Virus record (IMG/VR): IMGVR_UViG_3300036802_000003
Location: 32,001 to 96,000 of that record
Source of the DNA: a virus
Lineage: Duplodnaviria; Caudoviricetes
DNA: 64,000 nucleotides
Strand: one strand, 5' to 3'
This document shows, piece after piece, positions 1 through 64,000 of the stretch. The translations under genes and the position numbers were made by a program. Below the pieces are notes generated by a model. That model was not told the origin of the DNA. It saw only the letters and a program-made list of their open reading frames with translations, and did not search any database. Positions within the stretch are counted from its first letter, which is position 1. Each line of letters starts with the position of its first letter.

Positions 1-311
1 GGGATGATGAGTACAAAGGTAACAGTAATGGTGAGAAACGTAGGGTTGACGTTGCTATTAACATGGCTCTGCAAGACCTTGTGTCATCTAGGTCTAATAA
101 GAAATTGGACATCATCGTATATGATGAGGTATTCGATGGTTTAGATGAAATCGGCTGTAACACTGTTATTGAACTCCTACAGGAGAAAGCAAGAATGTTT
201 GGTACTGTTATAGTTATCACTCATAATGAGCATCTTAAACAGATGTTTACTAAGTTCCTCACTGTTAAGAAAGAGGACGGTAGAACGGTGGTGCTTGAAT
301 TTGCAGCGTAA
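1..311 (+). CDS. SbcC/Rad50-like recombination exonuclease ATPase subunit, C-terminal part (5' truncated)
   Basis: ABC signature SNGEKRR, Walker B/D-loop IIVYDEVFDGLD, H-loop VITH. Confidence 0.85.
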   Translation, partial: DDEYKGNSNGEKRRVDVAINMALQDLVSSRSNKKLDIIVYDEVFDGLDEIGCNTVIELLQEKARMFGTVIVITHNEHLKQMFTKFLTVKKEDGRTVVLEFAA

Positions 312-642
312 TATTAGGAGTGTAACCCTTCCAGGATTAGATAAGCCCATCCTCAAGAGCCTATCAGATAAGATGAAGGTTCTTGCGGCTCTAGGTGCTA
401 TAGAAGAGTCTATAAGACTCAAAGCTCTAGAGTTTGAACAGGTATCTGGTGAGAAAGCTAGGTATGTTATTATGGATGAGACCTCGTACATAGAGATGTC
501 AGTTTTAGACGGAATGGCTCATCCTCATAAGGATAAACCACTGACTTCTCTGGAGCGTAAATATGGGGTTGTGGATAAGTTTGATTACATGGACGTAATA
601 ATAGTACATGACCGTGGGAGGGGAATACAAATTGGGTGCTAG
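226..642 (+). CDS. hypothetical protein, paralog of next gene (true start probably further downstream)
   Basis: ORF; shares YV(I/M)xD..Y.E and GRGI.(I/V)G motifs with 608..883. Confidence 0.55.
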   Translation: MSILNRCLLSSSLLRKRTVERWCLNLQRNIRSVTLPGLDKPILKSLSDKMKVLAALGAIEESIRLKALEFEQVSGEKARYVIMDETSYIEMSVLDGMAHPHKDKPLTSLERKYGVVDKFDYMDVIIVHDRGRGIQIGC

Positions 643-883
643 AGGACTTGATATAGAAAAGCGTATCATGAAAGAAGCCTATGATTTTCGAGCAAAGCGA
701 TATGATGAAGCTGAATACGTCATGCTAGACAATGACACTTATGAGGAGCTATTGGCACACTGTAGGGAAGAGGTCAGGGCAATACAGCCTCCTCCAGATA
801 TATCTAAGTATATGGGGATGACTATTGTTAGAACCTACTTAGCAGGAAGAGGAATAGCTGTAGGGAGGGCTGCTAGACCATGA
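608..883 (+). CDS. hypothetical protein, paralog of previous gene
   Basis: ORF; ends in ATGA overlap with next gene. Confidence 0.6.
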   Translation: MTVGGEYKLGARGLDIEKRIMKEAYDFRAKRYDEAEYVMLDNDTYEELLAHCREEVRAIQPPPDISKYMGMTIVRTYLAGRGIAVGRAARP

Positions 884-1092
884 TTAATCTACATTTAGAT
901 GATGAAGTAAGCTTTATGTATACTAACTGGCGTGGAGAAACAAAAAGACGATACGTAGATGTAATAGGGTTCTACTGGGGTAAGACTGAGTGGCACCCTG
1001 AATATCAGATGTTGCTATTTGCACATGACAAAGATAAAGGTAGCTCTAGGTTCTTTGCAGTCAAAGATATGAGTGATGTTGCACCAATGTAA
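880..1092 (+). CDS. stand-alone WYL-like domain protein
   Basis: F.YTNWRGE...R.V ... LLFAHD.DK...RFFA pattern typical of the WYL fold. Confidence 0.6.
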   Translation: MINLHLDDEVSFMYTNWRGETKRRYVDVIGFYWGKTEWHPEYQMLLFAHDKDKGSSRFFAVKDMSDVAPM

Positions 1093-1106
1093 CAATTTTA
1101 ATACTT

Positions 1107-1140
1107 AGGAGACGATTTCAAGACCTTCCCCTTTAATTAG
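1107..1140 (+). promoter_or_regulatory. SPO1-type middle promoter (AGGAGA...T-rich)
   Basis: AGGAGA-N19-TTTAATTA; similar elements precede many replication genes. Confidence 0.6.
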
Positions 1141-1163
1141 GTGGAAGGTCTTTTCTTTGAGAG

Positions 1164-2207
1164 GTGATAGAAATGATAACGGACTACCTAGATGGATCAC
1201 TAGGAGAGGGTAATTACCATAAGACGCAGAAAGGTGACCAGTATAGCTATCAGTGTCCTTTCTGCAAAGACCATAGAGACAGGATGTTTGTCAATGTGGA
1301 TAGGAAGGTATACTTTTGTCATAACTGTGATGCGACTGGTACACTAATCTCACTCATAGCTGACTATACACAGATTTCATACAAGGAAGCACTAGATATA
1401 TTCAGAGAATACGATGGGTATGAGCAGGAGCTACCAGATGACTTGGAAGAGGAAATATACAAGAGACTGTATAAGGCACCAGAGATTGAGATAGTTAAGA
1501 CTATTCATCCCTTACCTGAGGAGTTTGTCCCAATAGAAGAAGCTAGGGGCAAGCTAGGAAAAGAGATGGTTAAGTATATTAAGAGCAGGGGACTGACTCT
1601 TAGTATGGCAGAGCGTTACTCAATGGGTTACTGTAATGGAGGAAAGTATGACAGACGTATCATTATGCCAGATTTTGAAGACTATGAACTCATATACTGG
1701 CAGGCAAGGACAATAGACCCACCACCTAAGCTAAAGCTTCTGAAGAAGCATTATAGAAAGGTACTGAATCCTTCTCTAACTGAAGAAGAGATAGACAGAG
1801 GTATGATGGCTGTAGATAAGTCAGAGATTGTATCTAACATTGACTTAATACTGGACAATGGTGTTGCAGTTATCTGTGAGGGTAAGATGGATGCCTACAC
1901 AATAGGTGATAGCGGAGCTGCTATCCATGGTAAGGTTATGTCTGATACTCAATTTATGAAACTAGTCTCAAACAAAGACAAGATAGACGTTATATACGTT
2001 ATGTTGGATGGTGATGCTTTCGAGTATGCAATAAGAATTGCAAAGCGACTATATAAGCACTTTGACGATGTGTACATTTGTAGAATGCCTCATAAGGAAG
2101 CAGACCCGAATGGTATTGGTGCTAGGGGTTGCTTGCAGGTAATAGAGGAAGCAGTGAGATATTCCCCTCTATTTGAGGTTAAAGCTCGCATCAGAGGATG
2201 GATGTAG
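1164..2207 (+). CDS. DNA primase (DnaG-like)
   Basis: CPFC..H / CHNC zinc finger, TOPRIM ICEGKMDA and MLDGDA, DPN motif. Confidence 0.9.
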   Translation: MIEMITDYLDGSLGEGNYHKTQKGDQYSYQCPFCKDHRDRMFVNVDRKVYFCHNCDATGTLISLIADYTQISYKEALDIFREYDGYEQELPDDLEEEIYKRLYKAPEIEIVKTIHPLPEEFVPIEEARGKLGKEMVKYIKSRGLTLSMAERYSMGYCNGGKYDRRIIMPDFEDYELIYWQARTIDPPPKLKLLKKHYRKVLNPSLTEEEIDRGMMAVDKSEIVSNIDLILDNGVAVICEGKMDAYTIGDSGAAIHGKVMSDTQFMKLVSNKDKIDVIYVMLDGDAFEYAIRIAKRLYKHFDDVYICRMPHKEADPNGIGARGCLQVIEEAVRYSPLFEVKARIRGWM

Positions 2208-2209
2208 CA

Positions 2210-2250
2210 GGGGGACGAGTTTTCGTGGGAGGGTTTTTTTAAGTCGAACA
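2210..2250 (+). promoter_or_regulatory. middle promoter
   Basis: GGGGACGA...TTTTTTTAAGTCGAAC; same layout as 16773, 18009 and 23190. Confidence 0.55.
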
Positions 2251-2272
2251 AGCAATTGAGGAGGACGAGGAC

Positions 2273-2866
2273 ATGGACAGACTATTAACTTTAGAGAAAA
2301 CGGTGTTAGATTTAGAAGATGCTCTGCACCAGACACAACGAGAATTCAAACTATTTAAAGACCTTATGTTAGGTCAACCAGAATTACCATACTTCTCTGA
2401 TATCCCAGGATACCAGTTACAGTACCATCACAATGGAGATGCAGGTATTGACCTACCTATCTTTGATGAGCGCTTACTTGATGGTGAATTCGGTACTGAA
2501 GGGTTTGTAGACATCCACCCAGGATGTAGCTATACTCTTAAAACAGGAATTCATATGGCAATCCCACAAGGTCATTATGGTATGCTGGACACACGTTCAG
2601 GCACATCTAAGTTAAAAATGACTCTGTTATGCCGCACTATTGATGAGCCATTCCGTGGTAACATTCGTTTAGCATTACACAATGTAGGCACTGAAACAGT
2701 TCGTGTGGCTAACTACGATGAACTAGCACAAATGGTTATCAAGCGTTACACTAAGGCTGCACCTAAGGGCTTTGCCACTTATGGTGAGTTCCTTGAATAT
2801 GCAGGTAATACTGCACGTGGGCAGGAAGGTTTTGGTAGTAAAGAACGTAATGTAGGAGGGAAATAA
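2273..2866 (+). CDS. dut: trimeric dUTPase
   Basis: GDAGIDL, RSG, TIDEPFRG, AQMV and RGQEGFGS motifs. Confidence 0.9.
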   Translation: MDRLLTLEKTVLDLEDALHQTQREFKLFKDLMLGQPELPYFSDIPGYQLQYHHNGDAGIDLPIFDERLLDGEFGTEGFVDIHPGCSYTLKTGIHMAIPQGHYGMLDTRSGTSKLKMTLLCRTIDEPFRGNIRLALHNVGTETVRVANYDELAQMVIKRYTKAAPKGFATYGEFLEYAGNTARGQEGFGSKERNVGGK

Positions 2867-3315
2867 TGAAAACTAGTACTGCACTAGATGTCATTGAACA
2901 GGGTAGAGCAGTTAGACGCAGGGGTTGGGTAAAAGGTGCTGTAGTATATAAGTCTGACAATGATATCATTGTGGACTATTCTAGAGTAGAGGAGTCTAAA
3001 CTGAGTGAAGCCTTCTCTACAGTGAGATGGATAGCCAAGCCTGAAGATTTGGTGGCTACTGACTGGGTAGACCTAGGGGTACTTACAGAAGGTAAGGAAC
3101 CTAACTGGGAAACTGGTTGGTCTAAGTATGATGAGCGCTTACAGGAGTTTGCAGTAAAGGCAGATGCAGTTAGGCTTGCGGTTAATGACCACATAGACCT
3201 AGCTAGCTATGCAAGAAACTCGTTCCGCATGCATATGGATACTACTATGTTGTGGGGCAAGCAAGCAATAGAAGATGCTATTGCACGTGAAGAGCTTATA
3301 AAGGAGGGCAAATAA
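2866..3315 (+). CDS. DUF2829/Tad2-like domain fused to an Acb2/Tad1-like helical hairpin
   Basis: N-half AL...G.AVRRRGW...W....EDLVATDW; C-half DTTMLWGKQAI aligns with the 3317 gene. Confidence 0.6.
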   Translation: MKTSTALDVIEQGRAVRRRGWVKGAVVYKSDNDIIVDYSRVEESKLSEAFSTVRWIAKPEDLVATDWVDLGVLTEGKEPNWETGWSKYDERLQEFAVKADAVRLAVNDHIDLASYARNSFRMHMDTTMLWGKQAIEDAIAREELIKEGK

Positions 3316-3316
3316 C

Positions 3317-3490
3317 ATGAGTAGACCTAGAGAGATTCAGGCAGGGGAGTTAGCTAAGAGATTTACGTCCCTTAGGAGCCTTATTGATATTACTATACCT
3401 GATAGTCGTGAGAAGTCAGTGGCTCTCACTAATTTAGATACTGGGTATCTATGGGCAAAAGAAGCTCTAGACAAGAAAGGGGACAAGTGA
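3317..3490 (+). CDS. 57-aa Acb2/Tad1-like hairpin protein (absent from ORF track)
   Basis: RBS AAGGAGG; MSRPREIQAGELAKRFTSLRSLIDITIPDSREKSVALTNLDTGYLWAKEALDKKGDK. Confidence 0.65.
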   Translation: MSRPREIQAGELAKRFTSLRSLIDITIPDSREKSVALTNLDTGYLWAKEALDKKGDK

Positions 3491-3491
3491 T

Positions 3492-3752
3492 ATGGACATT
3501 GGATATGCTAGAAACTTGATTAAAGAGGGAAAAAAGGCTGCTCGTAAAGGTTGGAATGGGGCAAACATGTTCATATACTATGTACCTGCTGCTTCATACC
3601 CACCTGTAACAGATGTTGCAAAAGAAGCATTTGGCGGAGAAGATGTACCATATCGTGAATACGTTGCCTTAAAAACAGCACAGGGAGACGTTGCTACGTG
3701 GTCACCTAGTGGCTCTGATTTCCTAGCTGATGATTGGATAGAAGTAAGATAA
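3492..3752 (+). CDS. tad2: Thoeris anti-defence Tad2-like (DUF2829) protein
   Basis: GKKAARKGWNG.NMFI...Y...KTAQG....W.PS..D.LADDW. Confidence 0.8.
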   Translation: MDIGYARNLIKEGKKAARKGWNGANMFIYYVPAASYPPVTDVAKEAFGGEDVPYREYVALKTAQGDVATWSPSGSDFLADDWIEVR

Positions 3753-3876
3753 GTGAGAAACTGGTGGGATATATACACCATTGATTACTGGAAAGAGTTT
3801 TGGTTTAGGGTCTACATCCGTAAGTATCATATGGATGTAGCCCGTTTCCATAAAGAAGTAGCTAAAAAATATAAGA

Positions 3877-4269
3877 ATGGAGCTGAACAAGATGTCAGTA
3901 GTAAACAAAGGTAAAAATATCAAGCAGGTAGATGAGAAGAAGCAGAAACAACAGGAGATTAAGCGTAAGGAGAAAGAGGTACAACGTCAAAAGGCTTACT
4001 GGAATGCTATGATTACACGTGAAGAAGCACGTGATATGGTTATCAAGTCACAAGAGCCTTTAATGGAGCAAATGCGTACTATGTTTATTCAAGTGAAAAC
4101 ACTTACAGAATTTGTGTTACAGAATGGTATTGCTACAGAAGAACAGCTTAATGAGATTGGAGTGCCTATCTACAATGAAATGTACGGTATTCCAAGTAAG
4201 CAAGAAGTAGAGAATCCAGAGGAGGTGACTAAGGATGCCGATAAACCTGTCCAAGGGTCAAACAATTAA
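3877..4269 (+). CDS. hypothetical protein
   Basis: ORF in operon; charged and helical. Confidence 0.65.
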   Translation: MELNKMSVVNKGKNIKQVDEKKQKQQEIKRKEKEVQRQKAYWNAMITREEARDMVIKSQEPLMEQMRTMFIQVKTLTEFVLQNGIATEEQLNEIGVPIYNEMYGIPSKQEVENPEEVTKDADKPVQGSNN

Positions 4270-4900
4270 TCTGTCTAAAGAAGGTACTAACGGTCTAAAG
4301 AACGTAACAATTGGTCTTAGCTGGGGTGCAAAGGTATTAAAGGCAAGCCCTACTAAGGAAGAGGCAAAAGGGTTTATGGAAAAGTTCTCTTCCTTTTTTA
4401 AAGGCGGAGAGACGAAAATCACTACCCCTACTAGTGTTCCTAAAATGGACATCGACTCTTCAGTATTCTTGATTAAGAATACTAACGAACGCCTGACAAC
4501 GGTATACTATGGTAACCTACGTGCTCCTGGTGTACGACATGCTGGAGATGACCTTACAGGTAACAATAAGAAGGGTAAGCACGACAATGAGGAGATTCAT
4601 GTAGACTTTGACAAGATACCTCGTAATGTGCACAAACTATTCGTAGTTGCTAATGTATTCTCTCCTATGACTGGTCACTTTGGGTGGGTACCTGGATCAT
4701 ACATCCGTATCAAGGATGAAAAAGGTAACGAGGTAGTACGTTATGAATTAGGGGCAGACTTCAAGGATAAGAAAGGTATTGTTGTAGCAGAGTTATACCG
4801 TGATGGTAACGGTGACTGGAATTTCCGTGCCATTGGTAAAGCTACAAAAGGTAATTCTATGAGGAATCTAGAAGACTTATGTTTACAGGGGGACTTCTAA
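4235..4900 (+). CDS. terD: TerD family stress protein
   Basis: INLSKGQTINLSK, GLSW, DIDSS, HAGDDLTG, DNEEI, ELYR..G.WNFRAIG. Confidence 0.9.
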   Translation: MPINLSKGQTINLSKEGTNGLKNVTIGLSWGAKVLKASPTKEEAKGFMEKFSSFFKGGETKITTPTSVPKMDIDSSVFLIKNTNERLTTVYYGNLRAPGVRHAGDDLTGNNKKGKHDNEEIHVDFDKIPRNVHKLFVVANVFSPMTGHFGWVPGSYIRIKDEKGNEVVRYELGADFKDKKGIVVAELYRDGNGDWNFRAIGKATKGNSMRNLEDLCLQGDF

Positions 4901-4903
4901 TAT

Positions 4904-5656
4904 ATGGAAATCTTACAACATATACTTGATACCTACGCACAGTTCTTTGACTGGAGCATGTGGGGAGAAGTACTTACTAGTAAATCAGCTTGGGGCTTAA
5001 TCCTAAGTTTAGTAATCCTTGAGGGCTTGTTATCAGCAGATAACGCCCTCGTACTTGCCATCATGGTAAAACACTTACCAGAGGAACAACGTAAGAAAGC
5101 TTTATTCTATGGACTACTTGGTGCATACTTCTTCCGATTCCTATTCATTGGAGTAGGGACTCTACTAATCAAGCTGTGGTACGTTAAACTAATTGGTGCG
5201 GCATACCTACTGTGGATTGTAGTTGACCACTACCGTAAGAAGAATGTAGAGCAAGAAGAGGGTAAAGAGTTCAATACAGGTGGAGTACTTGTAAAATGGT
5301 TCGGTGTATTCTGGGCTACTGTTATCTCTGTTGAGATAATGGACATAGCGTTCTCTGTGGACAGTATCCTAGCAGCGCTTGGTGTATCAGAGCAAGTTTG
5401 GGTATTATTACTTGGTGGAATGTTAGGAATTCTAATGATGCGTGGAGTGGCTCAACTATTCCTATGGTTACTAGACAGAATTCCTGAACTAGAGAATACT
5501 GCATACTTCTTGATACTGGCGATTGCAGTTAAGATGGGTGGAAGCGTGTTTGGTCTAGAAATTAGCCATGAAGTGTTCGTTATCACTCTAGTGAGTGCAT
5601 TTGCCATCACATTTGCGTTGCATTATCTTAAAAAATACCTACCCCGTAAGGGTTAA
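4904..5656 (+). CDS. terC: TerC family membrane protein
   Basis: LEGLLSADNALVLA, DIAFSVDSILAA, multiple TM helices. Confidence 0.92.
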   Translation: MEILQHILDTYAQFFDWSMWGEVLTSKSAWGLILSLVILEGLLSADNALVLAIMVKHLPEEQRKKALFYGLLGAYFFRFLFIGVGTLLIKLWYVKLIGAAYLLWIVVDHYRKKNVEQEEGKEFNTGGVLVKWFGVFWATVISVEIMDIAFSVDSILAALGVSEQVWVLLLGGMLGILMMRGVAQLFLWLLDRIPELENTAYFLILAIAVKMGGSVFGLEISHEVFVITLVSAFAITFALHYLKKYLPRKG

Positions 5657-5730
5657 CATAGATTAGAGAGAGGATATCCTCTCTCTATTTTCTTTGTTTA
5701 AGAAGGGTATAATTTAAGGGGGTTTTGAAA

Positions 5731-6255
5731 ATGGCTAAGACAGGTGGCAAGGGTATTAATAGTAAAAACAAGGGTGCAGAGTATGAGCGTAAGATTGCTA
5801 AGGCTCTAGGCTCTTGGTGGGGTGAACAGTTCCAACGTACTCCTGCTAGTGGAGGATTACAGTGGAAAAAGGATAACCGAGTTACAGGTGACATAGTTAC
5901 ACCTCCAGAGTCTGTATTCCCATTTACTATTGAGTGTAAGAAGAGAGAGGGCTGGTCTTTAGAGCAGTTCTTAAAGAATACTGGTGAAATGGAAGAATGG
6001 TGGACACAATGTATTAGAGACGCTAAGAAGATAGACAAGAAGCCAATGGTTATCTTCAGTAAGAATTTTGATACTGACTATGTAATGATGTCTAGGGCTG
6101 ATTTTGATGCTGTTACGGAGGGCATACTTGAACTTAATGCGTTTAATAACTTTGTGGTACACAAAGAAGGTTTAGAAGCAAGAGTTATCTGTGAGTTGGA
6201 TAAGTTAATTGCTAATGTTTCTAAGGAAGACGTCATCAAGGCTTACAGTCTGTAA
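5731..6255 (+). CDS. Holliday junction resolvase (PD-(D/E)xK)
   Basis: SKNKGAEYER, RTPASGG, GDI, IECK. Confidence 0.85.
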   Translation: MAKTGGKGINSKNKGAEYERKIAKALGSWWGEQFQRTPASGGLQWKKDNRVTGDIVTPPESVFPFTIECKKREGWSLEQFLKNTGEMEEWWTQCIRDAKKIDKKPMVIFSKNFDTDYVMMSRADFDAVTEGILELNAFNNFVVHKEGLEARVICELDKLIANVSKEDVIKAYSL

Positions 6256-6414
6256 CCTATTTGATAAGAAGAGACAAGCTTGATAGGGAAAATGAGTTAC
6301 TTTTCCTACTGGCTTGTCTCTTTATTTTTTCTGAGAGGACGGGAAAAATGAATTCAAGAGTTGAGCAATCAACCAAAACCAAAACCAAATTGAGTATAAA
6401 GGAGATGTTGAGGA

Positions 6415-7107
6415 ATGAGTAACCAACAAATGTATGAGGTAGAAGGACAATACGTGGCTGATTTGAAAGCGGTAGCAACTGTGTTAAATGTACCTAAGGT
6501 GTTAAAACGTGATATTCAGGAGGGTGGGGCATTAGAAGGTAAGGTAAAATTAGTAAATGCGGAGGAAGTGGGAGAGGGTATCAAGACTGAGGGTAGTGAA
6601 GAAGAGTGGGATAACTTTAAAGCTAAGACAGATGAAGCGATTGCTAAAGAAGTATCAGAGGAAGTAGAAACAGTAGAAGAAGATGATGAAGAGCCACAAA
6701 TGATAAGCTACGTAAGAGATGAAGATATCATGAACACTAAAGAGGAAATCCTAGAACAGCTACCTGAATTTAAGACACTGAAGGAGTTTAAGGACTGGTA
6801 TAAAGACATTGATACACAAACTGTTGAGTACTTTGCTAAGGCGATTGGTCTAACATGGACAGCAACAGAACATGCTAATATCCACCGTATGAGAATCTCA
6901 ATGGCTATGCAACGCTTCTTCTTCCCAGAGATGTTTAAACCTAAAGAGGGTAAGAAGAAGAAAGCTAAATACGGTGACCTTTCTACAGACGACTTATTCA
7001 AAATGGTAACTGCTAATAAGCTAGATGTGAAGAAGACTAACAATGTTCCAATCGACCGTATGAATGCAATAATGGCTCTAAAGAAAGCAGGTAAATTACC
7101 AAAGTAG
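6415..7107 (+). CDS. paralog family member 1 (tandem helical repeat, HEH/Rho-N-like)
   Basis: IHRMRISMA...KKKKAKYGDLST...RMNAIMALKKAG shared with 48633, 54258 and 56095. Confidence 0.75.
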   Translation: MSNQQMYEVEGQYVADLKAVATVLNVPKVLKRDIQEGGALEGKVKLVNAEEVGEGIKTEGSEEEWDNFKAKTDEAIAKEVSEEVETVEEDDEEPQMISYVRDEDIMNTKEEILEQLPEFKTLKEFKDWYKDIDTQTVEYFAKAIGLTWTATEHANIHRMRISMAMQRFFFPEMFKPKEGKKKKAKYGDLSTDDLFKMVTANKLDVKKTNNVPIDRMNAIMALKKAGKLPK

Positions 7108-7194
7108 GGCAGGAGAGGGGAGGGTTTTCCCTCTTCTTTTTTATTACTTGAGAGCTAGAGAAATCGGGTCTCCCCCACCCCTAGGAAAGAGAGA

Positions 7195-7223
7195 TTGACA
7201 AAAGGAGCCAATTTTGCAAAAAT
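7195..7223 (+). promoter_or_regulatory. sigma-A-type early promoter
   Basis: TTGACA-N17-AAAAAT with TG extension, upstream of the sigma-factor operon. Confidence 0.6.
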
Positions 7224-7277
7224 GAATTCATCGCCACCACGAGTGGCAGTGAGCCAGAGCCAAAAGGAGAGGGTATT

Positions 7278-7556
7278 ATGGAAAACAACAAGAAAGTACA
7301 TGATTACAAACCTGAGTTAAAGGCTGAGATTTTAGAGGACTGTCTGTCAATCCCTATCTCCAGCACCCAGAAGTTGCGAGTACTATTGGTTAGAGATGAG
7401 AATTTAGGCATCCGAGTATCAGCACAGAAGTGGTGGAGAGAGAATAGGGATGGGGAATGGGTACCTGGTAAGGGGTTTATGATGACAGGTCGCCAAGCCC
7501 TAATGATGGGTAAAGCTTTACAAGAGGTTGGCAAGCGTACTATTAACGTGAAGTAA
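7278..7556 (+). CDS. PC4-like ssDNA-binding protein
   Basis: VSAQKWW....GEWVPGKGF motif; RBS AAGGAG. Confidence 0.55.
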   Translation: MENNKKVHDYKPELKAEILEDCLSIPISSTQKLRVLLVRDENLGIRVSAQKWWRENRDGEWVPGKGFMMTGRQALMMGKALQEVGKRTINVK

Positions 7557-7577
7557 TTATATCTAATTGGGGGAAAA

Positions 7578-8222
7578 TTGAATATGTCTAATCTATGTAG
7601 AAACGGTGAAGCACTTAAATTATCTTGGGACGCAGTAGTTAAGCAGTTTAACAACTTAGTGAAGTATGCAGCTAGACAAAAAGCACAGAACAGTACATTA
7701 GACGGTATGTTGTCGGCAGAAGACCTCTATCAAGAGGGCATGATTAAGTTGTATGACTGCTGGGATAAGTGGTGCATGGGAGAGAACAAAGATATGGATG
7801 AATTTGCTCCTATCTTCCGTAAGTCTTTATACAGACAAATGGACAACAAAGGTGGAGGGAGCAAGTTTACCTACATAGACCTAGAAGATGCGTTTACAAA
7901 CATAGAGGACAGCCAAGGCTATGACGTAGTAGAAAGAATGTACCGAGATAATGGAATCACTAAGCTGAAAGATATGCTGAGTGAGATATCTAGGGACTTC
8001 CTAGAAGAGCTTATAGAACCAAGCGAGGCTACATTATTCCAGGTATGGGCTGATACTGCTCGTAAGAACATGCTTAAATCACAAGGAAAACGTATTAACA
8101 TCCCTAAGGACACAACAGTAAGAATGAAGCACATACAGAGAGCCTTAGGGTTAACAGGTAAGCAGTATGACAACGTAATGCAAGAGATTAGAGAGAAAGC
8201 ACCGTTAGCATTACAGTACTAG
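7578..8222 (+). CDS. phage sigma factor (SPO1 gp28-like, middle genes)
   Basis: region 2 AEDLYQEGMIKL; behind an early promoter; size and context. Confidence 0.8.
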   Translation: MNMSNLCRNGEALKLSWDAVVKQFNNLVKYAARQKAQNSTLDGMLSAEDLYQEGMIKLYDCWDKWCMGENKDMDEFAPIFRKSLYRQMDNKGGGSKFTYIDLEDAFTNIEDSQGYDVVERMYRDNGITKLKDMLSEISRDFLEELIEPSEATLFQVWADTARKNMLKSQGKRINIPKDTTVRMKHIQRALGLTGKQYDNVMQEIREKAPLALQY

Positions 8223-8236
8223 GGAGATAGCAGTTT

Positions 8237-8272
8237 AGGAGAAAAAATCAAATAAATCACTTCTTTTATAAG
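8237..8272 (+). promoter_or_regulatory. middle promoter
   Basis: AGGAGA-N18-TTCTTTTATAAG. Confidence 0.55.
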
Positions 8273-8302
8273 TGATTACATCTGAATGGGGGAAATGTAG
8301 TT

Positions 8303-8770
8303 ATGAGTTTCTTTGGAAATATTGATTCTAAATTATTAGACGCATTACAAGAGAGTACGTGTTTTGGTATCGCACACGATGAAAGTGTACCTGAATGTCA
8401 GAAGTGTGATGTACGAGGACAGTGTAAAGCACGCATGGAGGGGGCTAATATCCCAACCCCACGTAAGAAAGAGAAGAAGGTTGTAGAAACTCCTAAGGAG
8501 ACTAAACCAGCAACTAAGACCGCACCAAAGTCGGACAAGCCTTCTACTGGTAGCACAGGAACAGTTAAGAAAACTACTCCTGCTAAACCTAAAGCAGAAG
8601 CTAAGAAAGACCCTGTTCAATATTCATCTGATATGCCAGACTTCAAGCCTATGAGCTTTGAGGCACTGAAGGAATTAGCTACAGAGCGTAACGTTGAATG
8701 GAAAGACTACAGTAATGATTCTATCACACGTATGCGTTTGATTATGAATCTTAAGAAATCGTACCAGTAA
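8303..8770 (+). CDS. basic Cys-containing protein (SPO1 gp27-like), with one copy of the paralog-family repeat
   Basis: C..ECQKC...C N-terminus, Lys/Pro linker, C-terminal ITRMRLIMNLK; directly after the sigma gene. Confidence 0.6.
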   Translation: MSFFGNIDSKLLDALQESTCFGIAHDESVPECQKCDVRGQCKARMEGANIPTPRKKEKKVVETPKETKPATKTAPKSDKPSTGSTGTVKKTTPAKPKAEAKKDPVQYSSDMPDFKPMSFEALKELATERNVEWKDYSNDSITRMRLIMNLKKSYQ

Positions 8771-8830
8771 TATAAAAGGGTGTGCCATTGCAGGGTACAC
8801 CCTTTCATTAAGTTTCAGGAGGTAAGACAT

Positions 8831-9679
8831 ATGAATAGTGATAATATTGTAAGGACTCCTATTGTCGTAAATAGAAGTCCTATATCTGTATCTTTTTGTC
8901 ACTGCTACAATCAAAAAATCGTTAAGCACAATGACCACGCATATGCGGTGTTGGGAGATAGTATGAGTGTAGGTGACCTTAAAGACTACCTAATGTTAGA
9001 GTTACCAAATCCTATATACTTCACTCACCTAGTAAGCAACTGGGAAGAGAAGATTAATCTAGTGCTGGATAACAATACACCAGTGATTCTAAAGACAGGA
9101 AAGGCGATACCTATCTATCTTGTTAAGAAGATGGGGGAACAGAACCGCTCGACTTTGAGGGTTGTTATTAACTCTCTAGAGGACTCTGCACGAAAGTTGG
9201 TACAGCAGGAGTCCTCCGAGATGAAAGACATCAGGGAGATGATGTTTGTAGCAAAAGCGTGGAAAGTTTTCGTGTCGTGTCACGTAGATTACTTCCCTCA
9301 TATAATGAAGCCATTAGACTTATTGCAACTGGTGGAGATGAATAAAAGCTTGGTATCCTCTATTACGATAGACTTCCCAGCCTTTACAACGGAATTCTTA
9401 GAAGCAATGGTAGACCGATGGCAGATGATTAACCCACACTTTATGGAACATATCCAAAAGTACTATTTAAAAGATGAACACGGTATATATCAGCCTAGAT
9501 GTAAGGCTGAGACACTGTCTAAACTAGATAACTTTGTCAAGGGTAGACGTGTTAATATCATAGACCTTCCAGATCACAACGTTACAGAGTATCATACTGA
9601 AGAGCCACCATTTGGTATATCTTATGATAATCATGAACCAGTTACTTGTGGTAAATGTGGGAGACTTTTATATGCATAA
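8831..9679 (+). CDS. hypothetical protein, possibly a degenerate radical-SAM/SPL-like barrel
   Basis: RBS AGGAGG; VILKT, INSL and YFPHI segments resemble an SPL-like barrel; no CxxxCxxC. Confidence 0.5.
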   Translation: MNSDNIVRTPIVVNRSPISVSFCHCYNQKIVKHNDHAYAVLGDSMSVGDLKDYLMLELPNPIYFTHLVSNWEEKINLVLDNNTPVILKTGKAIPIYLVKKMGEQNRSTLRVVINSLEDSARKLVQQESSEMKDIREMMFVAKAWKVFVSCHVDYFPHIMKPLDLLQLVEMNKSLVSSITIDFPAFTTEFLEAMVDRWQMINPHFMEHIQKYYLKDEHGIYQPRCKAETLSKLDNFVKGRRVNIIDLPDHNVTEYHTEEPPFGISYDNHEPVTCGKCGRLLYA

Positions 9680-9680
9680 C

Positions 9681-9711
9681 AAAAAGGTAGCCCATTACAG
9701 GCTACCTTTTA
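9681..9711. terminator. bidirectional intrinsic terminator
   Basis: AAAAAGGTAGCC-loop-GGCTACCTTTT between convergent genes. Confidence 0.8.
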
Positions 9712-10519
9712 ATATTGAATTTATTATGCTTGTGAAGTCCTCATGTGTACCGCTCAAGAATCTAACCATCGAGCCATGTGTATAGTGCCTCATCTCATTT
9801 ACCCTTTTGGTAAATCCATTCTTAGTTAACAGTAGAACACGTGGAAACGTAGGATTCTTGAACACCCTTGCCCATTCCTTTTTAGCCCACTGTTTGGACA
9901 CATAGTAATCTTTGTAATTGTCAATCTTGTTCTTGATAACTGGTAACCTCTCCGTACCCATGTCGACCTCAATGCAGAATCCATATCCTTTACCCTTACA
10001 CTTAAATATGCAAACAATGTCGGGCTTAATGTAACTGTCATTAAAGTGGCACTTCTCTTCCGTCTCATAATATATCATCTCTCCCCCTAGTTCTCTAAGA
10101 ACTTCCTGTATCAAGCATTCACACTCATTAATGGCAACTCTGTGGTGAAACCCATCTACTAGTGTTCGCTGACCAGAAGAGTCATACTTGATTGGCTTGC
10201 TATATCGTTCTATATCCAGCAAGATTATTCCTGCCCTATCAATACATATGTGCTGTTGAGCACTTCCCTGCCCTAAAGGTACAGGAGGAACTATTCTATC
10301 TATCACATGCTTGTTGAACAGTATCTTCAACCTATTGTTAAGCCTTTCGGTGCTAGCAAATTCTGGGTAAAGGCGTTGTATCTGGTTTCTCTTTAGCACC
10401 CTCTTATCAGCCAGTAATCTTAACAACCCCATATCCCTCTCTGTAATGTTGTTGCAGTTATTGTAAACCCACTCTTTGGTAATCTGCTTTACCTCTGGAC
10501 GCTTATAAATACCTTTCAT
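9695..10519 (-). CDS. Replication-relaxation (Replic_Relax) family protein: wHTH plus restriction-endonuclease fold
   Basis: ITERD..LL..L, RL..L, HRVAINE, IKPD, IEVDMGTE, KIDNY, FPRVLLLT. Confidence 0.85.
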   Translation of the reverse strand: MKGIYKRPEVKQITKEWVYNNCNNITERDMGLLRLLADKRVLKRNQIQRLYPEFASTERLNNRLKILFNKHVIDRIVPPVPLGQGSAQQHICIDRAGIILLDIERYSKPIKYDSSGQRTLVDGFHHRVAINECECLIQEVLRELGGEMIYYETEEKCHFNDSYIKPDIVCIFKCKGKGYGFCIEVDMGTERLPVIKNKIDNYKDYYVSKQWAKKEWARVFKNPTFPRVLLLTKNGFTKRVNEMRHYTHGSMVRFLSGTHEDFTSIINSILKGSL

Positions 10520-10520
10520 A

Positions 10521-13256
10521 TCAGCCTTCCTCCAGTCCATCATCATTTAATACTTCCTCTAGTAATTCCATTATTTCCTCTGCACCTTCTTCATCACCAT
10601 CCTCTAGTAGCTTAGTTACTAGTGCACCAGCATCCTTTTCTAGTGTACGCAATTCCTCTTCATGTTGTTCTCTACGCTCATCTTCATCAATCTCAATAGG
10701 GGTGTTTTTTGGTGGGGTTTTGCCCTTCTTGATGTCTTCCTCTACTAACTCGACACTGAACTCCGCATTGTTCTTGTATCGGAACAACTCATTCAGCACT
10801 TCCTGTTTCGGTCTTCCCATAAGCTTTGCATTCTCATCGTATAAGTCATTATTGTTATACTTCTTGTATCTCTTTTCAGGCTCATTAATAGCCTTAACCA
10901 TAAATGGAGGAGTAGCTTCACCCTTCTTATTGTACATCTTTAGCTTGACGATTGCATGATGCTTAGGCATACCCTTTGCTATTTGGTCTGCACTAAACTC
11001 TGGTTGAATAACAGACTCCAGTTCTTTCAAGTTATCTCTATCTGTTTGGAATACTACATAGTGTGGACCAGCCTTACGTATCATCTTAGGCAAGGACTTA
11101 TCCATAGCCTTTAACTGCTCCCACCCATGGAACATAAATGTTAGACCACAACGGTACTTTCTATAACGAGTTAACATATTTCTCCAACGCTCACTACCTT
11201 TGATATAATGGTCTGGCTCATCTAGTATAATGAAGCATGGCTTACGGTCATCCTCTTCCTCGATATCCTCCCTGCTAATGATGGCAAGGTTGAATTTAGA
11301 TATTAAGAAGGATACCAATGCAGTCTGGTTCTCTTCTCCTAATGTCTCATTAGCCTTGACTAATACTAGGCAACCCTCATCCATCCACTTTCTGAAGTCT
11401 ACTATATATTCACCATTCTCATCCTTTTTAGGCTTCTGAAGTATGAAACTCTTTAGAGCCTTCTTACGCATTACAACCGCTAAACGTCTGAATGCTTGTT
11501 CATATATAGCTTTTCTGTCCTCTTTAGACATCTTCTCATGGAAGTACTCCCAATCACTACGCAACTCTGGGTCATCAATATGAGGAATAATGCTGGCACG
11601 GTACTCCGCATTACTCAGCATATTCTCTATATCCTGCAACGTTGCATCTGGAGTAGTGTATACTGCACGTACAGCATTCTCAACCCAGATTCTAGATGTC
11701 ATGCTTAACTCCGTACCTGCAACTAACTCAACGTATGACAGAATCTCTTCAGTAATTAAATCCTCAATAACATCAGCATTTCTACCTCTAAATATCTCAT
11801 TCCATCCTAACCCTACTGGGTTCTCTGAATTTAAGAAATCTATTATCTTTACCTTATGTCTCTTCTCTGGTGGAACTAGATTCAGTATCCTCTGTGCTAA
11901 CTTACCATCTGCCGCATCTACTACCATAGACCCATAACCTTTCTCCAGTGCATCTAGTGCAAAGCTAGCTGCAAAGGTAGACTTACCGCTACCTGGCTCT
12001 CCTATGACCACACGTGACATACACAGTAGGTTAGGGTTATCTCCTGCGAAGTATACTGTCTTAGTTTCACCATCTGTGTCCTCATATGTCGCAAACGGTA
12101 TACCCTTACCATCATCCTCAAATATTTCCTTAGGAATATCTGCTGAACTTCTATGCTGAACAGTATCTAGCTCATTTTGGTGCTCCATTTGTAGTACTTG
12201 GTCTGGTACCTGTATAATCTTAGCTAACTCTAGGGAGCATAGCTCATCTCCATTCATCTTAACAACCATCTTACGGTCTCTAATATTCTTGAGGGCTTTA
12301 ATTTTGTCTCTACCCTCTACTTCTTTCGCCACTAGTTTGTTATCCCCTTCTAAAGGGTGGAAACCTGCTGTAAGGCTTCTCGTGATAGCTCTACGTCTAT
12401 CTTCATCATCAGATATAGCTATTGCATTAAAGTTAATCTTGAACCCCTCACTATACTTCTTACGTAGTGAGGATTTAGAACGTCCCTCATGTGCCTTTCG
12501 CTTTAGCGACTCTCTAAATTCAGTATTCATCTCCCATCCAGGTATGAGGAAATCTCCTACTATGTTCATAAGTTCTTCAAGAACAAGACCCATGACGTTA
12601 GCCAAGCCCACCAAGACGTTTTTTGATGTAAACATCGTACCTTTTTTCTTAGGGATGACGTTCTTCTCCTTGATATTTTCACCAATCCCAACCATAGTCT
12701 CATTCCAAGACTCACCAAGCGGTCTCATCCCTAGTTGTAGTATCGCATAATCCTCATCCTTGAGATAGTTTGTAGTCGTCAGGATAGAGTCAAGTGGGGT
12801 ATACTTAGGGTTCTCCATGTCCAAGGCTAGTGCTGGGTGATTCTGCAAGGACATTTTGGTAACACTAGTATTGTCCATGTGAAGGTTAGGCAGAGGGTCT
12901 TTCACCTCCCTCACCGTAGAACGTTTCCAGCATCTTCTTATCTGCCTAGTAAGTGCATCCTTTAAATGGTCTTTATCAGGTATAACCAAATAGAACTTTA
13001 CCTGACCTTTGTGTATGACCACTTCCCACCATATATTCATCTCTGGAGTGTATATAAGTCTACCACCTCCAAAGTTTATACGCTTGTTTAGTGGAGTAAA
13101 CAATGTTGCAAACTCTGTTATAAGCCATCTAACCCCTGCATTGGACGTCATCTTACTAGGAATAACCTCCAGTGTCACATACTGTATTTCCTCTTTCTCT
13201 ACTAAACGTATCTTCTCCTTAGTAGTTGGATTAACAATATTAACCTCTGGTTGCAT
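10521..13256 (-). CDS. VirB4/VirD4 (TraG/TrwB-HerA-FtsK superfamily) ATPase, 911 aa
   Basis: Walker A GEPGSGKST, VVDAADG, Walker B IILDEP, RKYR arginine-finger region. Confidence 0.85.
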   Translation of the reverse strand: MQPEVNIVNPTTKEKIRLVEKEEIQYVTLEVIPSKMTSNAGVRWLITEFATLFTPLNKRINFGGGRLIYTPEMNIWWEVVIHKGQVKFYLVIPDKDHLKDALTRQIRRCWKRSTVREVKDPLPNLHMDNTSVTKMSLQNHPALALDMENPKYTPLDSILTTTNYLKDEDYAILQLGMRPLGESWNETMVGIGENIKEKNVIPKKKGTMFTSKNVLVGLANVMGLVLEELMNIVGDFLIPGWEMNTEFRESLKRKAHEGRSKSSLRKKYSEGFKINFNAIAISDDEDRRRAITRSLTAGFHPLEGDNKLVAKEVEGRDKIKALKNIRDRKMVVKMNGDELCSLELAKIIQVPDQVLQMEHQNELDTVQHRSSADIPKEIFEDDGKGIPFATYEDTDGETKTVYFAGDNPNLLCMSRVVIGEPGSGKSTFAASFALDALEKGYGSMVVDAADGKLAQRILNLVPPEKRHKVKIIDFLNSENPVGLGWNEIFRGRNADVIEDLITEEILSYVELVAGTELSMTSRIWVENAVRAVYTTPDATLQDIENMLSNAEYRASIIPHIDDPELRSDWEYFHEKMSKEDRKAIYEQAFRRLAVVMRKKALKSFILQKPKKDENGEYIVDFRKWMDEGCLVLVKANETLGEENQTALVSFLISKFNLAIISREDIEEEDDRKPCFIILDEPDHYIKGSERWRNMLTRYRKYRCGLTFMFHGWEQLKAMDKSLPKMIRKAGPHYVVFQTDRDNLKELESVIQPEFSADQIAKGMPKHHAIVKLKMYNKKGEATPPFMVKAINEPEKRYKKYNNNDLYDENAKLMGRPKQEVLNELFRYKNNAEFSVELVEEDIKKGKTPPKNTPIEIDEDERREQHEEELRTLEKDAGALVTKLLEDGDEEGAEEIMELLEEVLNDDGLEEG

Positions 13257-13267
13257 CTTAATCCCTC

Positions 13268-13468
13268 CTATTTAAACCATCCTTGCATAAATTCTGGTAA
13301 CACGTACATCATCTCTTCCCTAGCCTTCTCACCTATAGACTCAAACGTTGCATCAAAGATACCACCCATTATACCACCAATGAACTTTAGACCATTCCCA
13401 GATAGCTCTGGTACTGCTAGAGACACCACCACATATATACAAGAGTATGCTAACTTCCTTATCTCCAT
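13268..13468 (-). CDS. small membrane protein (66 aa)
   Basis: RBS GGAGG; hydrophobic N-terminus; packed in operon. Confidence 0.7.
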   Translation of the reverse strand: MEIRKLAYSCIYVVVSLAVPELSGNGLKFIGGIMGGIFDATFESIGEKAREEMMYVLPEFMQGWFK

Positions 13469-13469
13469 A

Positions 13470-13613
13470 TTAGTGACCTCCCATCCACATACCCATCAGC
13501 ACTTTGACAGTCTTATATGCCACTTGATATGAGAATCCAGGAGCTATATACTCGATGGCTCCCATTATCAAGAGCGTCTTAGCTATACTTCCAACCAGCT
13601 TAACCCAGAACAT
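13470..13613 (-). CDS. small membrane protein (47 aa, not in ORF track)
   Basis: GGAGG RBS; MFWVKLVGSIAKTLLIMGAIEYIAPGFSYQVAYKTVKVLMGMWMGGH. Confidence 0.7.
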   Translation of the reverse strand: MFWVKLVGSIAKTLLIMGAIEYIAPGFSYQVAYKTVKVLMGMWMGGH

Positions 13614-13614
13614 A

Positions 13615-13749
13615 TTATTGTACCTCCAAGAGTACTTCTACTGCCTTATTAACTGACCATGTTAACACCTTGATAGTCACCATACCTGCTGTAACCAACC
13701 CTGCACCAACAACATACAACACTTTATTGCTTACTGGTTTCTTTTCCAT
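13615..13749 (-). CDS. small membrane protein (44 aa, not in ORF track)
   Basis: GGAGGGG RBS; MEKKPVSNKVLYVVGAGLVTAGMVTIKVLTWSVNKAVEVLLEVQ. Confidence 0.7.
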   Translation of the reverse strand: MEKKPVSNKVLYVVGAGLVTAGMVTIKVLTWSVNKAVEVLLEVQ

Positions 13750-13760
13750 CTGAACCCCTC

Positions 13761-14141
13761 CTATTGAAATTGTTTAGTATTCATGCTTAAAGCTTTGTCT
13801 AGGTCTATCTCCTTGTCTTGCTGTACAAGTATCTTTGGCTTGGATTCTTTTATCTGAGGTGCAGGCTTCTTATCTGACACTGGGAGATGAGGTTTCTGAT
13901 GTGATACTTTTTTCTTAGTTTTACTAGGGTTCTCTGGTCTCTGATGTGATTTGATAGGAGTCTGTGACATTATCTCTGATGTGATGTTATCATATAACCT
14001 CTGTGACAGCTTTGGGTCATGCTCTACTGCAAATAGTACACACTCTCTGATAAATCTACTTCTATCCCTCATATCATCCAAGTGTGCTTCCAGCCATTCT
14101 GTAGACTTAGTTGTTCTGAATGTATACTGTTTATCAGCCAT
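13761..14141 (-). CDS. ribbon-helix-helix DNA-binding protein (ParR-like adaptor)
   Basis: YTFRT strand + helix + RSRFIRECV; disordered tail; follows the actin gene. Confidence 0.7.
   Translation of the reverse strand: MADKQYTFRTTKSTEWLEAHLDDMRDRSRFIRECVLFAVEHDPKLSQRLYDNITSEIMSQTPIKSHQRPENPSKTKKKVSHQKPHLPVSDKKPAPQIKESKPKILVQQDKEIDLDKALSMNTKQFQ
13895..14008. repeat. short direct repeats inside the RHH gene
   Basis: TCTGATGTGAT at 13895, 13940, 13975; TCTGTGACA at 13961, 14000. Confidence 0.7.
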
Positions 14142-14142
14142 A

Positions 14143-15180
14143 TCACACACCCCTAATCAGATTTCTAATACCCCATTTGTGATACCCCTTAGCTACTGCA
14201 AACTGACCATTCTGTGATAGTTCTGTGTTCGGAAAGTGGTCTTTCATATGAGGATATAGTGAAGCTCCTCCCCCACCAGCAAATATTATTTTATCTAGGA
14301 AGTTAATCTCATCCTTCCAGAAGTTATGCAGTCTGTTAGTGATGTCGTAGGCTACATTCTCGTAAGCCCAGTCTATTGTTGGAGCCATGTCATACACCTT
14401 AGTTCCAGACTTCAATACTCTGCTCTGTACTACATGCTCTGCTTTGTACAGTGGGAAGTTTACTCCTGTGTGGTCTAATATATTATCTGAGACAACTTGG
14501 TTTACCGAATTCATAGCAACGCTGAAGCTAGTAGTCAGATGCTCAATGTTATTGAAGACCTCACACACATAGATGTCTGTAGTTCCAAACCCTATATCAA
14601 CTACTGCTACCCTTGACTTAGCTAAGTTTGTATCTGCTATCTCACCTTTATCATCCAATATTCTGTCCATTAATGCTCCAAATGGTTGTGGTACGAATAG
14701 ACCTTTCCTACCCTTAACTGATCCATTTACTCTTATACCAGAGGACTCTATATTGTACTCATGCTTATTGTCCATAAACAGGCTCCTAATAGCTTCCTTG
14801 TATTCATCAAAGTGGCTAACTGGTAGACCTGATACAAAGTTAGTTTCCTTTGCTCCACCATTCATCCCTAGACCGAGGATAGTCCCTAATAATATCTTTG
14901 TAACCTCACTATCAAAGCGGTCACTCGTCAGAGAGTGTTTAACGATTCTAGATTGAGTTATTGCTAAGTCCGATACAAAGTGTACACCTTGTGAATCTCT
15001 GTATTCTATGTCGTCATGCTTTTTGTCTACCGCAAACGAGTCTGTTACACTCCTGTTGAAATCCTTTAGCTTTCTATCTTTCCCTACACCTACAACCGAC
15101 TTGATTATGATTGGCTTACCATTGATAATCCCTTTTGTATACATAAACCCTAAGTCAGCCACCGTAACTGCTTTACTCAT
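14143..15180 (-). CDS. ParM/StbA-family actin-like ATPase
   Basis: DLGFMYTK, SGLP, VPQP, VDIGFGTTD, FAGGG. Confidence 0.9.
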   Translation of the reverse strand: MSKAVTVADLGFMYTKGIINGKPIIIKSVVGVGKDRKLKDFNRSVTDSFAVDKKHDDIEYRDSQGVHFVSDLAITQSRIVKHSLTSDRFDSEVTKILLGTILGLGMNGGAKETNFVSGLPVSHFDEYKEAIRSLFMDNKHEYNIESSGIRVNGSVKGRKGLFVPQPFGALMDRILDDKGEIADTNLAKSRVAVVDIGFGTTDIYVCEVFNNIEHLTTSFSVAMNSVNQVVSDNILDHTGVNFPLYKAEHVVQSRVLKSGTKVYDMAPTIDWAYENVAYDITNRLHNFWKDEINFLDKIIFAGGGGASLYPHMKDHFPNTELSQNGQFAVAKGYHKWGIRNLIRGV

Positions 15181-15193
15181 ATCTGATTCCCCC

Positions 15194-15670
15194 TTAGAAA
15201 GATATAGATGAACGGATGATATTCGAAATCCAGCGTAGCATTTGGAACATAGTAGGTAACATTGAGATTCCAATATAAGCGTACCCTACGTTCTTAATTC
15301 TGTTCCATCCAGCATCCTTACTCTTACCTGTTGCCATCATGATAAACCCTATCAGAGCGTAGAACCAAAGTATTGGCTCTGCTATTGCAGTGAATATATC
15401 AACTATATCCATGAACCCTCTGCGTAGGTCGTTGGCATTTTGAGTAGCTGCAAATGCATGTGTAGCTCTCATCCCTAGTCTAGTAACGATTGCTGTAGGT
15501 AGAATCATCTCTCCGAACCATCTAACCAAGGACTTTCTACCCTGCTCTAGTTCTCCAGCATGTCGTGATTTATTTTCGTATTGAGGTTCTATGAAATCCC
15601 ACTTAATTACTTCTGGCTTCTTAACGTTGCTCACTTGAATGCCTTTACCCGTAGTTACCAATTGCGTCAT
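15194..15670 (-). CDS. membrane protein, TrbC/VirB2 pilin-like
   Basis: AFAA cleavage-like motif followed by two TM helices separated by a short basic loop. Confidence 0.55.
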   Translation of the reverse strand: MTQLVTTGKGIQVSNVKKPEVIKWDFIEPQYENKSRHAGELEQGRKSLVRWFGEMILPTAIVTRLGMRATHAFAATQNANDLRRGFMDIVDIFTAIAEPILWFYALIGFIMMATGKSKDAGWNRIKNVGYAYIGISMLPTMFQMLRWISNIIRSSISF

Positions 15671-15820
15671 CATAATCTCCTCCATACTCATTGATTTCCG
15701 CAACCCAGAGCGGAGACACCCCAAAGTAAGAAAAAATGTTTCGGTTTTGCTGGAGAGTGGGACACCTAGAGAATCAAAGGGTGTACTAGCATTGCCCCCT
15801 CATTACCAAAAAGTGACGGT

Positions 15821-15846
15821 GGGTCGTTTCGGGGGGTCGTTTCGGG
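15821..15846. repeat. tandem direct repeat upstream of the inverted operon
   Basis: GGTCGTTTCGGG twice; partial TGTTTCGG near 15737. Confidence 0.6.
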
Positions 15847-15977
15847 TTTGCTTTAACTTTACGTTGGTCTAGCTTGTCACATTACTAGGGACGAGTTCAA
15901 TGCCATTGCTTCCTGCTAATACGGAAGAATATTCCTGTCGTGGATTGGGGAAATCTAAGTTCAGGGGGTGGCTATCA

Positions 15978-16079
15978 ATGGAAGAGAAGAAAGCACTAGG
16001 TGAACGTATCTTTGACTTTTCAATAAGAGGGCTTATAGTACTCTATTTCATAAAAGCGGCAGTGGAAGTATTTGGCTAG
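15978..16079 (+). CDS. 33-aa single-TM peptide
   Basis: RBS AGGGGGTG; MEEKKALGERIFDFSIRGLIVLYFIKAAVEVFG. Confidence 0.6.
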   Translation: MEEKKALGERIFDFSIRGLIVLYFIKAAVEVFG

Positions 16080-16123
16080 AACACCGAGGAATCCCCACGG
16101 AGGGGAGGGAAAAAAGAAAAAGG

Positions 16124-16240
16124 AAGAGAGAGCAACGCACTACGAACTGGCATAGTGAATAGTATAGGGAAGTGAAGATACCTCGATTTCATGACTCTGT
16201 AGCTGATTCCCTAGTTTCGTAGCTACCTTGTGTCTCTCTT
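16124..16240. ncRNA. candidate long irregular hairpin RNA
   Basis: nested pairs AAGAGAGA/TCTCTCTT, CTACGAA/TTCGTAG, TAGGGAA/TTCCCTA. Confidence 0.45.
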
Positions 16241-16310
16241 TTACTGTGTATTATACTATAGTCTCCTCCATGATAATTTATTATAGACAAGTTATTTTGG
16301 AGGTGTAGGA

Positions 16311-16622
16311 ATGGCTATTAACAAATATATCCATGATGTAAATGCTTATGTGGAGCAACAAAAACGCTACGGAACTGACAGTGTTAAGGTTGAGCTGGAT
16401 GACACTAATAACAAGGTTACTGTTGCATTGATTGATGCATACAACAACCCTGTTGCAGGTGCACCACTATTGGTAGATGAGAAATTACCTGATGCACGTA
16501 AAGCTGTCAAGTTCTATGAAGAGATGATTCACCAGTTAGAGCAAGGTGATATCATCCGTAACCTACAGACTACTGGGAAACCAACATCTGGTGGATACAA
16601 CGATAATAACAGTCGCTACTAA
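16311..16622 (+). CDS. hypothetical protein (monocistronic, possibly virion)
   Basis: GGAGGTG RBS, own terminator. Confidence 0.75.
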   Translation: MAINKYIHDVNAYVEQQKRYGTDSVKVELDDTNNKVTVALIDAYNNPVAGAPLLVDEKLPDARKAVKFYEEMIHQLEQGDIIRNLQTTGKPTSGGYNDNNSRY

Positions 16623-16631
16623 GCAACGCTT

Positions 16632-16660
16632 AAAAGAGTACCCTTTGGGTACTCTTTTTA
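16632..16660 (+). terminator. intrinsic terminator
   Basis: AAAAGAGTACCC-TTT-GGGTACTCTTTTT. Confidence 0.85.
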
Positions 16661-16772
16661 TTTTTGTCTTTTTTATTAAAAGGAGTATTTAAAAATTTTC
16701 TTTAAATTTTTAAGAATTTTAAGTATACTTTTAAAATTTTTAGTAAGTAAGGGACTAGGTTAGCCATACGGA

Positions 16773-16812
16773 CGGAGACAACTTTGGGTTTGGGGGCTTT
16801 TATTAAGCGAAC
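16773..16812 (+). promoter_or_regulatory. middle promoter
   Basis: CGGAGACA...TTTTATTAAGCGAAC. Confidence 0.55.
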
Positions 16813-16834
16813 TCAACCAAAGGAGGAATTTAAT

Positions 16835-18004
16835 ATGGCTGAAATATTTACAGGCAATAACCCATCCCAAATGTACATGGATGCACTGTTTACACTATGT
16901 TTAGAAGGTGACATTGTAAAGCCACGTGGCAAAGCGGTAAAGGAGATTCGTCCAGTAATCCTAGAGTTTACTGAACCTGCTAACCGTTTAACATTCTTGT
17001 TAGGACGTGTGGTAAATCCATTCTTCCAACTAGCTGAATCTACAGTGTGGATTCCAGGTGGTAGAAGTGACGTAGCATGGTTGCTAGACTACAATGCTAG
17101 CATGGAACAGTTCTCTGATGATGGAGTATACTTCAATGCCCCATATGGTGAGCGTTTACGACACTGGAACAAGAGTGATGCGAATAACTTTATCCTGAAT
17201 CCTTTTGACCAGTTATACGATGTGTATGAGAAGCTTAAAGCTGACCCTGACACACGCCAAGCAGTAGCAGTAATTTATAACCCTATCTTCGACCATGCAC
17301 GCAATGAGACGAAAGATAGACCATGTAACCTTCTCTTGACTTTCAAGATACGTAAAGGTAAACTAGACTTAACAGTTATGAACCGTAGTAATGACTTGCA
17401 TTGGGGTACATTTGGTGCTAACCTTTGTCAATTTGCTACTATTCTAGAGTGTATGGCAAGCTGGTTAGGAATTCCAATGGGAACATACAACCAGATTACT
17501 GACTCTCTTCATATCTATCTTGAGGATTATGGTGCAAAAGAGACTGATAAAGTACTAAACGCATATGGGTTAACTACTAACACATTGGTGGGACGTGACG
17601 TACCACAAGTACAACAGTTCACATTCTTCAACGAGCCTAGAATGTCTAGTAATTTCGATGAGTTCCATGATATTCTAGAGTATTTCTTTGAAGAAATTGA
17701 TCCTCTGTTTAGCCTACCTGGAACTTATGTGAATGGTAACTGGAGTGATGTGTTAGACCGCATTCACGGTATCGAGGATGACTACCTAAGAATGTCATTC
17801 TTTGCAATGTTTGCCTACCGAGCACATAAGCGTGGTAGCTGGAACGTGATGGTAGACGCACTAGATAGTATGCCTTCCTGCTCTTGGAAGCTGTCTTGTC
17901 TACGATTCTTGTATCCTAAATATAAGGACTTGTTAGATTTCCAAGCTTTATACGAGGGCTGGGATTACGACAAAGTTCTTTACATCGAACGCACAAACGG
18001 ATAA
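16835..18004 (+). CDS. thymidylate-synthase-fold dUMP hydroxymethylase (SPO1 gp29-like)
   Basis: PC catalytic motif, NRSNDLHWGTFGAN (Asn = dUMP type), SLHIY; linked to TF1 and polymerase. Confidence 0.8.
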   Translation: MAEIFTGNNPSQMYMDALFTLCLEGDIVKPRGKAVKEIRPVILEFTEPANRLTFLLGRVVNPFFQLAESTVWIPGGRSDVAWLLDYNASMEQFSDDGVYFNAPYGERLRHWNKSDANNFILNPFDQLYDVYEKLKADPDTRQAVAVIYNPIFDHARNETKDRPCNLLLTFKIRKGKLDLTVMNRSNDLHWGTFGANLCQFATILECMASWLGIPMGTYNQITDSLHIYLEDYGAKETDKVLNAYGLTTNTLVGRDVPQVQQFTFFNEPRMSSNFDEFHDILEYFFEEIDPLFSLPGTYVNGNWSDVLDRIHGIEDDYLRMSFFAMFAYRAHKRGSWNVMVDALDSMPSCSWKLSCLRFLYPKYKDLLDFQALYEGWDYDKVLYIERTNG

Positions 18005-18087
18005 CACAGGGGAGAGAATTCAGGACACTTCCTCTTTTTTCAAAGCGAACGGACGATTGGTCTGTTCGCTATATTTTTGGAGAGGGA

Positions 18088-18477
18088 GTGGCTTTAATGG
18101 GAAAGGCACTATTAGACGGAGAGATTATATTAGCAGTAGATTTTGATGGAACGATTAGTACAGAGCCTGATATGGGGCATGCACTGGTATTACAGCCAAA
18201 CTGTAAACAAGTACTGGAAAGATTCTATGAGGATGGTGTTCGTTTAATACTATGGACTTGCCGTACTGCGGCACCCCTAGATGAAGCTTTAGCGTTTCTA
18301 GAAGCAAATGAATTAGGTCATATCTGGTGTGCTATCAATGACCAACTACCTGAAGTGAATGCAAAATATGAACCAAACGTAGCTAGAAAAGTTGGTGCTG
18401 ATATTTATATCGACGATAAGTCAATTGGATATAAAGTCGATTGGTTAGCAATCGAAAAACACATATATGGAGAGTGA
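18088..18477 (+). CDS. HAD-family phosphatase
   Basis: AVDFDGTI, LWTCR, YIDDK. Confidence 0.85.
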   Translation: MALMGKALLDGEIILAVDFDGTISTEPDMGHALVLQPNCKQVLERFYEDGVRLILWTCRTAAPLDEALAFLEANELGHIWCAINDQLPEVNAKYEPNVARKVGADIYIDDKSIGYKVDWLAIEKHIYGE

Positions 18478-18481
18478 TTGT

Positions 18482-19174
18482 ATGTTCTTCCCTAAAGTTG
18501 GAGATAAAGTACTAGTAGCAGGTCATGGGTGGAAGGAGTTTGAGATAAAGGATGTAGCCATCCTTAATTCTGATAAGACTTCCTCTACTCTAGCCAATGG
18601 AGGGTCTGTCAAGTTTAAGGTGGATATAGATGGACTACTAGAATGGATTCACATTGATGCTATTAATACAGCGGAGTACATTAAAACATCTACGCTTATT
18701 GTGCCTGAGAACACGGATATGGATGCAGCATTTATAGGTCAGAAGATGACTAGCTGGATGGTAGGGTTGAAGAACCAACCAGATAACAGTAAGCTACCAG
18801 AGATTGTAACACTGTTAATGGCAATCCAGTATGACAAAGAGAAGTACTATGGCTCATCTTGGAAGGGTAAAGGGGAAATACGTGGTATCATGGCAAACCT
18901 TGACCGCAAATATGACCGCCTAGATAAGATGACAAACGATGAGATAGCTGGTGAGATGCAAGGTCTAGCAACACTGGAGAAACTACTAGTGAATGGTACC
19001 ATCAAGGCAGAGAAGGTAGGGGAAAGCAAGATAGACGCTATTGCAGACCTTACGAATTATGGAATCCTGTATATGACGTATGTTAGAGACCACTTCCCTA
19101 ACTTATTTAAAATATGGGTGGAACAAAATGTTCCAGATTACCTGAAAGATAAAATGTCTTTCCTACAACAGTAG
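18482..19174 (+). CDS. MazG-like / nucleotide-modification-associated domain protein (SPO1 gp30 position)
   Basis: K...YGSSW, RKYDRL, ESKIDAIADLTNYG. Confidence 0.6.
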   Translation: MFFPKVGDKVLVAGHGWKEFEIKDVAILNSDKTSSTLANGGSVKFKVDIDGLLEWIHIDAINTAEYIKTSTLIVPENTDMDAAFIGQKMTSWMVGLKNQPDNSKLPEIVTLLMAIQYDKEKYYGSSWKGKGEIRGIMANLDRKYDRLDKMTNDEIAGEMQGLATLEKLLVNGTIKAEKVGESKIDAIADLTNYGILYMTYVRDHFPNLFKIWVEQNVPDYLKDKMSFLQQ

Positions 19175-19210
19175 TACTGGGGAGATAATGATAAACACTC
19201 TCCCCTATCA

Positions 19211-19250
19211 GGGGAGAAAAGATTTTGTGAGACGGTTTTTTTAAGTCAGA
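19211..19250 (+). promoter_or_regulatory. middle promoter followed by a structured 5' leader
   Basis: GGGGAGA...TTTTTTTAAGTC; leader 19250-19315 can fold into a nested stem. Confidence 0.55.
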
Positions 19251-19346
19251 AGGGTCACAAGGGGAGAAGCTCACTGGCGGTTACACCAGAACTTCTACAA
19301 TACTTGAGACTTTTACTATAACATATTTCCTTAGGAGGAATTTAAA

Positions 19347-19655
19347 ATGAATAAACAAGAAACTGTAAAAGCTATTTCTGTACGTACTGGATTAACACAA
19401 GTAGATGTAAACAAAGTGTTTACTGCGCTTAAAGAAATCACTGTAGAAACTCTACAAAAAGGTGAAAAGCTACAATTAACTGGTTTCTGGGGAGTAGAGC
19501 CTGCATACCGTGCACCACGTAAAGGTTTCGACCCTATTAAGAAAGAGCCAATGGAAATCGCTGCTACTGTAGGCGTTCGTATCAAAGCTGGCGAAGATTT
19601 AAAGAAAGCTGTAAAAGGCTTAAAAGTAGAAGACTTTGCTCCTAAAGCAGAGTAG
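19347..19655 (+). CDS. tf1: TF1-like HU-family DNA-binding protein
   Basis: HU fold; arm RKGFDP with Phe in place of Arg; C-terminal extension GLKVEDFA as in SPO1 TF1. Confidence 0.88.
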   Translation: MNKQETVKAISVRTGLTQVDVNKVFTALKEITVETLQKGEKLQLTGFWGVEPAYRAPRKGFDPIKKEPMEIAATVGVRIKAGEDLKKAVKGLKVEDFAPKAE

Positions 19656-19718
19656 TCTATAACGATCATAGCTGCATATATCTGAACGGTATCGTTCACA
19701 CATACTTCTGAAAGTGTT

Positions 19719-19755
19719 CAAAAGACTCTAGGATTCGCTCCCTAGAGTCTTTTTC
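19719..19755 (+). terminator. intrinsic terminator
   Basis: AAAAGACTCTAGG...CCTAGAGTCTTTTT. Confidence 0.8.
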
Positions 19756-19813
19756 ATTGTAAGAGAGAGGTTCTGCAACCTCTCTTTTTATTAGTTTTGA
19801 AGGAGTTGATTCG

Positions 19814-22591
19814 ATGAAGTGTACTGCATGTAGGCTTTCTGAGACCTGTCCAAAGGTGCTACAAATGGGACATGGCAAGAAAAAAGCTAGGGTCATGGTT
19901 ATACAGGAGAACCCTTACGAGCATGAGAATAAGAAGGGTAAATACTTTAGTGGTAAAGCTGGTAAACTACTCCAATCAGCCTTTGAAGAGGTGGGTATAG
20001 ATGCTGATGATGTCTATTATACTGCGGTAGTTAAGTGCTCAACACCAGAGGATAGACTACCCCTAAAGGACGAGGTTAAGGCATGTGAAGACTATCTATG
20101 GGCAGAGATTGATGCAGTAGAACCAGAGATTATTATACCGACAGGTAACATGTCTCTATGGGCTTTAACAGGTCGTACTGCAATAACTAAGCAACGTGGG
20201 AGACTTATTGAGAAGGATGGTTACAAGTTCTTCCCTATGATACACCCTAATATGGTTCTAAAGCAACCAAAGTATATGGAGTTCTTTTCTAAGGACATCA
20301 TTAATTTACACTCAATACTAGAAGGTGTGCTCCCTGCTGACATATTAGCGTATGAACAGGAGAGACTGTACTGTGAGGACTATGACACTGCTATCAACGA
20401 ATTGAAGAGACTAATGGCTCTACCAGATGGTCATTTGGTAACAGTCGATTTAGAGACCGTTAAGTCCAATCCCTACTTGGACAAGACGGTTATGTCAAAG
20501 ACTAAGAGAGCTATGTTCCCTGAGAGTGAGATAGTTAAGATATCTGCAATAGGATTCTCTGATAGAGCTGGGTATGGTAATGCCATTCCATTATACCATA
20601 GAGAAACCCCTTTTACAGGTAATCAGATTGGAACAATAGTGAAGTTCATACGTTTCCTAATTGAGGACTCTAAGCTGGAGTTTGTGGCACACAATAGTAA
20701 GTTCGAGATGAAGTGGCTACTACAACAGCTAGATATATACCTAGCCGACCTCAAGTGGGACACTATGTTAATGCACTATCTTGCAGTTACAGAGGAAAAG
20801 GGTACACATGACTTGAAGCAGTTGGCATGGTTAGAGACTGATATGGGCGGATATGATGATGAGTTAGACCCATACCTACCTAAGGGTGATGATGAAGGTA
20901 ACTATGACATGATACCTTGGGATACACTCAAAGTCTACCTAGCAGCCGATGTTGATGTAACATACCGATTACTAGACAAATATAAACCTCTTATTGAAGA
21001 GGATAAAGAGAAGAAATGGCTATGGGATAACCTCATGGTACCTGGTCTGTATGCATTGATGGACATTGAACACACTGGTGCTAAGGTAGATGGAGACTTG
21101 CTTGGAATCTATAGAGGTCGTTATGAGGAAGAGATTGACCGTATAGAAGCCAAGCTAAGGGAATATCCAGAGATTGTTAGCCTAGAGCGTGAAAGACATG
21201 AACTTTGGTTAGAGCGTGTTGCGATAGGCGGAATTAAGAAGGCTAACCGTACTGAGGAACAACAGACTAAGTTTGAGAAGAATAAGAAGTATGACCCTAA
21301 GAAGGGTGGAGATAAGCTAAACTTTGGTTCATCTACCCAACTACAGGTACTCTTCTTTGAGATAATGGGCTTAGAAACGGTTGTCCTTACTGATAAAGGT
21401 CATCCAAGTACTAATGATGACTCATTGAAATATATGAGAAATCAGCATCCTATGATTGCTCTATTAATGGAGTACCGCAAGGTTGCCCATTTATATAGTA
21501 ACTTCATTGATAAGATGTCAATGCACGTAGATGCAAGAGGTCTTATACATGGTAACTACAATCTGCATGGAACAGTTACAGGGCGTTTAAGTAGTAATGA
21601 ACCGAATATGCAACAGTTACCTCGTAAGGTGAATGACCCCTTCCTATTCCAGTACTGGAATGAGATTAAAGCACTGTTTGTATCTAGGTTTGGGGACGAT
21701 GGCGTTATTATCCAGTTTGACTATTCTCAGTTAGAGTTACGTATCCTAGCTGTTATGACTGGTGACCCAGAGCTTATCCGACTGTATCGTTCAGGAGCTG
21801 ACTTACATAAAGAGGTAGCATCTGGTGCATTCGGAGTACCTGTGTCTGAAGTTACTAAAGACCAACGTACTGCATCTAAGAAGATTCAGTTCGGTATCGT
21901 ATACCAAGAGTCTGCTAAAGGTCTGTCAGAAGACTTACGTGCAGAGGGTATTAATATGTCTGTAGAAGAGTGTCAAAGCTTCATTGATAGCTACTTCAAG
22001 CGATTCCCAGTAGTAGAACGCTGGATTAAGCGCATTAAGAAGTTTGCTAAAAAGAATAAGCATGTTAGAACAATGACTAACCGTATCCGTCACCTAGATG
22101 CTATTGATTCTACTGACCGTTCAGTAGCAAACGAGGCAGAGCGTCAGGCAGTAAACGCACCTATTCAGTCTACAGGTTCAGACTGTACATTAATGGCACT
22201 TATCATTATTAATGACTGGTTACAAAACTCTGACCTGAAGAGTAGAATAGTAATCACTGTACATGATAGTATCGTGTTTGACTGTCCTAAGGATGAGGTA
22301 GTGGAAGTGTCTGAGAAAGTTAAGCATGTTATGGAGAACTTAGCAGAGTACAACGAGTTCTATAAGTTCTTAGGTGATGTACCAATTCTGTCTGAGATGG
22401 AGATTGGATACAACTATGGTCACTCATTCGAGTGCAGTATTGAGGACATAAAGGAGCAGGGTGTAGATGGGTTCCTACAGAAAGAGTTGGCAGATAAACA
22501 TACTAAAGAGCAAGAAAAGTACGCTAAAGCAGAAAAAGAAGGTACTCCTATACCGAAGCATGTTACAGGTTATTGGGAGAATATAGCATAG
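19814..22591 (+). CDS. family A DNA polymerase with N-terminal UDG-like domain
   Basis: CTAC..C/VKC/HP UDG family 4-like N-terminus; exo DLET, HNSKFE; TGRLSS, DYSQLELR, QFGIVY, VHDS. Confidence 0.95.
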   Translation: MKCTACRLSETCPKVLQMGHGKKKARVMVIQENPYEHENKKGKYFSGKAGKLLQSAFEEVGIDADDVYYTAVVKCSTPEDRLPLKDEVKACEDYLWAEIDAVEPEIIIPTGNMSLWALTGRTAITKQRGRLIEKDGYKFFPMIHPNMVLKQPKYMEFFSKDIINLHSILEGVLPADILAYEQERLYCEDYDTAINELKRLMALPDGHLVTVDLETVKSNPYLDKTVMSKTKRAMFPESEIVKISAIGFSDRAGYGNAIPLYHRETPFTGNQIGTIVKFIRFLIEDSKLEFVAHNSKFEMKWLLQQLDIYLADLKWDTMLMHYLAVTEEKGTHDLKQLAWLETDMGGYDDELDPYLPKGDDEGNYDMIPWDTLKVYLAADVDVTYRLLDKYKPLIEEDKEKKWLWDNLMVPGLYALMDIEHTGAKVDGDLLGIYRGRYEEEIDRIEAKLREYPEIVSLERERHELWLERVAIGGIKKANRTEEQQTKFEKNKKYDPKKGGDKLNFGSSTQLQVLFFEIMGLETVVLTDKGHPSTNDDSLKYMRNQHPMIALLMEYRKVAHLYSNFIDKMSMHVDARGLIHGNYNLHGTVTGRLSSNEPNMQQLPRKVNDPFLFQYWNEIKALFVSRFGDDGVIIQFDYSQLELRILAVMTGDPELIRLYRSGADLHKEVASGAFGVPVSEVTKDQRTASKKIQFGIVYQESAKGLSEDLRAEGINMSVEECQSFIDSYFKRFPVVERWIKRIKKFAKKNKHVRTMTNRIRHLDAIDSTDRSVANEAERQAVNAPIQSTGSDCTLMALIIINDWLQNSDLKSRIVITVHDSIVFDCPKDEVVEVSEKVKHVMENLAEYNEFYKFLGDVPILSEMEIGYNYGHSFECSIEDIKEQGVDGFLQKELADKHTKEQEKYAKAEKEGTPIPKHVTGYWENIA

Positions 22592-22721
22592 TATTAGAGA
22601 GGATTCCGTCTAGGAGTCCTCTTTTTCTTTATATCCCTCGTAGTTCTGTAGCCCACGGAGGAATTTTCCTGTGGAAAACAGGATAAAACTTTGAAAAACT
22701 CAATTTGAGGGAGGAATCAAT

Positions 22722-22865
22722 ATGACCAAGGATAAAACTTACGAAATGGTGAATAAATCTAATGGTGCAACAATCACATGTACGGAGAAATACGTTCTAG
22801 ACTGGATTAGCAGGGGCTTTGAGGTAGATAAAATCATACTAAAGGGAGCGAAAAAGACATGCTAG
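22722..22865 (+). CDS. 47-aa hypothetical protein
   Basis: GGAGG RBS; overlaps next gene. Confidence 0.55.
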   Translation: MTKDKTYEMVNKSNGATITCTEKYVLDWISRGFEVDKIILKGAKKTC

Positions 22866-23161
22866 AGCATATACCTAATAATGTAGATTTTGATAAGGTT
22901 GACTGGGTTGTCTTGGCTAGGCAGCTAGGACTAAAATTATCTGACGAGCCTATAGAAATTACCAGACTTGGCACCCCTTACAGACAGTACTTAGCATCGG
23001 TCACGATGGCGTCTAGGATGGTTGATTGTAACCTTAGACTAGAGCAGATAAATGATGAATTAGATGAGATGATGGATGAACGACAGATAACCTCCTTTGA
23101 CAAGGCGTGTATCAAGTTGTATTTAAATAGAATAGTAGAAAACGAGAAGCTCCCTCATTGA
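22859..23161 (+). CDS. hypothetical protein
   Basis: ORF followed by terminator. Confidence 0.7.
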   Translation: MLEHIPNNVDFDKVDWVVLARQLGLKLSDEPIEITRLGTPYRQYLASVTMASRMVDCNLRLEQINDELDEMMDERQITSFDKACIKLYLNRIVENEKLPH

Positions 23162-23189
23162 TAGGGAGCTTTTCATTTTGTTATAGGTC

Positions 23190-23230
23190 AGGAGACGATT
23201 CCCGTTTCCCGACCTTTTTTTATGTCGAAC
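23190..23230 (+). promoter_or_regulatory. middle promoter
   Basis: AGGAGA-N19-TTTTTTTATGTCGAAC. Confidence 0.65.
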
Positions 23231-23321
23231 AGGTTGTTGAACCCCACGATACTAAGAGATGGTGGAGAAAAAATTGTGTGCCTTGCTTTAATAATTGTGA
23301 AGGCGTTCAGGACAGAAAGGT

Positions 23322-23693
23322 ATGATGAGTATGTCTCGTAAGATTATAAGAATCGCCTTACCAAAAGGTAAGATGTACCAAGCGGATTTACAGAAGGAGT
23401 TATCCATAGATGGCTCTAATGTCCTTCAGGAAGTCCTAAACCACTCTAGTAAGTATGCGTGGTGGAAGACCCTGTATGATGTGGCTGAGAATCATGTACA
23501 GTACTTAGAAGACCTTAATATTGGTGGTGAACGTCACGAGAGAGCAGTAGAGCACAGAGATACTCTACAGTCTACCCTTGAAGCGTTTAATCATAGAGAA
23601 TCAACATTGAAGCTATTGTTACGTAGTGATAATAAGCGTAAAGTGTTGAAAAGTTACAACAAAAATATCACACATTTAATGGGCGTAATTTAG
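23322..23693 (+). CDS. helical protein, possibly UvsY-like recombination mediator
   Basis: ELSID...YAWW pattern; directly upstream of SSB. Confidence 0.5.
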   Translation: MMSMSRKIIRIALPKGKMYQADLQKELSIDGSNVLQEVLNHSSKYAWWKTLYDVAENHVQYLEDLNIGGERHERAVEHRDTLQSTLEAFNHRESTLKLLLRSDNKRKVLKSYNKNITHLMGVI

Positions 23694-23729
23694 GTCATTG
23701 ACCATACTAGCCCTAAGGAGGAATTATTA

Positions 23730-24671
23730 ATGGGTAAATTAGACGTATCAGCACTAGCAGCAAGATTAACGGAGTTAAACAGCAATAGCGGAGGTAATGG
23801 TTCTGGCGGTGGTATTAGCTGGCTTAATCTTAAAGATGGACGTAATGTTATCCGTATCTTACCACCTAAAGGTGATGGAGTATTTGCTAAAGAGGTATTC
23901 GTACACTTTGGTGTGAATAAGACAGAGGAAAACAAGCGAGGTACAATGGTTGTATGCCCTAAGACACATGGCGACAACAAGCCTTGTCCAGTATGTGATG
24001 TGGTTGCTGAAATGCGTAAGCTATCTAAGAAGAAAGATGACAAGTACGACAAGATGGCTAGAGAGCTGAATAAGAAGACACGTGTATACTACAACGTTAT
24101 TGACCGTGCTGACGATTTATCTACATTTGAGAAGAAAGAAGTAGATGGTAAGGAAAAATGGTTCAACGCTGATGATGAAGAGGAAACACCTATCAAAGTG
24201 TTTGGTTCTGGTATCGGTATTTATAAGGCGTTACTAGCACTTATCATTGATCCAGAGTATGGAGATATCACTGATGAAGAAGAAGGTCTAGATATCATTA
24301 TCACTAAATCTGGTACAGGCTATAACACTAAATATGAAGTTAAATCTGTACGTAAAGAGTCTGTTATAGGTTTCGATAACTGGGAAGAAGAGTCTCACGA
24401 CTTAAACCCATTAGCTAAAGCTAAGAGTTATGATGAAATCGACGCTATCCTTAATGGTGAAGAGCCTGAGGATAAGGACGATGACGATGAGGAAGAAGAG
24501 GAAAAGGAAGAAAAGCCTAAAAAATCCTCTAACAAGTCTAAGCCTGAAAAAGAAGAGAAGGAAGAGGAAGAGGAAAAGTCTGAATCTGAAGACTCTAGTG
24601 AGGGCGATGGAGACGACCTACAGTCAGAAATTGCAGCAAAATTAGCAGCACGTAAGAAACGCAGAGGTTAA
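23730..24671 (+). CDS. single-stranded DNA-binding protein (T4 gp32-like)
   Basis: IRILPP, H..C...CPVC zinc site, long acidic tail. Confidence 0.8.
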   Translation: MGKLDVSALAARLTELNSNSGGNGSGGGISWLNLKDGRNVIRILPPKGDGVFAKEVFVHFGVNKTEENKRGTMVVCPKTHGDNKPCPVCDVVAEMRKLSKKKDDKYDKMARELNKKTRVYYNVIDRADDLSTFEKKEVDGKEKWFNADDEEETPIKVFGSGIGIYKALLALIIDPEYGDITDEEEGLDIIITKSGTGYNTKYEVKSVRKESVIGFDNWEEESHDLNPLAKAKSYDEIDAILNGEEPEDKDDDDEEEEEKEEKPKKSSNKSKPEKEEKEEEEEKSESEDSSEGDGDDLQSEIAAKLAARKKRRG

Positions 24672-24736
24672 TACTTAGGACTACAGGCAGGTGGGCAACC
24701 ACCTGCTAATACTTTTGAAAAGGGGATATATACCAT

Positions 24737-25582
24737 ATGAAAAATATTACACAAGAATTAGACGTTGCTCATGAGTTTAAGTATGAATTAGGCTGTATAG
24801 AAGATGGTATTTGTAAGAATATCGCTATAAATGGTTTAAAGAATGCTCCTGATTACTTCTGGTATGTACCTGCATCAGCTAGTGGTAAATATCATCCAAA
24901 GAGTAGCTTAGGTCTAGCAGGTCTTATTAGGCATGTTAAAGCAGTATTCCTTATCTCTGAGGAGTTGTTAAATCATAAACTATATTCTCCGTTTACTCCT
25001 GTAGAGAAGGATATGATTCGTGTTGCGGTACTACTACATGACTGTTTAAAGCAAGGTGTAGAGGGGACTCATACTGTGGCTGAACATCCATTATTAGTAC
25101 GTGAAGCGTTGCATCCAGTTAAGGGTAAAGTATTTACTGATGATATGAATTCTACTCTTATGGTTAAGGATATGGAAGAGAAGTGGAACCTAATCTGTAC
25201 TATGATTGAGACCCACATGGGCATCTGGAATACAGATAAAGAAGGTAATGAAATTATGGACATTCCTAAAACTAAAGCCCAACTACATGTCCACATGTGT
25301 GACTATCTAGCTAGTAGAAAGTGCATTGAGGTGGATGTAACATCTAGAGAAGCACAGTCTAACTACACTAAGAAGGATGAAAGTAGTGCTCCTGCATGGT
25401 TAAGTGATAAGGCTACCCAAGGTCAAGTGGGCTTTATCAAGAAACTATTAGTTACTGCTATGATTAAAGGAGTGTCTCATCCCTACGATGGACTGACTTT
25501 AGTAAATAGCGATGGTATTGCTATTACGAAAGGTAAAGCAAGTGAGATTATCCAAGCTTTACAACGTTTGACAGGGCAATAA
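24737..25582 (+). CDS. HD-domain phosphohydrolase
   Basis: PASASGKYHP, GLIRH, LLHD, HMG, CDYLAS. Confidence 0.85.
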   Translation: MKNITQELDVAHEFKYELGCIEDGICKNIAINGLKNAPDYFWYVPASASGKYHPKSSLGLAGLIRHVKAVFLISEELLNHKLYSPFTPVEKDMIRVAVLLHDCLKQGVEGTHTVAEHPLLVREALHPVKGKVFTDDMNSTLMVKDMEEKWNLICTMIETHMGIWNTDKEGNEIMDIPKTKAQLHVHMCDYLASRKCIEVDVTSREAQSNYTKKDESSAPAWLSDKATQGQVGFIKKLLVTAMIKGVSHPYDGLTLVNSDGIAITKGKASEIIQALQRLTGQ

Positions 25583-25628
25583 ACCCTAAGGAGTCGATTT
25601 CCGACTCCTTTCTTTTATTTTTTGTGAG

Positions 25629-26120
25629 GTGATTGAGATGGCAGAAGCAGGAAGAAAAAGATTGTGGCAACCACATTGGAATAACGAAATCCTTAAAGCC
25701 CTTGAGGAGACAGGTGAATACGACTATACTTCTATAATTGAGAAGGGTCTACGTGTGGTATGGGTGAGAGATAAAATTAGAGCACTGTGTAAGCAGGCAC
25801 ATGATGGTAGTGTATCACTTAGATGGGATAAGAATTCTCATGTAGTGTATATACGTAAAACTTATGTTAGACCCAAGCCTGTAATACCTAAGGGTACACC
25901 TGCAATTGAGAAATATGCAGAACAGGCTAAGGCTATCAGAAGTAATAGAGATAAATTTATTGCTCTCTGTGAAAAGGATGGGGATAAGTATCCTATCAAT
26001 TTATACGCTGTAACTGAAAGACATGCTAGGATGGATTTAGCAGAGAACTACAAGGTAGATAAGATTATAGACATTCTACCTGCAAAAGATTACCGTAAGA
26101 AATATATAAGACCACTATAA
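25629..26120 (+). CDS. hypothetical protein
   Basis: ORF with RBS. Confidence 0.7.
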   Translation: MIEMAEAGRKRLWQPHWNNEILKALEETGEYDYTSIIEKGLRVVWVRDKIRALCKQAHDGSVSLRWDKNSHVVYIRKTYVRPKPVIPKGTPAIEKYAEQAKAIRSNRDKFIALCEKDGDKYPINLYAVTERHARMDLAENYKVDKIIDILPAKDYRKKYIRPL

Positions 26121-26132
26121 GGAGGAATTAAT

Positions 26133-27065
26133 ATGCTACTACTAATTGATGGGAATAATATCGGATATAGAGCATTTCATACTAGTCAGGGAGACCTTTG
26201 TACAAAGGATGGCAAGCCTACAGGTGTAATGCAAGGTGTCCTTAAATCCATTAAGCTATATCTAGAACGTTTCCCAGAAACTACTAAATGTTTGGTGTGT
26301 TTCGATGGCGGGAAAGCAGAATGGCGTAAGGAATTATACCCCGAATATAAGGCAAATCGTAGTTATGGTGATGACCCTGAAGAGAAAGCTAAGTTCGATG
26401 GGCTATTTGCTCAATTAAATGAGCTTAATGATATGCTTCCTAAGATCAATGTACGTAGTATTAAGCTAGATGATCATGAAGCTGACGATTTAATATATGC
26501 ATTCTGTGAGCTTACTCAAGATAACGTTATGATTGTCTCAAGTGATAAGGATATGCTACAGCTCATCAATGAGCGTGTATCAGTGTATACTCCTTATAAA
26601 GACCGAGTAATTGGCATCAGTGACTTCTATGATGAAACTGGGGTAACGATGGAAGCCTACCTTGGTTACCGAGCACTAGTGGGGGATAAATCAGATAATA
26701 TTATTGGTGTCCACGGTATCGGTGAGAAGAAAGCTAAAGCCTTGATGGATAAATATGGTCACATTGACCACATCTTAGGTGCTACTGGTGATGTGAAGAA
26801 AGCCTTAATGAAGTCTAAGGTTAACGCACGTATCTTTGAACCAGAGAATCTACAACGTCTGGGTATCAATAACAAGATTATGAATCTTAAATTCTTTGAT
26901 TACACAGGAATCCGTAATGACCTAGACAAAGCCCTAAATGATCCTATTGAGTTCGATAGCAACTACTTCAAGAACTGGCTGATGCGTAACCAGTTTGCTG
27001 CTATCCTAGCAGAGTACCTAGCATTCTCTATGGTATTCCGAGCACTAGAGGAGGATGATGAGTAA
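26133..27065 (+). CDS. 5'-3' exonuclease / flap endonuclease (T4 RNase H-like)
   Basis: LIDGNN, YKANR, EADD, SSDKD, GDKSDNI.GV.GIGEK. Confidence 0.92.
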   Translation: MLLLIDGNNIGYRAFHTSQGDLCTKDGKPTGVMQGVLKSIKLYLERFPETTKCLVCFDGGKAEWRKELYPEYKANRSYGDDPEEKAKFDGLFAQLNELNDMLPKINVRSIKLDDHEADDLIYAFCELTQDNVMIVSSDKDMLQLINERVSVYTPYKDRVIGISDFYDETGVTMEAYLGYRALVGDKSDNIIGVHGIGEKKAKALMDKYGHIDHILGATGDVKKALMKSKVNARIFEPENLQRLGINNKIMNLKFFDYTGIRNDLDKALNDPIEFDSNYFKNWLMRNQFAAILAEYLAFSMVFRALEEDDE

Positions 27066-27486
27066 TATGTGGCATGACAGAGCCAATGGTGATATGTGGA
27101 GACAGCTAGAAAGGTCAGAAGTTAGGACGGTGACTCTACAGTGTATTAGGGAGACTGTTACTCAACATGTTAACTATGACCCTTGTATGGGTAACTTTGA
27201 GGTCTTTATGGAAGGGGCAATCAATGGTCTAGCTAGTGGGTATGTAATGGGCATATCAAGAAGAGTACCTGCTAAAGAGTTTGAGAAGACGGTTACCTTC
27301 CAAGTACCTGCCACATGGTGGCAACACTTTAAGCAGTCCCACTTCCCTAAGTGGGCGCTAAAGAAATTTCCAGTTAAGTATGAAATCTTAGCTGAGACTA
27401 TTGGATTTAAGGCTATATACGACCACATTATACCTGGTCATGACCCTCATATCCAAGTACGTGTGGCAGAACATAAATGGGAGTAA
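27055..27486 (+). CDS. hypothetical protein
   Basis: ORF overlapping neighbours. Confidence 0.7.
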   Translation: MMSNMWHDRANGDMWRQLERSEVRTVTLQCIRETVTQHVNYDPCMGNFEVFMEGAINGLASGYVMGISRRVPAKEFEKTVTFQVPATWWQHFKQSHFPKWALKKFPVKYEILAETIGFKAIYDHIIPGHDPHIQVRVAEHKWE

Positions 27487-27713
27487 GAGTGTGGAACACC
27501 TTAGAAAAAGTGTGGTGGTGCTGGATGTTCAGCTACTTATTCCAGTTGGCAGGACTTATCCTAGTAGGAGTAGTGTGGTGGGGTATTCTAGACTTAGATG
27601 ACTACTACGTTACTCACCCACCAAGCTTGACTATTTGGAGTATAAAGGTTCTAAGTTGGGTAACCAGTTTCATTCTGGTATATCGTCTAGCTAAAAAGGA
27701 GGGGTCTCTGTAG
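27477..27713 (+). CDS. two-TM membrane protein
   Basis: two hydrophobic segments. Confidence 0.6.
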   Translation: MGVRVWNTLEKVWWCWMFSYLFQLAGLILVGVVWWGILDLDDYYVTHPPSLTIWSIKVLSWVTSFILVYRLAKKEGSL

Positions 27714-27811
27714 AGAGACCTCTTATTTTGTGTTATATGACAAATAAAGGGAAAACTCTGAGAACTTCCCTTCTTTTATTTCAGAGACCTTGAAAGGAGA
27801 GATTTATCTAA

Positions 27812-29104
27812 ATGACTAAAGAAATTATACAGGCATTCGAATTGCTAGAAGCTATAGGTGGAACTACATCAAGAACAGCTAAAGAAGACTTCCTAAGAGC
27901 AGGTGAGGATAACCAAGTATTTAAAGAGATTCTAAAGAGAACATACCATCCCGACTTAATATATGGAATTAAGAAGAAATCAAAGTCTATTACCTTAGAT
28001 ACTGATTTTGCCTCCCCCTCTACTATAGGAGGTAATTACGATGATTTCCTACAGCTTACTTCTGACCTAACTTTACGTAAGGTTACTGGTAACGCTGCAT
28101 TAGAAGCTCTGTCATTCTTCTTAGCAGGTTGTGGTAAGAAGGAAGCAGAATGGTATATGAAAGCTATCCAGAAGGACTTTAAGATTGGCATTACTGCCAA
28201 GAGCATCAATAAAGTGTATCCTGGGTTCATAGCTCAACACTCATGTGCTTTGGCTATGCCCCTGAAGACTTACCCTAAGCGTTATGCAGTAGATAAGAAA
28301 CTGGATGGCTACAGATGTAACGCCTTTAACTATGGTAATGGTAGGGTGCTTCTTAAGTCTAGAAATGGTAAGTTACTTACTGGGTACACTGGAATTGAAC
28401 AGGATATTGCTCAGTTGCCTGTTGGATATATGTATGATGGTGAGATTATGGCTCCCTCTGGTAAGTTTGCTGATGTACAAAAGTCTGCATTTAAGAAAGC
28501 AGATGACAAGATAGGGATACTCCACATATTTGATGCAGTACCTATAGAAGACTTCAATGTAGGAGAAAGTACTGCAATTCTTGAAGAGCGTATTGTCTTC
28601 CTAGAGTCGGTAGATGCAGAGTACATTCAAGAGCTTCCTTTATGGAATCTAGAATATGTAATTCCAGATGGAATCTTCTACGAGGACACTGAAGAGACTC
28701 AAGCAGAAGTGTTTAGTATCCATAGACGTAACAGACAAGCTGGTTATGAAGGTACTATGGTTAAGGACTTGGATGCTACATATAAGTGTAAACGTAGTCG
28801 TGACATCCAAAAGGTAGTAGATGTAGAAAGAGTTGACCTTGAAGTAGTGGGGTTTGAAGAAGGTAAAGAGGGAACTAAGAATGAAGGGGTATTAGGAGCT
28901 TTAGTCGTTGAGTACAAAGGTAATGAGGTATCTATTGGTGGAGGTTACACTGATGAGATGCGTGTAGACCTTTGGGCAAGACGCAATGAACTCATTAATA
29001 AGGTTATAGAGATTGAGTACCGAGAAGAGTCTACTAATAGTAAGACTGGTAAGAAGTCTCTACGTTTCCCTGAGTTTATAAGATTCCGTCCTGACAAAGA
29101 ATAG
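27812..29104 (+). CDS. lig: ATP-dependent DNA ligase
   Basis: KLDGYR, DGEI, FDAV, EGTMVK, SLRFPEF. Confidence 0.93.
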   Translation: MTKEIIQAFELLEAIGGTTSRTAKEDFLRAGEDNQVFKEILKRTYHPDLIYGIKKKSKSITLDTDFASPSTIGGNYDDFLQLTSDLTLRKVTGNAALEALSFFLAGCGKKEAEWYMKAIQKDFKIGITAKSINKVYPGFIAQHSCALAMPLKTYPKRYAVDKKLDGYRCNAFNYGNGRVLLKSRNGKLLTGYTGIEQDIAQLPVGYMYDGEIMAPSGKFADVQKSAFKKADDKIGILHIFDAVPIEDFNVGESTAILEERIVFLESVDAEYIQELPLWNLEYVIPDGIFYEDTEETQAEVFSIHRRNRQAGYEGTMVKDLDATYKCKRSRDIQKVVDVERVDLEVVGFEEGKEGTKNEGVLGALVVEYKGNEVSIGGGYTDEMRVDLWARRNELINKVIEIEYREESTNSKTGKKSLRFPEFIRFRPDKE

Positions 29105-29117
29105 GAGTGGTTAATGT

Positions 29118-29420
29118 ATGAAGGAATTTCTCAAAGCACTACAATATCGATCTATGATAGATAGCTCTCCTGTAGCTGGTGCTGTAGACGAGCAACACAA
29201 AAAGTTAAGAGAAGAGTATAAAGCTCTTGAAGGTAGACGTGCACTGTTTAGTAGTGGCTCTACCAAGGAAGTTCGTGTTATCCGAATAGTGGAAGCTCAC
29301 GAGAGATACCTACGAGTTAGTTATGAGTGCTTTGGGATGGACTACACGGTTGAAGTCTTTACCTGCATATGCTGGAATGGTATCTTCAGTGGGGAAGAAA
29401 GGATTAGTGACGTAGAATGA
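29118..29420 (+). CDS. late transcription accessory factor (SPO1 gp33-like)
   Basis: 100 aa; 4-bp ATGA overlap with a sigma gene, as in SPO1 genes 33/34. Confidence 0.5.
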   Translation: MKEFLKALQYRSMIDSSPVAGAVDEQHKKLREEYKALEGRRALFSSGSTKEVRVIRIVEAHERYLRVSYECFGMDYTVEVFTCICWNGIFSGEERISDVE

Positions 29421-29980
29421 ACGATATGACACCTCCTACTCATTTTGAGCCTGTGTATCTCTTCAATAAGTACGAACCACTTAGAAGAAAGATATACAAC
29501 AAGTTCAAAGACCAGATGGCTAACTACACAGATAGGGAAGAGTTGTCTGCTGAAATAGACCGTACATTCCTAAGTCTAGTAACGGAATACAACCCCCATC
29601 GGGGGGTTGACTTTCCCTACTATATTAAGAAGATGCTTGATTTACGTATCTTCCACTGGGTTAACAAGTACCATAAGAACATAAACCGTGAGACATACAG
29701 CAATGATGACAATGGTATTGTGGTGGAGGATACCCAGTATGCAGAGTTGCTTCAGCGTATAGTTGACCTTCATAGTATTGACCCAGACATCCAACTAGGA
29801 GAGAAACACAGAAATCTTATGATTGGGCTTCTAGTAGAGCAGAAGACTATCCAGCAGTTAGCAGAGGAAGAAGGGGTACCTGCTAATAGGCTTCATGCTA
29901 GATTGTACTTCTTAATACAGAAATTTGACAAAGAGTATGCAAGACTAATTGAGTGGTGGGGAGAGGACTTATATGACTAA
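29417..29980 (+). CDS. phage sigma factor (SPO1 gp34-like, late genes)
   Basis: EYNPHRGVDFPYY region 2; C-terminal HTH TIQQLAEEEG. Confidence 0.8.
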   Translation: MNDMTPPTHFEPVYLFNKYEPLRRKIYNKFKDQMANYTDREELSAEIDRTFLSLVTEYNPHRGVDFPYYIKKMLDLRIFHWVNKYHKNINRETYSNDDNGIVVEDTQYAELLQRIVDLHSIDPDIQLGEKHRNLMIGLLVEQKTIQQLAEEEGVPANRLHARLYFLIQKFDKEYARLIEWWGEDLYD

Positions 29981-30368
29981 TGAATACCAAATGAAGAAGC
30001 ATGAGGAAGCTATGGCAACCAGGGTTAATGATATTTTAAAAGCTATAGCCAGCTTTGAGAAATTTCACCGTAACCTTGACAAGATAGACAGTCCTATACA
30101 GCTTATGACTATCGTAGAAGACTGTCTAGTTTCTTGTGGTTCTGAACCTAAGCCACACTTCCTAGAAGTCAGTACCAATTTTGTACAAGTATATACATTA
30201 GTTAAGATGAATGCTAACCTGTATCCATTCTTTGCGGATGACCACCCACAAAATGATAGATTTCATAAGGTTGTAACACAGACCCTCCTTGGGACGGATT
30301 TAATAGAGTCCGTTAAGTGGCTACCCAAAGAGAATGGCTCAATTTTATTGGTGACAAGGAGGGTATAA
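29973..30368 (+). CDS. hypothetical protein
   Basis: ORF with RBS GAGGA. Confidence 0.65.
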   Translation: MTNEYQMKKHEEAMATRVNDILKAIASFEKFHRNLDKIDSPIQLMTIVEDCLVSCGSEPKPHFLEVSTNFVQVYTLVKMNANLYPFFADDHPQNDRFHKVVTQTLLGTDLIESVKWLPKENGSILLVTRRV

Positions 30369-30369
30369 G

Positions 30370-30744
30370 ATGATAGCGGTTATTATCGAGGGGTGGTCAG
30401 ACCATAATGCTATTCGCAGAGTCTACAGCCCAAAAGACGTTCAAACCATAGTAACTAATGGTACTAAAATGAATAACCGTATCAGTGAGCAGATTCAGGA
30501 AGCCTTAGACATGGGGCTTCCTACTTTCATATTATCTGACCCTGATAAGGCTGGAGATGACCTTGCTAGCATGGTTAAGAGTAACTTTAATATCTCTAGG
30601 CTCACGGTAGACCCTGATAAGGCAAAGCAGGAGCGTATGTTTAGAACAAAATATGGCATTGAGTATTGCACTGATGAATATTTAAAAGAGTTACTGGAGG
30701 GAGCGGTTCAGTATGGAAGGCACAAAAATATGCATCGCCTGTGA
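30370..30744 (+). CDS. TOPRIM-domain protein, RNase M5-like
   Basis: IIEGWSD, TNG, ILSDPDKAG, GIEY. Confidence 0.75.
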   Translation: MIAVIIEGWSDHNAIRRVYSPKDVQTIVTNGTKMNNRISEQIQEALDMGLPTFILSDPDKAGDDLASMVKSNFNISRLTVDPDKAKQERMFRTKYGIEYCTDEYLKELLEGAVQYGRHKNMHRL

Positions 30745-31006
30745 TTTAGAGCTATCTGTGGATGAGTTCCATAGAGACAAGAAGTCTCCTGATGGAAGAG
30801 TACGCAAATGTAAATTGTGTACTAAGATGAACAGAGGAGCAAAGAAACCTATCACTAAAAGCAGAAGTGTATCCCTTACGGCTATCAGGCTGTCTAGAGC
30901 AATAAATACCCTTGCTAAACGCATGAAGATTCCAGTAAGTATTCAAGTGAACAATGACACGTCCATTACTGTTACTATCAAGGGGGAGACATCAGATGAA
31001 GAATAA
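30713..31006 (+). CDS. small zinc-ribbon protein
   Basis: KICIAC...F..DKKSPDG....CKLC. Confidence 0.6.
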   Translation: MEGTKICIACDLELSVDEFHRDKKSPDGRVRKCKLCTKMNRGAKKPITKSRSVSLTAIRLSRAINTLAKRMKIPVSIQVNNDTSITVTIKGETSDEE

Positions 31007-31622
31007 GGGTAAGGGAATTGTAATACAAGGTAGTGTTGGGGCAGGAAAGAGTACTCTAGCTGAGATGTTAGCAGCGCACACAGGTATTACTTTATTTAGA
31101 GAACCAGTCAAGAGTAACCCTTATCTAGAGGACTACTACAAAGATCCGCATAAACATGGTTATGCAATGCAGGTATTCCTATTACATGAACGCTTCAAGC
31201 AAGCCCTACATGCAACTCGATTAGACGAACACATTATGGATATGAGCATGTATGGAAACTTAATATTTGCTTCTATTATGACTCAAGAGGGCATTATATC
31301 TGAGCGTAATATGAATGACTATATTAATATGTTCCATCAATTCCGTAAGCTGACTGAACCACCAGCACTTATGGTCTACTTAAAGTGCTCCACTGATGAA
31401 TGTATCAACCGAATTCAAAAAAGAAATAGGAAATCGGAGTTGGACGTAGAGCGTTCGTATTGGGAGAAGCTAAACCAAGCGTATGAGGTGTGGTACAGAA
31501 CATACTCCTACAGTCCTAAGGTTGAAATTGACGTTACAAATATCAACATAGTTGATAGCAAGGAATCAGCTCACTATGTAATGGAGACTATTATGAAAGA
31601 ACACGTCAAGGCTACCCTCTAG
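30996..31622 (+). CDS. deoxynucleoside kinase (dGK/dAK family)
   Basis: GSVGAGKST, EPV..NPYL..YY, RIQKRNR..E. Confidence 0.88.
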   Translation: MKNKGKGIVIQGSVGAGKSTLAEMLAAHTGITLFREPVKSNPYLEDYYKDPHKHGYAMQVFLLHERFKQALHATRLDEHIMDMSMYGNLIFASIMTQEGIISERNMNDYINMFHQFRKLTEPPALMVYLKCSTDECINRIQKRNRKSELDVERSYWEKLNQAYEVWYRTYSYSPKVEIDVTNINIVDSKESAHYVMETIMKEHVKATL

Positions 31623-31652
31623 GGTAGTCTTTTTCTTTATATGCCTACTGGT

Positions 31653-31681
31653 TTGACTTTTTTCAGGGATTCGGAAAAAAT
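31653..31681 (+). promoter_or_regulatory. sigma-A-type promoter
   Basis: TTGACT-N17-AAAAAT after a terminator. Confidence 0.5.
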
Positions 31682-31729
31682 AAGGGTGTGGTCGAGGGAC
31701 ACACCAAGCATAAAGGAGAGGTGATATTC

Positions 31730-31951
31730 GTGCGTATTAACAGAATAGTAGGGGAATGTAGTTGTAACAACTGTTTGGACAGAGGTTTGACAGAAGCCTA
31801 TAAGATATATGTAGGTAGAACTAATACTACAACCACGATAGTCTTGTGTACCCAGTGCTTAATTAAGCTGAATGCTGACATTAACAGCAAGATTGGGATG
31901 ATAGCTATGAGGCATACCGTCGATTCCCTTCAACAAGGTAGGGAGGAATAA
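31730..31951 (+). CDS. small Cys-rich hypothetical protein
   Basis: RBS AAGGAGAGG; CNNC..CTQC. Confidence 0.6.
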   Translation: MRINRIVGECSCNNCLDRGLTEAYKIYVGRTNTTTTIVLCTQCLIKLNADINSKIGMIAMRHTVDSLQQGREE

Positions 31952-31954
31952 GTA

Positions 31955-32182
31955 GTGAACATAAAGATTAACTACATCGCTGACCTTAGACTACGACAGG
32001 TAGAGGTCAGAACAGGAACTACAGTATTCCTAGTAGATGTAGAACACTTCCATAGAATAACAGAAGCAGATATAGAATCTATAGAAGGTCGTAGAGGGAC
32101 TTTGGTTCTAAGTAGTAACCTCTACATAAGCCTTAGGAAGGAGGCTACACATGTCGGCAGACTTAGAGGAACTGAAGCGTAA
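31955..32182 (+). CDS. hypothetical protein
   Basis: ORF with GGAGG RBS. Confidence 0.6.
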   Translation: MNIKINYIADLRLRQVEVRTGTTVFLVDVEHFHRITEADIESIEGRRGTLVLSSNLYISLRKEATHVGRLRGTEA

Positions 32183-32375
32183 GGCACTCCTAGCACGAAA
32201 CAGTAAGAAACAACCTAAAGGAGCTTCAGCCCTTACACAAGAGGATATGATGCTGGTACTTCATCCAGATGAGGCACAACTGATACTAGATTTCATGTAT
32301 GGAGCTATCCAGTGTAAAGAACTAAAGGCTGACCACAAGTTAGCTCTTAATATAATTGACCATATGGAGGGGTAG
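32151..32375 (+). CDS. hypothetical protein
   Basis: ORF with AGGAGG RBS. Confidence 0.65.
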   Translation: MSADLEELKRKALLARNSKKQPKGASALTQEDMMLVLHPDEAQLILDFMYGAIQCKELKADHKLALNIIDHMEG

Positions 32376-32378
32376 ATA

Positions 32379-32690
32379 ATGATGACAAATGGTGAAGTAA
32401 GGGATGAAGCAGTAAAGGTATTGGAAGAGTGGGCACAAGAGAAGCCAGAAATGTTTGTATCTGGTGGAGAGCCTAGTTTCTGTTGGGAGATGAGACATTC
32501 AGCTATCAGAAAGGTGCTAGAGGATAATAACCTTACTGAGTACATGGATGACATTGAACAGATTGATGGTTTCTTACACTATAGTCATCTAGCAACAGCA
32601 AGAAAGTATGTAGAAGAGTACCTAGAAGAGGAACATGGTAAGTTTAGTAAGGTGGCTGAAGTAGGTCACAGACAATCAGACTTTATGTAG
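32379..32690 (+). CDS. hypothetical protein
   Basis: ORF with RBS. Confidence 0.65.
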   Translation: MMTNGEVRDEAVKVLEEWAQEKPEMFVSGGEPSFCWEMRHSAIRKVLEDNNLTEYMDDIEQIDGFLHYSHLATARKYVEEYLEEEHGKFSKVAEVGHRQSDFM

Positions 32691-32730
32691 AAGGACATGA
32701 AAAACTATTACACAAGTAAGGAGAAAGCAA

Positions 32731-33027
32731 ATGAAGACCGAAATAGCAAATAAGATTACGGAAGCACCAGAGGGGGTAAAGGAAGAGAGCCAAGCGGTAG
32801 AGAGGGTTATGAACCGCTTGCCTTTACACCAAGCACCTCATGATAAGATGTTCCCTAAAGTTAATGGTTTACGTACCTTTAATGGAGAAGCATGGATTGA
32901 CTTTGATATAGAGAGGTACGAACGATTAATACCTCTCACTAATAAGAGTCGGATTAAAAGGCGTATGCAGAAGGACATGGTCTTCATGAAGAAATACCGA
33001 GAAGACAGACTAAGGAGACAACTTTGA
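32731..33027 (+). CDS. hypothetical protein
   Basis: ORF with RBS; terminator hairpin at 3' end. Confidence 0.65.
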   Translation: MKTEIANKITEAPEGVKEESQAVERVMNRLPLHQAPHDKMFPKVNGLRTFNGEAWIDFDIERYERLIPLTNKSRIKRRMQKDMVFMKKYREDRLRRQL

Positions 33028-33144
33028 TGTTGTCTCCTTTTTTATTTACTGTAAGAGAATTGATTTGCTTTTCTCTCTGTTTCGTGTGAAAATTGACTCA
33101 TGGAAGTCAGAAGTACATTGAGTCTAAAAGGAGAGGTGTATAAA

Positions 33145-33816
33145 ATGGATAGCTTAACAGTTGGTGAATGGAGAATACTTTTGCTTAGCAAGTGTGTAGA
33201 GGAAGACGCTGATCTGTACATGTACACTGATGTGTTACGCAGAGAAGGTAAGAGAGCGATTCTATCAATCACTAAGGAAGATGCTAAGGTTCTGAATGAG
33301 TACCTTGCAGATGGGCAGGGTGAACACTTTAGAGAGCAACTTAGAAAAGAGTGGATATTCACTGGTAAGGTAAAAGACAACGGTAGAGGTAATAAAACAA
33401 CATGTGAATACTGCCAACATCAGCAGATTAGATATAGATACTTATGCAAGAATACTAAAACTGGCGTGTATCTGGAACTTGGTAGCGTGTGCGTAGGTTA
33501 CATCGTACATGGGGAAGCTAAGATGAAGGATAAAGAGTTTAGTAAGAATTTCGTAGAAGGCTTAGATAGTCTTAGAAAGAAACCTTATACTCCAGACCCA
33601 CAAGATGTGGAGCATAGACGTAATCATCAGATGGATGCTATCCGATATGCAGCAGGAATTATACATAGTGCTGGGCATGGGGAGAATAGTTTCTTCCAAA
33701 GCCTACAAAAGCAATGGAACGAGGGTAATGCTCTATCTGATAAGCAGTTTGATGCTTTAAAGAATATGGCAATCAGAATACGTGAGGCACGTAAACGTAA
33801 GGAGGTAGCACAATAA
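33145..33816 (+). CDS. hypothetical zinc-binding protein
   Basis: CEYC.H..IRY...GSVC; own promoter at 33065-33093. Confidence 0.7.
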   Translation: MDSLTVGEWRILLLSKCVEEDADLYMYTDVLRREGKRAILSITKEDAKVLNEYLADGQGEHFREQLRKEWIFTGKVKDNGRGNKTTCEYCQHQQIRYRYLCKNTKTGVYLELGSVCVGYIVHGEAKMKDKEFSKNFVEGLDSLRKKPYTPDPQDVEHRRNHQMDAIRYAAGIIHSAGHGENSFFQSLQKQWNEGNALSDKQFDALKNMAIRIREARKRKEVAQ

Positions 33817-34076
33817 TGCCTGAGATGTATGTGATGTTTAAGCCAGGCTCTGTAATGTTATGTGCAAAGGAGATAGATTTTAGAGGCACCATTATACCAG
33901 CAGGCACTACTGGGGTAGTAGAAACTGTTAGCTTAGATGCGAAAGAGGGCAGACACTATACAATCTACTTTAAGGTAGTCCTAATGGATGGTTGGAGAAA
34001 AGAAGAGGATGTACCCTATATCTTTACAGAAGAGCGAATTAAGGAACTGGGTATTAAGCTTATTCAAACGCCATGA
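33816..34076 (+). CDS. hypothetical protein (paralog of 34864)
   Basis: GT.G....V...Y.I.F...ELGIK shared. Confidence 0.65.
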   Translation: MPEMYVMFKPGSVMLCAKEIDFRGTIIPAGTTGVVETVSLDAKEGRHYTIYFKVVLMDGWRKEEDVPYIFTEERIKELGIKLIQTP

Positions 34077-34420
34077 GGGTCTTATGTACGGGTAGTAGAG
34101 ACTTCGAGAACGTTGATATGGTAATAGATGCTCTACTGGAACTCCCAGTAGACTCTGTTATCATACACGGTGGTGCTAGGGGATTAGATAAGATAGTTGA
34201 TACGGTTGCTAGATACTTGGGCTTTAAAGTAGAAGTATATAAGGCTGAATGGAAAGGTGATAAGCGGGAGGGCTTATACCGTAATAGCCAAATGTTACAC
34301 GAGGGTAAACCTGAATATGGTCTAGGCTTCAGAAGTAAGCTGAACAGTAAAGGGACTAACGACATGCTCATGAAGATGGGGCAGGCAGGGATACCACATA
34401 AAATTTATAACGATTTCTAG
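34073..34420 (+). CDS. SLOG/YspA-like (DUF2493) protein
   Basis: LCTGSRDF, IHGGARGLD, RNSQML, SKGT.DM. Confidence 0.85.
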   Translation: MRVLCTGSRDFENVDMVIDALLELPVDSVIIHGGARGLDKIVDTVARYLGFKVEVYKAEWKGDKREGLYRNSQMLHEGKPEYGLGFRSKLNSKGTNDMLMKMGQAGIPHKIYNDF

Positions 34421-34432
34421 GGGGATATACCA

Positions 34433-34864
34433 ATGGGACTAGAGCATAGAAATGTATCTATAACTAATGAGGATTTAGACAAAGGAGAGAAGTTAATTAA
34501 GCTAACAACAGAGAAGGCATTCCAGAAGCTAATGGAAGGTAAGGAAATCTTTGCTAGATTCCAAACCGTTACCTATGAGCATATAAAAGGATGTAGGAGG
34601 TGTGATAAAGCAAGAAAGGGTAACTTCTGTAGTGAGTGCGGTTCCCAACTAACGGATAATCTACCTAGAGAAGTCATCAAGGATAAAAGATGGCTAGGTC
34701 TAGAGCTAAAGTGGAAAGAAGATAGTGAAGAGTTTAAGGAAGCTGAAAGAGAATTATGGGAATTCACTAACCATCCATTCTCTGGTGGACGCACATATAA
34801 GAAGTCTGGTGTGCAGTTAGGATACTTCACACAAATACAAGTTTGGTACTGGAGGGGTTATTAA
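34433..34864 (+). CDS. hypothetical zinc-ribbon protein
   Basis: CRRC...FCSECG. Confidence 0.65.
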   Translation: MGLEHRNVSITNEDLDKGEKLIKLTTEKAFQKLMEGKEIFARFQTVTYEHIKGCRRCDKARKGNFCSECGSQLTDNLPREVIKDKRWLGLELKWKEDSEEFKEAERELWEFTNHPFSGGRTYKKSGVQLGYFTQIQVWYWRGY

Positions 34865-35232
34865 TGAAGAATAGAGAAGGTAAAGAGATATTAGAGATTG
34901 GTAAGAGACCTTGGAATCTACAGATAACACCAGAGTTTAAGCCCGTATACACAATGAAGTGCATCATAATCTTGGGTACAGGAGTCACTGTTAGTAAGAG
35001 CCACTACCTAGATGACCAAGGTTCAGAGTTAAGGGAAGGTACTAAAGGGATAATTCAGGAAGTAAGGATAACAAAGGATAAGACAATGTACTCTATACTG
35101 TTTGAAGAAGTACACTGGATATTTGAAGATATGGGTGGAGCATATGGTAGTGTTGAAGCTAGCACCTTGTGGTACACTGTGGAGAAGATGGATGAGCTAG
35201 GTATTAAAGTAGATGGGAGAGATGTAAAGTGA
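34864..35232 (+). CDS. hypothetical protein (paralog of 33816)
   Basis: GGAGG RBS; shared motifs. Confidence 0.65.
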   Translation: MKNREGKEILEIGKRPWNLQITPEFKPVYTMKCIIILGTGVTVSKSHYLDDQGSELREGTKGIIQEVRITKDKTMYSILFEEVHWIFEDMGGAYGSVEASTLWYTVEKMDELGIKVDGRDVK

Positions 35233-35840
35233 AGAGCACATTAGAAGAGGTAATAGGGGGTAAGCTTCAAAATAAGCCTAAACAGGCTGTACTAAAAGCT
35301 AATGGTGATCTGGAGATTATCCAGTATAATGACCAGATAGTGGAGTTCATTAACTGTCATGAGTGTAATTGTCAGCACCTTACTCATCAAGAGAGCTATC
35401 TAGAAATAATAGGTAACCTACATGTGGGGGGTGCCAATGGGGGTGGTCTTTTAGGTAATGGGGATTGGAAGAACATTGGTGTTCCTACTTATTACTTCTG
35501 TATAAATAATCATTGTCTGTCTGACTACATGCGTAGGGTAGAGCTGAAAGAGTTAACTGAACAAGGTCAGATACCAAACATACATCATAAGTCAAGGTTT
35601 TATGCTACTGTACCTTTGCCTATTTCAAGCACGGGTTATATAAAGAGTCATAACACCTTAGAGGTAGTAACTATTGATGAAAATGAGGTCAGAATTAGAA
35701 CTGATGTTTATATAGAGGGTGGAGGTAGAAAGCCTAGGGAGTTGACAATACAAGGGTTTATACTTCAAGGATGGTTAGAAGAAGGTAAACTAGAGGTACT
35801 TGAAGACACCGTAGTCCCTGACCCTACGGAACGTCCTTGA
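35229..35840 (+). CDS. hypothetical protein
   Basis: ORF with GTGA overlap. Confidence 0.65.
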   Translation: MKSTLEEVIGGKLQNKPKQAVLKANGDLEIIQYNDQIVEFINCHECNCQHLTHQESYLEIIGNLHVGGANGGGLLGNGDWKNIGVPTYYFCINNHCLSDYMRRVELKELTEQGQIPNIHHKSRFYATVPLPISSTGYIKSHNTLEVVTIDENEVRIRTDVYIEGGGRKPRELTIQGFILQGWLEEGKLEVLEDTVVPDPTERP

Positions 35841-35865
35841 TTTCTGTTTCCAGTCGTGAGAAAAT
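35830..35865 (+). promoter_or_regulatory. sigma-A-type promoter with AACGTCC upstream element
   Basis: AACGTCC-TTGATT-N17-GAAAAT. Confidence 0.6.
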
Positions 35866-35925
35866 GGTCTTGTGAGAGGGAGGGAAGCCTCCCCTACAGA
35901 CCAGAGCTAAAAGGAGAGGGTATTA

Positions 35926-37959
35926 GTGAGTAAATTTATTGATGGGTTAAACCCAAGCCAAGAGAAAGCAGTATTAGCAATAGATGGACGTGTTCAAATC
36001 AACGCAGTAGCAGGTTCAGGTAAGACTCGTGTTCTAACACACCGTACAGCACATATGGTTACTGACCTTAAAATCAAGCCTAAGAATATCATGTTAACAA
36101 CGTTTACTAAGAAGGCTAGTGAAGAGATGACTGAGCGTCTTAGCAAGTTGTTACCACAGATGAAGCTTATGCAGTTAACAATTGGTACTACACATTCCAT
36201 CGGTTACCGTATTCTGAAGAAGGAATATGAGGCTCTAGGTAATCCCCTATTCCAAGCGTTTAAGAAGAAGGATGGAGTACTAATGGGTGCATCTCAAAAG
36301 TACTTTGCTGAGAGTGTTATCAAGTCTATCATGATGGATAGAACTGTTGAGTTCAATATCAAAGAAGAGCTAAGAGATATGCCAGTTCCAGGGCTACTGA
36401 AGGTAGTAGGCTTAACTAAGAATGAAGGTAGAGACTACAAAGAGTTTGAGGAAGAGAATGCAGGTAAGGGTACTAGAATGGACTGCTATATTGAGTTCTT
36501 CAGACGCTATGAGCTTGCTAAAGCTAGTCAGAATAAGATTGATGGGGACGACATGCTTTACCTTACATGGAAGCTATTTAAAGAGCACCCAGAAATCCTT
36601 AAAAAGTACCAAGACATCTACAAATACATACTAGTGGATGAAGCACAAGATAGCAACTCATTACAATACGAACTAATGAGCATGCTGGCTTATCCAGAGA
36701 ATAACTTATTTATCGTAGGTGATGATGACCAGTCTATGTATGGTTTCCGTGGTGCAAGACCAGAACAGTTTATCGAATTTAGCTCTGCATTTGGTGGCGT
36801 ACAGTCTATTGCACTAGAGGATAACTACCGTAGTAACCCAGCAATCCTAGAGATTGCTAACAACCTTATCAAACATAATACTAAGCGTATTAAGAAGACG
36901 CTTAAAGCACATAAGCAAGATGATAGTGATTGCGTAGCATTATCTGTATTCAAGGATGAGACAGAGGAAGCTAAACAGGTAGTAGAGGATATCAAGATTC
37001 AGGTAGAGAAGAAAGGTAGAAACCACAAGGATATTGCAGTACTTTACCGTACTAATGCTCAATCTCGTGCTATTGAAGATGAGTTAATCATGGCAGGTCT
37101 ACCATACGTTATCCATGGAGGTATCTCTTTCTATGAACGTAAAGAGGTTAAAGACCTTGTATCCTACCTGCAATTAGCGGTTAACCCAGACAATAACCAA
37201 GCATTCAAACGTGTATACAATGTACCTAGTCGATACTTGGGTAAAGAGTTCTACGCTAAGGTAAGTGCTTTTGATGGATCACATTGGGAAGCTATTCTGT
37301 CTGGTAAGCTGAAGCTACAAAACTATCAAGTTAAAGGCTCTCTAGAGTTTGCAGGGGTTATTAAAGACCTACAAGAGATGTTGCAAGAGGGTGCAACTCC
37401 TACAGACTTAGTTAATCATCTGTTAGATAATGTTGGTTATAAGGACTACATCTTAGGTGAGGAAGAAGAGGAAGAGAGTAGCCGTATGGAGAATATTGCA
37501 ACTCTACAATATGTTCTAGACCGTTATGAGAACATTGAAGACTTCCTAGGCTACATCGAGTTAATGACTTCTCAAGCTAAACATAGTATTGATGGAGTTC
37601 AGTTAATGACTATCCATAAGAGTAAGGGTCTTGAGTTCCCTGTAGCATTCTGTGTGGGTGTATCTGAAGGAGTATTACCTCACTTTAGAGCAGTAGAGGC
37701 AGCAGAGAATGGTAAGCCTTTAGCGGTAGAGGAAGAGCGTAGATTACTATACGTTGGTATTACTAGAGCAGAGAGTGAAGTGTATGTATCTTGTCTACAA
37801 GGCTTCAATGGTAGACGTTGTAAGGTAAGTCGCTTTGCTAGAGAGTTAGGTATTGGTGCCTTCAATGCTAAGAAAATAAATGAAGAGTATCAAGGCAGAG
37901 TGCTAGACCCTATTCTTAGAGAACAGCAGGAGATTATGAGAGGTGCAGTGGGGGAGTAA
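35926..37959 (+). CDS. pcrA: UvrD/PcrA superfamily 1 helicase
   Basis: AGSGKT, VDEAQD, VGDDDQS.YGFRGA, NYRS, TIHKSKGLEF, EERRLLYVGITRA. Confidence 0.95.
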   Translation: MSKFIDGLNPSQEKAVLAIDGRVQINAVAGSGKTRVLTHRTAHMVTDLKIKPKNIMLTTFTKKASEEMTERLSKLLPQMKLMQLTIGTTHSIGYRILKKEYEALGNPLFQAFKKKDGVLMGASQKYFAESVIKSIMMDRTVEFNIKEELRDMPVPGLLKVVGLTKNEGRDYKEFEEENAGKGTRMDCYIEFFRRYELAKASQNKIDGDDMLYLTWKLFKEHPEILKKYQDIYKYILVDEAQDSNSLQYELMSMLAYPENNLFIVGDDDQSMYGFRGARPEQFIEFSSAFGGVQSIALEDNYRSNPAILEIANNLIKHNTKRIKKTLKAHKQDDSDCVALSVFKDETEEAKQVVEDIKIQVEKKGRNHKDIAVLYRTNAQSRAIEDELIMAGLPYVIHGGISFYERKEVKDLVSYLQLAVNPDNNQAFKRVYNVPSRYLGKEFYAKVSAFDGSHWEAILSGKLKLQNYQVKGSLEFAGVIKDLQEMLQEGATPTDLVNHLLDNVGYKDYILGEEEEEESSRMENIATLQYVLDRYENIEDFLGYIELMTSQAKHSIDGVQLMTIHKSKGLEFPVAFCVGVSEGVLPHFRAVEAAENGKPLAVEEERRLLYVGITRAESEVYVSCLQGFNGRRCKVSRFARELGIGAFNAKKINEEYQGRVLDPILREQQEIMRGAVGE

Positions 37960-38159
37960 TCCCCCTTCTTGCTTCTTTAGAAGAAGGGTATACATTAGTT
38001 AAATGTGGGAATTGTTACCACCCATACAGTACATCTCCAAAGTTTAGTGATACCCAGCCTGATGAAGTAGAGGATGGCTTGTGTCCTACCTGTGAGAAGT
38101 TAGAGAAAGAGCTAGATATAGTTTGGTAAACAGACAACCGAGAAAAAGGAGAGGTTCAG

Positions 38160-38915
38160 ATGAACACAACATATAAAGAGACTATCAAGAAGGTTAGTGA
38201 GTTGCTAAAGGAATCGAAAAAGACGGTGGTTCTGTCTGGTGCAGGGCTTTCGACTGAATGTGGTCTACAAGACTTTAGAAGCACTAATGGTCTGTACAGA
38301 GATAGCAATATTCAAGAGCTAGCAACAACTAGAGGGTTGTGGAATAACACGCATAAGTTTACCCAGTATTACAGGGAGCGTATTGGTCAAGTACTAGCTA
38401 ATGAGCCTGATGAGTCTTATATGTGTATTAATGACTGGGCTGAACAGGGCTTAGTCCACCATATTATCACTCAGAATGTAGATGGTTATCATGGACAGGT
38501 TAATACTGCTGATATTCCGATCCATATGTTACATGGGGACTTAGCTAATTGCTTCTGTGCTGAGTGTAAGAAAACTGTTGCTAGTTCCTATTATATGCAT
38601 AATATTAGATGTCCCCACTGTGGTAGTGGGTTGATGAGACCTAATGTTATCTTATTCAACGAGCAGTTATCCCAGAGAACTCTAGCATTATCATTATCTG
38701 CTGTACAGACTGCTGAACTAACTATTGTAATGGGTTCTTCCCTACAGGTAACCCCAGCAGCTATTCTACCTGCCTACACTAAGAAGAATGGTGGAAAGCT
38801 AGTAATCATTAACAATGAAGAGACGCCATTAGACCATATCGCTGATGTTATTATAAACTCTCCTCTGGGAGAAACAATAAGTGCAATCAATAAGGAACTA
38901 GGTACTTCAGCCTAG
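38160..38915 (+). CDS. Sir2/CobB NAD-dependent deacylase
   Basis: GAGLST..G..DFR, TQNVDG.H, LHG, two CxxC, RPNVILF, GSSLQV.PAA. Confidence 0.92.
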   Translation: MNTTYKETIKKVSELLKESKKTVVLSGAGLSTECGLQDFRSTNGLYRDSNIQELATTRGLWNNTHKFTQYYRERIGQVLANEPDESYMCINDWAEQGLVHHIITQNVDGYHGQVNTADIPIHMLHGDLANCFCAECKKTVASSYYMHNIRCPHCGSGLMRPNVILFNEQLSQRTLALSLSAVQTAELTIVMGSSLQVTPAAILPAYTKKNGGKLVIINNEETPLDHIADVIINSPLGETISAINKELGTSA

Positions 38916-39073
38916 TTCCTTTTCATTTGTTTGACTTCTCGTGGTGTTTCCTTCAAAATGAAGTCATCGAGTTGAGTTGGTTGATTCACTCTACGGAGTA
39001 GCTAAGGATGGAGATTCCGTCCTTCGGGCAAACTAACTTCAAAAGATACCAAAGATAAAAGGAGCTGGTTATA

Positions 39074-39478
39074 ATGGCAGTAAAACAACGTAAGGTGACA
39101 AAAGCACTACAATCACAGGTGGATACTTATATAGTGGCATATGAAAAGATGAAAGAGCTTGAGAAGTTAACTAAGCAGTTACGTGAAAGTATTGAGTCTG
39201 AAATGGATGCACGTGGTATCTTTGCTATACCAGGTTCAGATAAAGGTGGTATTAAGATAGAATTCGGTGAGAGAGTTAGTACCTCTTCCCAGTACACAAC
39301 ATACTGCACCTCTCTACTTAGAAGTATCCCATTAAATCTAGCTAAGCAGTGTGAGACTTTGGTGGTGGATAAGAATGAGGTAGAAGACCTTATCAAGCGT
39401 GGGCACTTATCTAAGAGCCTATGTGAAGAGCACAAGATTAAGAACCCTAGCAGAACATTCAAAACTAGCATTAAATAA
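39074..39478 (+). CDS. hypothetical protein
   Basis: RBS; promoter TTGACT-N17-CAAAAT at 38931. Confidence 0.7.
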   Translation: MAVKQRKVTKALQSQVDTYIVAYEKMKELEKLTKQLRESIESEMDARGIFAIPGSDKGGIKIEFGERVSTSSQYTTYCTSLLRSIPLNLAKQCETLVVDKNEVEDLIKRGHLSKSLCEEHKIKNPSRTFKTSIK

Positions 39479-39500
39479 AACTACTAGGAGGTGGGTGTCT

Positions 39501-39881
39501 ATGGGTCTCTTTGGAGACATTTTTAGACGGTTGGGTGGGAAAGCTTATGAGCGAGATTTGCGTAAGCAGTACGATCATCGTAGGCGCAAGTGGACGGAAT
39601 ATGGGTACTGGAAAAACATCGGTACCCCTATCCATGATAACTGGGAATGGGTTGACCTTAAACCTGGAGAATATAAAGCCCCTAAGTGGCTTAACGTTAT
39701 AGAGATGCCTGAAGGTCATTACCTTATAAAGCTAACTGATGAAGCACTTCCTGATACAGAAGAGGTTGTCAAATGTGGATGTATAAGGGACGTAGAAATT
39801 AGCGTAGGGCTATTGAAAAGTTATTATGAGTGTCTAGGTGAAGTAATAGTTGACGTTAATACCGAGAAGAGAACAATTTAA
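39501..39881 (+). CDS. hypothetical protein
   Basis: AGGAGGTG RBS. Confidence 0.65.
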   Translation: MGLFGDIFRRLGGKAYERDLRKQYDHRRRKWTEYGYWKNIGTPIHDNWEWVDLKPGEYKAPKWLNVIEMPEGHYLIKLTDEALPDTEEVVKCGCIRDVEISVGLLKSYYECLGEVIVDVNTEKRTI

Positions 39882-39917
39882 CCGTCCTCGTTTTATTAAT
39901 CAAAGGAGAGTGTCCAT

Positions 39918-40148
39918 ATGACAAACGTGATTGAGTTTACAGCTAAGAGTAATCGTAAGGGAGTAACATCAGTTCCAATACAGGGTGACCTTTTTGACCA
40001 GATGTTATCTAAAGAGATTGCAAACGTATTAAAGGCTACAGGTCTTCCAACTGAGGAGTCAGCACTAAAGTTCGTTAGCGACTTCTATAGAAAGTATCCA
40101 GCATTAGTAGAGCTTGCTCGTAGCCAAGAAAATTTACTAAGGAGGTAA
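39918..40148 (+). CDS. hypothetical protein
   Basis: RBS AAGGAG. Confidence 0.65.
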   Translation: MTNVIEFTAKSNRKGVTSVPIQGDLFDQMLSKEIANVLKATGLPTEESALKFVSDFYRKYPALVELARSQENLLRR

Positions 40149-40153
40149 CTATT

Positions 40154-40405
40154 ATGGCTGACCAAATGATTATGCACTTTCGTAGGATGAGAGATATACC
40201 TGTAAGAGGTCGCTTGATACTAGAGGTTGACTATGAAGCAGGTACAGCTAATATGGTTAAAGAAGGTATAGATGAGAATGGTTCGGATATAGGCTTCCAT
40301 GATGACTTACCTGATGAGTGTAAGTACTGTGGTAAAGAAGTAGATAATGCAGGTGGAGTTGCTTGTAACAACTGTTTAGATAAACGTAAAGATACGTTGG
40401 AGTAG
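40154..40405 (+). CDS. hypothetical protein with C-terminal zinc ribbon
   Basis: CKYC..CNNC. Confidence 0.65.
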   Translation: MADQMIMHFRRMRDIPVRGRLILEVDYEAGTANMVKEGIDENGSDIGFHDDLPDECKYCGKEVDNAGGVACNNCLDKRKDTLE

Positions 40406-40417
40406 GAGGAAATTATT

Positions 40418-40540
40418 ATGGATAACAATACTATGGGTGGATTAGCTAGAGCACTACGTAACTATCATTACTATGAGAAATCAGGACGTAACCCTGTCCT
40501 GTCACCTTTCTCACTAATCCGTAGACTATTCGTTAGCTAA
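40418..40540 (+). CDS. 40-aa hypothetical protein
   Basis: AGGAGG RBS; MDNNTMGGLARAL... Confidence 0.55.
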   Translation: MDNNTMGGLARALRNYHYYEKSGRNPVLSPFSLIRRLFVS

Positions 40541-40553
40541 TCCCCTAAAGGGG

Positions 40554-40754
40554 GTGAGACCTGTGGGGAAACGTAAGGACACTTTAATAGCCTTTCAGCT
40601 AGAGGTAAGTGAAGCTATGAGGAAGAATAAGCATGGCTATAAGACCTTGCTGAAGCGAGTACAGAACAAGGTGTTCCGTAATATTACTAGGTCAGAGCAT
40701 GAGAGTACGTTGGAGAGTTTAGTAGTCAGAAAGTGGAGCAGTAAGGATGTTTGA
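40554..40754 (+). CDS. basic hypothetical protein
   Basis: ORF. Confidence 0.55.
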   Translation: MRPVGKRKDTLIAFQLEVSEAMRKNKHGYKTLLKRVQNKVFRNITRSEHESTLESLVVRKWSSKDV

Positions 40755-40822
40755 CAACTGGGGATGAGACACAATATTTGGTTCTAACATCAGGGGATAA
40801 CATAAGTCCAATATAAAAAGGA

Positions 40823-41008
40823 GTGTGTCCAATGAAAGGGAGAAGAGAAGCTGTAGTTACGTTGAATGTGATTAAGTTAGATATTGATTACCAGTTACAA
40901 ACTTTATTCGATGCTATGAAGTCTAATGATGACCAAGCTAAACAACAAGCTAAGGCTAAGCTCTATACCCTTCGCAACCAGTTGAATAATCATAAATTGG
41001 GGGTATAG
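40823..41008 (+). CDS. small helical hypothetical protein
   Basis: ORF with AAGGAG RBS (ATG at 40832 is more likely). Confidence 0.6.
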   Translation: MCPMKGRREAVVTLNVIKLDIDYQLQTLFDAMKSNDDQAKQQAKAKLYTLRNQLNNHKLGV

Positions 41009-41010
41009 TC

Positions 41011-41271
41011 ATGAAAGGAGTCATCAAGTATATTCCATGGGCAGTACGGATAGCATCACTACTAATGTTGTTTATATACTTGGGTAATGTTAAAGACATG
41101 ATAGATATCTACAACACTAGAGTAGGAGATGCACAGTCTGCTATGCAGGCTACTCAGTTGTCAAGTGAGTCTATTATGCAGATGATAAGACATGTAGCAG
41201 TAGTGGTAACTTTTGGTTTATTGTGGATAGCATTAGAAATTAATGTGTTGCGTAACCTAGAGAAGAAGTAG
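41011..41271 (+). CDS. two-TM membrane protein
   Basis: two hydrophobic helices. Confidence 0.65.
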   Translation: MKGVIKYIPWAVRIASLLMLFIYLGNVKDMIDIYNTRVGDAQSAMQATQLSSESIMQMIRHVAVVVTFGLLWIALEINVLRNLEKK

Positions 41272-41352
41272 ACTTTGTTACATGCTTACCCCTTAGGGGG
41301 TGAGTATTATAGAGGGTCTAAGGCTCTAAGTATTAAAGGGGGAGAGGATTAG

Positions 41353-41655
41353 ATGAAACTAGAAAATAGTAAGGAAGACTTAATTGTATGTATCCGTTCA
41401 GCAATGATAGAAGGGGCAGAATGGATGGCTCTACTAGTAGTAATGCCAGAGCACCCAGCACCACAACTTATTATTGACCCTAAGGAGAACTTTACTGCAA
41501 GACTTAGCTTTCTCCGTAATACATACAACGATGAATTAGAACATGCACATAATCCAGCAGTAAGAATCGTAGGATTCTCTAGTGGGTCTAATATCTCTAA
41601 GGTATCTAAGATTTACAAACTATATATGAAAAAACTACAAGAGGGAGAGAAATAA
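41353..41655 (+). CDS. hypothetical protein
   Basis: ORF with RBS. Confidence 0.7.
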   Translation: MKLENSKEDLIVCIRSAMIEGAEWMALLVVMPEHPAPQLIIDPKENFTARLSFLRNTYNDELEHAHNPAVRIVGFSSGSNISKVSKIYKLYMKKLQEGEK

Positions 41656-41656
41656 T

Positions 41657-42082
41657 ATGAAACTAATTATTGGTAAGGTAGCATCAGGTAAGAGCCAGAA
41701 GGTTATTGATATAGCTAAAGAGCATGCTTCTAATGGGGAAGAGACATTAATTGTAACAAGCCTAGGAGAGGAACTAGGTGAGCGCTTTGGAGCAGCTAAA
41801 CGTGAACTAGGGGATGAGCATAAGGGTAACTTTATGGTGACTTCTATCAAGCCTCACTCATCAGATAACCCAGACTTTGCAGTAATAAAAGGTATGATTC
41901 CTGTATTCGGTGCTACCCCTGATGTTATCATAGTGCATGCTGAGGTCTTCTCTAGGGACTTAGTATTAGCTATTATGAATCTAGAGTCTGTAATGAAAGC
42001 CAAGGTTTATATGGTGGTACAAGCCAATAGTGAGTTTGCACCTGGAGTACAAGTAGTAGACGTAGAAGAGGTGATTAACTGA
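41657..42082 (+). CDS. small P-loop protein (thymidine-kinase-like N-terminus, degenerate)
   Basis: IIGKVASGKS. Confidence 0.55.
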   Translation: MKLIIGKVASGKSQKVIDIAKEHASNGEETLIVTSLGEELGERFGAAKRELGDEHKGNFMVTSIKPHSSDNPDFAVIKGMIPVFGATPDVIIVHAEVFSRDLVLAIMNLESVMKAKVYMVVQANSEFAPGVQVVDVEEVIN

Positions 42083-42345
42083 TGGTAGAAAATACTACTC
42101 AATTCCTATCCCTCCTAAAACTTGCTCAAGGTCATAGATTAAAGGATGCATCTGTTGTTAAGCATGATGATGCTAGTGGAGACTATGAAAGCATAGTACT
42201 GGAGTTCCAAGGGGACAATGGTGATGCAGTTAGCTTTACATTTACTTCCAATTTCCAAATATCCAACAGGGATAGAGATATCATAGATACAAGTATTGAT
42301 GTAGAATCTGCTCGTATAGTTGTGGACTTGCTAGAGAAAAAATAA
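42082..42345 (+). CDS. hypothetical protein
   Basis: ORF, coupled start. Confidence 0.65.
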   Translation: MVENTTQFLSLLKLAQGHRLKDASVVKHDDASGDYESIVLEFQGDNGDAVSFTFTSNFQISNRDRDIIDTSIDVESARIVVDLLEKK

Positions 42346-42360
42346 AGGGGGACAAGCACT

Positions 42361-42642
42361 ATGGACAACATTAAAGATGCTAAATTAAAGAGGGTATTAA
42401 CACTACGACACACTATTGAAGAGACTAATAAGAACCTATCAGAGATGAGTGCAGAGTTAACAACACTAGAGAAGGAGTTATATATGGAGTGTGAACATGA
42501 ACGTATGACTCGTGTTTCTGAGTGGACTAAGGTGGATAGCGCTACTACTCTAGTGTTTATGCAGGCTAATTATAAGTGTGATGAGTGCGGTCACATAGAA
42601 TCCATTATGGGGAGAGCTGATAGCAATGTTATCAACCAATAA
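42361..42642 (+). CDS. coiled-coil plus zinc-ribbon hypothetical protein
   Basis: CEH...CDECG. Confidence 0.65.
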   Translation: MDNIKDAKLKRVLTLRHTIEETNKNLSEMSAELTTLEKELYMECEHERMTRVSEWTKVDSATTLVFMQANYKCDECGHIESIMGRADSNVINQ

Positions 42643-43033
42643 TGATAAAGCTATACAGGACATGCTTAACAATAATTGTGAGGTTCGGTTCATTCGTATA
42701 GTTAACGGTGAGGTAAGGGAGCTATGCATGGAGCGGTTTGGTAAAGCATTCATTATACGCTTCACACCATTTGGTCAGCCTATGGTAATGAAACCAGAGT
42801 ATTCTGTATACAAAATAGGTGGTAAGGGTAGAGAAATTAGAGTAGCAGCCTTTTTTGCAGAGGAACTAGAAGACAATATGAAAAACTTTGGTTTCCGTGA
42901 AGGAATGATAGAGGAATGGTATAATGAACTAGTAAGAAACCCTAAGGAGAGGTTTTATAACTCTAACCACACCTTCTACTTTACTAGAACCCCTGACGAT
43001 GAACGTGGATTTAAGAGCAATATACTATCATAA
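42626..43033 (+). CDS. hypothetical protein
   Basis: ORF followed by terminator. Confidence 0.65.
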   Translation: MLSTNNDKAIQDMLNNNCEVRFIRIVNGEVRELCMERFGKAFIIRFTPFGQPMVMKPEYSVYKIGGKGREIRVAAFFAEELEDNMKNFGFREGMIEEWYNELVRNPKERFYNSNHTFYFTRTPDDERGFKSNILS

Positions 43034-43035
43034 TA

Positions 43036-43062
43036 GGACTCCTACGGGAGTCCTTTTCTTTT
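43036..43062 (+). terminator. intrinsic terminator with cUACGg tetraloop
   Basis: AGGACTCC-TACG-GGAGTCCTTTT. Confidence 0.85.
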
Positions 43063-43255
43063 TGCTCTCCGTTGGTTTCCTCCCCTCTACAGAACTTTCT
43101 AACGAAGTTTCCAATCATCCCCCTATCTGAAACTTCCCCCGAATCCGTTTGCCTTTCAGAAAACTTCCCTACCAGACTTGATAAGGGTTTCTCCTGTTTG
43201 AATCAGTACCCATTTCCGCATATATTTCTTTGTAGTTGGTAACATTAGGAGGTGC

Positions 43256-43405
43256 ATGATGGAAGGACTAAAGAAAATAGTAGAAGCTACAGTAGACGGA
43301 GTACGGATCACAGGAGTCCTAGTTGCCAGTGAGAATGGCAAGTACGTAATACAGCTTGAGGATGGTAGCAGAGTAGTGTCTGATAATATCAAGGAGGTAG
43401 AATAG
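43256..43405 (+). CDS. 49-aa beta-rich protein (not in ORF track)
   Basis: AGGAGGTG RBS; MMEGLKKIVEATVDGVRITG... Confidence 0.6.
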   Translation: MMEGLKKIVEATVDGVRITGVLVASENGKYVIQLEDGSRVVSDNIKEVE

Positions 43406-43406
43406 A

Positions 43407-44087
43407 ATGGCTAACTTTTTCTATATTACTGTCGATACTGTTGGTCCAGCTAACCCTACAGCTAGCATAGAGAGTGGAGCACAATACACTACTAAACAAC
43501 TTGTAAACATCGCTATAGGAACAACAGATGCTAGTACGGTTGGATACCAGATGAAGATTTGGGGAGATGTAGACAAGGCTTATGATTCTGATATTCAGGA
43601 TATAGAGGCATCGTCTAACTGGATTTCTTATACAACTACGAAACAAATTAAGCTAACAGCAGGTGACGCAGATAAGAACATTAGTATCAAGATTAGAGAT
43701 GATGTATTGAATGAATCAGCAGTAGCATCGGATGGTATCAAGCTTAGTGCAACGTTACCAAACGTTACTTCAGTTGCTTCTGATGTACGTGTGTCTAAGA
43801 AGGCTACTAAAGATGGATACACATTCACCTTCTCTGCTGATAAGCCATTTGTGGAGTACGCAGTTAAGGTAGTAGCTAATGCATCATCAGCACAGAACAC
43901 AGGTACTACTATCCCAACTACTAACGGTTCTATTAACACAGCTGGTACAGCAGGTAACTATGATACTTCTACTGTTCCTATCAACGTTACTATTAAGACA
44001 AATGACTTACTAGTAGCTAGCTCTGGTGATGGACAGAAGGGTATCAAAGTATTTGTTAAGGATGCCGCAGGGAACTGGAGTGCATAA
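43407..44087 (+). CDS. Ig-like repeat virion/accessory structural protein
   Basis: Thr/Ser-rich beta protein; DTVGP, VKDAAGNWS. Confidence 0.7.
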   Translation: MANFFYITVDTVGPANPTASIESGAQYTTKQLVNIAIGTTDASTVGYQMKIWGDVDKAYDSDIQDIEASSNWISYTTTKQIKLTAGDADKNISIKIRDDVLNESAVASDGIKLSATLPNVTSVASDVRVSKKATKDGYTFTFSADKPFVEYAVKVVANASSAQNTGTTIPTTNGSINTAGTAGNYDTSTVPINVTIKTNDLLVASSGDGQKGIKVFVKDAAGNWSA

Positions 44088-44089
44088 TT

Positions 44090-44542
44090 ATGGGTAACTT
44101 TTTCACTATAACCGTAGATACTACACCTCCAACTATTGAGATTACACATCCCAGACAACCTATCTATGGGGCTAATACAGAGATTATAGTGAAAGCTAAC
44201 GAAGAATTGGCAGAGTACCAGGGTCTGTACATTGTTGACAGTCTTGGTACTCGTCATTCTCTTATAGGTACGTTAGACTATGACACTATTACTTACAAGA
44301 CTAACTTCATCGGTATAGCTCTAGGTACTTGCAGAATCTATTGTACGGTAAAGGATGTTGTGGACAATATGTCAGAGGAATATGTATCAGTAATCAATCT
44401 AAGAACGTCAGCACTAGCTAATAAACAAGACTTAGAAGTAGGCAACTACTCACTGATAACCATGGAAGTATGGGAGACACCAATTGTAGACATGGAAGTA
44501 GGTGTGATGCCTAGAGTCATCATAGAGGAAGGGGAGTGGTAA
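44090..44542 (+). CDS. Ig-like structural protein
   Basis: N-terminus NFF.ITVDT..P shared with previous gene. Confidence 0.65.
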   Translation: MGNFFTITVDTTPPTIEITHPRQPIYGANTEIIVKANEELAEYQGLYIVDSLGTRHSLIGTLDYDTITYKTNFIGIALGTCRIYCTVKDVVDNMSEEYVSVINLRTSALANKQDLEVGNYSLITMEVWETPIVDMEVGVMPRVIIEEGEW

Positions 44543-44543
44543 T

Positions 44544-44858
44544 ATGTTACAGAAGAACCAAGGAGCTATAGTATACCAGACAGGTAATACTCAGCGTTTC
44601 TGGTGTATGTTTAGAGACCACAATAACAAGATTATAGAGCCAGACATGGTTAAGTTCCGTATCATGGATACAAAGACAGAGAAGCCAATAGAAGAGTTCG
44701 ATGTACCTAAGACACAGAGAATAGAAGGTGCATACTATTACGACTTCATACTGCCAGCTAAAGCTCAAATAATCACATACGAATGGTATAGCGAAACAGG
44801 AGGGTATCCAAACTTAAAGCGTAAGCAGTTCGACACTAAGTTCCTAGGACGTTGGTGA
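44544..44858 (+). CDS. Ig-like (BppU-type) structural protein
   Basis: G.T.R....F.D...I.PD...G.YYYDF pattern. Confidence 0.55.
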   Translation: MLQKNQGAIVYQTGNTQRFWCMFRDHNNKIIEPDMVKFRIMDTKTEKPIEEFDVPKTQRIEGAYYYDFILPAKAQIITYEWYSETGGYPNLKRKQFDTKFLGRW

Positions 44859-44862
44859 GTAT

Positions 44863-45798
44863 ATGGGCGTAATAACAGATGGATTAATTGGATACTGGAA
44901 TGCACAGAAGGATTGTACACCTACTTTGTGGAAGAATATTGCTCCTGCTACTGTAGGAACACTAGATGCGATTCCACAAGGAGGTAACCTAGTCATCGAG
45001 GGGGATGGCGTGGTTAACATAGCACCAAGATATTTAACAGTACCAGGCATTAACCTGTCTACAGGTCAGTCTACTATGGAGATAGTATTTTCTCTTAGGA
45101 GACCAGAGGATGCTACTAAGATGACAATGATTATGTTCGGTGTAGGGTTCGAGATGTTAGCCTTAGCTAAGACAGGTACCCAATTAAATGCACTAGGTGC
45201 TATCACTAGACCTGTTCAGCTTAACGTGGACACAGTGTTGGATGGTAAGACTCAGTTAGCAATAGTTAATACTGGTGGTGCTGGTGATGTATACATGAAC
45301 GGTGTTAAGATTGGTACCATGCCTGGTCTAGGTAACTACACTAAGAACAACTATAATCTGTACCTTGGTGCATCATTCCTTAGTGGTACTGCTGGACAAC
45401 AGTTCGATGGTAAGATACATGTGGCTAGAATGTATAACAAGGCACTGACTCCTGCACAAATACTAGAGAACTATAACAGTTCCTCTGATATAGGACTCAC
45501 CAATCCTGCACCATTAGTGACTATCACTAACATAACAAGGACTACTGTGAGTAAGAAGCTAGGGGTAGACAAAGCTACTGTTACATTCAAGTTCGATAAG
45601 GATGTACAGAAGTATGAGTTTAGAGCAGGTGGTATGGGGCAAGGACTTGGTGTACTATTAGGTGCAGGTACAAGTAAGACTGCTAACCAAGTCATTACCG
45701 CTGACCTATACTATTCTGACCAACTATTAGAAGGTATCAACAAGATAAATATCTATGGACAAGATATGGCAGGCAACTGGACACCTTACGAATCCTAA
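44863..45798 (+). CDS. LamG/concanavalin-like lectin-domain structural protein
   Basis: GLIGYW, YMNG, FDGKI...RMYNKALT..QI..NY; C-terminal Ig-like domain. Confidence 0.75.
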   Translation: MGVITDGLIGYWNAQKDCTPTLWKNIAPATVGTLDAIPQGGNLVIEGDGVVNIAPRYLTVPGINLSTGQSTMEIVFSLRRPEDATKMTMIMFGVGFEMLALAKTGTQLNALGAITRPVQLNVDTVLDGKTQLAIVNTGGAGDVYMNGVKIGTMPGLGNYTKNNYNLYLGASFLSGTAGQQFDGKIHVARMYNKALTPAQILENYNSSSDIGLTNPAPLVTITNITRTTVSKKLGVDKATVTFKFDKDVQKYEFRAGGMGQGLGVLLGAGTSKTANQVITADLYYSDQLLEGINKINIYGQDMAGNWTPYES

Positions 45799-45959
45799 GG
45801 GCAGGGCTACTCTTTCTAGAGTGTTCCTGCCTTTTCTTTATGTATAGAAATGGTAACCATACACAGATGTGTTTCGATGTAAAAGTTCAGGTGTCCAGAA
45901 TCGTTTTATTTGGTATAACTTTCAACCATTTGAATAATGTATCGAAATACCTATAGTTT

Positions 45960-46180
45960 ATAACTGTAACCGTCAGTTAGGAAGCAGTTATTAAAAGTAA
46001 AGTTTAGTTCAGTACTCACTGACACACACTTTACTGTGATAGCAAGCATCCAGAACGGAGCTAGAAAACATACGTTTAACTAGTGTTTTCTTACATGGAG
46101 AGCTTGCTATCAAGCGTACATCTCCTTTATAGTTGCTAGACAATGAAGAGAGTTCTTTTATATAAGGACTCTCTTTTTTG
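45960..46180 (+). ncRNA. candidate ~220-nt structured small RNA
   Basis: three consecutive stems plus terminator; TTGAAT-N16-TATAGT upstream; no plausible ORF. Confidence 0.55.
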
Positions 46181-46298
46181 TATGCCTTTATATCGTTACA
46201 ACTCATCACTTTTCTCAATCTCCTATTTCTAAATCAATAAACTAAGGAGATGAATCCTATAGGATTTATGAGAATCATTTGAGTAGAAACGATATTTA

Positions 46299-46480
46299 GG
46301 GCATGTGCCCCAAAGGGGTGCTTGGTTACAAGGTAGCCAACACAACTGGCAACAGGGGCTACCGAGCATGTACACGGAGCATAGCGGAGGTGTCAGCGGA
46401 GCCATACGGATGCATAGCGGAGTATGGAGGTATCCAGCGGATTACCTGTAGCGTACCCTAGTTGACACTTGGGACAGGAT
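46299..46480 (+). ncRNA. candidate GC-rich multi-branched RNA with repeated CGGA
   Basis: several stems; six CGGA in 67 nt; strand not certain. Confidence 0.5.
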
Positions 46481-46806
46481 AGTGTGGGTGGGAAACTATG
46501 CCTAAAAGTATAGGAATAGTTACTGAGTATATGGATGTACTCAGGGAATCCCAAGGATTTATAGGAATAGGAGAGTAGTTATGGATTCACAGTTCTATTA
46601 AGGTAGATGAGGACATACAGTAGGAAACAGAGTAGGGATTGGCGGAGAACACCCGTTTGGGGTGCCCGTACCGCCCCCTATAGGCACATCATAGCTAATT
46701 TTCCTACTCCAACTCACTTCTCTTATCTTACAAATTGCTACCTACACACAGCCAAGATATGGCATCACTCACGTATAAAACTACTAAAGGAGAGTGCCAC
46801 ACTATT

Positions 46807-47112
46807 ATGTCAGAGAATAACTTCATTACCAGTAAGCCTCATCTAGGTACTGACTCCTCATACGGAGCAGACAGAGACCATATAGATAAACAATTCAACA
46901 GTATACAACAGGGCACTGCCCCTACGTGCATTGTATGCACGAATACGGCAAGCTACAAACTAATACCCAAACACTCACACAACAATACAGCGGAGATACA
47001 GGATAGAGGATATGTGTGTGAACACTGTCTTAAGCAACAGTATTTTAAACCAGAAGAGTATGGTATTAGAGCAATACCTACTACTAACAACCCTGGAGGT
47101 AGCCTACTATGA
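46807..47112 (+). CDS. hypothetical zinc-binding protein
   Basis: AAGGAG RBS; CIVC..CEHC. Confidence 0.65.
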   Translation: MSENNFITSKPHLGTDSSYGADRDHIDKQFNSIQQGTAPTCIVCTNTASYKLIPKHSHNNTAEIQDRGYVCEHCLKQQYFKPEEYGIRAIPTTNNPGGSLL

Positions 47113-47822
47113 CTCACAGAAAGAAGCTAAGTATTGAGGAGTTATCCACAGAAATGCTAGAAACAAGACACCATAAGCTAGAACGCCTAGTAAAGTGGGA
47201 ACATGGGGAAGAGGTTAATGAGATGCTGCTTACAGGGGTATCTCCCCATAAGGTATCCGACTGGTGTAAGGAGCGTGGCTTCAACATATCACACCCTAAG
47301 CTATATGAATACAAAGACATGTTGCAGGAAGCTATAACAAAGCAGATAACAGTAGAACGTATGTTAGGTATAGGGATGCCAAAGCGTAAACCTATAGTAC
47401 TTAATACCATAGCACTGCAAAACACTAAGCATATGGTAAAGAGTGAGATGGAAGTACTAGATGGTATCATACAGATTGGGATGAACAGTTTATATACCTC
47501 ACCCACAGTAAAACTACAAGATGCTATGAAGGCTATAGAGCTAAAGCATAAATTAACTGGTGGTAACCATGGAGCACTCACTAGCTACGGTCTAGACCAG
47601 CTGAGAGCAGTAGAGCAAGCTAAGTTCCAGGCTATTATAGAAGTGGTTATGAAATACTTACCAGAGGATAAGCACACTGAACTAGAGCAGGCAATACTAG
47701 ATGCAGAACGTAGCTACTATGAGAACTATGCACCAGAGCTATTAGAAGAGTATGAGAAGACTGTAGATGAGCAATACGGTGATGATAAAGATACAATAGT
47801 AGTATCAGATAGCCAATTCTAA
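47109..47822 (+). CDS. conserved phage protein with N-terminal HTH-like region
   Basis: GGAGG RBS; GVSPHKVSDWC...ISHPKL. Confidence 0.7.
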   Translation: MTHRKKLSIEELSTEMLETRHHKLERLVKWEHGEEVNEMLLTGVSPHKVSDWCKERGFNISHPKLYEYKDMLQEAITKQITVERMLGIGMPKRKPIVLNTIALQNTKHMVKSEMEVLDGIIQIGMNSLYTSPTVKLQDAMKAIELKHKLTGGNHGALTSYGLDQLRAVEQAKFQAIIEVVMKYLPEDKHTELEQAILDAERSYYENYAPELLEEYEKTVDEQYGDDKDTIVVSDSQF

Positions 47823-47837
47823 AGGGGGTACTCACAG

Positions 47838-48014
47838 ATGAAAGAGATAACACTAGGTAATACAACGGTAACACAGACTGCTACAGAGATTAAGCTAAAG
47901 GTAAAGGATAAAGAAATAGATAAGATGGTTAGCCTAAATGGTGAGGCAGATATACGCAAACTAGAGAACCTAACGCCTATTGGTAAGACAATGGACATGG
48001 ATCTATATAAATAG
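47838..48014 (+). CDS. 58-aa hypothetical protein
   Basis: AAGGGGG RBS. Confidence 0.55.
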   Translation: MKEITLGNTTVTQTATEIKLKVKDKEIDKMVSLNGEADIRKLENLTPIGKTMDMDLYK

Positions 48015-48091
48015 TAGGACTAGAGTATGGTACAAGAATGACAAGCCATACTCTATTTTTATTTCTGTTAGTATATTAAGGAGGGATAACA

Positions 48092-48346
48092 ATGAATAGT
48101 ATTAATGATATACAAAAGTCTATCAACCAGATTGGTATGGAAGGTGTAGTAAGGTATCTACCAAAGGGTATGAAGCTACATCCATGTGACCTACATGGGA
48201 TGTTCCTATCCCACTATAAGGCAGAGAACCCTGTATGTCCTCTGTGTGTACAGACTGGTACAGGTGAAGGTACTACTGCTACTGATGTAGAGCATTATAT
48301 TAACATTAGAGACATGCTAGCAGTACCTCATAACCCCCACGAGTAG
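48092..48346 (+). CDS. hypothetical zinc-binding protein
   Basis: CDLHG...CPLC; AGGAGG RBS. Confidence 0.65.
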   Translation: MNSINDIQKSINQIGMEGVVRYLPKGMKLHPCDLHGMFLSHYKAENPVCPLCVQTGTGEGTTATDVEHYINIRDMLAVPHNPHE

Positions 48347-48520
48347 GGTTTCTATGAGGGTTAGGTAGAAAATCGTTTCCAATTAACAAAAAAGACTAGG
48401 GAAGAGATAGCGAAACCGCATCTCTTCCTTTTTTATTTTTTCTTTGCGTCCTATGTAGGTTACATCAGTAGCACATCAAAACCGTATAGGGTCAGCCAGT
48501 AGAGTAGGCTAGAGTAACAA

Positions 48521-48556
48521 AACGTCCTTGACTTCCTCACCTCACCATGACATAAT
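48521..48556 (+). promoter_or_regulatory. early sigma-A promoter
   Basis: AACGTCC-TTGACT-N17(TG)-CATAAT. Confidence 0.8.
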
Positions 48557-48632
48557 TGCTTCAAGCGAGAGGGGCACACCACACAAGGGAATCCCACTCA
48601 ACAAATATTCGAGAATAAAGGAGACGATAATT

Positions 48633-49451
48633 ATGGCATATCTAGTAAACGGTGAGGAAACAGTAGTAACAGTTAAAGAGGTAGGAGCTATCCTTGGTAT
48701 GAAGGTAACTAAGAAGGGTATCCTAGCAGGCGAGTATCCAGAGGTAGAGGTTGTAGAAGTAGAAGATACTAAGGAGGATGTTAATATGGAAGAGAATACT
48801 TTAGTAGAAGCAGCGGTAGAAGAAGGTAAGCTAGAAATCGTTATGGTAGGCGATGCACCTGCTACAGGTGAGCTAGAAGTAGTAGAGGAAGAGCAGGAGG
48901 AACTAGCTCTAGAAGAGGAGCCTATTGAGGAAGAGGTACATACTGAAGAGGAAGTACCTGCTCCTACTGAAGAAGAGCCTGTAGTAGAAGAGTCTAAAGA
49001 AGAGGTAGCAGACTGGAGAGCTATGGCTAAGAAACTTAAACAGCCAGAAGCTAAGGCTAAAGCTCCTAAGGTTAAGGAAGACCTAGCAGGTCAGGAAGTA
49101 GAGTACCCTGAAGTAGGACACTTTGACTCTATCGACGATATCAAGAAGTTCTACAAGCGCCTATCTATGGAGCAGGTTATGGAGTGGGCTGATATTGAGG
49201 GCTTAGAGTGGAAGGCTAACGATAACCCTGGTATCAATCGTATGAGAGTGTGCATGGCTATCAGTAACCACCACTTCCCTAAGAAGACTAGTGGTAAGAA
49301 GAAAGCTAAGTATGGTCACCTATCTACAGAGGATTTACTAGCAATGGCTATTGAGAACGATGTAGAGGTAAGAGAGCCTAAGGGCGATAACGAAAATATC
49401 CTACGCATGTACACTATCATGGCTTTACGTGAAGCAGGACTATTAGCATAG
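48633..49451 (+). CDS. paralog family member 2 (acidic linker plus tandem helical repeat)
   Basis: YPEVGHF...INRMRVCMAI...KKKAKYG...RMYTIMALREAG. Confidence 0.8.
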   Translation: MAYLVNGEETVVTVKEVGAILGMKVTKKGILAGEYPEVEVVEVEDTKEDVNMEENTLVEAAVEEGKLEIVMVGDAPATGELEVVEEEQEELALEEEPIEEEVHTEEEVPAPTEEEPVVEESKEEVADWRAMAKKLKQPEAKAKAPKVKEDLAGQEVEYPEVGHFDSIDDIKKFYKRLSMEQVMEWADIEGLEWKANDNPGINRMRVCMAISNHHFPKKTSGKKKAKYGHLSTEDLLAMAIENDVEVREPKGDNENILRMYTIMALREAGLLA

Positions 49452-49527
49452 GTGTTGCTAGCATAGCCCCTACGGGGGCTGTAGCACTGGAACATTATAT
49501 GTTACCTAGATAAAAGGAGTGGTATAT

Positions 49528-49839
49528 ATGAATATCCCTACAGAGGTAAAGGCTGGACAGTATTTCGTTACATTCAACTTTGGAGCGTCTTGTATAGTAG
49601 ATGGAGCTACAGGTGAGGTACTTTTCCTACACGATGAGGATGGGCTAGAAGATGGGGAAGGCTTTGTAATAGAGGAAGTATGTAATGAGGCTACTGGTGA
49701 GGAGCAACCGTGGTGCTTCCTAGTAAACAATAAGTTCTTCGTAGATAAGATGGTAGCAGAGGGTACATGGTACTGTGTAGTAAGCGGTAACGGTACTGAT
49801 GGCAACATTACAGGTATCTACAAAGGAGGTATGATTTAA
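49528..49839 (+). CDS. early hypothetical protein
   Basis: RBS within motif A. Confidence 0.7.
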   Translation: MNIPTEVKAGQYFVTFNFGASCIVDGATGEVLFLHDEDGLEDGEGFVIEEVCNEATGEEQPWCFLVNNKFFVDKMVAEGTWYCVVSGNGTDGNITGIYKGGMI

Positions 49840-50159
49840 TGACTAGTGTACTAGTAAATAACAAATTGTTACCTGCTGAAGTAATGGAGGAGATAGCCTT
49901 AAAGTTAACTATGCAGTGTGTAGAGTGGGAGAACATAGAAGGGGATATGTACCTAGTGCCTCCTAATATGCACGAGAATAATATGATGACTGTATGGGCA
50001 CATGCTGATCATATGAACGAGATACCTGCACTAGATGACCTACCACTCACTCATACGGAGGATATAAGTACTCATGGGGTTACAGTATCAGTGTATGAGG
50101 AATTCTACATTGACGTTACCTTCCTACACGTACTGGTGGTGAATACAGATGCCTCTTAA
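49839..50159 (+). CDS. early hypothetical protein
   Basis: AGGAGGT RBS. Confidence 0.7.
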   Translation: MTSVLVNNKLLPAEVMEEIALKLTMQCVEWENIEGDMYLVPPNMHENNMMTVWAHADHMNEIPALDDLPLTHTEDISTHGVTVSVYEEFYIDVTFLHVLVVNTDAS

Positions 50160-50379
50160 TATAGAGTACTCACAAGATGGGATAAGGGGTAGTAAGACAT
50201 ATGAGTCAATGAGTGCTATGCGTAGGTTTATAAAGACTAATGCACTCACTGATTACGCATTAGCTAGGTATATAGGGGATAACCCCTATGATAAGAGTAC
50301 CTACGCGATTATACAGCGTGGTAATGGCTATAAGCATAGTAGTGAGTATGACTATAAAAGGAGTGGATTGTATGAGTAA
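50149..50379 (+). CDS. early hypothetical protein
   Basis: ORF overlapping neighbours. Confidence 0.6.
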   Translation: MPLNIEYSQDGIRGSKTYESMSAMRRFIKTNALTDYALARYIGDNPYDKSTYAIIQRGNGYKHSSEYDYKRSGLYE

Positions 50380-50716
50380 GAAGGAAATGTATACCAGAGA
50401 AGAAGTAGAGCAGTGGGTAATAAACTTTGTACAGGAGCGTATAGCTGCTATTAAGCATAATGATAGTAACTATGAGGTAGAGGTAGATGACCTAGGAGAC
50501 ATCCTAGTACAGTTTAGAGTAGATGATATGTTAACTAAGTATAGTGCTACCGTCCTACAAGGACTACTAGAGCACTACCACGAGCAGTGGCTATCGTTCT
50601 ACCAAGAGCACTATAGTGGGCTAGCCCTAATGAATCGTACCCATGATAGCCTAGCCTATTACTATGAAGCATGGTACTACTTCTGTAGACCTGGTACCTA
50701 TAAGCTAGACCTATAA
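50372..50716 (+). CDS. early hypothetical protein
   Basis: AAAGGAGTGG RBS; terminator after. Confidence 0.7.
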   Translation: MSKKEMYTREEVEQWVINFVQERIAAIKHNDSNYEVEVDDLGDILVQFRVDDMLTKYSATVLQGLLEHYHEQWLSFYQEHYSGLALMNRTHDSLAYYYEAWYYFCRPGTYKLDL

Positions 50717-50834
50717 GCCCCTACATGGGGCTATTTTTATGCCTAGACGTCTCTATGGAGGGTAGGTAGAAAATCGCTTCAAATAAAACACTCCCACACT
50801 ATAGGGTCAGCCCGTAACTAGGATACCAGTAGGC

Positions 50835-50870
50835 AACGTCCTTGAGATTTTCTCCCCTCCGTGCGATAAT
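50835..50870 (+). promoter_or_regulatory. early sigma-A promoter
   Basis: AACGTCC-TTGAGA-N17(TG)-GATAAT. Confidence 0.8.
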
Positions 50871-50930
50871 TTTGTTACGGGGGACGGGAACAACGTCAAC
50901 CAGACTACAACACACTAGGAGGAAGATAAT

Positions 50931-51242
50931 ATGACAGTATCTAGAGAGGCAGTACAGGAAGCTTACCCTGTAGAGGTAGGAGTAGCAAACGTTCTTATAC
51001 TAGGGGAGGCTACCGAAACGTTTGGTGGTACCCTACAACAGGTTATACCGTATATCCAGGCTGGCTACAGCCACGTAGTAAGAGATAACTACCTAGACAC
51101 GTGGGTAGCCACAGAACCTTTACAGTTTACTGCTAGGGATATAGCAGATATTAAGAGAGCTGTATCTCCAGGTACATATGTTACCCTAGAGAACGACACT
51201 AAGGTAGCAGTATATACAGTGTGTCTAGAAGAAGATATGTAG
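50931..51242 (+). CDS. early hypothetical protein
   Basis: AGGAGG RBS. Confidence 0.7.
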   Translation: MTVSREAVQEAYPVEVGVANVLILGEATETFGGTLQQVIPYIQAGYSHVVRDNYLDTWVATEPLQFTARDIADIKRAVSPGTYVTLENDTKVAVYTVCLEEDM

Positions 51243-51319
51243 TCTGCTAGTACTTACCCTCAGGGGTAGGTATCCTGGAGCTTACATAAGAGCTACCTAG
51301 ATAAAAGGAGTGGTATATA

Positions 51320-51640
51320 ATGAGTACAGCTAAATTAACTTCAGTAACGGTGTGTGTAGAAAGAACTATTAAGGTAGGTACAATATGTCGTGTCAATACC
51401 AGCTATGGATACCTAGGACTGGATAGTGGTGAGGTAGAGGTTAAGAAGATTGTACCTACATCTGAGCTACCTAAGTATATCGACCTGTATGCATGGGAGC
51501 AGTTCCAAGACGACCCTAGCGATGTACAGAACTGGCAGTGGGTAGGGTTCCAGTATACAGACCCTAAGCAACGTGAGGACGATGACCACTACGAGTACTT
51601 CCCTGTAGAGGAGTTTGCAGACCATATGAGTCAGCTATAG
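51320..51640 (+). CDS. early hypothetical protein (paralog of 52743)
   Basis: L..G.V.V, WV...Y.D, Y.P...F shared. Confidence 0.7.
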   Translation: MSTAKLTSVTVCVERTIKVGTICRVNTSYGYLGLDSGEVEVKKIVPTSELPKYIDLYAWEQFQDDPSDVQNWQWVGFQYTDPKQREDDDHYEYFPVEEFADHMSQL

Positions 51641-51712
51641 GTTGCTAGGGCAGGCGATACTATCGCCTTCCTTATGGAGCTAATAGCTACCTAGATAAAA
51701 GGAGTGGTATAT

Positions 51713-52111
51713 ATGTTGAGTAAGAAGATGACACCGGTAGCGTACCTATATAGTGAGCGTGCTACAGCTACAGAGGTAGCAGAGTTTGTAAAGCGTGCTA
51801 TGGGTATAGGGCTAACTAAGTTTGTAGAGGATGGGGAGCAGTTTAACCTATTAGCGCTACCTGAGGAGTACCCAGATGACTGGGTAGAAGACCTTATAAA
51901 TGTAGTAATACCTACAGGAGCTATGCTACAAGAAGCAGTATGGCAGGGTAAGGATATCCCTGGTAAGACTCTATATGAGCACTATAGTGTGTGGGAAGTT
52001 AATAAGGTAGAGCGTAAGGGCGATGATAATAGAGCTATTATACGTAAGCAGAACGATAAGGATATCTACCTATTGTTCATAGACAACCCTTATGTGAGAA
52101 ACCCTAGATAG
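51713..52111 (+). CDS. early hypothetical protein
   Basis: RBS within motif A. Confidence 0.7.
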   Translation: MLSKKMTPVAYLYSERATATEVAEFVKRAMGIGLTKFVEDGEQFNLLALPEEYPDDWVEDLINVVIPTGAMLQEAVWQGKDIPGKTLYEHYSVWEVNKVERKGDDNRAIIRKQNDKDIYLLFIDNPYVRNPR

Positions 52112-52124
52112 TCTAGGGTAGGGG

Positions 52125-52160
52125 AACGTCCTTGATGTTTCCCCTGCTCCATGGTATAAT
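52125..52160 (+). promoter_or_regulatory. early sigma-A promoter
   Basis: AACGTCC-TTGATG-N17(TG)-TATAAT. Confidence 0.8.
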
Positions 52161-52211
52161 TTTTTCAAGAGGAGCAGGGGTGCTCCTACTAGAGGCTAGG
52201 AGGAGATAGTA

Positions 52212-52517
52212 ATGATAAAGGTAACATATAAATCGAATGTAGACTGTAATACTAAGGTGGCTATCATAGATGTAGATAAGGAGCAGGTAGTAAAGGATAC
52301 CTCTAACGACGGTACTAAGCTAGTAGATGTATCGGAAGATATGATCTGTACATTCGGTGTTATAGCCGATGGTAGGGACTATACTAGTTGGGGTACTGTG
52401 TACCACCTACTTATGAATAGCCTAGACGTTCCATATAAGGAGACACTAGGGCTAAACATAGAGGGTATCGAAGGCGTACCTATCCTAAAGCTAGAGCTAG
52501 CAGAGGAGGCAGAGTAG
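52212..52517 (+). CDS. early hypothetical protein
   Basis: AGGAGG RBS. Confidence 0.7.
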   Translation: MIKVTYKSNVDCNTKVAIIDVDKEQVVKDTSNDGTKLVDVSEDMICTFGVIADGRDYTSWGTVYHLLMNSLDVPYKETLGLNIEGIEGVPILKLELAEEAE

Positions 52518-52518
52518 T

Positions 52519-52695
52519 ATGCACGAGTGTACCTACTGTGGGGTGTCTAGCCCCTCCCTATCATGGGATAGAGCTACTGCGGATGAGTTCCTAGGTGAGG
52601 GATACAGCATGGATATGATAGGTAGCATCAGTAAGCAGGAGGTAGATACTATCCACATATGTCCAAGTTGTAAAGCAGATACTATTATTAAATAG
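52519..52695 (+). CDS. 58-aa zinc-ribbon protein
   Basis: AGGAGG RBS; CTYC...CPSC. Confidence 0.6.
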   Translation: MHECTYCGVSSPSLSWDRATADEFLGEGYSMDMIGSISKQEVDTIHICPSCKADTIIK

Positions 52696-52742
52696 AGCTA
52701 GGGGCATAGCCCCTAGTACTTACATATAAGGGAGAGGTTAAT

Positions 52743-53039
52743 ATGAACGAACTAGGTAACGCAGAGGCACACATCACTATAGAGGTAAAGCCAGGTAGCG
52801 AGTGGGATATACACCCTACATTTACAAATGGTCTACAAGACCTAGAGCCAGGTGGGGTAGTAGTAGACCATATGGCTAGATATAGAGAGGTACCAGAGGA
52901 CTATCAAGCTCTATTTACTGAGCAGGCATATACTCATCCTAAGGACAGTGTATGGGTGGCATATAAGTACTGGGATGATAACTCTACACTATACTACCTG
53001 CCTACTAAAGTTTTCTTAGGAGCAGTAACTCACAAATAG
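52743..53039 (+). CDS. early hypothetical protein (paralog of 51320)
   Basis: RBS; shared motifs. Confidence 0.7.
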   Translation: MNELGNAEAHITIEVKPGSEWDIHPTFTNGLQDLEPGGVVVDHMARYREVPEDYQALFTEQAYTHPKDSVWVAYKYWDDNSTLYYLPTKVFLGAVTHK

Positions 53040-53114
53040 ATATTGCTAGGTAGCCTTGTACGCAGGGCTACTCCTGGAATACCTATACTCACAGATAAAA
53101 GGAGAGAGTTGACT

Positions 53115-53345
53115 ATGATAAACCTATATGGAACAGTAACACCAGAGGTAAAGGAATGGATAGCAAAGGAGATACGTGGTAATATAGAGGGTACTAGTGC
53201 ATGGCTAGTAGGTAAGGGTAAAGACCCTATCAAGTATACGGAAGAGGATATTGAATGCCTAGTAATAGACTTCCTAAATGGGGTACATGAACAGGTTACT
53301 ATTGATATGGCTAGTAGATTCGAGATAGAGGGGGACTTACTATAA
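53115..53345 (+). CDS. early hypothetical protein
   Basis: RBS within degenerate motif A; weakly similar to next gene. Confidence 0.65.
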   Translation: MINLYGTVTPEVKEWIAKEIRGNIEGTSAWLVGKGKDPIKYTEEDIECLVIDFLNGVHEQVTIDMASRFEIEGDLL

Positions 53346-53563
53346 TGGGTACTATTACAGATGAGCAGGTATTAGAATGGCTAAAGGAAAAGGTAGTAGC
53401 AGAGGCTAAGAACTGTAGGGAGCAGGGCTTCCATGTACCTAGTATGACACAGTATGATGTGGATAGGGCTGCTAGTAACTTATTAGAGGATATAGACCAA
53501 CACTTGGTAGCTAAGGCTATAGAGGACGCACTAGGTATAGACATGAATAACCCAGACTACTAG
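53345..53563 (+). CDS. early hypothetical protein
   Basis: coupled start; terminator at 53572-53606. Confidence 0.65.
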   Translation: MGTITDEQVLEWLKEKVVAEAKNCREQGFHVPSMTQYDVDRAASNLLEDIDQHLVAKAIEDALGIDMNNPDY

Positions 53564-53842
53564 ATAATATACACCCTATATACACAAACGTATATAGGGT
53601 TTTCTTATGCTCGTTTCTATGAGAGGTACCTACAAATGCACTTCCTATTAAAGCAACTCGGTTCGCTCATCAGAATCTCCTCCCACCATTCAATCCCCTC
53701 CACCAACCTTTCGCTCTACAAAAAGTTCTAACACTCACCTACTCGAATTTCTCCTGCTTCAATCTTCTGACCCTTTCTCCTTTCTGGTGGATCCACTTAC
53801 AGAGTTGATATAGCACTCACATAGGAGCAGAGGAGGGCATAG

Positions 53843-53871
53843 AAAAAGGGAGTACCAATTGGTACTCCCTT
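53843..53871 (-). terminator. intrinsic terminator of the leftward early arm
   Basis: AAAAAGGGAGTACC-AATT-GGTACTCCCT. Confidence 0.8.
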
Positions 53872-53879
53872 ACACTCAC

Positions 53880-54185
53880 TTACATAGGGGACACTATAGC
53901 TATAGGAGGCAGTGTCTCTACTTCAAATCCACGCTCCGTATACCACTCAGTAGTGGCACTTATCCACTCACTCATACTTGTCTCTACGTCATCTATCTCT
54001 TCATCTAGAGGGTCTAACCCACGCACTCGATACATGATAGCCTTAACATCTGGGTAGTCAACCTCAGGTATCTCACCCTCACCACTCACTAGCAGTAAAG
54101 ATACATACTCACTCTCACGTATGAAGTCACCTGCATCTAAATCATAATATCCAAATGGCTCAACTGCTACTACTAACTTACTCAT
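53880..54185 (-). CDS. early acidic hypothetical protein
   Basis: RBS within motif A. Confidence 0.7.
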   Translation of the reverse strand: MSKLVVAVEPFGYYDLDAGDFIRESEYVSLLLVSGEGEIPEVDYPDVKAIMYRVRGLDPLDEEIDDVETSMSEWISATTEWYTERGFEVETLPPIAIVSPM

Positions 54186-54257
54186 ACTTACCACTCCTCT
54201 TATCTAGGTAACCAATAGGTTCCATGATACCCCCTCCGTAGAGGGAGTACTAGCAAC

Positions 54258-54668
54258 TTACTGAATCTTACCAGCCGCACGTAGTGCCATAATAGTACGC
54301 ATTCTCATAATCTGCTCGCTATCAGTAAACTCTACTGCTATATCGTTATCTAAGCAGAGTGTCATAAGAGCCTCCATAGTATAGTCTGCATATTTAGCTT
54401 TCTTCTTAGTAGATGGCTCCTTAGGATAGTGGAAGTATAGGATAGCCATACATACTCTCATTCTATGAATTTGTTCGTTATCATTAGGTGTGAATACTAA
54501 TCCTTCTACTTGACACCAATCCTCTAGGATAGACACATCCAGTTGCTTATAGAATTTTTGTAGCCATTTCTTATCCTCGAAGATACCTACCTCAGGATAT
54601 CCATTATTACTAGTAATCCATTCCATAGCGTCTACCTTACCGTTGATGATATTCTCTTTTTTACTCAT
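54258..54668 (-). CDS. paralog family member 3
   Basis: YPEVG.F..KK.LQKFYKQL...RMRVCMAILY...KKKAKYADYTME...RMRTIMALRAAG. Confidence 0.8.
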   Translation of the reverse strand: MSKKENIINGKVDAMEWITSNNGYPEVGIFEDKKWLQKFYKQLDVSILEDWCQVEGLVFTPNDNEQIHRMRVCMAILYFHYPKEPSTKKKAKYADYTMEALMTLCLDNDIAVEFTDSEQIMRMRTIMALRAAGKIQ

Positions 54669-54737
54669 ATCATATTCCTCCTATGCCTCTGTGGGCTGGT
54701 CTTGTAGGAGTCGGTGTGACCCGCTCCCCTTGAATAA

Positions 54738-54773
54738 ATTATATCACGGGTGTGCCGATAACTCAAGGACGTT
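54738..54773 (-). promoter_or_regulatory. early sigma-A promoter
   Basis: AACGTCC-TTGAGT-N17(TG)-TATAAT on minus strand. Confidence 0.8.
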
Positions 54774-55153
54774 TACTCGTATAGGATGGGGCATACACCT
54801 AGCCCTGTTGGGCTTTCTATGGGGGTTACCTACAAACTCCTTTCAAATAAAGCAATCGGAGTTCGCTTATCAATTACTTTCTCCCCACCAATATACCCAA
54901 CAACAACCCTTCGCTCATATATCTTTTGTATGTGAATTTCTCTCTTCTCTCTCTTTCATATACAAATGGTTCTGACTGATTTTGAAGCAGAAAACTGACA
55001 CAGAACAACACACCAAACACAATTTTTGAGCTACAACTTTTGTACCCAAATTTCTTGTTGAAACCGTTTTGAACCCTTTTGCCCTTCCACTCACAAAGAT
55101 GCGAAAACGGGCTAAAAGATGCCCTACACCCACAAACGCACAAAAATAGACAC

Positions 55154-55309
55154 CTACTTACTGTAGGTGTCTTGATACGCTTCTAACTGCTTCTCTACTC
55201 CAGGGTGTGTCCACGTCACTGCTGTATACACAAGGTTACAAGCTAGGTAAAGGAGCGTACACGCTCCTGTTACCACTAGCACTCGCTTAATCGTTCTAAC
55301 AGTCTTCAC
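55154..55309 (-). CDS. 51-aa single-TM protein
   Basis: GGAGGTG RBS, GTG start; basic N-terminus plus hydrophobic helix. Confidence 0.55.
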   Translation of the reverse strand: MKTVRTIKRVLVVTGACTLLYLACNLVYTAVTWTHPGVEKQLEAYQDTYSK

Positions 55310-55445
55310 TAGGCTCACCTCCGTTACAGTCGTCACAGATGTCCATAGGGTCATCATACGCTGGGTCATTAGGGCACTGCTTCTGGAACATCTTACCACA
55401 CAGGTCACACGTTACACTCTCTAGATAGTACTTTACGTTACTCAC
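55296..55445 (-). CDS. 49-aa zinc-ribbon protein
   Basis: GGAGGTG RBS; CDLC...CDDC. Confidence 0.55.
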   Translation of the reverse strand: MSNVKYYLESVTCDLCGKMFQKQCPNDPAYDDPMDICDDCNGGEPSEDC

Positions 55446-55762
55446 AGGATTCCACCTCCGATACTCACGATACCCTTACGAGCGTACCTCATCAGGTACT
55501 CTAGGTTGTTCCTAGCACTCTGCTCACTCACTACTCCAGTACTCATCAACGGTACTACACTGCCCACTAACGAGTCGTTCACTGCTACGATAGAGGCACA
55601 GAACTCATCCTCCTGCACTTGGTCTAGGATAACCACCCAGATAGACTCAGTACCTTCATACTCACGAGCATCACTGCCCACCATACGGAAGTAGTGCATC
55701 TCACTAGGTGAATTCTCCTCCAGAATAACCCACTCAGGGACGTACGTTTTAGTTTTACCCAT
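55442..55762 (-). CDS. early hypothetical protein
   Basis: RBS within motif A. Confidence 0.7.
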   Translation of the reverse strand: MGKTKTYVPEWVILEENSPSEMHYFRMVGSDAREYEGTESIWVVILDQVQEDEFCASIVAVNDSLVGSVVPLMSTGVVSEQSARNNLEYLMRYARKGIVSIGGGIL

Positions 55763-55839
55763 ACTAACCACTCCTTTTCACTAGGTAGCTAAGTAGCTCC
55801 AGGGCACCCACCCCCGTAGGGGTGAGCACTAGCAGATAC

Positions 55840-56019
55840 TTACCCCACTAGGGACGCTACTAACTCAACGTCCTCGTAGTCCACTGACAGGGCAATCTTA
55901 GACCCATCAGTACACTCAATGATGATACCGTTCCACTCACCTTCACCGTCCCAGTTCTCACTCACGGTACTCACAGTCTTACCCTCTAAGGACTTCACAA
56001 GACTCCAAAACTTACTCAC
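55840..56019 (-). CDS. early hypothetical protein
   Basis: RBS within motif A, GTG start. Confidence 0.65.
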   Translation of the reverse strand: MSKFWSLVKSLEGKTVSTVSENWDGEGEWNGIIIECTDGSKIALSVDYEDVELVASLVG

Positions 56020-56094
56020 ACTAACCACTCCTTTTGTCTAGGTAGCTTACACAAGCTCCATGGGATACCCCCCGTAGGGGGTAGCCTAGCAACC

Positions 56095-56496
56095 CTAAGC
56101 TTTCTCGATGTGACCTGCTGCACGTAGCGCCATGATAGTTCGCATACGCATAATCTGTTCAGACTCTGTGTACTCCACCGCCACGTCGTTGTCTAGGCAC
56201 ATCTGCATAAGCTGTTCCATAGTGTAGTCTGCGTACTTAGCTTTTTTCTTAGCGGAAGGCTCCTTAGGGAAGTGTAGGTACAGGATAGCCATACACATCC
56301 GCATACGGTTGATAGCCTCAGAATCCTCACAAGGTTTGAACTCTAGTCCTTCGATACCAATCCAGTCACCTAGAGTTACATCATCAAGTTGTTTGTAGAA
56401 CTTCTGTAGGTCTTTTTTCTCTGTGAAGTGCCCTACCTCTGGAAAACCGTTTTCCTCTACGTGCTTCACTGCGTCTACCTTTTTCGCTTTAGCCAT
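56095..56496 (-). CDS. paralog family member 4
   Basis: close paralog of 54258..54668. Confidence 0.8.
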   Translation of the reverse strand: MAKAKKVDAVKHVEENGFPEVGHFTEKKDLQKFYKQLDDVTLGDWIGIEGLEFKPCEDSEAINRMRMCMAILYLHFPKEPSAKKKAKYADYTMEQLMQMCLDNDVAVEYTESEQIMRMRTIMALRAAGHIEKA

Positions 56497-56593
56497 AATC
56501 AATCAATCTCCTTTTCGCTCTTGAGTTTTTTGTGTAGGTCGTGGGTACCGTCCGTGTGTTGCTCTGGTGTGGTGCCCTCTTCCTCTTGAACTA

Positions 56594-56629
56594 AGTTTAC
56601 CACGAAACGGAGGTAAAGTCAAGGACGTT
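56594..56629 (-). promoter_or_regulatory. early sigma-A promoter
   Basis: AACGTCC-TTGACT-N17(TG)-TAAACT on minus strand. Confidence 0.8.
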
Positions 56630-56823
56630 TCCCTACTTAGAGTGGGGGTATATCCCTAGCCCTAGGCGTTTCTATGGGGTCTAGGTAGAAACTTGCTTCA
56701 TATAAAGAAGAGCGAGGTATCGCTTCACCACCAGTTCCCCCACCACAACCCTTATCTTTAATATAAATATAATATAATGTTCTAATATCCTCTTTCTTCT
56801 ATATAATTTCCTTTTAGTATACT

Positions 56824-56997
56824 AATAATACGATATATGCATATTACACACTTAATATATACACAAAACACAATATACTAAAACACATACTCTTAATAAG
56901 CGAATAATACGATATATACGGGCTATAACACTAAATCACAATAACACGATATCCTTGGGGCAGGACATTACTTGCAATATACGAATAATACGATATA
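56824..56997 (+). repeat. iteron-like direct repeats in an AT-rich non-coding region
   Basis: AATAATACGATATA at 56824, 56903, 56984; variant AATAACACGATATC at 56940. Confidence 0.75.
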
Positions 56998-57666
56998 CAC
57001 GGACTGTAGACATCGAGCATTTGCGTGGCGCAGGACAGGGCTTAGGGCGTACCTGATACAGCAGAGGCAGCGCTATAGTGCCTAAGCGTTCCAGCAGTCC
57101 GTGGGGCAGCACTAAGACGCTAGGCGTCCCCAGAATCCTTGGGGCAGTCTTAGATAGTAATCGACGTTCGTTATCACTTACTCTCTTCACCACCAATTAC
57201 CCCACCACCAACCTTTCGTACTAAATAGATATTATAAACTCTACTCTCTTATAACTTTCATCTGCTAACTATGTTCATCTTCCTTCCTCTTTTTCTTTTT
57301 GTGCCTTCAACTCCTACAACTATCAACTGTACACATTTTGTTACTGTATGTTTTCTCTCTTCTTCGTCTATGGTCTCGTTTTGACTGTACGTGGTATATG
57401 CCTCCGCATTTAAATTTTTTATTAAAGCTTAAAGATATAAATACTTAAAAGAGTCTTTTAATATACTCTTTTTTAAATTAAAAAATAAATACTTAAAAGC
57501 TTTAAATTACGTACGAAGTACGTAACTAAAAAGCGATAGCGACCATAGGAACGTCCCACCTGCAAGGAGTAGATTATAGGATGGTGGGTCATCCTCTACC
57601 AGTTTCGTAGGAAGGAGAAGATTTGGGACTTGTTCCCTTCTTTTAGTGCAAAGGGAGGTTGTGAGC

Positions 57667-58797
57667 ATGGGAGTGTTCAGTAACGAATTAATACAGAAAT
57701 TGAGAAACAAATACCTAGAAATCTGTAGCCATAAGGAGTTGTTGAAAGATATAAGTGGTGTATCAGAATTCAAAGAGTCAGAGCAAGCTATTAAATGGGA
57801 GCTAACTAAAGCCAAGGAAGATATGGGTACCTTGATGGATAAAGCTCTTAAGACTATGAAGTTAGCCAGTAACGTAGAGAGATTGTGGGATGACTGGTAT
57901 GTAGTACGTCATGTTAGACCAGGTGGTGAAACTGCTTTAGAGCTAAAGTGCCTAATACCTGGAGAAACTCCAAAGCTTCGTAGGGATGGTAGGAATGATA
58001 GAGAGTTAAGTAGAGCTGACTTAGACTTCTTCCTTCCAGCAATGGAGAATACCTTCAGTAAGCATTTATGGCAAGATGAGGTAAAGCTAGAGGTTGCTAA
58101 GTTGTACCCAATCTATGCTATAGAGAAGCCTAAGGTTGAAGTAGCTGACCAAGTGGTGATTAAACCTTTACCTAAGATAACAGTAGCTGAGGTCAATGGA
58201 GAATCCCAGATAGTAGTAGAGCCTAAGCCAGATAACAGCGTAACAGTACATGCTGGTGGTAGGTTCGTTCAACGTAAGTTGATGCTACATGTTAGCTCTT
58301 TAGATAAGGCTCAGAAGCATTTCCTACACAATGTAACAGAAATCAAGCCTAAGATTCTAGAAGCATTCCATGCTCCTACTACAGAGCTATTGTTTGAAGA
58401 TGAAGAAGGTATAGCGTACTACTTTGATGCTGATAACTTTGTATACCTTTGGGGTAAAGGCGATGGTAGAATCATTACCTTCTATGAAGAGGACTTTGGC
58501 TTTGCCAAGCATATCAACCGTAGCATTGTAATGCAACAGGTAGAAGAGTTGAAGAATGCCTATGAGTACTACTGTCAGCTTCAGGTAGAGAACGCTAATG
58601 AGCATGAGAATGCTAAATCATCCCTAGACTTGATAGCTGATGAGGAAGCGTTGCTACTAGCTAAGCTAGAAGCTCTTAGAGCACATAAGACAGAGATTAC
58701 TGCATCTCTTGACCTATCAGACAAGACTCTTGCTAGTCATAAGAAGGAATATGAAGCTGAACGTAATAAGCTATTCCGTAAATCCAAAACGAACTAG
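57667..58797 (+). CDS. hypothetical protein with C-terminal coiled coil
   Basis: GGGAGG RBS; long ORF. Confidence 0.8.
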   Translation: MGVFSNELIQKLRNKYLEICSHKELLKDISGVSEFKESEQAIKWELTKAKEDMGTLMDKALKTMKLASNVERLWDDWYVVRHVRPGGETALELKCLIPGETPKLRRDGRNDRELSRADLDFFLPAMENTFSKHLWQDEVKLEVAKLYPIYAIEKPKVEVADQVVIKPLPKITVAEVNGESQIVVEPKPDNSVTVHAGGRFVQRKLMLHVSSLDKAQKHFLHNVTEIKPKILEAFHAPTTELLFEDEEGIAYYFDADNFVYLWGKGDGRIITFYEEDFGFAKHINRSIVMQQVEELKNAYEYYCQLQVENANEHENAKSSLDLIADEEALLLAKLEALRAHKTEITASLDLSDKTLASHKKEYEAERNKLFRKSKTN

Positions 58798-58808
58798 GAG
58801 GAGATAGG

Positions 58809-59342
58809 ATGTATACATTAGAGAACTGTAAGGATTGTAGACATGAGAAGGTTTGTAAGTACATTGACGTATTCAAGAACATGAAGGATAACGGTGTACC
58901 AGTAGACTATGAAGACCCAAGCTTGTGTACTGCATTTGAACCTGATGTAGGTGATGCTGGGGTAGATGAACTCATTAAGACTATGCTCAAGACTAGCCCT
59001 AACGTACAGTTCATGTCTATGGATCAGTTTACTAAGGAAGCTAACGACAAGGTGATTCGTAGGCATGTAGGTAAGAAAGACCCAGATGAGGCTATACAAC
59101 AAATGAATGAGTATATCTTGAAGGGTATACGTGACTATCAAGTACAGGAAAAGATAGACCCTGATATGATTAAGTTCAACCCAGAGACCTTAGAGATGGT
59201 GGGACTTGAACTATCAGGTATATACTCTGTACCAGGCTTTGGTGACCTTGATGTGGAGTACGATGATGACATGGAGCTAGGTATGTTCTGGTTAGGTCAT
59301 ACTGAAGAGACTGAGGAAGACGGTGAGGAAGAAGAGTTCTAA
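58809..59342 (+). CDS. hypothetical acidic protein with Cys cluster
   Basis: CKDC.H..VC; AGGAGG RBS. Confidence 0.75.
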   Translation: MYTLENCKDCRHEKVCKYIDVFKNMKDNGVPVDYEDPSLCTAFEPDVGDAGVDELIKTMLKTSPNVQFMSMDQFTKEANDKVIRRHVGKKDPDEAIQQMNEYILKGIRDYQVQEKIDPDMIKFNPETLEMVGLELSGIYSVPGFGDLDVEYDDDMELGMFWLGHTEETEEDGEEEEF

Positions 59343-59418
59343 TAGAATAGTTGGTATAACAGGCGTGTATCATTGATACACGTCTTTTTTGTATTTTTTC
59401 AAAGAAAGGAGGGATACC

Positions 59419-59808
59419 ATGAAACGTCCAACACTGGTATCAAGCTTATCTGCGTCATTCCGAAAAGCTACCCTACCTGAGAATGCGGAGGAAGCTAAGT
59501 TAGAGCATAGGGCAACGGTCAGAAACCTGATTGATACCTATTTTGAAGACTTAGCCCAAAACAAGGTAGAGGGCATTAGGAATGCTAAGGAGCTTGCTGA
59601 GATTATTAAGCTAGACTTACTTCTTATGGGTGATGTAACTGAGCGTACTGAACAGCTTAGTGAACTGGATGAAGTGAAAATCAATAAGGTGGCTGAGCTT
59701 ATTGATATGGATGACCCTCATATTAGTGACTTACTTGCTAATATGATGAAGGAGCTTAACAAGGCTAATGACGATGCTGATATGTCTGTAGCTAAGAAGG
59801 GGGTGTAG
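59419..59808 (+). CDS. putative terminase small subunit
   Basis: helical 129-aa protein directly upstream of the large subunit. Confidence 0.5.
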   Translation: MKRPTLVSSLSASFRKATLPENAEEAKLEHRATVRNLIDTYFEDLAQNKVEGIRNAKELAEIIKLDLLLMGDVTERTEQLSELDEVKINKVAELIDMDDPHISDLLANMMKELNKANDDADMSVAKKGV

Positions 59809-59837
59809 CCCCCTTTATCTATTAAGGAGGGAGAAAG

Positions 59838-61514
59838 ATGCAAATATCCAAAGCACAACTGCAAGAGATGCTAATAAACAAAACACCATCTCTCTATGCA
59901 TTACGACATCGTTTCATCAAGGGAAACCCCCTTACATTCCATAGTACGAAGAATGCAATCAAACATAGACCTTGGCAAATAGACATCCTCAATGACCAGC
60001 ACCCTGATAAGGTAGTACGTAAGTCACGTCAGTTAGGTCTGTCAGAGATGGCTATCACAGAGTTCACATGGTTCTTGGATACTCATCCAAATACTAAGGC
60101 TATGTACACGTTCCCACGTAAAGAGCAAATGGAGGATTTTAGTAACACTCGTATAACTCCTATCTTCACTGAGTCAGACTACTTGAACAGTCGTCTTGAC
60201 CCTAAGATGAACAACGTTCGTCTTAAAAAGCTTACTAACCAGAGTGTATTGTTCCTACGTTCAGCGTGGGGTAGTGCACTGGGTGAGGGTACCGATATTG
60301 ATATGCTAGGACTGGATGAGTATGACCGTATGAAAGATGGAGTAGAGCTAGCCTTCCGTGAGTCTATGAAGTCATCTGCGTATGGTCTAATGAGACGTTG
60401 GAGTACTCCTACTATACCTGGTCGTGGTGTGGATTTACTATTCCAGAAGAGTGACCAACGCTTCTACCACCACAAGTGTGAGAAGTGTGGGCATTGGCAA
60501 TTCCTTACAGTTGAGGATAACATCCTACAGGTTAAGGATGATGGTGTTGATATAGTAAGGGAACAGATAAAGGATGGAACATTCATATTCATTTGTAGTG
60601 GTTGTAAGCAACCTCTTAACCGTTGGCATCAAGGTGAGTACGTAGCAAAGCACCCAGATGTGCATGAGATACGTGGCTACCACATCAGTCAGTTAGATGC
60701 TGTATGGATTAATGCTGATGAGATTATGCGTAACCAATTCCAGTATAAGATTAAGCAATTGTTCTATAACTACGTTATTGGTATACCTTATGCGTCTGAA
60801 GGCTTGCTTATCACTGACCAAGACATACTTGCGTGTAAGAAGTATGAAGAGCCAATAGGTTACAGGGATTATTCAAAGTATCAGAAGATTGTAGCTGGAG
60901 TAGACTGGGGTTACTTCAACTGGATGGTAGTGTTGGGTCTTACTCATGACAACCGTGTAGACCTATTAGACCTGCATTGGGTGGCTGATAACCCTAACAA
61001 ACCTCTAGAGAGCGTTAACATCTTCACAGCCCTATTGAAGCCATTTGACCCTGACGTTATTGTTGCCGATAATGGTTTTGGAGCTGACCGTAATAGTTAC
61101 TTAATGCAACAGTTCCCTGGTAGAGTGTATGCATGTGACTGGGATACCCCAAGGAACTCAATACCTCTAGTGGATGCATGGAATGACAAAGGTAGACGTG
61201 TAAGGGTTGACAAAACTACTAAGATGAAGCGTACTCTATACAACCTGAAAGCAAGAGCAATAGGGATGTTTGGTCAGTGTGAGAAGCTGGACATGTTAAC
61301 CAAGCATTTAAAGAACGTGAGAACTATCATGGAAGAGGAAGATGGAGAAGTGTATGAAAGGGTAACACGTGTAGGTGATGACCACTTAGCCTGTTCATTA
61401 ACATATGCGTATATAGCTCTTGACAGAATACTTGCTCTACATGAGCCTAACACTAACCTTGACTTTGACTTTATGCCAACAGGACAAGGAACACATGGAT
61501 ACGATAGGATGTGA
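59838..61514 (+). CDS. terL: terminase large subunit (Herelleviridae type)
   Basis: KSRQLGLSE, LDEYD, STPT, zinc-finger insert, GVDWG and DDH nuclease motifs. Confidence 0.92.
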   Translation: MQISKAQLQEMLINKTPSLYALRHRFIKGNPLTFHSTKNAIKHRPWQIDILNDQHPDKVVRKSRQLGLSEMAITEFTWFLDTHPNTKAMYTFPRKEQMEDFSNTRITPIFTESDYLNSRLDPKMNNVRLKKLTNQSVLFLRSAWGSALGEGTDIDMLGLDEYDRMKDGVELAFRESMKSSAYGLMRRWSTPTIPGRGVDLLFQKSDQRFYHHKCEKCGHWQFLTVEDNILQVKDDGVDIVREQIKDGTFIFICSGCKQPLNRWHQGEYVAKHPDVHEIRGYHISQLDAVWINADEIMRNQFQYKIKQLFYNYVIGIPYASEGLLITDQDILACKKYEEPIGYRDYSKYQKIVAGVDWGYFNWMVVLGLTHDNRVDLLDLHWVADNPNKPLESVNIFTALLKPFDPDVIVADNGFGADRNSYLMQQFPGRVYACDWDTPRNSIPLVDAWNDKGRRVRVDKTTKMKRTLYNLKARAIGMFGQCEKLDMLTKHLKNVRTIMEEEDGEVYERVTRVGDDHLACSLTYAYIALDRILALHEPNTNLDFDFMPTGQGTHGYDRM

Positions 61515-61518
61515 TGAT

Positions 61519-63375
61519 ATGGAACTGTATATAAACATAAGCAAAGGGATGCACACACTCAACACTGGTAAGCTGACACGTAAGCGTGTAATGGTTAAGG
61601 GGAAGAATGGGAGAACGTTCTATCGTATGCAATGGGTGAATCCATGGGATGCTAGTACTGGTCATGGTGTGAGGGCAATACACAATGGCAAACAGTTAGA
61701 TGAGGCAATACGACATGGCATTACCAGACAGCCTAACCTACAGCAACACCTATCTCATCAAGGTATACACTCAACACTAGACTTAAAGGATAAACTACAC
61801 TTTGACCATCCTCTGTTCTTACCTGAGACAGAGGAATCATCACAAGGGGCAATGTTCTTAGCCAACCATATACAGCATGGTAGTCAGAAGTACCTTGGTA
61901 TGTTTGATAACGACATCTACCAACACTCCAGAGAGATGAGCAAGATAGATGACATAACAGGTATGGAAGAGGCTGAACGCATGAGTTCACTAGGGGCTAA
62001 GCTACCTAGCTCTTTCCTTGAGACCTTAGATGAAGGCTCAACAGTGGATATAGGCTGGTCTGTATCTAAGATGAATGGTGCTGATATGGACAGAGCCAAG
62101 GAGTTAGCTAAGATGACCTATGGTGAGGACAGTATCCAGTATAATGCCATTAAGGATATGGAGCCAGACCCAGATAAGCAAGAGCAAGGGGAACAGAAGG
62201 TAGAGCATGTAATAGAGCCTAAGGATGAGAAGCCTGCATACGGCACACCAGAGGACTACCGCCCACATTACCATACTCATGATGAGAAGATTAACAACAT
62301 GACTGAGTGGCGTAGGGAAGCCACTGAGAAGGAGATGCAAGGGAAGAACAAAAAGGAAGCAATCACCCAGAGTATAGACTTTGATGAGTTGGAGAGTATG
62401 GATGAGGATACAGTAGCTGACATGCTAGAAGACCAAGACAAGTATGGTGACCTGCATGAGCAACATGAGACAGCAATGAAGCATATGCTTAACAGTCAGC
62501 TAGAGGCTGCTAAGGAGTCAGCTAAGGATGTCTTTGGTGAGCTATCACCTACAGCCATTGAGCATGTGTTCAGCTCACCTGAAGGTAAGTATACTGCTCA
62601 CATATCATCCATTAAGCCTGACATAATGAACTTGGGTATGGGCAAGTATGATGTCAACTGGTCTATGAGTATCAAGCTTAAATCAAAGGATGGATACCAT
62701 GCTGGTAACATCAACCGTACAGTTGGACGTGACCATGATGGTTCACTGGTGGTGCATAACGACTTGCTAGAGGTGGATGAGGACTACCAGAACATAGGCA
62801 TTGCAAGCAATGTGTATAACAGAAGTGAACAGATGTGGAAGCATATGGCAAAGGGCAACAAGGTTAAGATAAGCATATGTGCTAACATCACAGTAGGTGC
62901 TTATGCATGGGCTGACAAGAGCAAGGGCTTTGACTTTGCTGATAGCTATGAGCTAAAGGCTGCTAGGTCTGAGCTTAAGGACTTCATAAGTAACAACAAT
63001 TGGGATGAAGAGGAAGTCATGCAAGCCTGTGGATATGAGAATGTGGATGAGCTAGAGCATGCTTGGGAGTTCGCTGAACTGGATGATGGATACAGGTATG
63101 ACCTAACACCACATGCCTTTGAGGATATCAAGGGTGATGCCCACTTGGGCAAGGCATTCATGCTTACTAGTAAGTCCTCATGGGAAGCTGAGAAGCATAT
63201 CAATACTGATGGCAAGGCATACCAAGAGCAACTACGTGATGATAAGGTTGATGACTATCTAGCTGACACAGGGGATGAAGACCTAGACTATCTAGACCTA
63301 GATGATGACATGGATGATATCAGTGATGAAGAGCTAGAGCAATACTCAAGACTAATGGACAAGGAGAAGATGTAG
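61519..63375 (+). CDS. large acidic protein with C-terminal GNAT-like acetyltransferase domain
   Basis: VDEDYQNIGIAS (acetyl-CoA motif A) and GAYAWA...GFDF; basic N-terminal hairpin motif. Confidence 0.6.
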   Translation: MELYINISKGMHTLNTGKLTRKRVMVKGKNGRTFYRMQWVNPWDASTGHGVRAIHNGKQLDEAIRHGITRQPNLQQHLSHQGIHSTLDLKDKLHFDHPLFLPETEESSQGAMFLANHIQHGSQKYLGMFDNDIYQHSREMSKIDDITGMEEAERMSSLGAKLPSSFLETLDEGSTVDIGWSVSKMNGADMDRAKELAKMTYGEDSIQYNAIKDMEPDPDKQEQGEQKVEHVIEPKDEKPAYGTPEDYRPHYHTHDEKINNMTEWRREATEKEMQGKNKKEAITQSIDFDELESMDEDTVADMLEDQDKYGDLHEQHETAMKHMLNSQLEAAKESAKDVFGELSPTAIEHVFSSPEGKYTAHISSIKPDIMNLGMGKYDVNWSMSIKLKSKDGYHAGNINRTVGRDHDGSLVVHNDLLEVDEDYQNIGIASNVYNRSEQMWKHMAKGNKVKISICANITVGAYAWADKSKGFDFADSYELKAARSELKDFISNNNWDEEEVMQACGYENVDELEHAWEFAELDDGYRYDLTPHAFEDIKGDAHLGKAFMLTSKSSWEAEKHINTDGKAYQEQLRDDKVDDYLADTGDEDLDYLDLDDDMDDISDEELEQYSRLMDKEKM

Positions 63376-63540
63376 ATGAGTGATAAACTGAGACAGTTCA
63401 CAAGTGTTAAGCCTAAGCATAAGATTGAGGGCACAGAGGGATTAATCAAGACTAAGGATGGCAAGACAATAAGAGATGACAGCTGGCTCCACCCTAGTGC
63501 TGGAGTGAAGAGGAAGAACCCAGAGGTACGGGGTGGGTAG
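63376..63540 (+). CDS. 54-aa basic protein
   Basis: AAGGAG RBS; abuts previous stop. Confidence 0.5.
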   Translation: MSDKLRQFTSVKPKHKIEGTEGLIKTKDGKTIRDDSWLHPSAGVKRKNPEVRGG

Positions 63541-63842
63541 GCACCACCCCCCCCTATCTCTAACCCCCACCCCCTAAAGTTTTCTTTTTTGCCGTAGGTA
63601 GGAGTCCCGTTTCCTTTGGGAGTCTCACACCTGCCCCAACCCGACCGCCTTACACACCAACTTGTATCTTTTCGCATCCCCACATCACCCCCTACCCCCG
63701 ACACTCCCCAATATACCCCCACCCACCTTTTCTAACCCCCCCCACCCTTATTTTCACCCTATAAAAAAGTACGTCACCTCCTTTTTCGTAGAAAAGAAAA
63801 CTTTTTTCTTTCGCATTCTTTTTAGTAAGGAGGGAAGAGAGC

Positions 63843-64000
63843 ATGCCTAACATAAAGTCAGAACCACCTACTCTTAACATTCACGGTATGGATATTCCTA
63901 TAATCATACCTGGCAACATGAGATTTCAGATAAGGAATAGAACTGCCTACTTTGAACTGCATAGGATAATGCTACCTAAGGAGCTTATGGGAGTGCTGAC
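63843..64000 (+). CDS. hypothetical protein (3' truncated)
   Basis: AAGGAGG RBS; open to window end. Confidence 0.55.
   Translation, partial: MPNIKSEPPTLNIHGMDIPIIIPGNMRFQIRNRTAYFELHRIMLPKELMGVL

Follow-up and report, generated by a model that had tools for sequence, protein, structure and literature searches.

In the genome of a CP-51-like myophage of the Bacillus cereus group (complete at 139 kb, of which the window covers 64,000 nucleotides), three translationally coupled small genes lie in a slot bordered by the dUTPase gene on one side and by a conserved gene of 53 aa on the other. It is probably an anti-defence sponge slot, in which the product of each gene most likely assembles with its own copies and soaks up the nucleotide-derived signals of host immunity. 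In related phages, varying combinations of four cassettes fill the slot, through recombination at gene borders. The sponges known so far are short homo-oligomers, and fusion of Tad2 to a second sponge domain is common (10.1101/2025.07.12.664507). We regard the locus as a sound sponge island, and the idea that its proteins associate in a hetero-oligomer as unproven.

Organization of the locus

The three open reading frames downstream of the dUTPase gene (Table 1) are real and translationally coupled: the ATG of the fusion gene overlaps the dUTPase stop codon by 1 nt, and gaps of 1 nt, as given in a preliminary description of this DNA, precede each of the next two genes. GGAGG motifs are located 6 nt upstream of the start of the fusion gene and 9 nt upstream of that of the 57-aa gene. 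The co-directional string to which the sponge genes belong also includes a 130-aa gene, TerD and a TerC-like gene and ends at a terminator-like site, the first strong one after the sponge genes; a promoter scan returned matches no more numerous than in shuffled sequence, and the Trp-rich gene at the right border matched no family. The preliminary description of a sponge cluster is supported by two Tad2-family domains and one Acb2/Tad1-hairpin protein that score above curated family thresholds. The layout that it proposed (A-B, B, A, with A for Tad2 and B for Acb2/Tad1) holds for three of the four domains, the fourth, in the C-terminal half (C-half) of the fusion, showing a resemblance at the level of a motif only.

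Table 1. Features of the sponge slot and its borders, by position in the window.
Feature	Position	Strand	Size	Description
dUTPase gene	2273..2866	+		PF00692 49 bits, PHROG 135; conserved left border of the variable slot
Fusion gene	2866..3315	+	149 aa	Tad2-like domain with C-terminal helical extension
Fusion N-domain	2866..3069	+	residues 1-68	short, diverged Tad2-like domain (DUF2829), PF11195
Fusion C-half	3070..3312	+	residues 69-149, 81 aa	orphan, predicted two-helix domain with MDTTMLWGKQAIED
Hairpin gene	3317..3490	+	57 aa	minimal Acb2/Tad1-hairpin (DUF7681) protein
Tad2 gene	3492..3752	+	86 aa	canonical Tad2, ModTad2 clade
Trp-rich gene	3753..3914	+	53 aa	conserved right border of the variable slot
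Terminator-like hairpin	5664..5687	+		10-bp stem, then T-run

Cassette exchange among related phages

Four cassettes are found at the slot (the fusion, the hairpin, a ModTad2-like Tad2 and a 70-aa mini-Tad2), of which relatives hold different subsets. The window has the fusion, hairpin and Tad2; the relatives L008 and L010 have the fusion, hairpin and mini-Tad2; CP-51 has the fusion and mini-Tad2 with neither a hairpin gene nor a canonical Tad2; phages JL and Shanette have Tad2 and mini-Tad2; and S4-1 has the hairpin, Tad2 and mini-Tad2 without the fusion. The breakpoints fall exactly at gene borders, and homology with all relatives stops at the dUTPase stop codon to restart at 3727-3732; the Trp-rich gene of the right border (51-53 aa) is found in CP-51, JL, S4-1, L008 and L010. 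Since the cassettes have been recombined at gene borders and are combinatorial in relatives, they behave as independent, exchangeable units, and the position of the breakpoints argues that the modules are separable and most likely act as independent homo-oligomeric sponges. In three of the four genomes that have the fusion, the hairpin gene follows it immediately, an arrangement that would fit a functional link between the two.

The Tad2-family domains

The full DUF2829 pattern previously noticed in the 86-aa protein is confirmed by its match to the Tad2-like family PF11195 (DUF2829; 78.7 bits, cut-off 25). By PDB sequence search, its closest solved relative is ModTad2 (8v3e, 9eib; E 3e-27), with SPO1 Gp34.65 at E 1e-9 and HgmTad2 at E 9e-10; its gene is 89.5% identical in nucleotide sequence to the Tad2 gene of phage JL. 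The protein is a member of the ModTad2 clade and by homology would be a homotetramer. ModTad2 is a sponge for His-ADPR and cUMP (10.1101/2024.01.03.573942; 10.1101/2025.08.24.671296), and by the same homology the likeliest ligands of the 86-aa protein are His-ADPR, as in type II Thoeris, and perhaps also the cyclic mononucleotides of Pycsar.

The 149-aa protein appears to consist of a Tad2-like domain of reduced length and, C-terminal to it, an orphan domain of two helices. Residues 1-68 match PF11195 with 36.8 bits (E 5.9e-9, profile positions 1-71 of 73, cut-off 25), which agrees with the earlier reading of the N-terminal half as a diverged copy of DUF2829, and the PF11195 matches of this domain and of the 86-aa protein recur in a six-frame search of the genome. 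The relationship between the two is visible only through the family profile, BLASTP of the N-terminal half against the 86-aa Tad2 giving no alignment. In the PDB the N-domain matches HgmTad2 weakly (8kbi, E 0.007), and at E<=10 it matches neither SPO1 Tad2 nor any Tad1 chain; three segments of canonical Tad2 are missing from it in the alignment, and it is shortened where SPO1 Tad2 forms its pockets. Homologues of the fusion are confined to three clusters in a collection of 5.8 billion proteins, namely the lineage of the window, CP-51 gp78 and one metagenomic cluster. Comparison with relatives indicates purifying selection (dN/dS 0.12-0.27), so the fusion is a constrained coding gene; in L010, residues 25-63 of the fusion are a recombinant patch, with dS of 0.96 compared to 0.13-0.18 in the flanks. 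A model of the whole fusion (AF2, from an alignment of four sequences) was discarded, its pLDDT being 53.5 and its Foldseek matches in the PDB meaningless (E>=0.55).

The 57-aa hairpin protein

The 57-aa protein belongs to the Acb2_Tad1_hairpin family (PF24729, DUF7681), which it matches with 28.6 bits, 1.6 bits above the cut-off of 27 (27.5 bits in the six-frame genome search), a Pfam pass that is marginal at these scores; matches to PHROG 1454 and 14434 (E about 2e-9) and tblastn to family members support the assignment. A profile of the family that includes this protein matches Acb2_43 (9ptq, E 0.0028) and Tad1 (7uav, E 0.035), and both matches run through SREKSxAxTxLExAxxW. The helix-2 signature reads DSREKSVALTNLDTGYLW, and the peptide that had been reported for this frame, PDSREKSVALTNLDTGYLWAKEAL, is indeed encoded there. 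The protein is probably a minimal form of the Acb2/Tad1 hairpin that keeps the helix-2 signature and a lysine (Lys48, counted from the alignment) at the position of K55 of Acb2_43, which is a diphosphate contact (10.1101/2025.08.24.671296).

In the alignment, the 57-aa protein starts after the conserved IENNFKYH segment and is without the FKYH N-terminal ligand lid; the N-terminal pocket-forming segment (Y11/L14 of PaMx33 or beta1 of Acb2_43) is absent, and helix 1 has a deletion of three residues. The short N-terminus is real, because the frame from stop to stop comprises just 62 codons. In both of the Acb2 types with solved structures, the N-terminal segment contributes to the pocket (10.1101/2025.08.24.671296), and the missing lid is the one in which PaMx33 Acb2 has its base-stacking Tyr. 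Lacking this lid, the protein must have a pocket and a ligand that differ from those of canonical Acb2, and on its own, to judge from the missing pocket-forming segment, it might bind no ligand. The reading frame of the gene is uninterrupted, a strong GGAGG ribosome-binding site precedes it, and the protein is 96% identical in three phages, with just five substitutions from which to judge selection on it. Other Bacillus phages, too, have a conserved subfamily of short hairpins. The hairpin family as a whole exceeds 7,676 proteins, mostly stand-alone and of 67-70 aa, and includes further short stand-alone forms (48-65 aa) without any fusion nearby.

The C-terminal half of the fusion

The overlap of the C-half with the hairpin family is limited to a 14-residue motif, MDTTMLWGKQAIED, which BLASTP aligns with the 57-aa protein (6 of 14 residues identical, E 0.001 in a single comparison). 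Thus the alignment of the two noticed previously holds for the motif, and not for the wider sequence according to Pfam, hhalign and fold searches: there is no Pfam match even at E<=10, hhalign gives probabilities of 5% and 1.6% against the hairpin family, and sequence and profile searches of the PDB found no match. Only the second half of the helix-2 motif (DTxxLWxKxAI) is present, the SREKS part reading SYARNS. The name 'Tad2-Acb2/Tad1-like fusion' is not established, the C-half being an orphan that has the motif match and, with middling confidence, two predicted helices. Modelled alone with AF2 (pLDDT 68.4, pTM 0.34), it has helices at residues 81-106 and 112-148 of the fusion, the packing of which is uncertain at such a pTM. 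Foldseek found nothing like this model in the PDB or BFVD, and an ESM Atlas feature search gave no usable match. No Acb2/Tad1 protein was among the 50 matches listed in a wide VIA-align search, which is uninformative for a two-helix model. By phmmer against 1.8 billion representatives the C-half matched its own cluster only, three further matches being judged spurious (repetitive or long proteins), and tblastn against phage genomes found it in CP-51 only. When 3,053 ORFs from 79 unrelated hairpin loci were searched with the C-half profile, hairpin ORFs were 7 of the top 21 (Mann-Whitney p about 1e-30), an enrichment in which the individual scores are all non-significant and which restates the single motif match, because hairpin ORFs are homologous to one another. 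The C-half may be a very diverged hairpin of the Acb2/Tad1 type or, about equally plausibly, an unrelated helical oligomerisation or sponge module.

Alternative explanations

That the C-half is unrelated to Acb2/Tad1, its motif match being due to chance or convergence, is a strong contender that falls a little short of being probable; it would then be a coiled-coil or helical module that alters the oligomeric state of the Tad2-like domain, a new sponge domain, or a protein-binding module. Its orphan status, the absence of Pfam, PDB and fold-library matches, and the generic nature of its VIA-align neighbours, which are long-helix proteins such as GapR, nucleoporins and coiled coils (Z <= 6.3), favour this explanation, as does the score of only 5.6 bits obtained with an HMM of the broad hairpin family, which was equalled by 11 of 5000 shuffles and by another ORF of the window. 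Fusions of Tad2 to a variety of sponge domains, helical and other, are moreover known, and Sequestin was discovered via its fusion to Tad2 (10.1101/2025.07.12.664507); however, Sequestin (PF21825, crAss001_48) was not detected at E<=10 anywhere in the 139-kb genome, the C-half included, nor was Acb4 (PF13876) at E<=1. An HMM of the subfamily of short Bacillus-phage hairpins also argues for kinship: it gives the C-half 9.8 bits, a score that none of 5000 shuffles reached, and ranks the fusion, of the 268 six-frame segments searched in the window, about 6 bits ahead of every other non-self ORF (E 0.013), with a match that covers MDTTMLWGKQAIED only. This match sits on the most conserved motif of the family and in the expected helix.

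If the C-half were an Acb2/Tad1-type hairpin, it could co-assemble with the 57-aa protein while tethered to the Tad2-like domains, in a multi-specific particle for which the aromatic linker of the fusion (NWETGWSKY) would supply the lid that the 57-aa protein lacks. We consider this arrangement, proposed in the preliminary description as a hetero-oligomer of all three proteins, unlikely. In its favour, MDTTMLWGKQAIED of the fusion occupies the place in helix 2 equivalent to that of LDTGYLWAKEALDK, including the Lys that matches the ligand contact K55 of Acb2_43, and in the hhalign register Ser114, with which helix 2 begins, is as far from the conserved Trp as is the Ser of SREKS in the family. 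The FKYH lid is the very part missing from the 57-aa protein, the neighbouring fusion and hairpin genes are translationally coupled in the three genomes that have them side by side, and on an unrelated viral contig the stop codon of a Tad2 gene overlaps the start codon of a hairpin gene, which gives the same order as in the fusion. The parts nevertheless occur apart, the fusion of CP-51 having an intact motif in the absence of any hairpin gene, and S4-1 and C30-3 having short hairpin genes without a fusion; the closest relatives have mini-Tad2 in place of the stand-alone Tad2, the C-half is not an established homologue of the hairpins, and all characterised sponges are homo-oligomers (10.1101/2025.07.12.664507). 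Co-folding of the C-half (residues 69-149) with the 57-aa protein gave an ipSAE of 0.50 (0.49-0.55 in three runs, compared to 0.01 for the best of three controls; partner pLDDT of at least 75; at least 86% of contacts common to the runs), which amounts to weak support. In the calibration of the method, 58 of 80 solved complexes and 2 of 110 mismatched pairs passed, with scores of 0.60 or less in only 7 of the former and in both of the latter, so that a pass in this range is wrong more often than right unless the pairing was likely beforehand. The result was counted neither for nor against; the score may also reflect likeness to solved Acb2 assemblies.

It is improbable that at least one of the genes encodes something other than an immune-signal sponge, such as a shortened DUF2829 domain with an AcrIIA7-like anti-CRISPR or other role, or, in the case of the truncated 57-aa hairpin, a decaying remnant. 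The PDB matches of the N-domain were deposited as 'Inhibitor of Type II CRISPR-Cas system' and AcrIIA7, but the 8kbi entries are HgmTad2, a binder of CBASS-type cyclic dinucleotides such as 3'3'-cGAMP (10.1101/2025.08.24.671296). Decay of the 57-aa gene would be consistent with the loss of its pocket-forming N-terminal residues and is hard to judge from so few substitutions, but the intact frame, ribosome-binding site, high identity and conserved short subfamily described above argue against it. Self-assembling sponges, encoded by exchangeable cassettes, are the preferred explanation of the slot.

Implications and comparison with known sponges

Sponge proteins are a main phage route past signalling defences (Thoeris, CBASS and Pycsar), and the slot described here is a natural cassette system in which five closely related phages have differing sets of two or three genes drawn from four sponge-type cassettes. 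The 57-aa protein, as a member of the Acb2 family without the known lid residues, offers a test of the minimum size of a sponge and of the location of its pocket, and the orphan C-half, by the published logic of guilt by fusion to Tad2, qualifies as a candidate sponge domain, either new or extremely diverged. Were the hetero-oligomer real, it would be the first among immune-signal sponges, with pockets built from two gene products, and would break the rule that sponges are homo-oligomers.

Fusions of Tad2 to other sponge domains have already been published, namely Acb4-Tad2 of Pasteurella phage Pm86 and Tad2-PF21825 ('Sequestin'), in which fusion was read as a means of blocking two signals with one protein (10.1101/2025.07.12.664507). 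The 149-aa protein resembles these in having a Tad2 domain and a second short domain in one polypeptide, but the partner is neither Acb4 nor Sequestin and is an orphan confined to CP-51-like phages. Tad1 (CbTad1; 7UAV/7UAW, 8KB*) has a hairpin C-terminal to another small domain, in parallel with the layout of the fusion, with its motif at residues 87-111 of 123-138 compared to residues 124-137 of the fusion, and it has the hairpin signature in common with the family of the 57-aa protein (E 0.035), whereas the N-domain of the fusion matches Tad2 (PF11195). The 57-aa protein has the P-x-SREKS-x-A-x-T-x-L-E/D-x-x-x-x-W helix-2 signature of Acb2 (PaMx33, 8H2J; Acb2_43, 9PTQ), but is shorter than the 76-94 aa of those proteins and without equivalents of PaMx33 Y11 and of the beta1 strand of Acb2_43. 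SPO1 Tad2 (Gp34.65; 8SME/8SMF/8SMG), which binds gcADPR of type I Thoeris and is not an inhibitor of the type II system (10.1101/2024.01.03.573942), is of the same family as the 86-aa protein and likewise comes from a Bacillus myophage, but is far more distant from it than is ModTad2. The latter (also MoTad2, of a Myroides odoratus prophage; 8V3E, 9EIB) differs in host and phage type from the 86-aa protein, the ligands of which are predicted by homology, yet aligns with its residues 2-83 at about 55% identity (counted from the printed alignment) and has the same length class and PF11195 domain.

Genome and gene layout

The source record is complete (139,244 bp, with direct terminal repeats), and the region is ~86% identical in nucleotide sequence to Bacillus phages CP-51, JL and Shanette (Herelleviridae, Siminovitchvirus) and ~82% identical to phage S4-1. 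The three ORFs of the preliminary description, encoding a fusion (Tad2-like N-domain, residues 1-68; C-half, residues 69-149), a short protein (hairpin-57) and a stand-alone Tad2 (Tad2-86), lie exactly at the coordinates proposed. The ATG of the fusion overlaps the dUTPase stop codon by 1 base, and 1 base separates each of the next two gene pairs. GGAGG is found 6 nt upstream of the fusion start and 9 nt upstream of the hairpin-57 start; the ribosome-binding site of each next gene is encoded in the C-terminal codons of the preceding one (ending GGK, EGK and GDK before the stop; 2855-2866, 3303-3319 and 3476-3494), and the first two junctions, GGAGGGAAATAA and GGAGGGCAAATAA, are nearly identical. 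The sponge genes are followed on the same strand by four further genes and a strong terminator-like hairpin.

Features of the sponge locus and mini-Tad2 genes of related phages
Feature	Location	Strand	Description
Fusion ORF	2866-3315	+	149 aa
Hairpin-57 ORF	3317-3490	+	57 aa
Tad2-86 ORF	3492-3752	+	86 aa
Trp-rich 53-aa gene	starts 3753	+	first gene after Tad2-86
130-aa gene	within 3753-5687	+	PHROG 24050, unknown function
TerD gene	within 3753-5687	+	131.5 bits
TerC-like gene	within 3753-5687	+	membrane protein
Terminator-like hairpin, strong	5664-5687	+	end of co-directional gene string
Mini-Tad2 gene, IMG/VR contig L008	L008:3627-3839		slot relative
Mini-Tad2 gene, L001	L001:2604-2816		slot relative
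Mini-Tad2 gene, L002	L002:2441-2653		slot relative
Mini-Tad2 gene, L007	L007:2155-2367		slot relative

Sponge-family domains

Both proposed DUF2829 domains were recovered with the Pfam Tad2-like profile PF11195, Tad2-86 scoring 78.7 bits and the diverged copy in residues 1-68 of the fusion 36.8 bits; the latter is shortened, lacking three segments of canonical Tad2. Among solved structures, Tad2-86 is nearer to ModTad2 (8v3e, 9eib; E 3e-27), a sponge for the His-ADPR of type II Thoeris (10.1101/2024.01.03.573942) with a second pocket that takes the cUMP/cCMP of Pycsar (10.1101/2025.08.24.671296), than to SPO1 Gp34.65 (E 1e-9). The phage genome has no Tad2-like or hairpin domains besides these two and hairpin-57, and the Sequestin (PF21825) and Acb4 (PF13876) profiles have no match in it.

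Hairpin-57, described as Acb2/Tad1-like, indeed matches the Acb2/Tad1 hairpin PF24729 (28.6 bits; cut-off 27) and PHROGs 1454 and 14434 (E about 2e-9). This family (DUF7681) comprises >7,676 proteins, mostly stand-alone and of 67-70 aa, and its profile matches Acb2_43 (9ptq) and Tad1 (7uav and the 8kb-series entries) via SREKSxAxTxLExAxxW. Aligned with the 67-70-aa proteins, hairpin-57 starts directly after their conserved IENNFKYH segment and shows a deletion of 3 residues within helix 1; a longer N-terminus is impossible because the stop-to-stop frame has only 62 codons. Judging from the alignment, hairpin-57 is a minimal form of the family, and Bacillus phages S4-1 and C30-3 have similar short forms (53-65 aa) with LWAKE, above the Pfam cut-off. 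In PaMx33 Acb2 a cGAMP base stacks on Y11, and in Acb2_43 the N-terminal beta1 strand is part of the 3'cADPR pocket (10.1101/2025.08.24.671296), whereas hairpin-57 has no equivalent of either; the diphosphate contact K55 of Acb2_43 corresponds to its Lys48 (in LWAK), counted from the profile alignment.

The C-half of the fusion found no match in Pfam (even at E<=10) or the PDB. A search of 1.8 billion representatives gave no relatives beyond the cluster to which it belongs, and CP-51 was the sole match in phage genomes; the whole fusion occurs in just three clusters of a large protein collection. Its proposed likeness to the 57-aa protein is real but short. With a broad family HMM the C-half scores 5.6 bits, a level that 11 of 5000 shuffled sequences and another ORF of the window also attain. 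With an HMM built from the short Bacillus subfamily it scores 9.8 bits, attained by none of 5000 shuffled sequences, and the fusion outranks every other non-self six-frame segment in the window (E 0.013), with the match confined to MDTTMLWGKQAIED. BLASTP aligned 14 residues with hairpin-57, and hhalign against the family gave a probability of 1.6-5%, in a register where the spacing between the conserved Trp and the start of helix 2 in the AlphaFold2 model (Ser114) equals that between the Trp and the Ser of the family's SREKS. That model has two helices (residues 81-106 and 112-148; pLDDT 68.4, pTM 0.34); fold-library searches with predicted models of the fusion or C-half were uninformative. 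The case for a diverged Acb2/Tad1 hairpin is about evenly balanced; whether or not it is related to Acb2/Tad1, the C-half is under purifying selection (dN/dS 0.18-0.27).

Exchange of cassettes

Between the dUTPase gene and a conserved right border gene (51-53 aa across relatives) lies a slot that holds, in place of the three genes found here, the fusion, hairpin-57 and a 70-aa mini-Tad2 in IMG/VR contigs L008 and L010, the fusion and mini-Tad2 in CP-51, Tad2-90 and mini-Tad2 in JL and Shanette, and hairpin-65, Tad2-105 and mini-Tad2 in S4-1. Every variant has two Tad2-like domains; mini-Tad2 (Pfam 35-52 bits) takes the last position in every relative, is not in the window, and is also seen close to the hairpin genes of unrelated viral contigs (L031:3970-4182, L058:5577-5789). 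Homology to the relatives breaks exactly at gene borders (2859-2866 and 3490-3495), and the Tad2-86 gene ends in ~20 nt (3727-3747) that can be aligned both with the Tad2 gene of JL and with the end of the mini-Tad2 gene, a likely recombination site that could mediate cassette swaps. In the L010 fusion, the core of the Tad2-like domain (residues 25-63, L010:3073-3189; dS 0.96, dN 0.41) is a recombinant patch between near-identical flanks (dS 0.13-0.18), which suggests that alleles of the pocket-forming region are swapped. The slot behaves like an anti-defence hotspot whose cassettes are exchangeable and self-sufficient.

Among 80 hairpin loci surveyed in IMG/VR, none has Tad2 and hairpin in one ORF, and in three unrelated ones a Tad2-like gene lies no more than 3 kb away. 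On one of the three contigs (L030:2657-3111), a 76-aa Tad2 gene (96 bits) and a canonical hairpin gene (74 aa, 85 bits) overlap, stop with start, in the order of the domains in the fusion, plausibly its precursor state. Elsewhere, a canonical 70-aa hairpin-family ORF of Bacillus phage vB_BcM_CUBc25 (L006:2414-2626), which sits between the gene for the minor head protein and the structural gene after it, has no annotated feature in GenBank. Paenibacillus phage PBL1c (L003:1462-1665) and many relatives have 67-aa Acb2/Tad1-hairpin proteins (88 bits) that several records of Paenibacillus larvae phages call 'putative phosphomannomutase', which looks like propagated misannotation.

Proposed function

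The best-supported reading, held with moderate confidence, is that three independent homo-oligomeric sponges are expressed together: Tad2-86, being ModTad2-like, would bind most likely His-ADPR and perhaps cyclic mononucleotides; hairpin-57 would bind, in a pocket that has been remodelled, a signal of the cyclic-nucleotide or cADPR type; and in the fusion a second helical module would accompany a remodelled Tad2 pocket. The preliminary description had the fusion bridging both stand-alone proteins in a hetero-oligomer, which we consider unlikely: the lid-less hairpin-57, the aromatic linker in the fusion and the tight coupling of the genes are consistent with it, but CP-51 has the fusion without a hairpin gene, and S4-1, like C30-3, has a hairpin gene without the fusion, arguing against an obligate complex. 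Co-folding of the C-half with hairpin-57, rated weak support by the prediction tool, was counted neither way.

According to 10.1101/2025.07.12.664507, every known sponge is a homo-oligomer. The same source gives Acb4 and Sequestin/PF21825 as partners in published Tad2 fusions and makes no mention of a Tad2-Acb2/Tad1 fusion. The locus can be soundly annotated with known families; what is unusual is its orphan partner domain, its minimal Acb2-family protein and its well-sampled cassette slot.

Follow-up and report, generated by a model that had tools for sequence, protein, structure and literature searches.

Why does a virulent phage carry, in one inverted operon, a partition pair of plasmid type, parts that resemble type IV secretion systems (T4SSs) and a nuclease of a relaxase family? 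We addressed this question in a window of 64 kb, the whole stretch of DNA that was analysed, which is the complete genome of a CP-51-like Siminovitchvirus (92.5% nucleotide identity to CP-51). The operon corresponds to the SPO1 gene 29.1-27.3 operon, of which it is the copy found in the CP-51 lineage, and constitutes an accessory module. Its core is derived from type IV secretion, with a ParM/ParR-type cassette inserted between the pilin and peptide genes. Hence, the identities of the parts uphold the initial annotation in its central point, i.e. that a partition pair, type-IV-secretion-type parts and a relaxase-family nuclease are brought together in one module.

The operon and its translocation-type genes

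The operon consists of eight closely packed minus-strand genes at 9695-15673. It is the sole minus-strand block in the first 53 kb, as had been noticed, since all other minus-strand ORFs of at least 100 aa before 53 kb are nested in plus-strand genes. The GC skew, negative solely at ~10-16 kb and ~54-58 kb, agrees with this ORF map. Once gene coordinates were corrected using ribosome-binding sites and the CP-51 annotation, the intergenic gaps from the pilin-like to the nuclease gene were 13, 1, 11, 1, 1, 11 and -26 nt, and a GGAGG-type Shine-Dalgarno sequence preceded all eight starts, in agreement with the tight packing and strong ribosome-binding sites described earlier. All eight genes are intact and their catalytic motifs are present. 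The features of the locus are the following:

9682-9710, no strand assigned: bidirectional intrinsic-terminator-like hairpin between convergent genes (sequence reading, fold energies)
9695-10546, minus strand: 283-aa Replic_Relax protein of the MOB_C-type relaxase family (PF13814, phrog_9381, conserved motif)
10521-13256, minus strand: 911-aa soluble VirB4-family ATPase, Pfam DUF8128 (Foldseek, domain folds, motifs)
13268-13468, minus strand: 66-aa peptide with a single hydrophobic helix at its N-terminus (hydropathy; orthologue of SPO1 gp27.5 by position; phrog_15417, E 4e-40)
13470-13613, minus strand: 47-aa hydrophobic peptide (orthologue of SPO1 gp27.6 by blastp; phrog_23813, E 5e-35)
13615-13749, minus strand: 44-aa single-pass membrane peptide (orthologue of SPO1 gp27.7; phrog_15178, E 6e-27)
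13761-14141, minus strand: 126-aa ParR-like adaptor (orthologue of SPO1 gp27.8; alignment)
13891-13985, no strand assigned: three exact copies of the 11-mer TCTGATGTGAT, inside the ParR-like gene
14143-15180, minus strand: 345-aa ParM-like actin (orthologue of SPO1 gp27.9; ALP_N and MreB-like_C above cut-off)
15194-15673, minus strand: 159-aa VirB2/TrbC-like propilin (sub-threshold T4SS_pilin match, hydropathy; orthologue of SPO1 gp29.1)
15674-15899, no strand assigned: conserved region between divergent genes, upstream of the operon (blocks also present in SPO1-like relatives)

The hairpin, AAAAGGTAGCC-N7-GGCTACCTTTT, has a stem of 11-12 bp flanked by an A-run and a T-run, and overlaps the final five codons of the nuclease gene. 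A simple terminator scan did not pick it up; fold energies did (-15.9 and -17.1 kcal/mol on the two strands, z -4.9 and -3.8), and support the bidirectional terminator that had been placed at the end of the operon.

The ATPase is the orthologue of SPO1 gp27.4 and a homologue of SPP1 gp32; at 58% identity to SPO1 it is the best conserved gene of the neighbourhood. It comprises an N-terminal domain (NTD, 21-361), a RecA-like C-terminal domain (CTD, 374-799) and an acidic helical C-tail (~858-911), with an extra hydrophobic hairpin at ~208-258. The Walker A (GEPGSGKS at 419) and Walker B (FIILDE at 675) motifs are invariant in two homologue alignments. No curated VirB4, TraC or CagE model in Pfam or NCBIfam scored above cut-off, the matches in these databases being at the level of the P-loop alone (e.g. 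TraC-F-type, E 0.059), and the NTD is classed as DUF8128 in the precomputed assignments. Structural comparisons point to VirB4: the full-length protein matches R388 TrwK (Foldseek, E 1e-15), and the NTD folded alone (pLDDT 85.9) aligns with TrwK residues 34-425 (Z 15.3, rmsd 3.7 Å over 244 aa), the next-best match reaching Z 8.7. The Foldseek top 10 for the NTD are all TrwK (E 5e-6 to 2e-4). The CTD is closest to VirB4 of T. pseudethanolicus (4ag5, Z 25.7), nearly tied with DndH-C (Z 24.5), TrwB (Z 24.1) and DotL (Z 23.5). In its modelled folds, the ATPase is a VirB4 in both domains, not a VirD4. The earlier label, VirB4/VirD4-like, thus keeps its first half but loses its second: a coupling protein was rejected because the N-terminal TM segment is missing and a 360-aa VirB4-type NTD is present. 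Likeness of the CTD to TrwB (Z 24) is common to all VirB4 proteins. We know of no VirB4 that moves DNA by itself.

The order pilin, small membrane protein(s), VirB4 parallels virB2-virB3-virB4. Hydropathy gives the 159-aa protein a hydrophilic N-terminus and hydrophobic segments at 48-64 (ending ...THAFA), 97-113 and 129-145; a short basic loop, TGKSKDAGWNRIKN, joins two hydrophobic helices. This predicted layout, a leader-like segment followed by two helices, is that of a VirB2 propilin and agrees with the pilin-like two-TM protein initially proposed. Comparison with the pilin models PF18895 and PF04956 gave a T4SS_pilin match below cut-off (E 0.0015, 19.0 bits against 26.6). A sub-threshold match to this family recurs in 4 of 5 SPO1-type homologues scanned and in orf204 of 0305phi8-36. 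The gene 5' of the ATPase matches TrbC in pCBH (27.7 bits against a cut-off of 27.9), SP-10, a Bacillus phage-plasmid and the relative L036 (E<=1e-5), and VirB2/TrbC-type matches in this position recur in about ten independent contexts. The three membrane peptides of 44-66 aa were rightly recognised, but the remark that two of them were uncalled does not hold in general, because they are annotated in CP-51 (gp92-94) and SPO1 (gp27.5-27.7). The 44-aa peptide is the best conserved of the three.

The nuclease justifies its designation as Replic_Relax (PF13814, E 1e-18, 68.4 bits against a cut-off of 25.3; phrog_9381, E 6e-126) and is the orthologue of SPO1 gp27.3 (51% identical). It joins an N-terminal wHTH-like part to a PD-(D/E)XK core with D176 and E197-x-D199; in the alignment, D176 is invariant, and 7 of 8 diverse homologues retain E197-V-D199. 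The family has been placed in the PD-(D/E)XK fold (PMC3424549) and corresponds to MobC in CONJscan, i.e. to the MOB_C relaxases (PMC5357655). To state that the locus has no relaxase, as was done initially, is thus misleading. From its sequence, we class the protein as a MOB_C-family relaxase-type enzyme with predicted nicking activity. The MOB_C pairs (CloDF13 MobC and MobB; pAD1 TraX) likewise place a PD-(D/E)XK Replic_Relax nuclease beside a conjugation-type ATPase, and HHpred had shown the phage family to be homologous to CloDF13 MobC (PMC3357382). Yet, the partner ATPase in the window is soluble and VirB4-like, not a membrane-anchored coupling protein, and for the predicted nicking the window shows only candidate cis sites.

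The partition pair and candidate sites

The ParM-like actin scores 67.6 bits for ALP_N and 68.6 bits for MreB-like_C, its closest solved relative is ParM of pCBH (6ixw, E 3e-27), and its phosphate-1, phosphate-2 and adenosine motifs are intact (DLG, DIGFGT, GGGG). The adaptor combines a conserved N-terminal stretch of ~45 aa showing an RHH-like pattern, a disordered basic linker and an acidic C-terminal motif, DLDKAL, that is likewise conserved. It has no Pfam match, and one homologue weakly matches Plasmid_stab_B, the family of R1 ParR (E 0.0012). Hence, of the ParM and RHH adaptor proposed earlier, domains and motifs confirm the first, whereas the second is suggested by pattern and position; the layout is consistent with ParR. 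As in ParMRC of R1 and pCBH, an actin-fold ParM with intact ATPase motifs is followed by a small adaptor. Unlike in those systems, the pair sits in a T4SS-like operon of a virulent phage and is dispensable for the architecture of that operon: the SPO1-like relative L022 has an otherwise identical operon, 44-aa peptide included, without ParM/ParR. The partition pair is thus a separable insert.

There is no intergenic region directly 5' of parM, and two sets of repeats are candidates for the centromere (parC) of the pair. The copies of TCTGATGTGAT, spaced by 45 and 35 bp and without further matches in the 64-kb window, are candidate centromere-like iterons. The other set is a tandem 13-mer of the GGGTCGTTTCGGG type at 15817-15842, within the conserved upstream region, itself a candidate promoter, operator or cis site.

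Relatives, earlier descriptions and hosts

SPO1 carries an identical gene set with the same order and inversion (29.1, 27.9, 27.8, 27.7, 27.6, 27.5, 27.4 and 27.3, 31-58% identity), and in CP-51 the equivalents are gp97-gp90. In both phages the slot lies between gp27.1 and the head-decoration and dUMP-hydroxymethylase genes; there is no structural difference from the window, and the genes are mostly labelled hypothetical. The flanking core genes of window and SPO1 are 44-57% identical. The operon has been conserved since SPO1 and is vertically inherited in SPO1-like phages; it is also shared horizontally with many other Bacillus and Clostridium phages and phage-plasmids. Homologues are found on Bacillus phage-plasmids and on large Clostridium plasmids, and the authors describing Izhevsk interpreted its Replic_Relax, ParM and ParG-like genes as functions for plasmid-prophage maintenance (PMC7685451). 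One might see a cassette of plasmid origin that serves an episomal or carrier state, or else a relic, in which ParMR partitions a plasmid-like genome and the remainder is a decaying conjugation remnant. We hold this to be very unlikely: 8 of 8 genes are intact and conserved at the level of core genes between SPO1 and CP-51-type phages, which are virulent (PMC4113786), the ATPase outdoes its neighbours in conservation, and a prophage integrated into a chromosome has the module too.

The module is not new, having first been noted in 2012, and the initial annotation was wrong to state that no function had been described for it. Pathria et al. applied the term DNA translocation operon to the homologues in 0305phi8-36 and SPO1, read in 0305phi8-36 as a relaxase and a translocase with membrane anchors, and deletion of the latter phage's operon gave no laboratory phenotype (PMC3357382). 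Its orf200-207 share with the window the ParM-like gene, the adaptor, pilin-like orf204, ATPase orf201 and Replic_Relax orf200, in the same order. They differ in that a polytopic protein, orf203, replaces the three tiny peptides, in that an opposite-strand virion gene is inserted, and in that the ATPase was considered by its authors a VirD4-like coupling protein, whereas we find it VirB4-like in both domains. Godinho et al. proposed in 2018 that gp31.1, gp31.2 and gp32 of SPP1, expressed early, form a trans-membrane translocon; disruption of gene 31.2 together with loss of the gene 32 promoter caused no laboratory defect, so that 31.2 and 32 are non-essential (PMC6316719). In SPP1, too, small membrane proteins, two in number, precede a homologous ATPase of ~840 aa, but ParMR and the Replic_Relax nuclease are missing.

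The order ParM, ParR, membrane genes, ATPase, Replic_Relax is also found in 0305phi8-36 and Izhevsk, and an integrated prophage matches it as far as the ATPase, but a relaxase gene was not detected there. Izhevsk has an additional M23 wall peptidase and 0305phi8-36 a polytopic membrane protein of ~6 TM segments, both of which point to a role across the envelope. In its commonest form, the module consists of a trio of pilin-like gene, small TM protein and VirB4, often without nuclease or ParMR (SPP1, SP-10, a Terrisporobacter phage, a C. tetani plasmid). Hence, the trio can do without DNA processing and partition as partners. T4SS VirB4 proteins (R388 TrwK, T. pseudethanolicus VirB4) match the window ATPase in both folds, but relative to a T4SS the operon is incomplete: searches of Pfam, NCBIfam and PHROGs found in it no VirB6, VirB8, VirB1-type or other wall hydrolase, and no coupling protein (VirD4). 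The locus is thus not a complete conjugation system, as had been said, and the link to a full T4SS elsewhere that had been considered was not seen either, VirB3, VirB6 and VirB8 being absent as a set beside the module in the ~15 genomic contexts of relatives examined. VirD4-less T4SSs, such as Bordetella Ptl, export proteins. The missing coupling protein and the prevalence of the bare trio would suit a VirB2/VirB4 machine for the export of a phage protein or for making a short tube, e.g. to adhere or to contact other cells, with DNA not the substrate. Yet, the operon encodes no candidate secreted substrate, and the relaxase-family nuclease gene shares 26 nt with the ATPase gene in the window and comes after it in SPO1, 0305phi8-36, Izhevsk, pCBH and a MAG. 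Such a protein-exporting or pilus-like machine seems to us highly doubtful.

Temperate relatives carry the trio between lysis and lysogeny genes, where morons sit, a position that suits exclusion or defence as well as it suits transfer. Membrane proteins, ATPase and PD-(D/E)XK nuclease might then block or destroy competing DNA, e.g. of superinfecting phages or plasmids, in the manner of HerA-type ATPase-nuclease pairs. In line with this, the ATPase CTD resembles the defence ATPases HerA and DndH (Z 18-24), the protein matches PADLOC mad8 (E 1.5e-11), and the module is non-essential in the laboratory (PMC3357382, PMC6316719). But the mad8/HerA likeness is limited to the shared P-loop domain, the NTD being specifically VirB4-like and not HerA-like; PADLOC families match no other gene of the operon, and ParMR with a relaxase-family nuclease is no known defence architecture. 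We regard an exclusion island as improbable.

Among cultured phages and plasmids, full-length homologues, sought with three divergent queries, occur in endospore-forming hosts only (Bacillus, Geobacillus, Lysinibacillus, Brevibacillus, Alicyclobacillus, Clostridium, Terrisporobacter and Thermoactinomyces), an observation that is new here. As a control, the terminase of the window matches 345 Staphylococcus, 69 Enterococcus, 55 Listeria and 26 Lactobacillus phage records; in none of these ~495 related phages of non-sporulating Firmicutes did we find the ATPase. This restriction is confounded by shared ancestry and by the choice of cultured phages. The ATPase family numbers 3,175 clusters (50% identity, E<1e-30), mostly metagenomic, and includes a DUF8128 cluster placed in Saccharimonadota, which are not spore formers (a lead only, from a feature search), a 2006-aa DUF8128 fusion on a 321-kb contig, and an ATPase-CTD and Replic_Relax pair in a MAG labelled gammaproteobacterial. 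Confinement to spore formers, which a synteny survey had been meant to settle, thus holds for cultured phages and plasmids but not for the wider DUF8128 family, which reaches metagenomic lineages of non-spore formers. As for the persistence of Bacillus phage genomes in spores, also invoked initially, CP-51 DNA was indeed found trapped in spores and stable for at least 305 days (PMC4113786). Host restriction and spore trapping are both consistent with the forespore as a destination.

What the operon may do

The reading we favour, with some hesitation, is that the operon serves to place phage DNA in, or transfer it to, a compartment that persists beyond the life of the infected cell, and to do so independently of virions. 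ParR would bind a site on phage DNA and ParM filaments would bring that DNA to the membrane or cell pole, where VirB4 hexamers may rest on a small platform that the pilin-like protein and the peptides form in the membrane. The MOB_C nuclease would nick or process the DNA, and the ATPase would power either the assembly of a conduit or the transfer of DNA through it. In these hosts, the forespore would be the most plausible destination, a neighbouring cell being less likely. A precedent for coupling partition to transfer is offered by R1, whose ParM and ParR bind the relaxase as well as the coupling protein and TraC, which is VirB4-like, and boost transfer (PMC4949242). Some observations weigh against transfer. 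Deletion in 0305phi8-36 and disruption in SPP1 left no laboratory defect (PMC3357382, PMC6316719), the window version is without VirB6, VirB8, wall hydrolase and VirD4, and L022 does without ParMR.

The same parts might act entirely within the cell. ParR, ParM and the membrane proteins could position replicating genomes at the membrane or poles, with Replic_Relax nicking to start or switch replication, VirB4 remodelling or anchoring the complex, and nothing leaving the cell. The model would be AlpA/AlpC of the Corynebacterium prophage CGP3, likewise a phage actin and DNA-binding adaptor acting on viral DNA in the lytic cycle (PMC4446434, PMC5539076). This ParMR-like phage system is needed for efficient viral DNA replication (PMC4446434) and has no link to genes for VirB4, pilin or relaxase; the likeness considered here is one of role. 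Also in keeping with this, PHROG labels the nuclease as replication initiation by nicking and Pfam labels its family replication-relaxation, ParM-ParR and the ATPase are present in an integrated prophage, which has no need of plasmid partition, and the channel parts VirB6, VirB8 and VirD4 are missing. Yet, a VirB2-like propilin with VirB4 is a hallmark of trans-envelope machines, relatives carry an additional M23 wall hydrolase or polytopic membrane protein, 0305phi8-36 and SPP1 do not need the module to replicate (PMC3357382, PMC6316719), and L022 lacks ParMR while keeping the rest of the operon. An intracellular organiser is rather unlikely, though we give it more weight than the other alternatives.

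Placement or transfer of phage DNA, the reading we prefer, has a stronger form, in which the operon would be a self-sufficient minimal type-IV-like conduit: ParMR would deliver the phage genome, the MOB_C nuclease would nick it, and it would cross a thin septal membrane into the forespore or a chained sister cell. In this form we find the idea hard to credit. If it were true, virulent phages of endospore formers would have a way to become dormant or to spread without virions, and the classical trapping of CP-51/SPO1-type phages in spores would be accounted for.

The reversed operon of a CP-51-type phage

The window covers bases 32001-96000 of a virus record that measures 139,244 bp and has direct terminal repeats. 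Positions 9600-15800 share 92.5% nucleotide identity with Bacillus phage CP-51 (Herelleviridae, Spounavirinae, Siminovitchvirus) and about 90% with phages JL and Shanette, and on these identities the phage is a virulent myovirus of CP-51 type, related to SPO1, that belongs to the B. cereus group. The ORF map and the GC skew agree on a single minus-strand block at about 9.7-15.7 kb, the next beginning only near 54 kb, so that the initial annotation was right to call it the only one in the first 53 kb; the remaining minus-strand ORFs of at least 100 aa before 53 kb are shadows within plus-strand genes. Gene starts were corrected using ribosome-binding sites and the CP-51 annotation.

Genes of the minus-strand block (window coordinates)
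15194-15673, minus strand, pilin-like protein, 159 aa
14143-15180, minus strand, actin, 345 aa
13761-14141, minus strand, adaptor, 126 aa
13615-13749, minus strand, peptide, 44 aa
13470-13613, minus strand, peptide, 47 aa
13268-13468, minus strand, peptide, 66 aa
10521-13256, minus strand, ATPase, 911 aa
9695-10546, minus strand, nuclease, 283 aa

The tight packing and strong ribosome-binding sites first described were recovered: intergenic gaps range from -26 to +13 nt and a GGAGG-type site precedes every start. The block is closed at 9682-9710 by a perfect hairpin, AAAAGGTAGCC-N7-GGCTACCTTTT, which takes in the final five codons of the nuclease gene. This hairpin escaped the built-in terminator scan, but folding confirmed it and gave a good fold on either strand, as expected of the bidirectional terminator proposed earlier. 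The three membrane peptides, with one clear hydrophobic helix apiece, are also real, but two of them had been considered uncalled, whereas CP-51 and SPO1 annotate all three and at most some pipelines miss them.

Upstream of the operon, the divergent intergenic region 15674-15899 is almost invariant in CP-51-type phages. It carries a tandem 13-mer at 15817-15842, and SPO1-like relatives share its short blocks TGTGACAAGCT, AAACGACCC and TGCTAGTAC, likewise upstream of the pilin gene. Neither the middle nor the late promoter consensus of SPO1 was found upstream of the operon, a sigma-70 scan found sites no more numerous than in shuffled controls, and Rfam gave over 9500-16500 only a sub-threshold match on the terminator. 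Soil metatranscriptome runs from several studies (X9, X10 and X15) contain about 10% of the sampled words, as contigs of 6-23 kb from a relative with some 10% differences, at a depth of 100-150. Two of them cover the whole stretch (9000-16600) with the genes of both strands. We rejected these data as a sign of transcription, since the pattern looks like DNA carry-over or a shared contaminant.

The ATPase and its partners

Profile searches of curated sequence families gave nothing for the ATPase beyond P-loop matches, and its precomputed Pfam family is DUF8128. Two structure models were made, one of the full-length protein (pLDDT 74.5) and one of the N-terminal 372 residues alone with a deeper alignment (pLDDT 85.9, pTM 0.82). 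The full-length model matches VirB4 of R388 (TrwK) over its whole length (Foldseek, E 1e-15). The C-terminal domain (374-799) matches VirB4 of T. pseudethanolicus with a Z of 25.7, nearly tied with DndH-C, TrwB and DotL. For the N-terminal 372 residues the best match is the corresponding domain of TrwK, with a Z of 15.3 and an rmsd of 3.7 A over 244 residues, the next chain reaching a Z of 8.7, and the top Foldseek matches of this domain are all TrwK. Because both domains match VirB4 folds and no N-terminal membrane anchor was seen, the models identify the protein as a VirB4 and not a VirD4-type coupling protein, which keeps the first half of the earlier VirB4/VirD4 label and drops the second. 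An extra hydrophobic helical hairpin inserted in the N-terminal domain (residues ~208-258) may serve as a membrane anchor. At the C-terminus, residues 858-911 form a helical and strongly acidic tail that recalls those of coupling proteins.

The actin is ParM-like (ALP_N and MreB-like_C) with a full set of nucleotide-binding motifs, and its closest solved relative is the ParM of C. botulinum plasmid pCBH. The 126-aa adaptor encoded downstream had no family match in profile searches. In its alignment both ends are conserved, some 45 N-terminal residues patterned strand-helix-helix and an acidic motif at the C-terminus, and the basic linker between them varies. This layout suggests a ParR-like protein; one homologue matches the R1 ParR family weakly. 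Within the linker of this gene, at 13891-13985, lie three exact copies of TCTGATGTGAT, spaced by 45 and 35 bp and found nowhere else in the 64-kb window. Two of them encode S-H-Q and one is read in a different frame, while TCTGTGACA occurs twice nearby. We regard the TCTGATGTGAT repeats as candidate centromere-like iterons.

The nuclease matches Pfam Replic_Relax well over the cut-off, and its Asp176, invariant, and an E-x-D motif are kept across diverse homologues. This family has a PD-(D/E)XK fold (PMC3424549) and corresponds in CONJscan terms to the MOB_C relaxase superfamily (PMC5357655). The initial annotation correctly reported no HUH relaxase, but any reading of this as no relaxase must be amended, because one of MOB_C type is present.

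For the pilin-like protein, the T4SS_pilin score is only 19 bits, below threshold, and this sub-threshold match recurs in orf204 of 0305phi8-36 and, when five homologues of SPO1 type were scanned, in four of them. Its positional equivalent upstream of the ATPase in pCBH has a TrbC/VirB2 match of 27.7 bits against a cut-off of 27.9, and genes in this position also match TrbC/VirB2 in SP-10, a Bacillus phage-plasmid and a metagenomic phage contig. A leader-like segment ending in AFA is followed by two hydrophobic helices with a short basic loop between them, which is how a VirB2 propilin is laid out. Complex prediction of the ATPase N-terminal domain (1-372) with the 66-aa peptide scored 0.01, which is no answer and counts neither way.

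Relatives and earlier descriptions

SPO1 genes 29.1 and 27.9 to 27.3 are the same eight genes in identical order, orientation and genomic slot. Counterparts are 31-58% identical per gene, the ATPase being the best conserved of the neighbourhood, and flanking core genes are 44-57% identical. From these one-to-one pairs, the operon has been passed down along with the rest of the genome and has stayed complete. Its parts are a VirB2-like protein, a VirB4, a nuclease of MOB_C type and a pair resembling ParM and ParR (ParMR), in one tightly coupled and long conserved operon.

Not all of these parts travel together. An SPO1-like IMG/VR genome of 141,863 bp (L022, 5830-10513) encodes the pilin-like protein, peptides of 53 and 81 aa, a 967-aa ATPase and Replic_Relax; ParM and ParR are absent from its operon, so ParMR is a separable insert in a core resembling a type IV secretion system (T4SS). 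In the unrelated jumbo myovirus 0305phi8-36 there recurs the order ParM, small adaptor, pilin-like and membrane genes, ATPase and Replic_Relax. The Tsamsa-like siphovirus Izhevsk, likewise unrelated, has ParM, adaptor, membrane genes, ATPase and Replic_Relax in order, plus an M23 peptidase. The latter, gp242 (L008:7940-8662), has a C-terminal hydrophobic region and lies between the ATPase and gp241, the first membrane-gene candidate of the module, which has no pilin-family match; gp242 may be the cell-wall hydrolase missing from the window's version. The smallest recurring unit is a trio of pilin-like protein, second small membrane protein and ATPase.

Occurrences of the smallest unit
SPP1 gp31.1/31.2/32
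SP-10
Basilisk
a Terrisporobacter phage
C. tetani plasmid
C. botulinum plasmid, with Replic_Relax
Bacillus phage-plasmids
metagenomic phage contigs

The ATPase family counts 3,175 clusters at 50% identity (E<1e-30), and repeating the homologue search from a diverse alignment reached no further. None of the contexts examined has a full T4SS adjoining the module. The window's version was said not to be a complete conjugation system, and we agree: VirB6, VirB8, a hydrolase and a coupling protein were not detected in it.

The gene set was already known and annotated, and functions have been proposed for it, which corrects the earlier statement that none was described. Pathria et al. (2012) termed orf200-207 of 0305phi8-36 a 'DNA translocation operon', related orf200 to CloDF13 MobC, pointed out the SPO1 homologues gp27.3, 27.4 and 27.9, and found no laboratory phenotype upon deletion (PMC3357382). 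Godinho et al. (2018) proposed that SPP1 gp32 forms a trans-membrane translocon with gp31.1 and/or gp31.2, genes 31.2 and 32 being non-essential (PMC6316719). In Izhevsk, the ParM, ParG-like and Replic_Relax genes were read as plasmid-prophage functions (PMC7685451). A relic of plasmid maintenance is, we think, a poor prospect: a prophage integrated by mutL, miaA and hfq (L031:7812-12499) has in partial order ParM, proteins of 79, 70 and 123 aa, and the ATPase, so that actin pair and ATPase go together even in a setting with no plasmid to partition. The present analysis adds the firm VirB4 assignment, the separability of ParMR, the restriction of detectable homologues to endospore formers with its control, and the link to the documented spore trapping of CP-51.

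Hosts and possible roles

We surveyed 50,697 phage records and 72,556 plasmids with three divergent ATPase queries (the window, the Terrisporobacter phage and phage MaeS). Full-length homologues were found in these records only in Bacillus, Geobacillus, Lysinibacillus, Brevibacillus, Alicyclobacillus, Clostridium, Terrisporobacter and Thermoactinomyces. The large terminase of the window served as a control and matches 893 phage records, including 345 of Staphylococcus, 69 of Enterococcus, 55 of Listeria and 26 of Lactobacillus, and the ATPase is absent from all phages of these four genera so found. The sole non-Firmicute host label, 'Microcystis phage MaeS' (L037, MT362618.1), is not a convincing exception: the phage is of Bacillus type by sequence, its ATPase sharing 65% identity with the ATPases of Stills and Staley, two B. 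megaterium phages, and the label looks doubtful. The MaeS record also holds a gene for a SleB-type spore-cortex lytic transglycosylase.

Restriction to spore formers thus stands for cultured phages and plasmids, but not for the wider DUF8128 family. This family also occurs in clusters that are assigned, as leads only, mostly to Saccharimonadota and other phyla; a 2006-aa DUF8128 fusion (L033:10001-16021) lies beside pheST and gyrBA, with small ORFs before it, on a 321-kb metagenomic contig of unknown taxon; and a gammaproteobacterial-labelled MAG has a pair of ATPase C-terminal domain and Replic_Relax (L006:9767-11895). Hence the superfamily is not confined to spore formers and extends past Bacillota.

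We infer how the parts would most likely work together. ParR and ParM would carry phage DNA to the membrane or pole, where a VirB4 hexamer would sit on a platform of the pilin-like protein and peptides; the nuclease would process the DNA and the ATPase would power assembly or transfer. Partition proteins are known to work with a T4SS in plasmid R1, where ParM and ParR promote transfer and have three binding partners: relaxase, coupling protein and TraC, which is VirB4-like (PMC4949242). Three points speak against this mechanism: the parts missing from the window's version, the frequent occurrence of the minimal trio without nuclease or ParMR, and the dispensability of the module in the laboratory (0305phi8-36, SPP1). 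We tentatively favour a role in placing or transferring DNA at the membrane, as a reading that is quite possible but falls short of probable. That the module serves purely intracellular organisation and replication nicking is unlikely, though worth keeping in mind. We have little confidence in an exclusion or defence island; with PADLOC the ATPase matches mad8 at the P-loop level only. Secretion of proteins or of a pilus seems to us improbable. The initial annotation had proposed partition plus translocation into the forespore or a chained neighbour, an interpretation that our results partly support. CP-51 infects sporulating cells and stays trapped in spores for many months (PMC4113786), and this, with the host restriction, fits the forespore idea; the association is a correlation that both shared ancestry and culture bias confound, and we consider this specific route rather doubtful.

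The conservation of a VirB2/VirB4/relaxase set with an actin partition pair in strictly virulent phages has been an unexplained oddity since 2012, and SPO1 in B. subtilis provides a tractable system in which to test the operon. Should phage DNA indeed be moved or placed by the module, this would be the smallest T4SS-type machine known and a new way for viruses to persist or spread in spore formers, including the B. cereus group and clostridia.

Follow-up and report, generated by a model that had tools for sequence, protein, structure and literature searches.

The Bacillus phages SP82 and SPO1 offer the closest described parallel to the elements analyzed here. Their Bs-RNase III sites were reportedly described by Panganiban and Whiteley in 1983, by Mitra and Bechhofer in 1994 and by Stewart et al. 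in 1998. The polypurine 5' stabiliser of SP82 and the STAB-SD elements of Bacillus mRNAs, reportedly described by Hue et al. in 1995 and by Agaisse and Lereclus in 1996, are cases in which a strong Shine-Dalgarno (SD)-like tract near the processed 5' end stabilises the downstream RNA. The literature on SP82 reports that Bs-RNase III cleavage has been mapped in phage SP82G, that SP82 early RNAs are targets of this enzyme, that the targets carry internal loops and that a single cut falls in the 3' strand. Bs-RNase III is a narrow-specificity enzyme (PMC4838370). Mutations in the ribosome-binding site (RBS) shorten the half-life of SP82 mRNA, and the SP82 stabilising element raises LacZ output 7-fold (PMC7509114, PMC11805744).

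The early RNase III signals of phage T7 (R0.3, R0.5, R1, R1.1 and R1.3) are likewise repeated internal-loop hairpins between early cistrons, but they have no sequence relationship to the elements described below, and their enzyme is E. coli RNase III. Neither an alternative hairpin that is conserved nor an RBS block that is fixed is known from the T7 signals. They are cut once, in the 3' strand, so that the upstream mRNA keeps a hairpin at its 3' end (PMC1935012).

Here we analyze seven repeated intergenic elements (E1 to E7) in a stretch of phage DNA of 64,000 nucleotides (the window, to which positions refer). The phage is CP-51-like (Siminovitchvirus), and the elements sit within sigma-A early operons of its host-takeover module. 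Judged by homology, they belong to the SPO1/SP82 RNase III site family and are therefore a known kind of mRNA-processing signal rather than a new RNA class.

Results

The element-bearing early operons span 48528 to 56622, according to the ORF map and consensus scans. The scans predict sigma-A-type promoters with a TG-extended -10 at 48528-48556, 50842-50870 and 52132-52160 on the plus strand and at 54766-54738 and 56622-56594 on the minus strand, together with terminator-like hairpins at 50716-50732 and 53573-53600 (plus) and at 53871-53846 and 55172-55148 (minus). The homologous region of phage Shanette lies inside its 16.5-kb terminal repeat. No Pfam match was obtained for the genes flanking the elements. 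The gene upstream of E1 is a gp44-like regulator, and those upstream of E5 (54258-54668) and E7 (56095-56502) are paralogs of the gp44 C-terminal domain.

An earlier note on this DNA had claimed seven copies of a branched RNA element that link a stop codon to the next RBS and are oriented with transcription. All seven are in place, far above chance. The 19-mer CCTAGATAAAAGGAGTGGT, which covers the 3' junction and the RBS, occurs six times with at most three mismatches (0.02 expected), and the composite pattern TGCTAG-N-TGGA-N-CCTAG also six times (0.24 expected), with no other match in the whole 139,244-bp genome. Under a covariance model the six full copies score 55.7-73.5 bits and E4 scores 24.5 bits, against 12.7 bits for the best remaining match in the genome; pattern and covariance-model scans of the 139-kb genome gave no further copies. 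Every copy is sense to transcription and starts 2-5 nt past the upstream stop codon. The spans given below include the lower stem of the fold, whose 5' strand holds the stop codon in all copies.

E1 (49447-49510, plus strand; 55.7 bits) is located by the covariance model, the pattern match, lower-stem pairing and folding. It consists of the 5' strand of the lower stem with the stop codon TAG (49449-49451), a GCUA internal loop, a hairpin P1 with a UACG loop, UGGA, a segment X and the 3' strand of a second hairpin P2 (ACCUAG); the RBS (49512-49523) and ATG (49528) follow. The same architecture is found on the plus strand in E2 (51236-51301; 66.5 bits; RBS 51303-51314, ATG 51320) and E3 (51634-51695; 62.2 bits; RBS 51697-51708, ATG 51713). 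On the minus strand, full elements are found in E5 (54203-54264; 71.9 bits; RBS 54201-54190, ATG 54185-54183), E6 (55780-55843; 56.5 bits; RBS 55778-55767, ATG 55762-55760) and E7 (56037-56100; 73.5 bits; RBS 56035-56024, GTG 56019-56017). E4 (53035-53087, plus strand; model match 53043-53087, E 3e-6) is followed by the RBS AAAAGGAG at 53097-53104 and an ATG at 53115. This copy had been called degenerate (as 53044-53114). The 3' strand of P2 is all that is missing from it; its lower stem, internal loop and P1 hairpin are complete, and Shanette, JL and CP-51 keep it near-identical and in the same form.

The best-supported fold is an SP82-type long hairpin of about 20 bp in total, made of the lower stem, the internal loop and P1. 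The lower stem, about 9-10 bp with one mismatch, joins the 10 nt that precede GCUAG and contain the stop codon to the 10 nt that begin at the A of UGGA. P1 is GC-rich, 10-12 bp long and often closed by UACG. The internal loop between them is conserved (GCUA on the 5' side, N-N-A-U-G-G on the 3' side), and its bases GCUA and AUGG are invariant across two genera. Among 37 distinct copies, two-sided changes occur in 8 of 10 pairs of the lower stem and in 8 of 10 pairs of P1; 77.6% of lower-stem cells are paired, as opposed to 39-50% when the partner is slid, and 96.5% of those in P1. A flank pairs at 7.3 of 9 positions with its own partner and at 5.4 of 9 with that of another copy. E2 and E4 each form 8 of 9 lower-stem pairs. 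With the flank included, the long hairpin is the MFE structure in six of the seven window copies, E2 among them.

The element had been described as two hairpins whose stems vary yet keep pairing. Both hairpins do covary, but the description overlooked the lower stem. P2 (GGA-NNN / NNN-U-A-CC, with a bulged A) has two-sided changes in 3 of 6 pairs, the observed covariation score was reached by none of 500 shuffles, and P2 covaries inside the SPO1 group too (GGAGCC/GGCUAC versus GGAGCG/CGCUAC). Since P2 and the lower stem share four bases (AGCU), they are alternative structures, and both covary in two phage genera. In 24 of 29 distinct copies the sense strand gives the better fold of the two strands, so selection acts on the RNA.

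The proposal that CUAG/CUAG closes a three-way junction is not supported. This helix is invariant within the CP-51 group, for which reason its covariation is uninformative there, and it is absent from SPO1-group copies (lost without compensation in 5 of 6 SPO1 copies) and from one CP-51 copy (L124:7435-7494). It appears in just 1 of 29 single-sequence MFE folds. A new self-cleaving ribozyme on such a junction, which had also been suggested, would fit the fixed junction bases and variable stems, but it is hardly credible. The junction-closing helix is not conserved. What covaries is a simple succession of stem, internal loop and stem, and the conserved bases are located, like those of RNase III substrates, in the internal loop of a duplex two turns long. 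Searched against Rfam, the window and eight related loci gave no hit at the gathering thresholds, and with E up to 5 neither a family nor a ribozyme model matched at the elements. We also considered an intrinsic terminator and rejected it because P1 has no following U tract (N-N-A-U-G-G-A stands there instead); no element is among the terminator-like sites of the window scan.

To compare the elements with other phages we used R1, a covariance model built from 19 CP-51-group copies and no others. R1 finds 4-6 copies in each relative and six intergenic matches in SPO1 (E 6e-14 to 1.5e-7). Four of the SPO1 matches overlap misc_features annotated as "RNAse III site" in GenBank AF031901: RS-A (11043-11095), RS-B (10750-10799), RS-C (10123-10170) and RS-D (5415-5473). 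The other two have no RNase III annotation in that record, and its RS-E and RS-F, which are different in appearance, have no model match. SP82G and CampHawk have six matches each, at homologous places. The motif, proposed as undescribed, is thus already on record as an RNase III site: by sequence and model match, the elements are homologous to RS-A to RS-D of SPO1, and the family is present in SP82G. AF031901 alone annotates the sites; none is marked in the SPO1 whole-genome records of RefSeq and GenBank or in the record of CampHawk. Within the terminal repeat of SPO1, no other structured intergenic family is repeated, apart from promoters, RBS blocks and terminators.

The SP82/SPO1 sites and the CP-51-group elements are both intercistronic, in early host-takeover operons. 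They share the bases U-GCUAG ... AUGGAGC ... GCUAC, the stem, internal loop and stem of about 20 bp, and a strong polypurine SD downstream, and one covariance model detects the two sets mutually. The CP-51 group differs in genus and host (B. cereus), and its elements are predicted substrates. The 3' ends differ as well: CP-51-group copies have ACCUAG and an SD within 3-6 nt, whereas SPO1 copies have GCUAC-UAA and an SD 15-45 nt away, in some cases with a third hairpin in between.

In every phage with model matches, all of them lie in the terminal-repeat host-takeover module. Model R2 gave zero candidates in Bastille, W.Ph., Listeria phage A511 and Staphylococcus phage K, and the family looks confined to Spounavirinae, as judged from one genome per outside group. 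In IMG/VR, a loose motif pattern was unspecific, with single chance matches among the matches listed, and a tighter SPO1-like pattern added one contig, which the model rejected. Among the patterns, the one that took in the RBS was alone in finding true relatives. Close CP-51-like contigs, and nothing else, came from a protein-based locus search.

Discussion

Most likely, in our view, each element serves the host's double-strand-specific RNase III as a processing signal of the SP82/SPO1 type within a polycistronic early transcript, the enzyme and the cut position for the CP-51 group being inferred from SP82. Among the functions suggested in the earlier note, a processing or stabilising site is the best, on the strength of homology to annotated RNase III sites, with cleavage as a prediction. 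Before the cut, the last codons of the upstream gene, its stop codon and the next 2-5 nt would pair with the segment from the A of UGGA, and the lower stem and P1 would together form a duplex about 20 bp long, a length that RNase III cuts. If the enzyme cuts once, in the 3' strand and close to the internal loop, as is reported for SP82, the upstream mRNA would end in the P1 hairpin, which would block 3' exonucleases. The downstream mRNA would keep the lower-stem 3' strand, now free to refold with the conserved segment AGCU-A-CC. The resulting P2 would stand at the new 5' end or close to it, directly ahead of the 7-8-nt Shine-Dalgarno AAAAGGAG. A ribosome bound at this SD, together with the 5' hairpin, would protect the RNA from RNase J1 and sustain translation. 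The tract AAAAGGAG follows each element in a STAB-SD-like place, where it may be stabilising; unlike the SP82 stabiliser and STAB-SD, the polypurine tract here serves the next gene as its true RBS.

Another nuclease or an RNA-binding protein may be the real partner. RNase Y might act at single-stranded UUGCUAG, or an early regulator of the gp44/50/51 type might bind the loop bases and shut off early mRNAs. The invariance of GCUA and AUGG in two genera goes beyond what a pure duplex signal needs, and gp44-like genes precede three elements. We nonetheless regard this as improbable, since a conserved internal loop in a duplex of about 20 bp is a feature of narrow-specificity RNase III substrates and UUGCUAG is partly within the helix and internal loop in the supported fold, not free.

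P2 could alternatively be part of a ribosome-driven switch. A terminating ribosome would melt the lower stem, and GGAGCU (a pseudo-SD) and AGCU-A-CC would then form P2 and unmask the true SD, with cleavage secondary or absent. The stop codon lies in the lower-stem 5' strand of all copies, and AGCU is common to the lower stem and P2, both of which covary. In CP-51-group copies a 7-bp helix is possible between the 3' strand of P2 and GGAGUGGU, with a stability close to that of P2, and mean predicted SD accessibility is 0.56. This masking is thermodynamically competitive but speculative; the helix is beyond the reach of covariation because the SD never varies. On the other side, the masking helix is absent from SPO1-group copies, in which the SD is 15-45 nt further off, E4 is conserved although it has no P2 3' strand, and the homologous sites carry an RNase III annotation. 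A switch could also coexist with cleavage instead of replacing it, and as a replacement we find it unlikely. More plausible, though less likely than not, is a two-state device in which the segment after UGGA has two possible partners: the end of the upstream gene, giving the hairpin that RNase III would cut, or AGCU-A-CC, giving P2. The cut or a terminating ribosome would flip the RNA to P2, which would cap the 5' end and free the SD of CP-51-group copies. If so, there would be a mechanical coupling of processing with stabilisation and with the activation of translation of the next cistron.

Bacillus RNase III has a single family of phage substrates that has been mapped by experiment, and the element, as an RNase III processing signal, would bring a second genus into it. 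The value of this is modest overall but concrete. The family, which is missing from Rfam and from current genome annotations, gains a working covariance model and 37 distinct natural variants, and two unannotated copies are added in SPO1 itself. Besides the GCUA and AUGG loop bases, the GGAGC/GCUAC pairs never change in natural variants, so that loop and pairs are both candidates for what gives Bacillus RNase III its "narrow specificity". The elements may also serve as natural operon-insulating parts for Bacillus, combining a predicted cut site, a 3' cap hairpin, a 5' hairpin and a strong RBS.

The elements also mark units of host-takeover gene exchange. PeSL (promoter-early stem-loop) cassettes of T4-type phages, reportedly described by Arbiol et al. 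in 2010, are likewise repeated regulatory blocks that flank small early genes and lie at the borders of swapped cassettes. The elements here differ in being inside operons and selected as RNA folds; they contain no promoter-like site, and coincidence with cassette borders is the sole shared trait, so we rejected a PeSL-type mobile cassette. A comparison of gene content with Shanette, JL and CP-51 shows four cassette differences that end exactly at element/RBS borders (49532, 51300, 54177 and 55834/56016). The earlier suggestion of a cassette recombination point is thus right in that gene-content borders coincide with copies. However, elements are present at 4 of 10 breakpoints and at about 7 of 25 gene junctions, so these counts show no excess over any intergenic junction. 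A linker acting primarily in DNA-level recombination for cassette shuffling, with an incidental RNA fold, would account for the four borders, but it is very improbable: breakpoints are generally at gene boundaries, and the compensatory changes, sense-only G-U pairs and transcription-following orientation indicate selection on RNA. Since the hairpin and P2 stay with the upstream gene and the RBS block is constant, the RBS block also marks the points of cassette exchange. JL and CP-51 are without the gene at 50931-51242 and E2, with the breakpoint at 51300, and E6 with the gene at 55840-56019 is extra relative to Shanette and JL.

Repeated Elements under Selection in RNA

The seven repeated elements in the window (E1–E4 on the plus strand, E5–E7 on the minus strand) are a real, selected RNA element. 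By chance one would expect 0.02 occurrences of the 19-mer at their 3′ junction and 0.24 of the composite pattern, yet each is present six times; a pattern search of the whole 139-kb genome finds no further copies elsewhere. We trained a covariance model (R1) on 19 distinct copies from the CP-51 group (Siminovitchvirus: Shanette, JL, CP-51), a set in which SPO1 sequence is absent. The six full copies score 56–74 bits and E4, the copy described as degenerate (53035–53087), scores 24.5 bits, while everything else in the genome stays below 13 bits. Within the CP-51 group, eight of ten pairs in the first hairpin (P1) and three of six in the second (P2) change on both sides. The observed covariation score is reached by no shuffle, and the outcome is unchanged when 29 distinct copies are aligned to the model. 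Of 29 copies, 24 fold more stably as the sense strand than as the complement (mean −22.7 versus −18.5 kcal/mol), so the fold is selected in the RNA. The seven covarying repeats reported in the earlier note are thus confirmed by occurrence counts, model scores and the shuffle test.

Relation to Known RNase III Sites

R1 also has six intergenic matches within the terminal repeat of SPO1 (E-values 6e-14 to 1.5e-7), a repeat in which we found no further structured intergenic family except promoters, ribosome-binding-site (RBS) blocks and terminators. A BLAST search with one of these matches leads to AF031901.1, where the feature “RNAse III site RS-D” lies beneath the match. The full annotation of this entry contains six such sites, RS-A to RS-F, and the model has six matches, four of which overlap RS-A to RS-D. 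On the minus strand, the match at 11033–11087 overlaps RS-A (11043–11095), that at 10738–10793 overlaps RS-B (10750–10799), and that at 10112–10165 overlaps RS-C (10123–10170); on the plus strand, 5425–5478 overlaps RS-D (5415–5473). The other two, both full copies of the element, at 4116–4169 (plus strand, gene 44 leader) and 10534–10586 (minus strand, between genes 58 and 57), have no annotated RNase III site. RS-E (4019–4062) and RS-F (3254–3311) have no model match, look unrelated and fold weakly. Six matches lie at homologous places in SP82G and six in each terminal repeat of CampHawk; there are none in Bastille, W.Ph., A511 or phage K. Early-RNA sites of SP82 are described in the literature as cut by B. 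subtilis RNase III, with cleavage mapped in SP82G.

Judged by this homology, the seven elements are very probably new, CP-51-group members of a known family, the RNase III processing signals of SP82 and SPO1. The motif is therefore not an undescribed one, as had been supposed, given that R1 matches coincide with RS-A to RS-D and occur in SP82G. Nor does it appear to be a self-cleaving RNA: in the window and eight related loci, the Rfam check that had been proposed yielded neither a family matching the element nor a hit to a ribozyme model. A usable model for an RNA family absent from Rfam may be new, as may the two SPO1 copies that carry no RNase III annotation.

A Long Hairpin and an Alternative Helix

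The annotated RS spans start 8–10 nt upstream of UGCUAG and end approximately 10 nt after UGGA. On their own these spans fold into a single long hairpin, in whose register the A of UGGA is opposite the base preceding GCUAG and pairing continues outwards. In the CP-51 group, the flank forming this lower stem makes 7.3 of 9 pairs with its own partner, compared to 5.4 with the partners of other copies and approximately 3–4 when the register is shifted. Across 37 distinct copies from both genera, eight of ten lower-stem pairs have changed in both partners, and pairing is seen in 77.6% of cells (39–50% when slid); for P1 the values are eight of ten and 96.5%. With the flank included, six of the seven window copies have the long hairpin as their minimum-energy fold, 1–7 kcal/mol below the two-hairpin fold. 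Because of this pairing, the changes on both sides and the minimum-energy folds, we describe the structure as a lower stem of approximately 9–10 bp in which the stop codon of the preceding gene lies, an internal loop whose GCUA (5′) and AUGG (3′) bases are invariant, and P1 of 10–12 bp. The whole hairpin spans about two helical turns. The invariant loop bases are consistent with the properties of B. subtilis RNase III, which is termed a narrow-specificity enzyme (PMC4838370).

P2 pairs GGA-NNN with NNN-U-A-CC, leaving a bulged A. It covaries in both groups: CP-51-group copies have AGCU, AACAU, AACC, AGUC or AGCC opposite the matching complement, and the SPO1 group (SPO1, SP82G, CampHawk) has GGAGCC/GGCUAC versus GGAGCG/CGCUAC. 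The second hairpin proposed earlier is accordingly real. Since P2 and the lower stem have four bases in common, they are alternatives; covariation support for two alternative helices may be new. E4 has the long hairpin and lacks the 3′ strand of P2, a form kept in four phages, which indicates that P2 is accessory to the core signal.

The CUAG/CUAG helix, once thought to close a three-way junction, is invariant among CP-51-group copies. Most SPO1-group copies and one CP-51 copy have lost it with no compensating change, and we rejected the junction.

A separate hairpin, GCUAG-GGGC-AUA-GCCC-CUAG, lies at 52697–52720 between genes 52519–52695 and 52743–53039. Like the elements, it begins with GCUAG and contains a GC hairpin, but it lacks UGGA and the P2 part and has no model match; it could be either a vestige of an element or a signal of another kind.

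Genomic Setting

Over the 8 kb around the elements, identity to the Bacillus phages Shanette, JL and CP-51 (Herelleviridae, Spounavirinae, Siminovitchvirus) is 84–86%. The homologous DNA of Shanette and JL is located inside the 16-kb terminal repeat and adjoins a gene annotated “transcriptional regulator,” which PHROG profiles group with SPO1 gp44-type regulators. Given the terminal-repeat location and this assignment, the region corresponds to the host-takeover module of SPO1. It is split into short operons by five predicted sigma-A-type promoters with a TG-extended −10 and by four clear terminator hairpins. All seven elements lie within operons, in sense orientation, after the first or second cistron. 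The early promoters share, besides the TG-extended −10, a conserved upstream block AACGTCCTTGA overlapping the −35 hexamer (48518–48568, 50832–50882 and 52122–52172 for the plus-strand promoters; 54760–54791 and 56616–56647 for the minus-strand ones).

The gp44-like regulator gene is at 48570–49451 (plus strand; phrog_12391), and two paralogs of its C-terminal domain, each about half its length, are at 54258–54668 and 56095–56502 (minus strand; phrog_9647). Two of these genes have 75% DNA identity over 205 nt. E1, E5 and E7 each come after a gp44 C-terminal-domain paralog, so part of the element family was propagated by joint duplication of a gene and its hairpin.

Proposed Processing Mechanism

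A Shine-Dalgarno sequence (SD) of 7–8 nt lies 3–6 nt downstream of the elements. Homology to annotated RNase III sites, a covarying fold whose size suits RNase III, location in operons and this nearby SD are the observed part of a processing-signal mechanism. Host RNase III would cut the 3′ strand near the internal loop, and P1 would stay on the upstream mRNA, capping its 3′ end. The downstream mRNA might then refold to P2 at its new 5′ end, beside the ribosome-bound SD, and the two could together shield it from 5′ exonuclease. The stabilizer was reportedly a polypurine tract near the cut in the 1995 work of Hue et al. For SP82, RBS mutations shorten mRNA half-life and the stabilizing element raises expression (PMC7509114, PMC11805744). 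The same alternative helices may also serve a ribosome-driven coupling switch, which could coexist with cleavage; its third helix, in which the SD pairs with the P2 3′ strand, is plausible on energetic grounds for CP-51-group copies but absent from SPO1.

Cassette Borders

Local BLAST comparison with Shanette, JL, CP-51 and a 139-kb IMG/VR relative reveals four cassette differences. Shanette and JL have another gene in place of the one after E1, and CP-51 lacks it; the left breakpoint is at 49532, just beyond the start codon (49528–49530) following E1. JL and CP-51 lack gene 50931–51242 together with E2, and the right breakpoint, 51300, is the final base of ACCUAG. No relative has the same gene after E5 (breakpoint 54177). 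The window also has an extra gene (55840–56019) and one extra element, giving E7–gene–E6 where Shanette and JL have a single element. The hairpin and P2 thus move with the upstream gene, and exchange occurs in or just past the RBS block that the copies share. However, elements coincide with four of ten breakpoints and are present at approximately 7 of 25 gene junctions, so no specific recombination hot spot is demonstrated. The idea of a cassette recombination point therefore holds insofar as the four differences fall at element/RBS borders, and not as a hot spot.

Other Repeats and Genome Composition

A 42-nt motif, GTTTCTATGRGGG-TAGGTAGAAA...TTC-AATAAA, occurs five times (48348–48389, 50749–50790, 53613–53654, 54813–54854 and 56668–56709), always on the plus strand regardless of the direction of the neighboring operon and each time near an early promoter or terminator. 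Three tandem copies of a 40-nt AT-rich repeat with AATAATACGATATA, spaced 79–81 nt apart, occupy a non-coding stretch past the last early operon (56809–57008). In the genome as a whole, GATC is nearly missing (46 occurrences, 494 expected; ratio 0.09) and TCGA is scarce (ratio 0.31), depletions that look like restriction-site avoidance; CTAG is enriched 1.65-fold, an excess that fits the abundant CUAG in elements and leaders.
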